Shown: positions 1 through 32,000 of the stretch, piece after piece
Layout of the letters: each line of letters starts with the position of its first letter
How positions within the stretch are numbered: position 1 is the first letter of the stretch
Assembly (NCBI RefSeq): GCF_000146505.1
Contig: NC_017448.1
Coordinates: 3,510,001 to 3,542,000 of the forward strand
Direction: 5' to 3'
Length of the DNA stretch: 32,000 nucleotides
Origin: Fibrobacter succinogenes subsp. succinogenes S85
GTDB lineage: Bacteria; Fibrobacterota; Fibrobacteria; Fibrobacterales; Fibrobacteraceae
Made by a program: the position numbers and the translations under genes
The notes under the pieces: generated by a model
What the model was told of the DNA's origin: nothing
Databases searched by the model: none
The model's input: only the letters and a program-made list of their open reading frames with translations

Positions 1-371
1 ATACGGCGGTGAACGCTTACATCCAACAGAATCTGGACGTGGCGCAAACGGCGATGGACCGCTTTGATCGCGGTGAACGCAATCTTTCGACGCTTGCGTT
101 TGGCTGTGACGAAGCGACTTATAAAGAACTTGTGGAAATGGTGCGCCGCTTCCGTCGCGAAGTGCTTGCTAAAGTAGGTGCGTGTCAAAAGCCGAATCGC
201 GTTTTCCAGCTCGGCATGCAGCTTTTTCCGCTTTCGGACCCGTATCCGCCACCGCAGAGGCGTGGGCGCAAACGCCGCATTCGCGGTGCCGAAATACAGA
301 ATGCTTCTCGTGAAATCACGGATGAATCTCGCGAACCTGCCGAAGTTCAAGGGGGCAATCATGAAAACTAG
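1..371 (+). CDS. C-terminal fragment of a TIGR02147/DUF4423-type paralogous-family protein (5-prime end lies outside the window)
   Basis: The frame is open from base 3, and the track start at 9 is an internal GTG. The tail ...NRVFQLGMQLFPLS matches my recollection of the conserved C-terminus of the TIGR02147 family defined in F. succinogenes. It is followed by a basic/Pro-rich 45-aa extension. Stop TAG at 369-371. Confidence 0.5.
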   Translation, partial: TAVNAYIQQNLDVAQTAMDRFDRGERNLSTLAFGCDEATYKELVEMVRRFRREVLAKVGACQKPNRVFQLGMQLFPLSDPYPPPQRRGRKRRIRGAEIQNASREITDESREPAEVQGGNHEN

Positions 372-2055
372 TTGGATGACGGTTGCTCAAATGCGCTTGT
401 TGGCTTTGCTTGGCGTGATTTCTTTTGGCCTTGTGGCTTGTGGCGATGATGGCAAAGTGGCTGGTGGCACCGAAGCCGAATCGACTATTGCTTTGTATGT
501 TCAAATGGCTGATGGAACGCCTGCGTCTACGGCGCGTGTTCGCATTTTGCCGGACGATTACCTTTCTAGCGGCCCTGCGGAAAATGCTTGGAACGAAACA
601 GATGAGGATGGGCAAGTCTCGTTTGAAGTCCGTAACGGCCGCTATACCATTGAAGCACGTAACGTGAATAAGTCTGAGGCTTCGGGTGCTGTGCATTCAG
701 TAGCTCTTGCCAAATCGGATTCCAAAGTTGATACCATCAAGCTTGGCGAGCTTTCGTCTATCGAAGGCTTTGTGCTGCTTGGGGCATCGCCTGTCGTTCG
801 CGTGGCGGGCATTGATCGCTACGTTGTTCCTGATAGTACGGGCCATTTTGTGATTGATTCGCTTCCGCAGGGGAGTTTTGATGTGCAAATTGGTGAACCT
901 GAAGAAGTCCATTCAACAGTGGTGCAATCCAATGCGGGGGACACTTTGTTTGTGGATGGTTCCGACACTTCATCGACTATTAAAGTGGTGAAGTCAAAAA
1001 CATCGACGGCAACGGAATATCCCGAAAGCGACTGGAGCGTACACGATGCTTTGCTAAAACAGCTCCAAGGCTATGCCACAGGGACGCTCGGAGCTTCTGG
1101 CCGTACCGATAGCACGGGGAAAATTGAAAAGGCCGAAGGCGAAATTTGCATTGTTACGACAACGGATGATTTGATTGACGTGGTGGATTCTTCAAAAGTG
1201 GATTCGTTGGGAAATTACGGAACTAAGGTCGCCTTGTCCCAGGGCTCTTTCCGTGAATGCGCCGAGAAGGATACTCCAGTCTGGATTCTCTTTGAAAAAA
1301 ATGGAACGTACAATTTGCGTTCGCCATTGCGCATAAAGTCTGATAAAACTGTGGATGGCCGTGGCCGCGATGTGCGCATTACGGGCATGGGCATTTTGAC
1401 TCAGGAATCCTCAAATCTCATTTTCGAGAATTTGACCTTTACCGCACCAGCAATTACGGCACGGGATACGACGAGCCGTCGTGCTCTCTCGATCCACAAC
1501 CGCACGCATCACGTTTGGGTGGATCATTGCACGTTCGAAGAATACCCGCTCATCGAGGTGGATATCAAGCGCAGTTCGTATGCGGTGACGCTCTCGTGGA
1601 ATCGTTTTGAAAATGCGCAGACCGGCATTCTGTTTGGTCTTGAACCGGATATCTTTGTGGATACTGCTCAGACGCTTACGATGCACCACAACTACTTTGC
1701 GAACATGGAAGCTCGCGGTGTGCTTGCACGTCATGGCAAATTGCATGCGTACAACAATTTCTTTTACGATGTAAAACAGGCCGGAATTGAGTGCACCGAT
1801 TCTGCGTCCTGCTACATCTCAAACAATGCGTTCAACATCGAAACGCCGGTTGCTGTGTACCGCCTTGAAAACGAAGACGGTACGCCGGACGAATCAACGC
1901 TTGGCTTTGTTAAAATGGACGGGAATATGTTTGGCCTTGGAGGCGAGGAACTCGCTGGCGATGCCAATGGCTATGAATTGGATTATACAGTGTTAGTGGA
2001 AATCTCGGATGCAGAACTTGCCGCTAGCATCAAGAATGAAGCCGGTCCTCGGTAA
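361..2055 (+). CDS. Secreted lipoprotein with a PL1-family pectate lyase catalytic domain
   Basis: ATG at 361 is preceded by an AAGGGGG SD. The N-terminus MKTSWMTVAQMRLLALLGVISFGLVAC is a signal peptide plus lipobox. The C-terminal half has PL1 hallmarks (HHVWVDHCTF; RGVLARHGKLHAYNNFF). The longer track start at 178 would overlap the upstream CDS by about 190 nt and is not used. Confidence 0.75.
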   Translation: MKTSWMTVAQMRLLALLGVISFGLVACGDDGKVAGGTEAESTIALYVQMADGTPASTARVRILPDDYLSSGPAENAWNETDEDGQVSFEVRNGRYTIEARNVNKSEASGAVHSVALAKSDSKVDTIKLGELSSIEGFVLLGASPVVRVAGIDRYVVPDSTGHFVIDSLPQGSFDVQIGEPEEVHSTVVQSNAGDTLFVDGSDTSSTIKVVKSKTSTATEYPESDWSVHDALLKQLQGYATGTLGASGRTDSTGKIEKAEGEICIVTTTDDLIDVVDSSKVDSLGNYGTKVALSQGSFRECAEKDTPVWILFEKNGTYNLRSPLRIKSDKTVDGRGRDVRITGMGILTQESSNLIFENLTFTAPAITARDTTSRRALSIHNRTHHVWVDHCTFEEYPLIEVDIKRSSYAVTLSWNRFENAQTGILFGLEPDIFVDTAQTLTMHHNYFANMEARGVLARHGKLHAYNNFFYDVKQAGIECTDSASCYISNNAFNIETPVAVYRLENEDGTPDESTLGFVKMDGNMFGLGGEELAGDANGYELDYTVLVEISDAELAASIKNEAGPR

Positions 2056-2066
2056 AATGTTGGCGT

Positions 2067-2111
2067 TACTTCCTACTTCCTACTTCTAACTTCCTACTAA
2101 ATTGCTATATT
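2067..2111 (+). promoter_or_regulatory. 7-nt periodic pyrimidine-rich array (TACTTCC x about 5) running into CTAAA and a TATATT(TG) box upstream of glyA
   Basis: Read directly: TACTTCC TACTTCC TACTTCT AACTTCC TACTAAA at 2067-2101, then TATATT at 2106-2111. The SD AAAGGAG and the ATG at 2139 follow. TATATTTG also fits the Bacteroidetes-type TAnnTTTG box. Confidence 0.45.
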
Positions 2112-2138
2112 TGCGGTGCGAACTTTAAAGGAGCTATA

Positions 2139-3422
2139 ATGCTTAAATCTACATTGCAACAGACCGATCCGGAAATCTATAACATCATCCAGAAGGAAGC
2201 CGAACGCCAGGAATATGGTATCGAACTTATCGCTTCTGAAAACTACACTTCCAAGGCTGTGATGGAAGCCATGGGTTCTGTTCTCACGAACAAGTACAGT
2301 GAAGGTTACGTTGGCAAGCGCTACTACGGTGGTAACGAAGTTATCGACGAAATGGAAGCTCTCGCTATCGATCGTTGCAAGAAGCTCTTTGGTTGCGACC
2401 ACGTGAACATCCAGCCGCTTTCCGGTTCTCCGGCTAACGCTGCTGTCTACTTCGCCGTTCTCAAACCGGGTGACAAGGTCCTCGGCCTCAAGCTCGACCA
2501 CGGTGGACACCTTTCTCACGGCCATCCGGTGAACTTCTCCGGTATGCTCTACAACTTCGTGCAGTACGAAGTCGATAAGGAAACGGGTCGCATCGATATG
2601 GACAAGGTCCGCGAAATTGCTCTCCGCGAAAAGCCGAAGATGATCCTCGCTGGTTTCTCTGCTTACAGCCGTAACCTCGACTGGAAGCGCTTCAAGGAAA
2701 TCGCAGACGAAGTTGGCGCTCTCACGATGGCTGACATTTCTCACATTGCTGGCCTCATCGCCGGTAAGGCAATCGAATCTCCGGTGCCGTACTTCGACAT
2801 CGTGACGACCACGACCCACAAGACTCTCCGTGGCCCGCGTTCCGCTATCATCATGTGCAAGGACCGCACGATCCAGAAGATGGTGAAGGGCGAACTCAAG
2901 GAAGTTTCCCTCGCCAAGGAAATCGACAAGGGCGTGTTCCCGGGCATGCAGGGTGGTCCGCATGACCACATCAACGCCGGTAAGGCCGTTGCATTCCTCG
3001 AAGCTTTGCAGCCGGAATTCCAGACCTACGCCAAGAACGTCATCAAGAATGCTCAGGCTATGTGCGCTGAAATGCAGAAGCTCGGCTACAAGGTCATCAG
3101 CGATGGCACCGACAACCACCTCATCGTTGTCGACATGACTTCTAAGGGCGTTTCCGGTAAGGAAGCTGAAGTCGCTATGGAAAAGGTCGGCATCTCCTGC
3201 AGCCGTTCCACGATTCCGTTCGATCCGCGCAAGCCGATGGATCCGTCTGGTGTTCGTCTCGGTACTGCCGCTATCACGACCCGTGGCTTCGATGAAGAAG
3301 ACACCCGCGAAGTGGCCCGCATCATCGACCGCGCTATCCAGGCTAAGGATGACGATGCCGCTCTCGCCAAGATCCGCGAAGACATCGTCGCTCTCTGCAA
3401 GAAACACCCGCTTTATAAGTAA
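2139..3422 (+). CDS. glyA: Serine hydroxymethyltransferase
   Basis: 427 aa and full length, with classic SHMT sequence throughout (ELIASENYTSKAVMEAMGSVLTNKYSEGY...; TTTTHKTLRGPR with the PLP lysine). A strong SD is present. Confidence 0.97.
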   Translation: MLKSTLQQTDPEIYNIIQKEAERQEYGIELIASENYTSKAVMEAMGSVLTNKYSEGYVGKRYYGGNEVIDEMEALAIDRCKKLFGCDHVNIQPLSGSPANAAVYFAVLKPGDKVLGLKLDHGGHLSHGHPVNFSGMLYNFVQYEVDKETGRIDMDKVREIALREKPKMILAGFSAYSRNLDWKRFKEIADEVGALTMADISHIAGLIAGKAIESPVPYFDIVTTTTHKTLRGPRSAIIMCKDRTIQKMVKGELKEVSLAKEIDKGVFPGMQGGPHDHINAGKAVAFLEALQPEFQTYAKNVIKNAQAMCAEMQKLGYKVISDGTDNHLIVVDMTSKGVSGKEAEVAMEKVGISCSRSTIPFDPRKPMDPSGVRLGTAAITTRGFDEEDTREVARIIDRAIQAKDDDAALAKIREDIVALCKKHPLYK

Positions 3423-3468
3423 TTAGTGGTTGGTGGTTAGGGAATAACCGCTGCGCTTCCTACTAAAG
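3423..3468. repeat. 7-nt periodic array (TTAGTGG TTGGTGG TTAGGGA), GC-rich core and TTCCTACTAAAG immediately 3-prime of glyA
   Basis: Read directly. The first part is the reverse-complement type of the CTAACCA words at 18111. The last part repeats the TTCCTACTAAA word at 2091. Confidence 0.6.
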
Positions 3469-3473
3469 AATTT

Positions 3474-3509
3474 GCCCTCGGTTAAAAACCGAGGGCTTTT
3501 GTGTTTTTT
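3474..3509 (+). terminator. Rho-independent terminator of glyA
   Basis: GCCCTCGG (3474-3481) / loop TTAAAAA / CCGAGGGC (3489-3496), followed by TTTTGTGTTTTTT. Confidence 0.8.
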
Positions 3510-3566
3510 GAATAGCTTGTTTTGTATATTGCGGACAAAAAAACTTCATTTGTAGTGAGTGTTGGA

Positions 3567-4379
3567 ATGAATAATATTTATGCTCTTATTTTGTCTATCG
3601 CAATGTTTTTCTTTGCCGCGTGCGGTGAAAGCGACTCGTCTGTGAATCCCGTTGATGACACGGGTTCCTCTCTATCATCTTATGAAAAATCCTGTAGCAG
3701 TTCCGCAAAATCAAGTAGCTCTGTAAAACCTAAACCAAGTGAGTCCGCAAAAAAAGTTAATGAAGATTGTGTCTATGATGCGAAGGCGGAAACGCTTAAA
3801 GATTTGCGTGATGGACAAACGTACAAAACGGTGAAAATAGACAATCAGATTTGGATGGCGGAAAACCTCAACTACAAAACTGACGATAGCTATTGTTATG
3901 ACAATAACGATAAATATTGCTCTAAATACGGACGACTTTATACTTGGGCGGCAGCAATGGATAGTGCCAGCGTATTCAGTGAAAATGGCGAAGGCTGCGG
4001 TTATGGCAAGAAATGTTCACCAACGTACCCAGTGCGTGGAATTTGCTTTAACGGATGGCATATTCCTGATGCTAGTGAATGGAATAGGTTGTTTGCGATG
4101 GCAGACGATTCTATTGGAACAAAACTCAAGTCTGTATCGGGTTGGAGTTTTAACAGTGGAAATGGCACGGATTTATTCGGCTTTTCGGCTCTTCCTGCGG
4201 GGCACAGGGATTTTATTGGCGGTTTCTATGGCGATAGTACCGAAGCGTATTTTTGGAGCTCTACAGAACGTGATTGGTATAATGCTCGCTATGTGGGGCT
4301 GCAAAAACATAATAGTGAGGGGGCTCGATGGGGGCTCGAAAAGGACAAAGCCATTTCCATCCGTTGTGTTAAAGACTAA
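3567..4379 (+). CDS. Lipoprotein with a Fibrobacter succinogenes major paralogous (FISUMP, TIGR02145) domain
   Basis: ATG at 3567 gives MNNIYALILSIAMFFFAAC (signal peptide plus lipobox), then a Ser-rich linker. The FISUMP signature follows (DGQTYKTVKIDNQIWMAENLNY...YGRLYTW...GWHIPDASEWNRL...GFSALPAGHR...AYFWSSTE). The track start at 3522 is TTG and less likely. Confidence 0.8.
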   Translation: MNNIYALILSIAMFFFAACGESDSSVNPVDDTGSSLSSYEKSCSSSAKSSSSVKPKPSESAKKVNEDCVYDAKAETLKDLRDGQTYKTVKIDNQIWMAENLNYKTDDSYCYDNNDKYCSKYGRLYTWAAAMDSASVFSENGEGCGYGKKCSPTYPVRGICFNGWHIPDASEWNRLFAMADDSIGTKLKSVSGWSFNSGNGTDLFGFSALPAGHRDFIGGFYGDSTEAYFWSSTERDWYNARYVGLQKHNSEGARWGLEKDKAISIRCVKD

Positions 4380-4384
4380 ATTCT

Positions 4385-4600
4385 CATTTTGTCAACGATT
4401 AACCTAGCGTAAAAACGCCTAATTTTGCAAAATAAGCATATATTCCATACGGGAGATATTGTATGGAATGTTTTAAAACTTCTCTTTGCGCGGCGTTTTC
4501 GCTTGCTGTTTCTGCGACATCTGTGTTCGCTGGCCCGATTACAACGGTTCCTTGGAACGGTCATCCGGGGGCGGCCAAACTTGTTTGGACATGACCGAGA
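4385..4600 (+). repeat. Direct repeat copy A: promoter-proximal region plus the signal-peptide-coding 5-prime end of the CE4 gene
   Basis: CATTTTGTCAA(C/T)G at 4385 and 8574 starts the similarity. The core 4451-4569 aligns with 8653-8761 with about 5 substitutions, a 1-nt indel and a 9-nt indel. Confidence 0.8.
4463..4594 (+). pseudogene. Truncated remnant of a CE4 polysaccharide-deacetylase paralog (43-codon ORF)
   Basis: It translates to MECFKTSLCAAFSLAVSATSVFAGPITTVPWNGHPGAAKLVWT*. The intact gene at 8664 starts MECFKTSLCAAFSLAVSTFAGPITTVPWNGHPGAATFTFDDG. An extra G near 4587 shifts the frame just before the TFDDG catalytic motif. Weaker nucleotide similarity continues to about 4640. Confidence 0.6.
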
Positions 4601-4891
4601 CCAGCATTTAACGCCGTTGGCGTTCGTGGCTGCGGTTATGCCATATCTGAATACAAGTATTCAGTTGCGTCATAACCTTGCACACTATTGGTACTTGAAC
4701 GAAGTGAATGTACAAGTAGACAGTGGTTAGGAATTGCTGCTGGACACTGCTGTTGTCATTCTGGAGCCACGCAGTGGCGATAGAATCCAAACAAGTGTTG
4801 TCTGTAGAGGACACTTTGCAAAGCTCGCCCTTTTTTTTGTGTGATTTTGTACGCTTCCCGTTTTAGATTTATCCCCAAAAAAGGTGTCGGG

Positions 4892-7800
4892 ATGTTGAAA
4901 AAATATGTGTTAGGGCTGTTTCTAGGCATTACGGCTGCTTTTGCAAGCGGCCAACAAAAAACAATTGCTTTCTTTACTCCGTGGTCGAATACGAATGCTG
5001 TCCTTTATATGGGCGGCGATTCTGTAGCCACCATGACTTCGCTTGAAAATTACTGCGGGTGGTTCAAGGCTACGGTAGATGCCCCTGAAAGCGATTTCAA
5101 GGTTTACTTTAAACAGACCGTCGGATTTAATTATGTCGGCGCCGAAGGCTTGGTCTCGACGGAACCGACTATGGCGACTGAAATTGCGCTTGATTCTGTG
5201 GCGGCCCTTTCGGATACGATTTGGGTTCAAGGCTACAAGACGGATGTGCCCGCGCTATTTTCGAAATATCCTGGCGTTCTTGGCGATTGCCCGCTAAAGA
5301 AAATTCCTGTGACTGTTTACGACTGGCTTCATGGAACTAAGGGCGATGGAGACGGTAGCGGTAAAAATGGCGACCCGGCAAACGGTGTGAGCGCTGATTT
5401 TGGGTCGGGTGGATGCTCTGGCAAATCGAAGGCTGTGACGGGCATGGTCGAATACAATCTCGGTCCAAACGGCGTTCCTGTTCGTGCAAATCCGTTCCCG
5501 GAAAACTGCAAGATTACGGATCATTTGGATAGCTGGTTCTTGCCACAGGTTATCGGCATGGATTCTGCGGGTAACGAGTACACCAATATGACTTGCCGCG
5601 ACCTTTATGTTTCTTTGGACGATGATGGATTTTGGCTTGCAGAAGTGTCGAAAGACCGCATATCGGAAGGCAACGAAAAGAATTCAGATGGCATGTTCCT
5701 ACTGGATGATTTTGAATATCTCGATGATGCAAAGACCGTTCCGAATCCTTATTTTGACCAACTTAAGGGAACAAAAATCGGCAAGCATAATTTTGGCTAT
5801 ACTGCAAAAATTCAGGCGACCTTTGAATATGTTCCAGGGCAGTATTTTGATTTTTATGGAGACGATGACGTTTGGGTGTTTATTGATAATCGATTGGCTG
5901 TAGATATCGGTGGCCAGCACGCCCAAGTGGCGGGTGCCGTGGATCTCGATACGATTGGTCAAAATACTGGGAACAAGCTTGTTCCTGGAAAGACTTATGA
6001 TTTCCACATCTTTTACGTTGAACGCCATACGGGTTCCTCGAATTTCCGCATGCGCACCTCCATTGACTTGCATGTGGATGCGTCGATTTTCTTGACGTCT
6101 GATAATCGCGATGAAGGAAAGCGTTTTGAAATTTGGCAAATCAATAAGAAAAATAAGCTGTCTTGCAATTACGATGCAAATTCAACGGAACTGGATACGA
6201 TTGGAGGCGTCTCTACGTTTACGCTCACCGGCGGAAATCTTGCAGAACCTGAAATTCTTGATGTCGGAACGCATTACGAAGGCATCGTAATTACAAGCGA
6301 TTCAACATTCTACATTGACTCGGCGGCGATTGTGTCGAATGTTGCCCTTGCTCCTGGTCATTACTTCTTGGAAATTACGTTGAAGGCTGATCCCAGCCAA
6401 AAGACTAAAGTTGAAATTACGGTTCCCTCTTATGCGGTGCCAAGCGTTGCTTTTATGAAGACGGATTGGACTATTCTCGGGAAAAATGTTTCTGGCGATA
6501 CGGTGCAAATTGGCGAATGGGCGTATGCGACCTATCAAGTGAATATTGCCTTCTTTGAAGAATGGGCGAAGGTCAACAATTACAATCGAAAGATAAATCT
6601 ATCATTCTCCGATGTGAATATTGATATTTTGGATACTGTGGACGGAAATAAAATCAATGCTGTGAATTTGGATGCAAATGGAAAAGCAACATTCTTTGTC
6701 CGTGCTAATGCGCCTGTGTCGGGCGTGACGCTTACGGCGAAGGGTGCTGCTGCAGGTGTGTCCGTGTGGACGGACCTTGTGTTTGCGGCTCCGCCGGTTC
6801 CCCGTGTGTCAAATGCCATTGCGATTGACCGAAACGGTGATGGTCGTGCCGATAGTTTGTATGTGCATTTTGATAAATCTCTCAAGCAAAAGAGCAAACT
6901 CGATTCTATCCAGTTTACTTTTGGGGAATCGTTTAATACGACCTCCAAGTTTACGATTGTCAATGAAAATGATATTGTAATTACGGCTGAAAACTTGACT
7001 CCGCAAAATTGCTCTGGGGATGTGTGCGGCTTTGGAAGCAAGGTCTTTACAGGGGGCACCTCGGACGTTTATGTCGGAAGTTTAAACAATTGGTTTACCT
7101 ATGAAGACAAAGGAAAGACTGGTCGCTTCTATATGGAAAATGAACCCATTGCTGATGGGGTCGGGCCTGTTATTCTTACGGCTGTAAAATCAAAAAATAA
7201 TAATGGAAATGTAATGCTCTTGCTTACTTTCAGCGAAACCGTGTCCGATGAATCCAAAAAGAATTTTGTACAAATGTTCGATTTCCTCTGTGTACGTTCA
7301 GGAGAAAATCGTACTCCTGAAAATCCGATGCTGCAAGGAGGGGCTGATAAAACCATGTTGCTCATTTACGAGGCGACTGCAAAAGATGCGGTGCTCCCGA
7401 CTAGTGGTGATCGCGTTCGTTTTACCGTTGATGGAATTGTTACGGACCTTGCACAAAATAAGGCCCATAAAGAGAACCCTTGGGTTGTCATAGCCGGGGA
7501 TCAGGAACTTTCTCTTGAAAGTCCCAATGTGGTACTGATTGGCGAAGATCCTTATGATATCATCAAGAAGGATTCCGTTACACAGGCTCTGCTTATTCCT
7601 AACACAGCGCAGAATGCTCAGGAAATAGGGGATTCTCTTGGCGTTCAGGGAAGTCTTGTCGATTTCGATGTCTCGAAAGTTATGATTGAACAGACTCAGA
7701 CTGCAGTGAATCATCTTGATGCGTTTATTGAATCTCGAATTGATAATACGGTCCACTACGACACCACCGTTACAAGCATCAGCGAAGAAGAAGCTCTTGT

Positions 7801-8491
7801 GCAACTTTTTAACGACATCCGTACAGTAGTTGTGGATACGTCTTACGGGTTTAGCGAAGAGACGGTCAACGGGATTTTAGACGGAGCTATAAACGAGGGT
7901 AATTATAAATTAATAGTTCGACCGGAAGACCAGGCGCTTATCGCGACGATGGTCGAAGCGAATGTTGATGCGAGCCGCGATACCACCATTGCGATAGATG
8001 AAATTTTATCTGTAACGCAGGCAGACTTGTTCGATGCAATTCGACAAGGAAAAATGGATAGAGAACTTTTGCAAGCCGGTGTAAGCCAAGAACTGATTGA
8101 TGCCATAAAAAATGGCGATGTAAATGAATTCAATATCGGTGAATATCGCAGTGGCGAAAAAACTGTAATTTCGGGTGATGATGTTGAACTTTATTACCAT
8201 ACGCGGTATTTCAGTCACTTGGGAGAATTTGTTGGAGATTATTCCAGTTCAATTAAATGTTCGGATCGTGATTTATATGGAGAAGAAGGTTGCTTAAAAA
8301 ACAAGGGAAGAATTTTCCTAGCTTGGAATATGCGCTCTAATAATGGCCGTTTAGTGGGCACCGGAGTTTATATCGAACGCCTTGAAATCAAGGTTATCGT
8401 GAACGGGAAAAAAAATATACACCAGGTTCGGGATAAATTGATGGGCGTACGCCGTAAAGGTGGCACGTTGTCTCATAAAAATAGTCTTTGA
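4892..8491 (+). CDS. Large secreted fibro-slime domain protein (TIGR02148, PA14-like)
   Basis: ATG at 4892 follows an AAGGTG SD, and MLKKYVLGLFLGITAAFASGQQ is a signal peptide. The fibro-slime core is recognisable: NFGYTAKIQATFEYVPGQYFDFYGDDDVWVFIDNRLAVDIGGQHAQVAGAVDLD...GKTYDFHIFYVERHTGSSNFRMRTSIDL. The track start at 4841 is GTG with no SD. Confidence 0.85.
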   Translation: MLKKYVLGLFLGITAAFASGQQKTIAFFTPWSNTNAVLYMGGDSVATMTSLENYCGWFKATVDAPESDFKVYFKQTVGFNYVGAEGLVSTEPTMATEIALDSVAALSDTIWVQGYKTDVPALFSKYPGVLGDCPLKKIPVTVYDWLHGTKGDGDGSGKNGDPANGVSADFGSGGCSGKSKAVTGMVEYNLGPNGVPVRANPFPENCKITDHLDSWFLPQVIGMDSAGNEYTNMTCRDLYVSLDDDGFWLAEVSKDRISEGNEKNSDGMFLLDDFEYLDDAKTVPNPYFDQLKGTKIGKHNFGYTAKIQATFEYVPGQYFDFYGDDDVWVFIDNRLAVDIGGQHAQVAGAVDLDTIGQNTGNKLVPGKTYDFHIFYVERHTGSSNFRMRTSIDLHVDASIFLTSDNRDEGKRFEIWQINKKNKLSCNYDANSTELDTIGGVSTFTLTGGNLAEPEILDVGTHYEGIVITSDSTFYIDSAAIVSNVALAPGHYFLEITLKADPSQKTKVEITVPSYAVPSVAFMKTDWTILGKNVSGDTVQIGEWAYATYQVNIAFFEEWAKVNNYNRKINLSFSDVNIDILDTVDGNKINAVNLDANGKATFFVRANAPVSGVTLTAKGAAAGVSVWTDLVFAAPPVPRVSNAIAIDRNGDGRADSLYVHFDKSLKQKSKLDSIQFTFGESFNTTSKFTIVNENDIVITAENLTPQNCSGDVCGFGSKVFTGGTSDVYVGSLNNWFTYEDKGKTGRFYMENEPIADGVGPVILTAVKSKNNNGNVMLLLTFSETVSDESKKNFVQMFDFLCVRSGENRTPENPMLQGGADKTMLLIYEATAKDAVLPTSGDRVRFTVDGIVTDLAQNKAHKENPWVVIAGDQELSLESPNVVLIGEDPYDIIKKDSVTQALLIPNTAQNAQEIGDSLGVQGSLVDFDVSKVMIEQTQTAVNHLDAFIESRIDNTVHYDTTVTSISEEEALVQLFNDIRTVVVDTSYGFSEETVNGILDGAINEGNYKLIVRPEDQALIATMVEANVDASRDTTIAIDEILSVTQADLFDAIRQGKMDRELLQAGVSQELIDAIKNGDVNEFNIGEYRSGEKTVISGDDVELYYHTRYFSHLGEFVGDYSSSIKCSDRDLYGEEGCLKNKGRIFLAWNMRSNNGRLVGTGVYIERLEIKVIVNGKKNIHQVRDKLMGVRRKGGTLSHKNSL

Positions 8492-8527
8492 AATTGAAGC
8501 ATATACAACACCCACAGACTCCAAATG

Positions 8528-8553
8528 CGCAGACTCGAAAGAGCCTGCGTTTT
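8528..8553 (+). terminator. Rho-independent terminator of the fibro-slime gene
   Basis: CGCAGACTC / GAAA tetraloop / GAGCCTGCG (9 bp, one mismatch), followed by TTTT. Confidence 0.7.
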
Positions 8554-8573
8554 GCAATTCAGGGTGCTTTTAG

Positions 8574-8790
8574 CATTTTGTCAATGTTTTTTGTAACGTA
8601 GTTTGTTCTCTTTACCTTAAAAGAGGGTATTTTCATGCATAGAAAAATGTATGGGAGATATGTATGGAATGTTTTAAAACTTCCCTTTGCGCGGCATTTT
8701 CGCTTGCTGTTTCTACTTTTGCTGGCCCGATCACTACGGTTCCTTGGAATGGTCATCCGGGTGCGGCGACTTTCACGTTTGACGATGGTC
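8574..8790 (+). repeat. Direct repeat copy B (functional promoter and 5-prime end of the CE4 gene)
   Basis: Partner of 4385-4600. See that feature. Confidence 0.8.
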
Positions 8791-10283
8791 TCCATTCCCA
8801 GACGAACAACCTTACGTTCTTGGATAACATGGATGTAAAGGTGACGTTCTTTGTTTGCACGGGAACGATGGATTTTTCGACCAATTCGCAACCGCACTTG
8901 AATTATGCCAAGAAAGGCCACGAAATCGGGAACCACACGGTCAACCACAAAAATTTGACGCAGGGTGCGGATCTCAATTCAGAAATTGGCGGTGCTGCCA
9001 CAAAGCTCCGTAGCATGGGGCTAGAAGCGACTTCCTTGGCGACGCCTTATTGCGCCCAGAACGCGACCGTTAAGAATGCGATTAACCAGGAACATTTCAT
9101 CAATCGCGGGTGCGGTGGTGGCGGCCTTACGGGCTGGGATAACGAACCGGACTGGATGCAGATTGATTCGCACTACTGGCAGGCAAGTAGCAATGTCGCG
9201 AGTTTCAAGAGTAGCCTCGATCAGGCGGCGAGTGGCAAGTGGCACGTGCAGCTGAATCACGGTGTTGCGGGCAACTGGGATGTGATTTCGACGGCGGACA
9301 TCAAGACGCTGATTGAATATGCGGTTAGCAAGAATTTGTGGGTCGCGACGTTTTCTACGGTGGGCGCTTACTTGCGCGCTCATTTCACGATTGATAAGGC
9401 GACTGCGACAAATACGGCGAACGGATTTACGGTCAAGTGGACATCTCCGCATGCGCATATGCCAAAGAGCGTGCCGCTTCGCGTAAAGATTCAGGGAGCT
9501 CAGGGCAAGACTGTAAGCCAGAAGGGCAAAGAGGTCAAGCCGAATTCCGATGGTACTTACACGATTGAATTCATGGCGCTTGAACTTGAAGTTTCTGGCG
9601 AACCGATTGAAGTCAAACCATTCAAGGGCGCAATTGAAATTCCGGGAACTGTTGAAGCCGAAAACTACGATACTTACGCTTACAGCGATGCCGACGGCAA
9701 GAGTGACGAAACAGGTTACCGCAGCGATGATGCCGGCATTGTCAAGGGTGGCTCTGGCTATGCGCTCGGCTACACGAGTGCTGACGATTATTTCGAATAC
9801 ACGCTCGATGTGAAAAAGGCGGGTAAGTACAAAGTAGTCATCAATGGCGCTACGGGTAATTCTACAGCGTCTTCCGTGACTGTTTCTGTAGGTGATAAAA
9901 AGATTGAAACGGAAATCCCGTCAAAGGGCGATTGGAATACGTATTCCGAAGTGGAAGCGGGCGAGTTGGAACTTGCAGCAGGCAAGCGAACGCTCCGCCT
10001 TACAATCAATACAAACTATATAAATATCGACTGGATTAAGTTCGTGGATGAATCGGGGACAACGAATATCGCGCGAAAAATTGCGTTTGAACATGGCCCT
10101 GCGATGGTGCGTTACCAGGTGTTTGATTTGAATGGCCAACTAATCAAGTCTGCGAATGTAATGGCGGGTTCTGTAAGCGAAGCCTGGAATCTTGTAAAAA
10201 CAGGTCTCCGAAAAGGCGCTTACGTCATGCGTTACAGCGAGGCTGGGCAAGGCTCGCACGTCGTGAAAGTCCGTTTGCAATAG
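8664..10283 (+). CDS. Secreted CE4 polysaccharide deacetylase/esterase with a CBM6 module and a beta-rich C-terminal sorting-type tail
   Basis: A signal peptide is present. CE4 motifs are TFTFDDG and GHEIGNHTVNH. The CBM6-like module reads IEIPGTVEAENYD...GYALGYTSADDYFEYTLDVKKAGKYKV...GDWNTYSEVEAGELELAAGKRTLRL...NIDWIKF. The final ~60 aa (RYQVFDLNGQLIK...GAYVMRY...VVKVRLQ) resemble a T9SS type-A CTD. Confidence 0.85.
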   Translation: MECFKTSLCAAFSLAVSTFAGPITTVPWNGHPGAATFTFDDGLHSQTNNLTFLDNMDVKVTFFVCTGTMDFSTNSQPHLNYAKKGHEIGNHTVNHKNLTQGADLNSEIGGAATKLRSMGLEATSLATPYCAQNATVKNAINQEHFINRGCGGGGLTGWDNEPDWMQIDSHYWQASSNVASFKSSLDQAASGKWHVQLNHGVAGNWDVISTADIKTLIEYAVSKNLWVATFSTVGAYLRAHFTIDKATATNTANGFTVKWTSPHAHMPKSVPLRVKIQGAQGKTVSQKGKEVKPNSDGTYTIEFMALELEVSGEPIEVKPFKGAIEIPGTVEAENYDTYAYSDADGKSDETGYRSDDAGIVKGGSGYALGYTSADDYFEYTLDVKKAGKYKVVINGATGNSTASSVTVSVGDKKIETEIPSKGDWNTYSEVEAGELELAAGKRTLRLTINTNYINIDWIKFVDESGTTNIARKIAFEHGPAMVRYQVFDLNGQLIKSANVMAGSVSEAWNLVKTGLRKGAYVMRYSEAGQGSHVVKVRLQ

Positions 10284-10294
10284 TCTAAGGCTAT

Positions 10295-10336
10295 TAACTA
10301 ACAACTAATAACTAATGACAAATAACCAATGATAAA
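10295..10336. repeat. A-rich 7-nt periodic array (TAACTAA CAACTAA TAACTAA TGACAAA TAACCAA TGATAAA)
   Basis: Read directly, 12 nt after the CE4 stop codon. Confidence 0.7.
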
Positions 10337-10337
10337 T

Positions 10338-10360
10338 AGCTCTCGCTCCCGAGGGCTTTT
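10338..10360 (+). terminator. Weak hairpin/terminator after the CE4 gene
   Basis: AGCTCTCG / CTCC / CGAGGGCT (8 bp with one G-T), then TTT. Two further perfect hairpins follow: GACGCC-TAT-GGCGTC at 10361-10375 and CGGCAAAC-AA-GTTTGCCG at about 10396-10413. Confidence 0.35.
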
Positions 10361-10451
10361 GACGCCTATGGCGTCCGCCGCTACGCTCGGTCATATCGGC
10401 AAACAAGTTTGCCGCTGCGACACTCGCTTGTGGGCTGTTTTTATTACAAAA

Positions 10452-10495
10452 CTTTCGTCTTTCGTCTTTCGTCTTTCGTCTAAAAACTATCTTTG
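10452..10495 (+). promoter_or_regulatory. CTTTCGT x4 heptamer array + CTAAAAA + TATCTTTG box
   Basis: CTTTCGT repeats exactly four times (10452-10479), then CTAAAAA (10480-10486). TATCTTTG (10488-10495) fits TAnnTTTG. A GAGG SD and the ATG at 10516 follow. Confidence 0.45.
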
Positions 10496-10515
10496 TTTCA
10501 TAAACACGAGGTTTT

Positions 10516-11214
10516 ATGCAGTCCTGGACCGAAATCAAGAATATTGAAAACCCCACAGAAGAACAGCAGCTTGAAGCGATTAAGCTGAACTGGTATGCCA
10601 TCAGTCTTATCCAGAACCCGACTGAAACAGTGCAAAAGGCTGCATTTGAAAAAAATGAGCAGGCCATACTTTACGTGAAATGTGGTCCGTGCGAAGCTTT
10701 AAAGCAGGCGCTGAATGCCATGGACGAGACCAAGTTCCTTGCCGCATTCAAGGCTGAACCGAACTTGCTCAAGTTTATCACGAACCCGGCCCTTCTCAAG
10801 GTTGCCGTGTCGCAGGATTGGCGCATCGTCCGTAAGATTGAAGGTGCCTCCGATGAACTTTGGGCTGAGGCCGTTCGTCAGAGCCCGGACGCATTGAATT
10901 TTGTACACAATGCGGGTGAAAAAGTGCTCGTCGCCGCTGTGGAACGCGATTGGAAGTATATCCAGGAAATTGAAATTCCGACGGCTGCTGTTGTTGTGGC
11001 TGCAGTCAAGCAGGACTACCATGCATTTGAATACGTGAGCATCCGACGCCGTACTGAACCGGTGCAGCTCGCCGCCGTCCGCACGGACTGGCGTTGCATC
11101 CAGTACTTGCAGCGTGCTAGCGAAAAGGTGCAGATGGAAGCGGTCAAGGCTTCTAAGGATGCCCTCAAGCTGATCAAAAATCCGACTCCTGCCGTCAAGG
11201 AATTCTGCGCGTGA
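10516..11214 (+). CDS. Helical repeat protein (DUF4116-like repeats), function unknown
   Basis: 232 aa with no signal peptide. A motif recurs about every 25-30 aa: ...AV(K/R)xDW(R/K)xIQ(Y/E)... (LKVAVSQDWRIVRKIE, LVAAVERDWKYIQEIE, VVAAVKQDYHAFEYV, QLAAVRTDWRCIQYLQ, QMEAVKASKDALKLIK). The family name is a recollection, not a search result. Confidence 0.55.
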   Translation: MQSWTEIKNIENPTEEQQLEAIKLNWYAISLIQNPTETVQKAAFEKNEQAILYVKCGPCEALKQALNAMDETKFLAAFKAEPNLLKFITNPALLKVAVSQDWRIVRKIEGASDELWAEAVRQSPDALNFVHNAGEKVLVAAVERDWKYIQEIEIPTAAVVVAAVKQDYHAFEYVSIRRRTEPVQLAAVRTDWRCIQYLQRASEKVQMEAVKASKDALKLIKNPTPAVKEFCA

Positions 11215-12038
11215 TTGAACTTGATTCGGTAACATTCCGTTATCCGAAATCTACGGCAGATGCTCTGTCTAATATTTCTCTCAATATCCCGCAAGGGAGC
11301 TTTTTTGCGCTGATAGGCCCGAATGGCGCTGGCAAGACGACTTTGTTGCGCTTGCTTTGCGGGCGTCTGGGCGCATTCAAAGGCTCTGTCAAAATTGATG
11401 AGTCCCTGCGCAATTCTGCGGGATTCCTGAATGCCGAAAAGTACGGTGTGCTGCTCGAAAATCCGGGCGTTTATCCGAAACTTTCCATCAAGGAATACCT
11501 TCAGTATTTTACGGGCTTTTATGGCTTTGACGTTGAGAATTGGCGCGAAAACGGTGCCATGTTGGAACGTTGCAAGTCTTTTGCTGGACGCCTCAAGTTG
11601 CCACCCCTTGATAAGCGCTTAGAAACGCTTTCTCTCGGAAACCGCCAAAAGGTGCAGATTGTCCGTGCGCTTTTGCATAGCCCGAAGCTTTTGATTCTTG
11701 ACGAGCCTGTTGCAAATCTAGACCCGATTTCAAGAGATACGGTTTGGCAACTGCTTGATGAATGGCGCAAAGAAGAAAACGGAACGGCGATTGTCTGTTC
11801 GCATGTGCTTGCTGAAATGGACCAGTGGGCGACTGATTATGCCATTATTGATGGCGGTCGGGTATTGAAAAGTGGGCGAGTCGCTGATGTCGGTGCCGAC
11901 AGCACTTCATTTAAGATAAACGCTGCCGGTGTATCGCTTGAACAAATCCGCGCTGCTCTTGATGCTGCTGGCTTCTCCGCAGACGTTAATCTTGAACACA
12001 CAAGCCTTTCAAAGCTTTATCGTTCAATTATTCAGTAA
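11211..12038 (+). CDS. ABC transporter ATP-binding protein (single NBD); no permease gene adjacent
   Basis: Walker A GPNGAGKTT, signature LSLGNRQK, Walker B LLILDEP, H-loop CSHVL. The GTG start overlaps the upstream stop (GTGA), with an AAGGA SD inside the upstream gene. Confidence 0.9.
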   Translation: MIELDSVTFRYPKSTADALSNISLNIPQGSFFALIGPNGAGKTTLLRLLCGRLGAFKGSVKIDESLRNSAGFLNAEKYGVLLENPGVYPKLSIKEYLQYFTGFYGFDVENWRENGAMLERCKSFAGRLKLPPLDKRLETLSLGNRQKVQIVRALLHSPKLLILDEPVANLDPISRDTVWQLLDEWRKEENGTAIVCSHVLAEMDQWATDYAIIDGGRVLKSGRVADVGADSTSFKINAAGVSLEQIRAALDAAGFSADVNLEHTSLSKLYRSIIQ

Positions 12039-12082
12039 ATTCCTAATTTCGGCGGTCTTCTATCAGCTGCTGCGCAGCCATT

Positions 12083-14011
12083 TTAGAATGCCTGCGACAA
12101 GTCAAACGCGAAACGTCCCCATTTGAACTTGGTGGAGTTCTTCTTGTTTTCGTCCAAACTTGTTACTCCTGTAATAATGGCGTAGTCAAGACGGAACGTC
12201 AGGAACTGCCAATGGTAACGGATTCCAAGGCCTATGCTTCCTTCCTGGGCGTCTTTGTATGTATTGTCCTTGACATCCATAACTCTAGCCCAGTCAAAGA
12301 ACTGCACGATTTGCCATGCTCTTAGCGATTTCCACGGGAATGTCCAACGGAGTTCTTCGTTGATTCGAAAATACATCGGGGTGAGCGCGGTATGGATGTT
12401 GTCCTTCACGACAGAGGAATCTTTGCCTGTTTCTTTATTTGTGACTGTCGTTGTGTCGCTAGTCGTGTAGCTTGCAAAAATGCTCCGGAAACGGTAGCCG
12501 CGTACAGAACGTGAGCCACCCTGGTAAAATACGCGAGCATCGTCTTCAATGGCTGTATTGAAAAATCTGCCGACGCTTCCGCTCAATGCTCCATAGAATG
12601 TCCAGAATAAAGGCATGTAGATGTTTGCTGTAGCTTCACCATAAGTATAAATATGGCCATCTTCAAAGTTGGATTTATTGCTAAAGTTTGTTCCAAGTCC
12701 GACCGTCGGGGAGAGGCGCAAGCCCTTTTGCGGGTTGAAGTAGTCGTCGGTGAAATCAAACGCTAATGCAATTTCGCCTTTGAGCTTGAAAAGCTTGTCT
12801 TCGTTCTTGTTCACGTATCGTGTATCAATCGTGCCTCGGAATTTGATGTGGTCCGTAATGCCGAAGGTCAAGTCACCACGGTTGATTATTTCGTATCGCT
12901 CTTCAACGCTGTCGGGGTAGGCGGGCGGATTTATTTTTTCGTGGTTGAATGAGAGACGGTCCACAAAGCGGATGGCTGTCGGGATGAACGTGAAGGCGGT
13001 TCCGAAGAAAAGCGGGTTCGCGTAACCGAGCGTGATTTCCTGCTTGTTCTGTGCAATTTGCACGCTTGTCGAAAATTCATGGAATTTTCCAAAGAAGTTC
13101 TTGTGGTCGGCGTAAGCCATCGCTCCAAAACCATAAATTTCTTCAAAGAAAAATCCGTAGCGGGCTTCACCTGGCACGCGTTCAATCACGTCCAAATGAA
13201 CGTCCGAAAGCCCGTCTTCGCGCAGTTCGTCGTTTAGCTTGACTTGCGTAAAGAGCTGGGTTGAATAGAGCTTGCTTTTAAAGTTGAAATACTGGTTACC
13301 GTCAATGATTTCACCTTTGGGGATTCTCCAAAGCGATGAGAGCCATGCCGTGTCCGAAAGCCCTTGTTCTGGAACCGCCTTTCGTTCGTTCTTGTTGACG
13401 GCGCGCTGTGTTGTGGTGATCATGTTTCCCATCAAAACTTTTGGGCCTGGGCGCACATTGATAATGACGTTGACTTGCTTTGCCGTTGTATCGACATGCT
13501 CTTCGGATGAAATATAAACGTGCAAGTTACCTTGCTTGCGGTACGCTTTCTGGATTTCCTGAAGGTCTTCGGAAATATCTTCTTGATTGTAGTTCTGGTG
13601 CTTTGAAATTTTCAGCGTCTGTAGGTCAATAGGAATTTCGGCATCGCCTTCAGAAATGATTTGCGCATTGTTGAACTTGTAGCATTCCCCTTCGCTGACC
13701 GTAAAATGATAGTTGCGCTGTTGGCTTCCGTTTGAAAGCTCTTCTCGTACAATGTCCATTTTTAGGTCAAGGCTATAGTAACCGCGGGAGTAGTAGAGCG
13801 CACGCACGTTTTCGGATGAAAGTCGCATCAAGAAGTCTTGTTTGATTGTATCCAGCTGGGCAAATTCTTCGGGAATGTCGAGCTGTTCATTCAGCTGGAA
13901 TTTTGAGAAGACCTTATTGCCCGTGATGATGACAGACCATGGATTTTTTTCTCCGCTGTCGGCAAACGAAATGGCCGAAAAAAACAATAATGCACAAATC
14001 AGTAAAATCAT
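12083..14011 (-). CDS. tamA: Omp85-family outer-membrane protein (TamA/BamA-like: POTRA repeats plus beta-barrel)
   Basis: There is a signal peptide (MILLICALLFFSAISFA). POTRA-like segments occur (ITGNKVFSKFQLNEQL...YYSRGYYSLDL). The C-terminal half is long with alternating aromatic residues and ends ...RFAFDLSQAF (terminal Phe, the OMP signature). It is coupled by a 4-nt overlap to the TamB-like gene. Confidence 0.7.
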   Translation of the reverse strand: MILLICALLFFSAISFADSGEKNPWSVIITGNKVFSKFQLNEQLDIPEEFAQLDTIKQDFLMRLSSENVRALYYSRGYYSLDLKMDIVREELSNGSQQRNYHFTVSEGECYKFNNAQIISEGDAEIPIDLQTLKISKHQNYNQEDISEDLQEIQKAYRKQGNLHVYISSEEHVDTTAKQVNVIINVRPGPKVLMGNMITTTQRAVNKNERKAVPEQGLSDTAWLSSLWRIPKGEIIDGNQYFNFKSKLYSTQLFTQVKLNDELREDGLSDVHLDVIERVPGEARYGFFFEEIYGFGAMAYADHKNFFGKFHEFSTSVQIAQNKQEITLGYANPLFFGTAFTFIPTAIRFVDRLSFNHEKINPPAYPDSVEERYEIINRGDLTFGITDHIKFRGTIDTRYVNKNEDKLFKLKGEIALAFDFTDDYFNPQKGLRLSPTVGLGTNFSNKSNFEDGHIYTYGEATANIYMPLFWTFYGALSGSVGRFFNTAIEDDARVFYQGGSRSVRGYRFRSIFASYTTSDTTTVTNKETGKDSSVVKDNIHTALTPMYFRINEELRWTFPWKSLRAWQIVQFFDWARVMDVKDNTYKDAQEGSIGLGIRYHWQFLTFRLDYAIITGVTSLDENKKNSTKFKWGRFAFDLSQAF

Positions 14012-17000
14012 TTTGCTTTCTCCGTAGACGTGCTGTCGGCGGGTGTCTTGCTTGTCGATACAGAATCGGCGGGGCTGTTTGCAGAAGGATCGTTGGGCTG
14101 TCGCATGGCTCTAGGTGGGCGGACTGTTTCGCAGTGGCCGATGCCTAAAATGCAGGGATTCCAGAATTTATACGAGTAGTTGATACCGATATTTTTCTCT
14201 ATGCGGTTTTCATTGTCGTTTGTCGCTGTATTGGACTGGTATTGCTTTGCAATCAGGAGGCCGTTAAGAGATAGCGATGGTGAAAGATGGTTCTTGTGTG
14301 AATATTCCTTATCCTTGAATACCGGCAACATGTAGGTGGCACCGAACTGTAGCGACTGGTCGTAAGTCGGGCTCTGGCTCTGGTCCTGCGTGTAGCCGAA
14401 AATAAGGCTTAAGTTCTTGACCCAGCGATCCAGTGAAATCGGGACCTTGACGTAAGAGGAATCTTTTTCATTGCTGGAGCCGTTGTCAAACAACATAACT
14501 TTCATGTCAATATCGCCGATGTAATCACCGCCCAAAGTCTTGTTTGCTGTAGAAGAAATGACTTTGCCGATAGCTTTGCCGGCAAGCTTGTTCCAGTCTG
14601 CTGTAACGCCGTCTTCGGTAGCAACGCATCCGAGGAAGATGTTGCGGTAGGTATCAGCTGCGGTCGATTCCGTTCCGCAGTTGGAGCTGGGGATAGGCTG
14701 TGGGTTCGTGATTGTTCCTTGAATATCAAAGTTGATGGGGCAAGTGTCTTTATCCTTGTCGTCTTGCTCCGTACAATAGGGGAGTTCCTGCGAACTGGAC
14801 ACATCGATAATGCCATGCTGCCACGGAACGTCGTTCCAGGAAATGTTGAACGCGTTGAGGTCAAACTCATAGAGTGTCTTCACGCCGATGAATCCATTGT
14901 CCGCGTTGGTCACATCGCCACGCAAGATAGGTCTGTTGGTTGTACCGAGAACCCAGATGTCGAGCGTGAGCGGAAATGCTGCAAAAGGCGTGATGATTTC
15001 GACGGAATCTTTCTGGGAATCGCTGATGTGGAATGCCAGGTCGATTGGGCTCGAAACAGAAATCTTGGCTTCGGTCTTTTCTTTGCTGCGGAGGTTTGCA
15101 ATGGCGTTGTTGAACAACGTCAAAATCTTGTCAAGCGAGCTTGGGGTGATTTCAATATCCAAGTCCTTGCGGTAGACGAGCTTGTCGATGATGAAGTTGC
15201 CGCTCACGCTCTTGTTCTTGATTTGCCTGTCCTTCGTATGCGGAATGTTGAGCGTAATGTCGCTCTTGCCAATCAGGTTTGCGGTACCGAACGTTTCGTC
15301 ATCGAATTTGTACTGGACTAGCGGAATGTTTGCAACGAGGGACATCTGGTCTTCGGAATCTTCCAAGTGACTTGTAACGTTGCGCAGGGTGACGGTGTGG
15401 TTGTCCATTTCAAGCGTGTACTTCTCGGTGCTGATGTCGATTGCTTCGAGTTGCATGGTGTGCAAGTCGTAAAGCAAAGAGGCAAACAGCATGTCACCAA
15501 TTTCGTTCTGCGTAGAAATCTCGTTGATCTCAAGCACGCCTTCTTTTATTTCGCCTCTGACGTGGATGGGGAAGGCGTTCGGGAGTGTTCCGTAACGGAC
15601 AATGGTCGAGTCCGAAGTGAGTTTTGCCATAATGCCCGGCAAGCCTTCGCTCAGTTTGGCCTGGAGGTCGATTTTGAGGTCTGTCTTCTCGATTTCGGCG
15701 CGGGTTTCCGGGATGAGCCATGTGCCACCAAGCTTGATGGTACCGAACAAGTCAAGGTCGTTATTGAGCGTGCAGTTGCCGATGATGTGGCCACCGTTTG
15801 GGCTCTCGTAGGTGAGATGGACTTGTCTGTTCGGATCAAAAATATCATCGACGACAACGTTCGTGTTGCCGGTCCAGACTCCATTAGAAATTTCAAAATT
15901 GGTCAGGAGTTCAATCTTGTTCTTGTTGGCCGATAGGTTCATCTGCCGGATCTTGAGAACTTCGGGCGGAATGTTGTTGAAATTCAGGTCCTTGAAATCG
16001 AAGCTACCTAGCATGCCGGTTTCTTCGTTGAATGCGATTTCACCGTTGAAGCTACCCGAGGCAAGCGTCGTATCGCCAAGCGGTTCCAGTAGAATCGGCA
16101 AGTTGAAGTCCTCTGCCGAAGCCCAGGCGTGTAGCACCTGGATGGGGAGCATGGCGGTCGGTTTAAAGTCCGGGTTCGAATCGTTGGGCAGTACAAAGGT
16201 GCCTTCCATGGCGACCTTGTTGCTGTTTTGCGTAACGACAGCCGTATCGACTATGATGGTGTCGCCGTATTCGCGAATCTTGGTGTGTCCGTGGAGGATG
16301 AACGGTTCTACGTTTCCGTCGATGTCCAGTTCCGCTTCGCCAACTCTTGAATCAAGATTGTAATCTATGGTACCTGAGACTGTGCCTTTCAGTTTGTCGT
16401 TCAAGACAATGTCCGAGAACGGAATGGTCGAAATCTCGGCATGGTCCGCCTGCGCCCAGACGAGAAGCGAATCGCCTACGTGTACGATTGTTTCTGCTGA
16501 ACCGCCGTTCTTTTGCTTCAAGCGCCAGGAGGTGTGGAGCGTCGGTTCGTGATAGTCAACATCGCCAGAAATGCTGAACTCTTCGTCGGGGGTGTAAATG
16601 GTCGCCTTCGGAAAATCAATGTATTTGCGGCCGAGGTCGAGCACTAGCTGCATTCGGAGCGAGTCTGCCTTGAAATGGTACGCGTTGATGATGGAGTCTA
16701 TCTTGACGTAGGCTCGCAACTTGTTGTTCTGGAATGATCCTATGATTTTGGGATTCTTCCCGATTTCGACATTGCCCCTGACCCAGTCTAGCGCCCACGG
16801 TTCCATGGCCGAAAGGTTTGCCGCGAAGAACACCTTGAGGCTGTCCTTCGTCTTGACGTGAGCCCTGACGACTGAGCCTTCGCGCGTTTCAATAGAAGCG
16901 TCGATATCGCTACCCGTTTTGGTGATGGATTGGATATCCATGTCCATCGGCATCATCTGCGGGCCGTACATGGCACTCATGTTGGCGATTTCACCCGAGA

Positions 17001-17979
17001 AATCAAAGTCCAACTTGTCGTTGAATACGCCGTCGAGGTTGATATGCCCGCCTTCGTTGTTGCGGAACACGGACTCGATGTTGGTCTGCTTGGGCGAGCC
17101 GTAGACCTTTATGATGGCATCGAGCGGTAAGAACGGCCAATACTCGCCAATATGGGTCTTGAGCGTAAAGTTGTACTGGAACGTTTTTTTGGTAAGCGAT
17201 GTCGAAACGTTGCCGCTGAAATTCAGGTTGCTTACCGCAGGGATTGCACTCGAAAGCTTCATGGGGACCCACTTGAGCGGATCCTTGACGCTTACGTTTG
17301 TCGACGCCTTCAGCTGGGTGAGGTCGTTTTTGGGGGCGGATGCGTTGAGGGCGATGTTGTCGTTACGAGTCTTGATATTGGCGTTGACGACGAGGCTCTT
17401 TTCTGAGAAGTCCGCGTCTAGCTGTATTGATGCCGTATCCTTGACGAAACTGCCTTTGATATTGTCGGCGCTAAGGGCAACCTGTTTTTGTCCAGTATTG
17501 TGGAGGCGGATATTTTGTGCTTTCCAGCCCATGTCGCCCATGGTAAAGTCCAGTTTCCCCAAGCTGACCTTTACGGGGAACGGAATTCTGACTTTTTCGG
17601 GGAACTCAATTGCTTCAAGAGCTTTTGCGGTGTCTTTTGCCACGGCCTTTGTGGCTGTATCCGGAACGAAATTTGCAGAAACTTCACCGACATCGAGGAC
17701 GATTCCCCTGTTTTCGCCAAGGATCGTTATGTCCAGGTGCGGGTTCCTGACCATGTAGGTAGATTGCCCTTGTTCCACCTTGATGGAATCGTAAAACTGG
17801 TCCAGAAGGTTGTTCTGACGGTGTCCGTAAGGAGTGATGGTGACATTACCAAACGTGTGCGGACTGGATAGAAGATTTTCTACGGCAAAATGAACATACC
17901 AGACACCGACAGCCACGGCGCCCACGACAGCCGTCGCAACGGCTGCTTTTATGGCGAATATTGATAGAATACTCTTCAA
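14008..17979 (-). CDS. tamB: TamB/AsmA-like giant envelope-spanning protein (translocation and assembly module subunit)
   Basis: 1323 aa with a single N-terminal TM anchor (AIKAAVATAVVGAVAVGVWYV) and beta-rich composition throughout. It overlaps the Omp85 gene by ATGA. The start is TTG with an AGGAG SD only 3 nt upstream, so the exact start is uncertain. Confidence 0.65.
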   Translation of the reverse strand: MKSILSIFAIKAAVATAVVGAVAVGVWYVHFAVENLLSSPHTFGNVTITPYGHRQNNLLDQFYDSIKVEQGQSTYMVRNPHLDITILGENRGIVLDVGEVSANFVPDTATKAVAKDTAKALEAIEFPEKVRIPFPVKVSLGKLDFTMGDMGWKAQNIRLHNTGQKQVALSADNIKGSFVKDTASIQLDADFSEKSLVVNANIKTRNDNIALNASAPKNDLTQLKASTNVSVKDPLKWVPMKLSSAIPAVSNLNFSGNVSTSLTKKTFQYNFTLKTHIGEYWPFLPLDAIIKVYGSPKQTNIESVFRNNEGGHINLDGVFNDKLDFDFSGEIANMSAMYGPQMMPMDMDIQSITKTGSDIDASIETREGSVVRAHVKTKDSLKVFFAANLSAMEPWALDWVRGNVEIGKNPKIIGSFQNNKLRAYVKIDSIINAYHFKADSLRMQLVLDLGRKYIDFPKATIYTPDEEFSISGDVDYHEPTLHTSWRLKQKNGGSAETIVHVGDSLLVWAQADHAEISTIPFSDIVLNDKLKGTVSGTIDYNLDSRVGEAELDIDGNVEPFILHGHTKIREYGDTIIVDTAVVTQNSNKVAMEGTFVLPNDSNPDFKPTAMLPIQVLHAWASAEDFNLPILLEPLGDTTLASGSFNGEIAFNEETGMLGSFDFKDLNFNNIPPEVLKIRQMNLSANKNKIELLTNFEISNGVWTGNTNVVVDDIFDPNRQVHLTYESPNGGHIIGNCTLNNDLDLFGTIKLGGTWLIPETRAEIEKTDLKIDLQAKLSEGLPGIMAKLTSDSTIVRYGTLPNAFPIHVRGEIKEGVLEINEISTQNEIGDMLFASLLYDLHTMQLEAIDISTEKYTLEMDNHTVTLRNVTSHLEDSEDQMSLVANIPLVQYKFDDETFGTANLIGKSDITLNIPHTKDRQIKNKSVSGNFIIDKLVYRKDLDIEITPSSLDKILTLFNNAIANLRSKEKTEAKISVSSPIDLAFHISDSQKDSVEIITPFAAFPLTLDIWVLGTTNRPILRGDVTNADNGFIGVKTLYEFDLNAFNISWNDVPWQHGIIDVSSSQELPYCTEQDDKDKDTCPINFDIQGTITNPQPIPSSNCGTESTAADTYRNIFLGCVATEDGVTADWNKLAGKAIGKVISSTANKTLGGDYIGDIDMKVMLFDNGSSNEKDSSYVKVPISLDRWVKNLSLIFGYTQDQSQSPTYDQSLQFGATYMLPVFKDKEYSHKNHLSPSLSLNGLLIAKQYQSNTATNDNENRIEKNIGINYSYKFWNPCILGIGHCETVRPPRAMRQPNDPSANSPADSVSTSKTPADSTSTEKAK

Positions 17980-18110
17980 GCGCTCCTAATATAGATAATG
18001 TTGGTATTTGTAAAATGAATGCTTACGCGGAACTTACGCCTGAAAGTACATAGAACTGTAAATTATTATTTATTTAGAATAAAGTAATTGCGCGCGACGC
18101 CAAAGTTCTT

Positions 18111-18169
18111 CTAACCACTAACCACTTCCTACTGTCTACTTCCTACTTCCGACTAAAAATTGTTATATT
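18111..18169 (+). promoter_or_regulatory. Seven phased heptamers (CTAACCA CTAACCA CTTCCTA CTGTCTA CTTCCTA CTTCCGA CTAAAAA) + TATATT box
   Basis: Read directly, and every unit starts with CT. TATATT lies at 18164-18169. A GAGGA SD and the ATG at 18196 follow. Confidence 0.45.
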
Positions 18170-18195
18170 CACGCACACATATTCATGAGGACTTT

Positions 18196-20277
18196 ATGAA
18201 AAAAGCTTTGCTTGTGTTTTGTTCTTTCTGCGCCCTTGTTCTTTCAGGGTGCAATTCCATTGGAGACAAGGATACTCTCGTTGCCAGGGTGAATGGCGAA
18301 CCGATTTTCAAAGAAGACTACGCCTTCATGATGCGTGTGGGGAACATCGTCCCAAATACGGAACAGATGAGAAAAGCCTCGAGTTCTTTGTTCAGCCGCA
18401 AGGCTCTTTATACGGTCGCTCTCCAGAAGAATCCTGAACTGAAGGAACAGCTCGAAGCCCACAACGTGGCTCTTGAAAACTACCTCCTTACATTCGTGTA
18501 CCAGCGCCTCTATACGATGGACCGCCTGATGTACACCGACGATGAACTTGCTTTCTATTACGACAAGCACCGCGACCAGTTTGCTGATTCGCTTTCCTAC
18601 ATGAATCTTCGCGACAAGGTTGCCGATGCCAAGTACATCGAATCCAACTATGATTCCTTGAAGTCCTATGCCTTCAAGCACAGGGACTTGTCCGATACGT
18701 CGCGTGAAGTCAAGATTACGTACGACATCAAGGAACGTTTTGTCTCGGACCATCGCCAACGGATTGTTCGTGAAACGGGACCGGCTCTCCTGAAAAAGTA
18801 CAACATTCAGGAAACTGAAATCCAGATGCCTTCTGCTGAAGCCTACTACGAAAAGCACAAGAACTTGTACATGACTCCGGGTGGCTTTGTTGTCTACCAT
18901 GTGGAATCTGCGGACTCCGCTAAACTTGCTAAGCGCTTTAAGGGCAAAAAGGTTGACCTCAAAGGTTTCATGAAGATTGCGTCCAAGTTTAGCGAAAACA
19001 AGGACACAAAGGCTGCTAAGGGCTTTGTCGGTAAGGTTGTTTATGGTCATCCGCTTCCGTATGGCATTGGCTTTGTCCCGAATATGTTTGTCGCTCTTGA
19101 CACCTTGAAGGATGGAGCTATTTCCTCGGTGATCAAGTCTGAATCTACGGGCCGTTATCATGTGTTCTACCGCGAGTCCGTTGTTCAGCCGGAACAGAAA
19201 CCGCTTGACCGCGTACGCAAGAGCATTGAACGTGATTTGGCAACAACCGCTAATTACGAACTTGATTCCAACTATGTGCTTGTTACGAAAAATGGCGAAC
19301 CCGCTATCCGTGAAAAGGATGTTCTTGCTGTATACGAAGATAATGGTATGATGGTCCGTTCCCGCAGAACTCATGACCAGGTCGTAAAATCCCTTGCTCT
19401 CCAGCTTGCTTTTGCTTCCGAAGCTCGCGAAGTCGGACTCGACCACACTTGGGAATATCGCGCCCTCAAGCGCCAGAGCGATGTCGACTACATCATCAAG
19501 ATGTACAGGATGAAGGTCCTTAACCACATCGTGGTTCCGGAAGATTCTCTCAAGGCCCTCTACGAACGTATGGGCAATCCGGCACACCCGACTTTGACGT
19601 ATGAACAGTCCCGTTCTGAGCTCAGCGACTGGTTTGAAATCCCTGAAAATCTCATGAAGAGAACGTATTACTACGCCGAAGAAGACTACCTCCCGAAAAC
19701 CTACGAAGAGTCTAAGAAGCAGGTGTTTGAAACGGCTTACCTGGTGTACCGTTCTGGCCGCTGGGACAAGGAAGTCGTGACTTCCTGGGGGACCGCTAAG
19801 GTGGATCTCTTTGCAGATAACATAACGCTTTTGCCGCAGGAATGGTCTGTGGAATTTGCCATGAAGTCTGCTGATTCTCTTTATACGCAGGCGAAGAGCC
19901 TCGAAAAAGCTTACCTTGCATGGTCTGGAATTCGCGAACGCTATGTGGATATTGATTCCGTTGCCAAAAAGGCTACATTTGAACTCGCGCACGTTTACAG
20001 CGATCAGGAAGAATTTGACAAGGCCCAGCGTGAATACAGGGCTTTCTACCGCACGTGGCCGGATTCTCCGGATGCTGAAAAGGCCATGTTCAGCCGTGGC
20101 TTCATCCTGAACGAAAACCTGCACAAGGATGCTGAAGCGCTCAAGGTCTTTGAAGAATTCAAGAAGCTTTACCCGAAGAGCGAACTCAACGAATCTGTCG
20201 ATTGGCTTGTCCAGAACATCAAGAGCAACGGCAAACTCGCCGATGAACTTATGAAGAAAATCGAAGCGGAAGAGTAA
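18196..20277 (+). CDS. Lipoprotein peptidyl-prolyl isomerase of the SurA/PpiD type with a C-terminal TPR (YbgF-like) region
   Basis: MKKALLVFCSFCALVLSGC is a signal peptide plus lipobox. A SurA-N-like start follows (LVARVNGEPIFKEDY). A parvulin-like segment lies near aa 230-340. The C-terminus has TPR-like repeats (YSDQEEFDKAQREYRAFYRTWPDSPDAEKAMFSRGF...ALKVFEEFKKLYPKS). The track start at 18160 is upstream of the SD. Confidence 0.65.
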   Translation: MKKALLVFCSFCALVLSGCNSIGDKDTLVARVNGEPIFKEDYAFMMRVGNIVPNTEQMRKASSSLFSRKALYTVALQKNPELKEQLEAHNVALENYLLTFVYQRLYTMDRLMYTDDELAFYYDKHRDQFADSLSYMNLRDKVADAKYIESNYDSLKSYAFKHRDLSDTSREVKITYDIKERFVSDHRQRIVRETGPALLKKYNIQETEIQMPSAEAYYEKHKNLYMTPGGFVVYHVESADSAKLAKRFKGKKVDLKGFMKIASKFSENKDTKAAKGFVGKVVYGHPLPYGIGFVPNMFVALDTLKDGAISSVIKSESTGRYHVFYRESVVQPEQKPLDRVRKSIERDLATTANYELDSNYVLVTKNGEPAIREKDVLAVYEDNGMMVRSRRTHDQVVKSLALQLAFASEAREVGLDHTWEYRALKRQSDVDYIIKMYRMKVLNHIVVPEDSLKALYERMGNPAHPTLTYEQSRSELSDWFEIPENLMKRTYYYAEEDYLPKTYEESKKQVFETAYLVYRSGRWDKEVVTSWGTAKVDLFADNITLLPQEWSVEFAMKSADSLYTQAKSLEKAYLAWSGIRERYVDIDSVAKKATFELAHVYSDQEEFDKAQREYRAFYRTWPDSPDAEKAMFSRGFILNENLHKDAEALKVFEEFKKLYPKSELNESVDWLVQNIKSNGKLADELMKKIEAEE

Positions 20278-20320
20278 GACGAAAGAACGGCGCAGAGCGC
20301 CTACAGACGAAAGACGAGAG
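20278..20320. repeat. 3-prime intergenic element: GACGAAAG - GGCGC-AGA-GCGCC hairpin - CTACAGACGAAAGACGAGAG
   Basis: It starts right at the stop codon. The architecture and the 20-mer (18/20 identical) recur at 24535-24583. Confidence 0.65.
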
Positions 20321-20405
20321 ATTAAATAATGTCGCTTCGCGATAATATTTATGAGATTCTTTTAAGCTCAAGTCTAAAAGCAAGTTTTTCTCTCGTCCCT
20401 CGTCT
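20305..20405. repeat. Imperfect 17-nt inverted repeat (AGACGAAAGACGAGAGA / TCTCTCGTCCCTCGTCT) enclosing about 67 nt
   Basis: The arms lie at 20305-20321 and 20389-20405, with 15/17 complementary positions. It could act as a long-stem terminator or insulator between the PPIase gene and ndk. Confidence 0.5.
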
Positions 20406-20419
20406 AAAACCAACACATT

Positions 20420-20462
20420 CTTTCGTCTTTCGTCTTTCGTCTTTCGTCTAAAATCTTATATT
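20420..20462 (+). promoter_or_regulatory. CTTTCGT x4 heptamer array + CTAAAAT + TATATT box upstream of ndk
   Basis: The heptamer array has the same sequence as 10452-10479. TATATT lies at 20457-20462 and the ATG at 20493. A second short array (CTCTCGT CCCTCGT CTAAAAC) lies at 20390-20410. Confidence 0.45.
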
Positions 20463-20492
20463 TTTCACAACTTTCAAAAAAAAGGTACTACT

Positions 20493-20945
20493 ATGGAAAT
20501 GACATTTGCAATGATCAAGCCGAACGCAGTCAAGTCTGGCTTGGTTGGTCGTATTATTGATCGCTACATCAGTGCCGGTCTCTCTGTCTGCGCCGTCAAG
20601 ATGCACCAGATGACCTCCGAAGATGCTCGCGGTTTTTACGCTGAACACGTCGAAAAGCCGTTCTTCCCGGAACTCGAAGCCTACATGACCAAGGGTCCGT
20701 CCGTGATGCTTGCTCTCGGTGGCGAAAACGCAATTGCAAAGGTCCGCGCCATTAACGGTGCTACCAATCCGGCTAAGGCGGAACCGGGTACCCTCCGCTA
20801 CGATTTTGCTCCTTCCATGACCGAAAACGTCGTTCACAGCTCCGATAGTCCGGCTTCTGCAGAACGCGAACTCGACTTCTGGTTCAAGAAGGAAGAACGC
20901 TACGCTTACGAAATGCCTTCTCTCAAGGCCTGCTGCGTCCTCTAA
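20493..20945 (+). CDS. ndk: Nucleoside diphosphate kinase
   Basis: TFAMIKPNAV...GRII...; NVVHSSDS contains the catalytic His. About 15 extra C-terminal residues are present. Confidence 0.95.
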   Translation: MEMTFAMIKPNAVKSGLVGRIIDRYISAGLSVCAVKMHQMTSEDARGFYAEHVEKPFFPELEAYMTKGPSVMLALGGENAIAKVRAINGATNPAKAEPGTLRYDFAPSMTENVVHSSDSPASAERELDFWFKKEERYAYEMPSLKACCVL

Positions 20946-20985
20946 TTTTTAACAATAAAACAATCCTTCTAAGGAGTAGACTCAA

Positions 20986-21831
20986 ATGCAATGGATCATC
21001 AAGTATCTTACCTCGTCCATTGGTAAGAAGCAGATCATGGGATGCACAGGCGCCTTCTTGGCTCTGTTCATCTTTGGCCACATGTGTGGTAACTTCCAGC
21101 TCTTGAACTTCGACCAGGCTGCGGCACAGGCGTCCTACAACGCTTATACCGAATTCCTGACCGGATTCAACCCGCTCCACTTCCCGGTGAAGATGATTTA
21201 CCTCGTCGAACTGGTACTCGTGGCTGCCTTTGCCATTCACATCTTCCTCGCTGTTACGCTGAAGATTGAAAACAAGAAGGCTCGTGGCGGAATTGAATAC
21301 GAAGTCAATGCACGCAAGGGCAAGAAGACTTTCGCAACCTTCACCATGATCTGGTCTGGTCTCTTCATTGTTGGCTTCCTCATCCAGCACCTCATGATGC
21401 TCAAGTTCGGCGAACACTACCTCTATGTGAACGACAAGGGCGAAATCATCCGCGACATGTGGCTCACCACGATCCAGATGTTTGCAAATCCTGGCTGGGC
21501 TGCATTCTATGTTGTTAGCATGTTCGTCATCGGCATGCACCTCTTCCACGCCATCTCCTCTGCATTCCAGACGATGGGTATCGCTCACCAGAAGTGGACC
21601 CCGATTATCGATATCGCCGGTATCGTTTATAGCGTCGTCGTGGCACTTGGCTTCGGCATCACCGCTGTTGCCTCTTACTACCTCGCTAACCAGCCTGAAA
21701 CCCAGGCTCTTATCGAAAAGTCCCGTAGCCTCCAGCAGCAGTACGAACAGCAGAAGGCCAAGGCCGACAAGGCTGCTTTCGTCATCCCGTCTGTTGGCGA
21801 AGTACAAGTTTCTTTCAATATTGAAAAGTAA
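20986..21831 (+). CDS. sdhC: Succinate dehydrogenase/fumarate reductase cytochrome b subunit (b558 family)
   Basis: It is the first gene of a CAB operon and has an AAGGAG SD. It shows about five hydrophobic helices with conserved His residues ([25 protein letters not shown]). A hydrophilic Q/K-rich C-terminal tail of about 50 aa follows. Confidence 0.85.
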
Positions 21832-21842
21832 GGAGCCCACTA

Positions 21843-23756
21843 ATGATTCTTGATTCTAAAATCCCCGGTGGTTCCATCGAAGAAAAGTGGACCAAGCACA
21901 AGTTCGAACTCAAACTCGTGAACCCGGCCAACAAGCGCAAGTTCACGGTCATCGTCGTGGGTACTGGCCTTGCAGGTGCTTCTGCTGCCGCATCCCTCGG
22001 TGAACTTGGTTACAACGTAAAGTCTTTCTGCATTCAGGATAGCCCGCGCCGTGCCCATTCCATTGCTGCACAGGGCGGTATCAACGCAGCAAAGAACTAC
22101 AAAAACGATGGCGACTCCGTTTATCGTTTGTTCTACGATACCGTTAAGGGTGGTGACTTCCGTGCTCGCGAAGCCAACGTGCACCGCTTGGCCGAAAACT
22201 CCAACTTGATCATCGACCAGTGCGTCGCTCAGGGCGTTCCCTTCGGTCGTGAATACGGTGGCCTTTTGGACAACCGCTCTTTCGGCGGTACGCAGGTTTC
22301 CCGTACGTTCTACGCTCGTGGTCAGACGGGTCAGCAGCTCCTCCTCGGTGCATACCAGGCTCTCATGCGCCAGGTTGCTGCCGGTAAGGTCAAGATGTTC
22401 CCGCGTCGCGAAATGATGGACCTCGTCGTGATCGACGGCAAGGCTCGCGGTATCATCGTCCGTAACCTCATCACTGGCGAACTCGAAAGCCACGTTGCAG
22501 ACGCTGTCTGCCTTTGCACTGGTGGTTATGGTAACGTCTACTACCTCTCCACGAACGCTCAGGGCTCCAACGTCACGGCTGCATTCCGTGCTTACAAGCG
22601 CGGTGCTCTCTTTGCAAACCCGTGCTATACGCAGATCCACCCGACCTGCATTCCGCGCCATGGCGACCTTCAGTCCAAGCTCACCTTGATGAGTGAATCC
22701 CTCCGTAACGACGGTCGTATTTGGGTTCCGCGCAAGGCTGGCGACACCCGTTCTCCGGACCAGATCCCGGAAGAAGAACGTTACTACTACCTCGAAGAAA
22801 AGTACCCGAGCTTCGGTAACCTCGTCCCGCGTGACGTGGCTTCCCGTAACGCCAAGCAGGTCTGCGACGCAGGTCTCGGCGTGGGTAACACCAAGCAGGC
22901 TGTGTACCTCGACTTCGCCGACGCTATCCAGCGTATGGGCGTTGCAGGTGTCTCTGCCAAGTACGGCAACCTCTTCCAGATGTACGAAAAGATCACAGAC
23001 GAAGACCCGTACAAGGTCCCGATGCGCATCTTCCCGGCTATCCACTACACCATGGGTGGTCTCTGGGTTGACTATGATTTGATGTCCACTATCCCGGGCT
23101 GCTTCGTTCTCGGTGAAGCAAACTTCTCCGACCACGGTGCAAACCGCCTCGGTGCATCTGCTCTTATGCAGGGCCTCTCCGACGGTTACTTCGTGATTCC
23201 GTTCACCATCGGTGGCTATTTCGCAGGTACCAAGCTCGAAAAGGTCTCTGAATCCGATGCCGCCTTCGAAGACTGCAAGAAGCAGACCGAAGAACGCATC
23301 CACAAGCTCCTCTCCATCAAGGGTCACCGCACTGTTAACGATATCCATCGTGAACTCGGTAACATCATGTGGGAATACGTTGGCATGGCTCGTAACGAAG
23401 CCGGCCTCAAGACGGCTCTCGAAAAGATTCCGGCACTCCGCCAGGAATTCTGGGAAAACGTCAACGTGCTCGGCTCCGAAGGTTCCTTCAACCAGAACCT
23501 CGAACGTGCTGGCCGCGTTGCTGACTTCCTCGAATTCGCCGAAGTCCTCACTCTCGACGCTCTCCATCGTAAAGAATCTTGCGGTGGCCACTTCCGTGAA
23601 GAAAGCCAGACTCCGGAAGGCGAAGCAAAGCGCGATGATGAAAACTTCTGCTACGTCGGTGCTTGGGAATACAAGGGCGACGGTATCGCACCGGAACTCT
23701 CCAAGGAACCTCTTACTTTTGATAACGTCCACCTTGCTACTAGGAGCTACAAATAA
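21843..23756 (+). CDS. sdhA: Succinate dehydrogenase/fumarate reductase flavoprotein subunit
   Basis: It has an FAD-binding fold ([14 protein letters not shown]), the covalent-FAD His context ([14 protein letters not shown]) and [10 protein letters not shown]. 637 aa. Confidence 0.95.
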
Positions 23757-24532
23757 TGAGCGGACTGAATTTGACTTTGAAGATTTGGCGTCAGAAGGAT
23801 GCCAAGACCAAGGGACAGTTCGAAACTGTCAAGATCAACGATGTTTCTCCGGACATGTCCTTCTTGGAAATGCTCGACATTGTGAACGAAGAACAGATGA
23901 AGCAGGGCAAGGAAGGCTTCGCTTTCGACCACGACTGCCGCGAAGGTATCTGTGGTATGTGCTCTCTCGTCATCAACGGTATGCCGCACGGTCCTGACCA
24001 TGCAACGACTACCTGCCAGCTTCACATGCGTAAGTTCAAGGATGGCGACACCATCGTGATCGAACCGTGGCGCGCTGCCGCATTCCCGGTTATCCGTGAC
24101 TGCGCTGTCGACCGTACCGCTTTCGACCGCATCATTCAGGCTGGCGGCTTCGTTTCCGTCAACACCGGTGCTGCTCCTGAAGCATCCACGATTCCGGTTC
24201 CGAAGGCCGATGCCGACCGCGCATTCGACGCTGCCGCTTGCATTGGTTGCGGTGCTTGCGTCGCTGCATGTAAGAACGCCTCTGCTATGCTCTTCGTCTC
24301 TGCTAAGGTTTCTCACCTCAGCTTCTTGCCGCAGGGCAAGGTCGAAGCAAAGAAGCGCGTGCTCGCCATGGTCGCTCAGATGGACAAGGAAGGCTTCGGC
24401 AACTGCACGAACCTTTACGAATGCCAGGCCGCATGCCCGAAGGGTATCACCGTGGATTACATCGCCAAGATGAACCGCGAATACCTCGGCGCAACAGTCA
24501 CCTATGCCGAAAAGGTGTACGGAAAGGACTAA
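23756..24532 (+). CDS. sdhB: Succinate dehydrogenase/fumarate reductase iron-sulfur subunit
   Basis: Three Cys clusters are present: [21 protein letters not shown] and CQAACPKGI. There is a 1-nt TAATG overlap with sdhA. Confidence 0.95.
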
Positions 24533-24534
24533 TT

Positions 24535-24583
24535 AGACGAAAGGACGCTTCGCCTTCGGCTCGCTACAGACGAGAGACGAAAG
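24535..24583. repeat. 3-prime intergenic element: AGACGAAAG - GC-rich core - CTACAGACGAGAGACGAAAG
   Basis: Partner of 20278-20320. It lies 2 nt after the sdhB stop. Confidence 0.65.
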
Positions 24584-24648
24584 AAGCGTTACAACGTCAT
24601 TGCGAACCCCGAATAGGGGTGAAGCAATCTCAATTCAGCATTATAAAA

Positions 24649-24675
24649 GGGACCGCAGCGATGCGGCCCTTTTTG
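24649..24675. terminator. Bidirectional rho-independent terminator (ends the sdh operon on + and the island cassette on -)
   Basis: GGG(A)CCGCA / GCGA tetraloop / TGCGGCCC. TTTTT follows on the + strand. AAAA lies immediately upstream, giving TTTTAT on the - strand. A second hairpin, GGGGGA-GGAA-TCCCCC, lies at 24684-24699. Confidence 0.75.
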
Positions 24676-24731
24676 CGTATGGTGGGGGAGGAATCCCCCT
24701 GGCTTTTGGCCTGATAAATCCTTTCCACAAA

Positions 24732-25388
24732 TTATGTGTGATGTTCCTTATCCCAATTGTCAAACCGCAAAAATCGCGGTTCATAGGGAAAATCGCAAAA
24801 CACATCCTTTGGCATAGAACCGTAAACGACTACAATTTGCGGATGCAACACCTTCAGCATTTCTACAACGCCCAAATGCATCAGTCGTTTTTCATCTTGA
24901 GTTTGACAACATCCATAAGTCCCGATTGAAACGATTGAGTTATGCGGAATGCCGATAAAAGCTACTGCTTCCGGTAATTCTACAGTTGTAAATGTCCTTT
25001 CGTCGCCCCATCGCACATTCGGAATCTGATAGACTCCGCTGTGTTGCAGAAAACTTGCGTTGCGCCGAGATATGAATAGGTTTGCAATCTGTGCGCAAAG
25101 AGGAGCTTCTACTAGAATAGAATTATCGGGAGATGTAATTCCCGGATGCTCTAAAAGATCTTTGATATACTTTTCAGGATGGTTGGTGAAATCCTGATAA
25201 TGAGCCTCGTGTTCATAGAAGTGTACGAATCGATCCCTAGCCTTCTGCCGCTTGGAAAAGGGTACAAGTCCTGCGGGCTCGACAATTTGTTCCAATGGCT
25301 CTAATTGCGGAATTTCAAAGATTCCATCGTAAAAAGAGCGTTCCAGCAATTCTGGACGCAATCCGTCGTCAAAGGCGTTTATGCGCAT
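24732..25388 (-). CDS. DUF4417-like protein (function unknown)
   Basis: 218 aa with an AAGAGGA SD. The pattern RFVHFYEHEAHYQDF...ITSPDNSILVEAPLCAQIANLFISRRNASFLQHSGVYQIPNVRWGDERTF...GIPHNSIVSIGTYG matches my memory of the DUF4417 consensus (hFY.dD..F....PDFS......P...Q..N.yR.r..g...Q..G..VIP.v.W). Not verified by search. Confidence 0.45.
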   Translation of the reverse strand: MRINAFDDGLRPELLERSFYDGIFEIPQLEPLEQIVEPAGLVPFSKRQKARDRFVHFYEHEAHYQDFTNHPEKYIKDLLEHPGITSPDNSILVEAPLCAQIANLFISRRNASFLQHSGVYQIPNVRWGDERTFTTVELPEAVAFIGIPHNSIVSIGTYGCCQTQDEKRLMHLGVVEMLKVLHPQIVVVYGSMPKDVFCDFPYEPRFLRFDNWDKEHHT

Positions 25389-25451
25389 ATTTATTCCTCT
25401 TTTGAAGATTTTACTTGTTTTTGTGGAATAGATATGCTAAATTAATACCTA

Positions 25452-25476
25452 CGTTAGTTGTTAACTAGGATTTGCT
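25452..25476 (-). promoter_or_regulatory. Operator-like 25-mer containing the TAGTT-GTT-AACTA inverted repeat, upstream of the DUF4417-like gene
   Basis: CGTTAGTTGTTAACTAGGATTTGCT is 22/25 identical to 26463-26487. It lies 64-88 nt upstream of the ATG at 25388. Confidence 0.4.
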
Positions 25477-25540
25477 TTAGCATATCTGGGAATGGACTTG
25501 AATAAGATTGTTCGCTGCAACTTGTTCGAGTCCTTTCTTT

Positions 25541-25873
25541 TTAACCCATTGCTTGTTCGGCAGATTCAATATCAATCTCAATCGATTTTTTGATATCCTC
25601 CGGCATTTTGTCATGGATTCTGTGTATCGCCTCGATGAATTCCTTGGATTGAGTTTTAGTTGCGATTTCATCAAACATTTCGCTAATCCAGTAGATATCA
25701 TCAGGACTGCATTCGTTTTCAAGGAACGAGAGTCCTTCCTGCAGGTTATCCGTAATCATTGCAAGGATTTTTTCGTGGCATTGTTCAATGCCGTAATCCC
25801 AGTTGTCCATCGTTTCATCCGCGATTCTTTTGCGTTCAACAATGATTTTGTTGAATTCATTCTTGTCTATCAT
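25541..25873 (-). CDS. Small acidic helical protein, candidate cognate immunity/antitoxin for the upstream RNase
   Basis: ATG at 25873 is preceded by AGGAG-taaaaaaa, and the SD overlaps the stop codon of the upstream gene (10-nt gap). It is 110 aa, rich in D/E, with no recognisable motif. The track start at 25927 lies inside the upstream gene. Confidence 0.5.
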   Translation of the reverse strand: MIDKNEFNKIIVERKRIADETMDNWDYGIEQCHEKILAMITDNLQEGLSFLENECSPDDIYWISEMFDEIATKTQSKEFIEAIHRIHDKMPEDIKKSIEIDIESAEQAMG

Positions 25874-25883
25874 TTTTTTACTC

Positions 25884-26351
25884 CTATGGTTGAATTTTGT
25901 CAGGGAACACAGTTCCGATTTGCCCATTTGTTTTGATTACACCTACACGAACGCCCTTGAAAGTCCCGTACATAATCCTTCCATCCGGGAAATTACGGTT
26001 CCTGTGTAACTGGGCTACATGTTCTCCAGCCCGTTTAATAGTTTTTTCACTCCATGACGTAGGAAACCAAGATTGGTTTATCCCCGTACGTTTCGCTCTT
26101 GTCGAATGCAAAGGGATGTTCCCGACACGAACACCATTGGAATACACCTTCACAATATTATATGGAATGCCATATTTATCAAGAAGGTCCATTCCCTTTT
26201 GTCCGTGACCACCACTCATCAGCTTTAATGGGTCGGTTGGTCTTTGCGGCCTTGTGAATTTTCCCTCCGATGAATGAACCAGTGAAAACTGGCTCATGGT
26301 TCTGGCGCTACCTTTCGTATTCATATAGCGCCCTGGTTTACTGGTTCCCAT
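25884..26351 (-). CDS. Stand-alone bacterial EndoU-like ribonuclease toxin domain protein
   Basis: ATG at 26351 follows an AAGGGG SD, whereas the track start at 26378 is TTG with no SD. The pattern SGGHGQ...NGVRVGNIPLHSTRAKRTG...SWFPTSWSEKTIKRAGEHV...GTFKGVRVGVIKTNGQIGTVFP fits the His...His..Lys plus (T/S)xFPxxWS layout I recall for Pfam EndoU_bacteria. No N-terminal delivery or secretion domain is present. Confidence 0.5.
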   Translation of the reverse strand: MGTSKPGRYMNTKGSARTMSQFSLVHSSEGKFTRPQRPTDPLKLMSGGHGQKGMDLLDKYGIPYNIVKVYSNGVRVGNIPLHSTRAKRTGINQSWFPTSWSEKTIKRAGEHVAQLHRNRNFPDGRIMYGTFKGVRVGVIKTNGQIGTVFPDKIQP

Positions 26352-26369
26352 ATTGTACCCCTTTTGCAG

Positions 26370-26397
26370 AATATACAATACGGATTGATATATGCAA
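26370..26397 (-). promoter_or_regulatory. Sigma70-like promoter for the EndoU-like gene (TTGCAT - 16 nt - TATATT)
   Basis: On the minus strand, TTGCAT lies at 26397-26392 and TATATT at 26375-26370, about 18 nt before the ATG. Confidence 0.45.
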
Positions 26398-26462
26398 GAA
26401 TTGTCTTGACATAAAACCTCTTGCCGTATTTCGGCGGATGATGTTGTGCATCAAGACAAAGC

Positions 26463-26487
26463 CGTTAGTTGTTAACAAGAACTTGCT
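26463..26487 (-). promoter_or_regulatory. Second copy of the operator-like 25-mer (TAGTT-GTT-AACAA)
   Basis: CGTTAGTTGTTAACAAGAACTTGCT lies about 66 nt upstream of the -35 box of the EndoU-like gene. Confidence 0.4.
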
Positions 26488-26554
26488 GATGCTGTTTGCT
26501 TGGATGGCTGATGTTCGCTGTACAGCCGTTTATTTAGGGTATAGATAGCTACTA

Positions 26555-27085
26555 TTACACGATCCACCTCCCTTGGATTTTGCCGATTCTTGTTTTTGCG
26601 GCACCATAAGTGACACCGCATTTTTCTGAAATTTGAATGTAGTTCATCCCTTGAATTAGGTCATAATCCATGAGAAATTCTTCGGCAAAAGCATTTGCTT
26701 GCCATTCGGGATCTTCAAATGGTCTAAGCTTTTCCCCAGGAGCCAAACGGCAAAGAGCTACTCGGTTTGGTCCATGCAGAAGAAAATGCCCTATTTCATG
26801 CATAATTGTAAAACGGGCGCGTCCATCTCCGTGGCAAGCCGCAACATAGACATCCTGACGGATGATGATTTTATTGGCTCCTGAAAATGTCACGCCTTCT
26901 TCCGACATTGTGTAGTCGGCGACAATCTCCCATTCAAAATTAGGGAACAGCTTTTCCATAATCCATTCAAAAAACAAACATACAGGGATTTTGTGAATAT
27001 CCTCTAAGCCGCATTTTTTTCGTATGGCCTTGGCCAATTCACGAATTTCCTGCTTGGATATTGGCTTTGCCTTAAAGTTTGCCAT
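26555..27085 (-). CDS. ImmA/IrrE-family (COG2856, M78-like) zinc metallopeptidase
   Basis: It has the HEXXH motif in IMHEIGHFLLH and the downstream EWQANAFAEEFLM motif typical of the family. The AAGGAG SD and a TAATG overlap couple it to the XRE gene. Confidence 0.8.
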   Translation of the reverse strand: MANFKAKPISKQEIRELAKAIRKKCGLEDIHKIPVCLFFEWIMEKLFPNFEWEIVADYTMSEEGVTFSGANKIIIRQDVYVAACHGDGRARFTIMHEIGHFLLHGPNRVALCRLAPGEKLRPFEDPEWQANAFAEEFLMDYDLIQGMNYIQISEKCGVTYGAAKTRIGKIQGRWIV

Positions 27086-27444
27086 TATTTCTTCTCCTTG
27101 TTTAAAATACTTAGGATTCTGCTTATATCACTATCTGGTATAGAGTCCAATTTTCTGGCAAAAGCGATAGCAAGGTCTCTTTGGTTGGCCTGCAGGTCGT
27201 GCAATCCTATTTCGATTTCGTTATTAGAGTCGTAATAGGCGGCTTTCATCTTTTCGTTTTGTTCTTCAGATAGGCCATAGAGGGTCGCTATCTTGGAAAG
27301 CCATCCTTCGGGAATCTTTCTTTTCCCGTTCTCGACTCCAGAAAGGAATGCTGGAGATACGCTTAACTTGTCGGCCATATTAAGCAAAAGTTCTCCTATA
27401 TCCATCCTTAAGTTCCTCAAAAATTTTCCGAAAGATGTGACCAT
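27085..27444 (-). CDS. XRE-family helix-turn-helix transcriptional regulator
   Basis: FGKFLRNLRMDIGELLLNMADKLSVSPAFLSGVENGKRKIP is a canonical HTH_3 layout. An AAGGAGA SD is present. 119 aa. Confidence 0.85.
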   Translation of the reverse strand: MVTSFGKFLRNLRMDIGELLLNMADKLSVSPAFLSGVENGKRKIPEGWLSKIATLYGLSEEQNEKMKAAYYDSNNEIEIGLHDLQANQRDLAIAFARKLDSIPDSDISRILSILNKEKK

Positions 27445-27473
27445 TTTGTGTCTCCTTGAGTGGGTTTGCGAGT

Positions 27474-27502
27474 AATATACATTATTTTGGTTTACAAGTC
27501 AA
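27474..27502 (-). promoter_or_regulatory. Near-consensus sigma70-type promoter of the XRE-ImmA operon (TTGACT - 17 nt - TATATT)
   Basis: On the minus strand, TTGACT lies at 27502-27497 and TATATT at 27479-27474. The SD and the ATG at 27444 follow. Confidence 0.6.
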
Positions 27503-27508
27503 TAGATT

Positions 27509-27537
27509 TAGTTAAAGAAATTAACTTTTTTAGTTAA
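27509..27537. promoter_or_regulatory. Three helically phased half-sites (T)AGTTAA / TTAACT / AGTTAA at an 11-bp pitch: putative XRE operator
   Basis: AGTTAA lies at 27510-27515, TTAACT at 27521-27526 and AGTTAA at 27532-27537. Each adjacent pair forms an inverted repeat with a 5-nt spacer, immediately upstream of the -35 box. Confidence 0.5.
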
Positions 27538-27621
27538 TGCTGTGATTAGGGACATTTTCTCCGTTCTGGTCGAGCGCCATTGGATATTTTTGGAGATTAT
27601 GTTTCGCGTGGGGGTGTGGTT

Positions 27622-27930
27622 TTACGGATTCCAAGCGAATTTGAGAAAAAACATCCGTAATCTGTTGTTGCCGGACTATCAAAGTCCGGCAATTATCTAT
27701 ATTCACAGCATGGCTTTTTAGCTGCATCGGCGGTTGTGTGCCGGTCGGGTAACGGGCTACCAGTTTTTAGAGTTTTTGCTCTTATTCTCATTGATGAAAT
27801 CCGCTAAATTTCAAGTGTACGAGAATAAGGCGAACACTCACGTCCCTATGGGGCGTGGGTCGTTCGTGCTTGTAGTACACAGGGCTTTTAGCGGAGCCTC
27901 ATCAATTGCAAGTCGGATGATTCCACGCCT
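27622..27930 (+). other. Hairpin-dense non-coding segment (candidate structured RNA or regulatory leader) between the XRE gene and mod
   Basis: There are two perfect 8-bp stems: 27622-27629/27653-27660 and 27670-27677/27683-27690. A nested set follows: 27800-27808/27887-27895 (9 bp) encloses 27815-27820/27875-27880 (6 bp), which encloses a 16-bp hairpin at 27831-27866. That hairpin has two G-T pairs that are legal only in a plus-strand transcript. No convincing ORF is present. Confidence 0.35.
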
Positions 27931-28036
27931 TTTTTACATGCTCCTGTCACCCTGGAGCCGAAGGCGATAGGGTCCAGTCCTTCAAGAGGGTAAGGGTTAG
28001 AACTGAACCTTTAACCTTTTTGTACATGAGGCCCCC

Positions 28037-29599
28037 ATGCCCTCGCTGACCTGGATTGGCAAAGACGCTGTTTTGAATCACCACCTGGATGTCCCTTATC
28101 GGGTTCTGGAAAAGAAATACGATTTTGGCGACGGCGAGCCGGGTAACAAGATTATCCACGGCGATAATTTGGAAGCGCTCAAATCTCTGCTCCCTGAATA
28201 CGAAGGTCGCATCAAATGCATCTATATCGATCCACCGTACAATACCGGCAACGAGAACTGGGTCTATAACGACAATGTGAACAGCCCGAAAATCAAGAAG
28301 TGGTTAGGGCAAGTGGTAGGGAAGGAATCCGAGGACTTGACCCGTCACGACAAGTGGCTTTGCATGATGTACCCGCGCCTTAAGTTGTTGCAGAAATTGT
28401 TGAGCAACGACGGGGCGATTTTTATCAGCATCGATGATAACGAACAGGCGAATCTGAAGTTGGTTTGTGATGAGATATTTGGAGCAGGGAATTTTGTTGG
28501 TGATTTTATTTGGGAAAAGAAAAAAGTGGTTCAAAACGATTCAAAATTTTCATCAGTTAATCATGAATATGTTTTGTCATATAGAAAATCAGAACAATTA
28601 CAAGTATTCAATTTATTGCCACGAACAGAAGAAGCAAACGCAAGATATGCTAACCCGGACAATGACCCAAACGGACCTTGGACTAGTGTTGCCTTAACTG
28701 CCAAAAGTGGCTCCGCTGATAACATTTATGATTACACTTTTCCAAATGGAATTTATTGGAAACCGAATGAAGGAGCTTATCCCAGATTAAGTAAGGATTC
28801 ATTAATAAGGGCTTATGAAGAGAATAGACTGTGGTTTGGTAAAGATGGAAAAAATGTTCCTAGATTAAAAAAATACTTATCCGAAGTAAAACAAGGAATG
28901 GTTACAAATTCCATTTTGTATAACGAAATTGTTGGTTCAACGCAATTAGCAAAAGAACAACTAAAACGAACTTTGGGAAAAAATGTTTTTGATACTCCTA
29001 AATCAATCAAATTAATTGAGATGCTTCTTGTTTTAGCCACCGACAAATCCTCCATCATCCTCGATTCCTTCGCTGGTTCCGGCACCACAGCCCATGCTGT
29101 GCTGAATTTGAACAAACAAGATGGCGGCAACCGCAAGTTCATCCTTGTCGAAATGGAAGATTACGCCGAGACAATCACCGCCGAACGCGTCCGTCGAGTC
29201 ATCAATGGCTATGGCGAAGGCAAGAATGCCATTGAAGGCACCGGCGGTTCATTCGCCTACTATGAACTTGGCCCAGAACTTTTGAAAGATGGTTTCATCA
29301 ACGAAAACGTTCCGGAGCAGACCATCCGCGAATACCTCTATTACACCGAAACAAACCATGCATTGCCGCAAAGCAACAACGGGCATCCGGCTCATTTAGG
29401 GAACTTCGATGGCGTCGCCTATTATTTCCTTTACAACAAGGACGAAACAACGACGCTTGATGCGACTTTTCTTGCGTCAATTTCGGAGAAGGCCGACCGC
29501 TATGTCATCTATGCGGACAACTGCATCATGCCGCAGAAATTCCTTTTTGACCACGACATCACCTTCAAGAAAATCCCGCGTGATATCCGGAGGTTCTAA
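28037..29599 (+). CDS. mod: Type III restriction-modification DNA methyltransferase (Mod; beta-class N6-adenine/N4-cytosine MTase)
   Basis: Motif IV is IYIDPPYNTGNENWVYND, and it precedes motif I, LDSFAGSGTTAHAV. A central variable region lies between them. 520 aa, with a 1-nt TAATG overlap with res. Confidence 0.9.
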   Translation: MPSLTWIGKDAVLNHHLDVPYRVLEKKYDFGDGEPGNKIIHGDNLEALKSLLPEYEGRIKCIYIDPPYNTGNENWVYNDNVNSPKIKKWLGQVVGKESEDLTRHDKWLCMMYPRLKLLQKLLSNDGAIFISIDDNEQANLKLVCDEIFGAGNFVGDFIWEKKKVVQNDSKFSSVNHEYVLSYRKSEQLQVFNLLPRTEEANARYANPDNDPNGPWTSVALTAKSGSADNIYDYTFPNGIYWKPNEGAYPRLSKDSLIRAYEENRLWFGKDGKNVPRLKKYLSEVKQGMVTNSILYNEIVGSTQLAKEQLKRTLGKNVFDTPKSIKLIEMLLVLATDKSSIILDSFAGSGTTAHAVLNLNKQDGGNRKFILVEMEDYAETITAERVRRVINGYGEGKNAIEGTGGSFAYYELGPELLKDGFINENVPEQTIREYLYYTETNHALPQSNNGHPAHLGNFDGVAYYFLYNKDETTTLDATFLASISEKADRYVIYADNCIMPQKFLFDHDITFKKIPRDIRRF

Positions 29600-32000
29600 T
29601 GATTCTCAAGCAATACCAGAAAGACATCATCGAAGATTTGACCCGTTATCTGGAAATTCTCCAAAAGACAAAAAATATTTCGGAGAGCTTCAATGAATTC
29701 TGGCGGCTGCACCCGCGGACTCCGCTCACTCCGTTCCCCGGCGAAATCGTGGAACCCTACAAGAACAATGTTGCTGGCGTTCCTCATGTGTGTCTGAAGG
29801 TCCCGACCGCTGGTGGAAAAACATTCATTGCCGCCAATGCGCTCCGACCGATTTTCTCGATATTTCCGCAAGATCACGCAAAGACTGTCGTGTGGCTTGT
29901 TCCGTCCAATTCCATCCTTGAACAGACGATTCGCAACTTTTCAAACCCGGAACACCCATATCGCGAACAGTTGAATGCGGATTTCGGGAATCGCGTGGAA
30001 GTCTATGACAAGACTGCTCTTTTACAGGGTGCGGGATTCAACGCTTCGTCCGTAAAGGAAAACTTGTCCCTTTGCATTCTCAGTTTCGATAGCCTGCGGA
30101 GCCGCAACAAAGACAATCGCAATGCCTACAAGGAAAACGGCAACCTATTGTCTTTTGCGGAATCCGCTGATGAAGAAGTCTCCTTGATGTCGGTTTTCAA
30201 GCAACTTAATCCCGTAATCGTTGTAGATGAAAGCCATAACGCGGAAAGCGAATTGAGTGTCGATATGCTCAAGCAGTTGAACCCGAGTTTTATTCTGGAC
30301 TTGACGGCGACTCCGCGAAAAAACAGCAACATCATCAGCTTTACCAGTGCTTTTGAACTCAAAAAAGAAAGCATGGTCAAGTTGCCCGTGATTGTCTATA
30401 ACCACCAAAGCAAGGACGAAGTCGTAAATTCGGCGCTGGAACTTCGCACCCGCTTGGAGCGAGCCGCTTTTGACGCTCAAAATCAGGGCGGAGCGCCCAT
30501 TCGCCCCATTGTCCTATTCCAAGCGGAGCCCAAGACAAAAGAAGACAACGCCACTTTCGATAAAATCAAAGCGATGCTAATCGAAAAGGGAATCAAGGAA
30601 AGCGAAATTAAGATAAAAACCGCCGATAAAAACGAGTTGGCTGGTTTGGACTTGATGTCGCCGGATTGCGAAGTCCGTTACATCATTACGGTGAACGCTC
30701 TGAAAGAAGGCTGGGATTGCCCTTATGCGTACATCCTTGCTTCGCTTGCCGACAAGAACTCCGCTGTGGATGTGGAACAGATTCTCGGAAGAGTACTGCG
30801 GTTGCCTTATACGCGCAAAAATCCGAACCCGATGTTGAACATGAGTTATGTGCTTACGGCATCGAACAAGTTCTTGGATACCGTGCAGAATGTGGTGGAA
30901 GGTTTGAACCGCGCAGGCTTCAGCGGCAAGGACTACAGAATTGCGGATACGCAGGTGGTCAACGATTTGCCTAGTGAGGCTCCTGTCGCACCGTCGCCAG
31001 TCGATTTGTTGTCGCCGATTTCACCGGAAACTCAAGTTCCTTCGACAAGTGCCTTAGATGAAAACATATCGCCAGCAACAAGCTGGAATCCTGGGGCAAG
31101 TGTTTGTTCTGCAAGCCCTGCCGTGCAAGACATAGAACGCTTGGCAAGGCAAGAGAACGAAACGATGGAAAAGCAAATTCAGGAGAGCAAATCTACTGGA
31201 GCTGCCCCTACACCTGCAGATTTGGAGAAACAAGTGAAAAACGCCCACATCAAGGAAAACTTCATCGAAAGTGCAAGTGGAATTTGCCTGCCTAAATTCT
31301 TTATGAACATGGATGGCATTGAAAACGACTTGTTCGGTCTCTGTGAAATGGAATTTGAAAAGGACATGCTCCTGAAAAAATTCCCGCTTCGCACCTGCGA
31401 TACATCCATCAACTTCGACAACGTCGATGCGGAAATATACAAGGTCGATTTGGATGAAAGTTCCAAGGACAACACGCCGACCTTCTGCAAAGTGGGGAAG
31501 GATGTGCAGACAAGCCTTGCCCAATGGATTTTAAGTATCAAGGATGTTGAAAGTAAACGCAAGAAATGCGCCGAGATGCTAGTGGGGCTTGTCGGGAAAA
31601 TGTATCCCATTCCAGACCAGGAAATCAAGATATACATTGAACGAGTATTGGAATCGTTCGATGATGCTGCATTCAACCACATGCTGAACAACTCCACTCC
31701 ATACGCAGCAAAAATCAGAACAGCCATCCAGAATCATGCCGATACCTATGTGCGTGACGAGTTCCGCCGTGAACTAGATTCGGACAAGATTATCTTGAAG
31801 CCCTCCTATATGTTCAAAAAGCAGAAGCCATATTCTGCGAAAGGCAAGAGCATTGCTAAGAGCCTATACGAACCGGAAGAAGGTTTCAATGAATTCGAAG
31901 CCGAAGTCGTGAACGATATCGCCAATTTGGAAAATGTGGAATTCTGGACCCGCAACAAGGAACGCTCGGATTTCTGCATCAACGGGTTTATCAATCACTA
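29599..32000 (+). CDS. res: Type III restriction enzyme Res subunit (SF2 helicase plus C-terminal nuclease region), 3-prime end outside the window
   Basis: This ORF is not in the supplied track because it has no stop in the window. I translated it by hand and it is open from the ATG at 29599 (GGAGG SD) to 32000. Motifs seen: VPTAGGKT (I), VVDESHN (II), LDLTATP (III), LKEGWDCPYAY and QILGRVLRLP (VI). The sequence near the window end, FWTRNKERSDFCINGFINH, is typical of the segment leading into the nuclease motif. Confidence 0.85.
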   Translation, partial: MILKQYQKDIIEDLTRYLEILQKTKNISESFNEFWRLHPRTPLTPFPGEIVEPYKNNVAGVPHVCLKVPTAGGKTFIAANALRPIFSIFPQDHAKTVVWLVPSNSILEQTIRNFSNPEHPYREQLNADFGNRVEVYDKTALLQGAGFNASSVKENLSLCILSFDSLRSRNKDNRNAYKENGNLLSFAESADEEVSLMSVFKQLNPVIVVDESHNAESELSVDMLKQLNPSFILDLTATPRKNSNIISFTSAFELKKESMVKLPVIVYNHQSKDEVVNSALELRTRLERAAFDAQNQGGAPIRPIVLFQAEPKTKEDNATFDKIKAMLIEKGIKESEIKIKTADKNELAGLDLMSPDCEVRYIITVNALKEGWDCPYAYILASLADKNSAVDVEQILGRVLRLPYTRKNPNPMLNMSYVLTASNKFLDTVQNVVEGLNRAGFSGKDYRIADTQVVNDLPSEAPVAPSPVDLLSPISPETQVPSTSALDENISPATSWNPGASVCSASPAVQDIERLARQENETMEKQIQESKSTGAAPTPADLEKQVKNAHIKENFIESASGICLPKFFMNMDGIENDLFGLCEMEFEKDMLLKKFPLRTCDTSINFDNVDAEIYKVDLDESSKDNTPTFCKVGKDVQTSLAQWILSIKDVESKRKKCAEMLVGLVGKMYPIPDQEIKIYIERVLESFDDAAFNHMLNNSTPYAAKIRTAIQNHADTYVRDEFRRELDSDKIILKPSYMFKKQKPYSAKGKSIAKSLYEPEEGFNEFEAEVVNDIANLENVEFWTRNKERSDFCINGFINH

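Follow-up and report, generated by a model that had tools for sequence, protein, structure and literature searches.

A mobile cassette encoding a putative EndoU toxin, its immunity protein and a probable antisense small RNA in Fibrobacter succinogenes S85

Organization and distribution of the cassette

A cassette of ~2.8 kb, with five genes that are all on the minus strand (24732 to ~27537), is found in the window, i.e., the whole 32,000-nt stretch of Fibrobacter succinogenes subsp. succinogenes S85 DNA that was analyzed. It is one copy of a horizontally mobile unit that has spread among gut and rumen bacteria belonging to several phyla. Its best explanation, to which we give about an even chance, is an intracellular toxin-immunity module, regulated and self-contained, that serves defense or addiction. 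The combination of an EndoU RNase, an antidote, a DUF4417 protein, a probable antisense RNA and a repressor-protease pair appears to be undescribed; neither PADLOC-DB v2 nor the searchable literature contains it, in agreement with the initial annotation, in which the block was a candidate undescribed module. The five-gene block described there is real, with every open reading frame in place on the minus strand, and the domain calls, made by eye, are borne out: an XRE HTH protein, an HExxH M78/ImmA protease, a stand-alone EndoU, an acidic partner and a DUF4417 protein. Pfam searches support each call except that of the partner, which has no Pfam family.

We compared 86 related loci, spread over at least five bacterial phyla; they were collected through EndoU similarity, so that the comparison sees conservation from the side of EndoU alone. 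Across Fibrobacterota, Bacillota, Actinomycetota, Lentisphaerota, Bacteroidota and Chloroflexota, EndoU identity is 58% or higher, and this spread over diderms and monoderms argues for an intracellular, host-independent action. The neighborhood comparison proposed in the initial annotation shows that the block is co-conserved. The partner is 3′ of EndoU in 83/83 loci, and DUF4417 is found in 55/56, either before EndoU or 3′ of the partner (gene orders DUF4417-EndoU-partner or EndoU-partner-DUF4417). The XRE and M78 genes are upstream in 32/58 loci (~55%), this window included, in the same orientation, and are missing from the other 26. Since this pair is facultative, the invariant core consists of DUF4417, EndoU, the partner and the putative small-RNA gene described below.

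Sequences that flank the cassette are unrelated among loci. Loci with other flanks show sharp boundaries, the XRE promoter at the 5′ end and the DUF4417 stop codon at the 3′ end: similarity to loci L009-L011 begins ~94 nt upstream of the XRE ATG, and the sequences diverge directly after the DUF4417 stop codon. GC content is 0.41-0.44 over positions 24500-29000, vs 0.52-0.57 in the sdh operon next to it. Recurrent genes are limited to these five; no phage, capsid, terminase, integrase, replication or secretion gene is conserved beside the cassette in the 86 loci. Integrases or serine recombinases are found near a few loci.

A Type III R-M was noted earlier beside the cassette, and both of its genes are present on the plus strand: mod at 28037-29599 (PADLOC MTase_III, 1e-206) and res from 29596, running off the window end at 32000 (REase_III, 9e-71). 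The link to the cassette does not hold, as a mod homologue adjoins it in 3/86 loci (L008, L031 and this window's type), and the 590-nt XRE-mod spacer is common to L008 only. The Type III R-M is an incidental neighbor in a low-GC island, outside of the conserved cassette.

EndoU RNase, acidic partner and DUF4417

The gene at 25884-26351 (minus strand) encodes a putative toxin of 155 aa, counted from the ATG, with a pI of 10.8. Pfam, structure modeling and identity to toxin C-termini all point to an EndoU-family RNase, as had been proposed. The match to Pfam EndoU_bacteria (PF14436) is at 7e-13, with 49.5 bits against a cut-off of 25.3. The AF2 model has a pLDDT of 89.9, and the AlphaFold and Foldseek comparison suggested earlier gave Nsp15 or XendoU as all of the top 20 PDB matches (probability up to 0.98). 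Residues ~16-153 share 45-56% identity with the extreme C-termini of long toxins, proteins of 400-2300 aa. Residues H26, H49, H82, K87, T141 and T147 are invariant; invariant also is the N-terminal sequence MGTSKxGRYxNTxGS, which is predicted to be disordered and is missing from the long toxins.

The core RNase is a cytoplasmic, basic protein that descends from the C-terminal warhead of polymorphic toxins. As noted earlier, the warhead stands alone, without a delivery domain: neither a signal peptide nor a trafficking domain or secretion gene was found within or near the cassette, and no full-length parent toxin gene is near it. A search of 50,697 phage genomes gave no EndoU match. EndoU had also been credited with its own promoter, but no consensus promoter of EndoU itself was detected in the window.

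The gene 3′ of EndoU, at 25541-25873 (minus strand), encodes the acidic partner, a putative immunity protein or antitoxin of 110 aa. Its pI of 4.4 makes it opposite in charge to EndoU, and the two genes are translationally coupled. The EndoU stop codon TAG is followed by gagtaaaaaa and the partner ATG, with an AGGAG overlapping the stop codon; the 10-nt gap and overlapping SD reported earlier are thus seen in the sequence. The partner is homologous to the open reading frame 3′ of an EndoU C-terminal toxin on Moraxella bovis plasmids (BLASTP, 3e-11), and hhalign with this immunity-position reading frame gives a probability of 98% and an E value of 1.6e-13. By sequence comparison, EndoU and its partner are homologous to the C-terminal toxin domain/immunity pair of polymorphic toxins. 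Diverged partner paralogues are found in tandem, four copies at 67-83% identity in L077 and two at 42% in L030, and tandem toxin-immunity pairs also occur among the loci.

The DUF4417 gene, at 24732-25388 (minus strand), encodes an enzyme-like protein of 218 aa, and the cassette ends 3′ at the stop codon of this gene. The earlier call is upheld by a Pfam match (PF14386) at 9e-37. The AF2 model (pLDDT 88.6) has no significant match in the PDB; the modeled fold shows a weak but recurrent likeness to TGT and phage queuine tRNA-ribosyltransferase (DpdA-like). DUF4417 is commonly carried by phages (491 phage records), often fused to a ParB-CTPase fold.

XRE repressor and M78 protease

The XRE-family HTH repressor (27085-27444, minus strand) has 119 aa, with the HTH in residues 5-62 plus a C-terminal half. 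It matches Pfam HTH_31 (9e-7) and HTH_3 (8e-5), and the PADLOC capH profile over its full length (2.9e-6). The gene at 26555-27085 (minus strand) encodes an ImmA-like single-domain Zn-metallopeptidase (M78/COG2856) of 176 aa with the motif HEIGH. It matches Pfam Peptidase_M78 at 4e-12 and PADLOC capP at 7e-15, the latter only over profile positions 3-117 of 242, and the HExxH is kept in 42/42 M78 orthologues at related loci. The XRE and M78 genes share TAATG as an overlap of stop and start codon, as first reported, and the likeness of the pair to ImmR/ImmA stands, with the PADLOC profiles adding a resemblance to CapH/CapP. Regulated toxic operons typically swap their regulators. At other loci the pair is replaced by fused XRE-M78, CI-like HTH or Fic-HTH proteins; in Lentisphaerota loci, HTH and M78 are fused into one protein of 355 aa.

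The XRE gene has a promoter on the minus strand, TTGACT-17-TATATT (27502-27474), which scores 10/12. It is preceded by two overlapping palindromes, TTAAC-N7-GTTAA and AGTTAA-N5-TTAACT (27508-27537), which are likely an autoregulatory XRE operator. A scan of the window that allowed 1-2 mismatches gave no further copy of the palindromes, and no XRE-type operator was detected before EndoU or DUF4417. Any XRE control of these genes thus depends on read-through from the XRE promoter.

Probable antisense small-RNA gene

The initial annotation drew attention to a shared 25-mer and related it to the XRE operator half-sites. The repeat is real (25452-25476 and 26463-26487, 88% identical), but the operator relation fails, as the full palindromes are unique to the region upstream of XRE. 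A better explanation, from sequence comparison, is that the 25-mer is probably the 5′ part of a duplicated, conserved antisense small-RNA gene of ~80-95 nt.

Copy B of this putative gene is at 25430-25545 on the plus strand, with an extended -10 promoter, TGCTAAATT, at 25435-25443. The predicted transcript (~25448-25542) consists of a P1 hairpin, CCUACGUUAGUUGUUAACUAGG, which is the first of the two 25-mers, a linker, a 13-bp P2 hairpin and a U-run, with an MFE of -32 kcal/mol. Covariance model R2 scores 113 bits at copy B, which is a seed sequence of the model. Copy A (26459-26536, plus strand), between M78 and EndoU, contains the second 25-mer and is a candidate diverged paralogue with no clear promoter. 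R2, built solely from the other copy type, matches it at E 0.015 and also matches the copy A position in L001, L002 and L008-L010. On the plus strand, the copy A hairpin GGCTG..CAGCC plus GTTTATTT is terminator-like.

The same architecture is seen in 45 loci, Firmicutes loci among them; in L030 the predicted RNA has an extended -10 promoter that fits the consensus at 12/12 positions, together with a 17-bp terminator. Within the Fibrobacter clade, P2 shows covariation. Compensatory changes are seen in 9/10 P2 pairs, and 0/500 shuffles come up to the observed value. In 33/35 loci the antisense strand gives the more stable P2 (-20.1 vs -14.1 kcal/mol, p=3e-7), with 88 G-U pairs on that strand vs 21 on the other. 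In 0.97 Mb, the covariance model matches solely at the expected site, with two copies in the window. The element matches no Rfam family, and a test of whether the small RNA pairs specifically with the translation start region came out negative.

Proposed function and alternative explanations

We infer derepression and EndoU toxicity as follows. XRE dimers would occupy the palindromes at the XRE promoter and so hold transcription at a low level. The candidate antisense RNA units, one before EndoU and one before DUF4417, are convergent to transcription from the XRE promoter and may shield the toxin genes against read-through, either through transcriptional interference or by forming RNA duplexes. 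A signal of stress or infection, possibly DNA damage or ssDNA as with ImmA, IrrE and CapP, would switch on the protease, which would cleave XRE, and the strong XRE promoter would then transcribe through EndoU, the partner and DUF4417. The RNase may cause growth arrest or death if it outpaces the immunity protein or if the latter is lost, and the outcome could be an abortive-infection-type defense or addiction of the island. It should be noted that toxin and immunity genes are co-transcribed and translationally coupled, thus induction alone need not kill. The diverged immunity paralogues and tandem pairs are more in keeping with interbacterial or inter-element competition than with a simple suicide module.

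Such competition raises the unlikely alternative that EndoU is a weapon that leaves the cell by an unrecognized route, possibly via DUF4417 or its 15 conserved N-terminal residues, while the partner protects kin. The identity to long-toxin C-termini, the homologous immunity gene, the immunity arrays of L077 and L030 with the tandem pairs, and the disordered N-terminal peptide all fit this reading. However, the cassette offers no export function and no nearby full-length toxin gene with which to recombine, and near-identical proteins in diderm and monoderm phyla mean that no lineage-specific secretion system can be required. Very unlikely is a remnant lysogeny or immunity region of a prophage or ICE, with XRE as the repressor, ImmA as an anti-repressor protease and the other genes as morons. 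XRE and ImmA pairs do govern prophages and ICEBs1, DUF4417 is frequent in phages, and recombinase genes are close to a few loci; however, the lack of conserved phage genes and of EndoU in phage genomes, together with the sharp boundaries, speaks against the ordinary prophage module that the initial annotation had itself considered.

The XRE and M78 pair could instead be a CapH/CapP-type regulator of the divergent Type III R-M, with EndoU, the partner and DUF4417 as an unrelated neighboring cassette. Described CapH/CapP regulators are upstream of the regulated operon on the opposite strand, a geometry matched by XRE (27444, minus) and mod (28037, plus); the PADLOC matches to both profiles agree, and the R-M plus cassette layout recurs in L008. 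We consider this quite improbable, as the pair accompanies the EndoU trio in several phyla and almost never beside an R-M, the boundary and the spacer separate XRE from mod, and the palindromes adjoin the XRE promoter, ~500 nt from mod; the two regulatory roles are, however, not mutually exclusive. As for the intergenic element, there is a small chance that it is a bidirectional terminator with operator palindromes for the module's regulator and not an RNA gene. P1 and a promoter/internal inverted repeat resemble operator palindromes, no strand asymmetry is seen in the hairpin-2 region (p=0.23), and AGTTAA and AACTAA occur in both places, which fits the half-sites noted earlier. On the other side, the element type is independent of the regulator type, the same RNA type being found beside XRE and M78, Fic-HTH or no regulator match; P2 differs strongly between the strands in stability and in G-U pairs; an extended -10 promoter of consensus type is placed to drive exactly the RNA unit in dozens of loci; and the full XRE palindromes are missing from the element.

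Comparison with known systems

[quoted passage not shown] The cassette shares with them an XRE repressor directly before an HExxH M78/COG2856 peptidase, in overlapping genes, and an association with a toxic or defense-type operon. The capH profile is matched over its full length and capP over the peptidase half, but the 176-aa protease lacks the C-terminal GAF/ssDNA half of CapP and IrrE (capP positions 118-242 unmatched). Unlike CapH/CapP, which is divergent, the cassette pair is co-directional with the genes it presumably controls and is dispensable in 45% of loci.

In Rosmerta (RmrT/RmrA) and Xre-COG2856 toxin-antitoxin systems, a toxin gene is likewise accompanied by HTH and M78 functions. 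RmrA profiles match the cassette protease up to 4e-9, in the peptidase core only, and the Lentisphaerota fusion is RmrA-like; the cassette toxin differs in having a separate, dedicated protein antidote. None of the PADLOC toxin models match EndoU, the partner or DUF4417. The predicted small RNA, short, strongly promoted and two-hairpinned with an intrinsic terminator, resembles type I toxin-antitoxin and CopA/RNAI-type countertranscripts, as does its position opposite to the toxin operon, just upstream of the first gene. Unlike these, it overlaps neither the toxin coding region nor, by prediction, its ribosome-binding site, shows no cognate start-region pairing, and coexists with a protein antidote.

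The cassette DUF4417 has the same domain as stand-alone phage proteins and phage ParB-CTPase fusions, but it is found alone and linked to an RNase toxin, whereas the phage copies are not EndoU-linked. With the EndoU C-terminal toxins of polymorphic systems (CdiA-CT of STECO31; Moraxella bovis) the cassette shares the RNase family, at 46% identity to the Moraxella domain, a homologous immunity family and the occurrence of immunity paralogue arrays. In contrast to these toxins, its EndoU starts at a codon of its own, with a conserved 15-residue N-terminus in place of an N-terminal delivery, repeat or pre-toxin region. It is found in chromosomal contexts that are unrelated and lack a parent toxin gene, linked to DUF4417 and a probable small-RNA gene and putatively under HTH regulation.

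Composition and spread of the cassette

The five minus-strand ORFs that the initial annotation had grouped into a compact cassette were re-located in the sequence, and its by-eye domain calls for XRE, M78, EndoU and DUF4417 are all backed by Pfam. They are the XRE repressor gene (27085-27444; HTH_31, 9e-7), the M78 protease gene (26555-27085; Peptidase_M78, 4e-12), the EndoU gene (25884-26351; EndoU_bacteria, 7e-13), which encodes 155 aa counted from the ATG after AAGGGG, the partner gene (25541-25873; 110 aa, no Pfam family) and the DUF4417 gene (24732-25388; DUF4417, 9e-37). The couplings described there are also seen: XRE and M78 are joined by a TAATG overlap, and 10 nt separate the EndoU stop codon TAG, which AGGAG spans, from the partner ATG. 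The partner, called acidic, has a pI of 4.4 and EndoU a pI of 10.8. The Type III R-M said to lie beside the cassette is present as an adjoining plus-strand mod/res pair.

The 86 related loci (designated by L numbers) comprise the contigs carrying three EndoU homologues and 79 loci from species-representative genomes, and EndoU identity is at least 58% throughout. The hosts are Fibrobacter/Hallerella, many Clostridia and Lachnospiraceae, Selenomonadales, Lactobacillus iners, Gardnerella and Arcanobacterium, as well as Victivallales/Lentisphaeria, Bacteroidales and Anaerolineaceae. Overall, EndoU forms 735 protein clusters at 90% identity, with relatives in 179 species-representative genomes of gut, rumen and vaginal bacteria from at least five phyla. 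Two bins labelled archaeal, L018 (Methanomethylophilaceae) and L051 (Methanocorpusculum), also carry the cassette, with EndoU 61-82% identical to bacterial copies; these could be due to mis-binning or to cross-domain transfer.

In an all-against-all clustering of neighbouring ORFs from the 86 loci, only partner, EndoU, DUF4417, XRE and M78 recur. Among loci with enough flanking sequence, to which the counts are restricted, the partner follows EndoU in 83 of 83 and DUF4417 is present in 55 of 56, and XRE+M78 lie upstream in 32 of 58. Thus the co-conservation expected of a five-gene block is borne out, with XRE+M78 as a facultative part. DUF4417 is found directly before EndoU in 47 loci and after the partner in 29. 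None of EndoU, partner and DUF4417 matches a PADLOC model.

The sequences flanking the cassette are unrelated between loci, with occasional R-M genes (MmeI type in 5 loci, Type III in 3), integrases and serine recombinases. Within the Fibrobacter clade, similarity between differently flanked loci starts at the first TTAAC (27537), approximately 94 nt before the XRE ATG, and stops at the DUF4417 stop codon. Thus the mobile unit is 24732-27538, essentially the extent originally assigned to the module (24732-27537).

The stretch 24500-29000 is poorer in GC than the succinate dehydrogenase/fumarate reductase operon beside it. Between XRE and mod lies a 590-nt spacer (27445-28036) with no convincing gene, its sole ORF being of 65 aa (27530-27727). 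It has a strong 11-bp hairpin at 27667-27693, and a RAGATH-35 match there is at noise level (E 3.1). The spacer is kept in one related locus, L008, and not in others. Past the DUF4417 stop codon (24533-24731), the window and L008 are alike for approximately 85 nt, up to a GC-rich bidirectional terminator at 24650-24699, and then diverge. The point of divergence is probably the edge of a larger low-GC island that includes the Type III R-M and lies beside the sdh/frd operon.

The candidate EndoU toxin and its partner

The 155-aa protein matches the EndoU_bacteria profile (PF14436) with an E value of 6.8e-13 and 49.5 bits (cut-off 25.3) over profile positions 9-128 of 129. Its AlphaFold (AF2) model has a pLDDT of 89.9. 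In a Foldseek search of the PDB the top 20 matches are all EndoU-family structures, either coronavirus Nsp15 NendoU or XendoU, with probabilities of 0.8-0.98, modest E values of 8e-3 to 0.1 and TM scores of about 0.4-0.47. On the model and these matches, the protein has the EndoU fold, a duplicated BECR core. Profile and structure comparison both support the RNase assignment. A PDB sequence search with the EndoU, DUF4417 and partner profiles found nothing.

Residues H26, H49, H82, K87, T141 and T147 are invariant in 45 stand-alone EndoU sequences. Enzymes of the EndoU family cleave RNA independently of metal and leave a 2′,3′-cyclic phosphate; the corresponding residues of XendoU are H162/H178/S229/T278. 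The catalytic signature of Tox-EndoU domains is H, H, [SNT], [SNT] (Zhang et al. 2012, PMC3482391), and the invariant His, Lys and Thr residues appear compatible with this H, H, S/T, S/T pattern.

Pfam shows no second domain in the protein, and the N-terminal trafficking, repeat and pre-toxin architecture of polymorphic toxins is absent. EndoU homologues are of 150-170 aa at all 86 loci, in agreement with the earlier view of a warhead that stands alone. An exhaustive, profile-free search over 1.8 billion representative proteins shows that EndoU residues ~16-153 recur at 45-56% identity as the extreme C-termini of proteins of 400-2300 aa, and that stand-alone forms (~155-170 aa) have the first 15 residues additionally in common. 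One of the long relatives belongs to a toxin-cassette array on Moraxella bovis plasmids, and the next ORF after this relative is a homologue of the window partner (BLASTP 3e-11; hhalign probability 98%). Thus EndoU and partner constitute a predicted toxin-immunity pair, with the immunity gene directly downstream as in polymorphic toxins. Judged by sequence homology, the pair is of polymorphic-toxin descent and has lost the delivery region.

The 15-residue N-terminal peptide MGTSKxGRYxNTxGS (26307-26351) does not vary between phyla, is modelled as disordered and is absent from the homologous C-terminal domains of the long toxins; it may serve in docking or processing. Some loci have tandem arrays of diverged partner paralogues (42-83% identity) or tandem EndoU-partner pairs; these are at L077 8486-9937, L083 8486-9569, L030 8494-9246, L017 7011-8807 and L018 7491-9564.

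DUF4417

DUF4417 is modelled with confidence (pLDDT 88.6) and has many invariant polar residues, as an enzyme would. It has no significant structure match in the PDB. The weak matches are mostly TIM-barrel proteins, the one with the highest probability being TGT 7a3x (0.69, E 0.06, TM 0.39). In BFVD, seven models of phage queuine tRNA-ribosyltransferases (DpdA-like) are among the matches (E 0.03-1, TM 0.39-0.49). No match to TGT/DpdA is found at the sequence level, and Pfam matches of DUF4417 family members are weak and uninformative. Transglycosylases of the TGT/DpdA type are marked by a catalytic Asp and a Zn site; for DUF4417 such a fold, as suggested by the model, is a lead and not a result.

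Phages account for 491 DUF4417 records, in which the domain often lies at the end of the genome or has a ParB-CTPase fold as its fusion partner, and occurs without EndoU. In mycobacteriophages (e.g., NC_031238.1, 475-978) it lies in gene 1, at the genome end, annotated as a nuclease.

XRE, M78 and the operator

XRE is of 119 aa with an HTH at residues 5-62, and the capH profile matches it over its full length. M78 has the motif HEIGH, and HExxH is kept in 42 of 42 orthologues. The capP profile matches only the N-terminal peptidase half (positions 3-117 of 242), and M78 itself stops after 176 aa. Thus it is an ImmA-sized, single-domain enzyme without the GAF/ssDNA-sensing half. An HExxH single-domain M78 beside an XRE protein with a C-terminal extension is the arrangement of ImmR/ImmA pairs, here with the TAATG overlap. 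Where XRE+M78 are missing, another regulator usually occupies the position: in Lentisphaeria a fused HTH-M78 protein of ~355 aa (L052 6010-7077; L059 6037-7092), and elsewhere divergent CI-like HTH proteins, a BetR-like HTH or a Fic-wHTH protein.

The XRE promoter, TTGACT-17-TATATT, fits sigma-70 well, and upstream of it, at 27508-27537, lie overlapping palindromes that are conserved in the Fibrobacter clade. These have no second copy in the window, and nothing of that form precedes EndoU or DUF4417; further XRE operators at the promoters of the toxin and of DUF4417 were therefore rejected. The 25-mer repeat (25452-25476 and 26463-26487) had been related to XRE operator half-sites. With no second palindrome copy, this operator reading does not hold.

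A candidate antisense small-RNA gene

The M78-EndoU and partner-DUF4417 intergenic regions are far more conserved than expected, and the stem of a hairpin within them covaries, 6 sequences showing 7 compensatory pairs. Firmicutes and Actinobacteria loci have this two-hairpin layout too, upstream of their first core gene. The strand opposite the module carries an extended -10 promoter and, approximately 80 nt further on, a long hairpin with a U-run. The element of locus L030 (7133-7254, minus strand) has TTGACA-17-TGcTATAAT (12/12) and a 17-bp terminator. A simple scan found the promoter and hairpin arrangement in 45 of 86 loci, some of which lack XRE+M78. The predicted RNAs differ greatly in sequence and display one architecture: a tail of ~10 nt, hairpin P1, a linker, a P2 terminator of 13-19 bp and a U-run.

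In 33 of 35 distinct loci the antisense strand gives the more stable P2 (mean -20.1 vs -14.1 kcal/mol, Wilcoxon p=3e-7), a statistic that, like those that follow for P2, overstates the independence of phylogenetically related sequences. G-U pairs in P2 number 88 on the antisense and 21 on the sense strand. Compensatory changes occur at 9 of the 10 inner pairs, and none of 500 shuffles reaches the observed pairing or covariation; in slid controls the paired fraction falls from 90% to 35-53%. A leader or riboswitch on the sense strand was rejected for P2, since the long hairpin is weaker there, with C-A mismatches in place of the antisense G-U pairs; this rejection applies to P2 and not to the second inverted repeat.

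Covariance model R1, of the Firmicutes type, matches only the element site in each locus over 0.97 Mb, and is about twice as strong on the antisense strand. With the Fibrobacter-type model R2, the window yields two plus-strand copies: copy B (25445-25545, 113 bits, within the element 25430-25545), which is in the R2 seed, and copy A (26459-26536, E 0.015), which is outside it. No convincing promoter was found for copy A. R1 misses both window copies, its lone Fibrobacter-type match being in L031 (E 0.9); thus homology between the RNA types rests on position, architecture and a shared GATATGCTA/TAGCATATC motif. Rfam 15 has no relevant match in the window at E values up to 10, and at gathering thresholds leaves the element unmatched in 9 related loci. 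The 25-mer is therefore a real repeat, as first reported, with a different role: it is the P1 region at the 5′ end of both RNA copies. Sequence signals point to the element as an antisense small-RNA gene, a candidate new family beside the trio of core genes (DUF4417, EndoU and partner) across phyla.

Trans pairing between the small RNA and the first core gene's translation start was not supported, as cognate pairs are no better than non-cognate ones (median rank 0.33, mean difference -0.8 kcal/mol). The complementarity in the window of GCATATCTATTCC to GGAATAAATATGC at the DUF4417 start, and the like in L027 and L046, are anecdotal. A segment within the small RNA (~25477-25488) is an inverted repeat of the spacer and -10 of its promoter (25430-25443); the sequence differs between clades and the repeat is kept, with equivalents in L030, L077 and L062. 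A short hairpin abuts the Shine-Dalgarno sequence ~10-40 nt upstream of the first core gene start in L027, L030, L049, L061, L062, L068 and L076. It varies by clade (CCGC-AAGTA-GCGG, CTGTC-..-GACAG, CTTCACC-..-GGTGAAG) and is probably the 5′-terminal stem-loop of the core-operon mRNA.

Possible function and alternative explanations

That the cassette serves defence or addiction as a regulated, intracellular toxin-immunity module has about an even chance of being correct, and any single step of the mechanism is much less probable than this general reading. The analysis shows its composition and mobility, the toxin-immunity homology, the intact protease motif and the signals of an antisense-RNA gene. 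XRE would autorepress the promoter at 27474-27537, and the antisense units, convergent with transcription from it, may insulate EndoU/partner and DUF4417 from read-through. A stress or infection signal would lead the protease to cleave XRE, and transcription would then run through the cassette. With a shortfall of immunity, the RNase would arrest or kill the cell, or a cell losing the element. Against this reading are the co-transcription of toxin and immunity genes, the facultative XRE+M78, the lack of an operator at the toxin genes and the arrays of diverged immunity paralogues, which are commoner in cell-cell or element-element competition.

Export of EndoU as an interbacterial toxin would fit its homology to polymorphic toxins and the immunity arrays, but the protein has no delivery domain and is spread over diderm and monoderm phyla, and this is unlikely. 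The intergenic element is about as improbably a mere terminator with operators: the G-U pattern is strand-specific, the promoter is of consensus type and the element occurs independently of the regulator type.

It is rather more doubtful that XRE+M78 are a CapH/CapP-type regulator of the Type III R-M, with EndoU, partner and DUF4417 as an unrelated neighbour; the divergent XRE/mod geometry in the window fits it, but the conserved association of XRE+M78 is with the trio and not with R-M. Equally doubtful is an RNA-centred conflict system in which EndoU, a TGT/DpdA-like DUF4417 and the small RNA act together. In one version DUF4417 would modify bases of the small RNA or a tRNA, marking self or gating the RNase; in another EndoU would have the small RNA as its antidote or its guide. 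Both versions would make extra safety layers of the protein immunity and the XRE/ImmA switch. A prophage or ICE lysogeny remnant, which the first reading had named as an outcome that would overturn it, is very improbable: no phage genes are conserved nearby in the 86 loci, and 50,697 phage genomes contain no match to EndoU, on which ground its phage origin was rejected.

Comparison with known systems

The conserved six-part combination is absent from PADLOC-DB v2, Rfam 15 and the searchable literature, as are the obligatory DUF4417 partner and the small RNA. The cassette is common and mobile, yet missing from catalogues of defence systems. DUF4417, frequent in phages, gains its first tight functional linkage, and the small RNA is a candidate new family with clear promoter, terminator and covariation signals. 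At 2.8 kb the cassette is compact enough for direct tests of phage defence, addiction or RNA targeting.

Published CapP proteins consist of an M78 peptidase and a C-terminal GAF domain with a cysteine-switch loop that senses ssDNA, a half also described for IrrE; the window M78 differs in being without it. Published CapH/CapP regulators lie upstream of and divergent from the operon that they control, whereas XRE+M78 are co-directional with EndoU, partner and DUF4417 in all 32 loci that have the pair, and are divergent only from the Type III R-M, an incidental neighbour. Rosmerta combines RmrA, an HTH-M78 fusion of ~370-400 aa, with the toxin RmrT. RmrA models match only ~50-130 residues of the protease core here (best 4e-9), and no RmrT model matches EndoU, partner or DUF4417; the XRE-HTH/M78 fusion of Lentisphaeria does resemble RmrA. 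The partner arrays recall the immunity arrays of polymorphic toxins, but the cassette toxin itself has no delivery domain. Individually, the parts are of known kinds, i.e., a repressor/protease switch, a toxin-immunity pair and a countertranscript; in the cassette, a polymorphic-toxin warhead and its immunity protein appear to be re-used as an intracellular, transcriptionally gated module.
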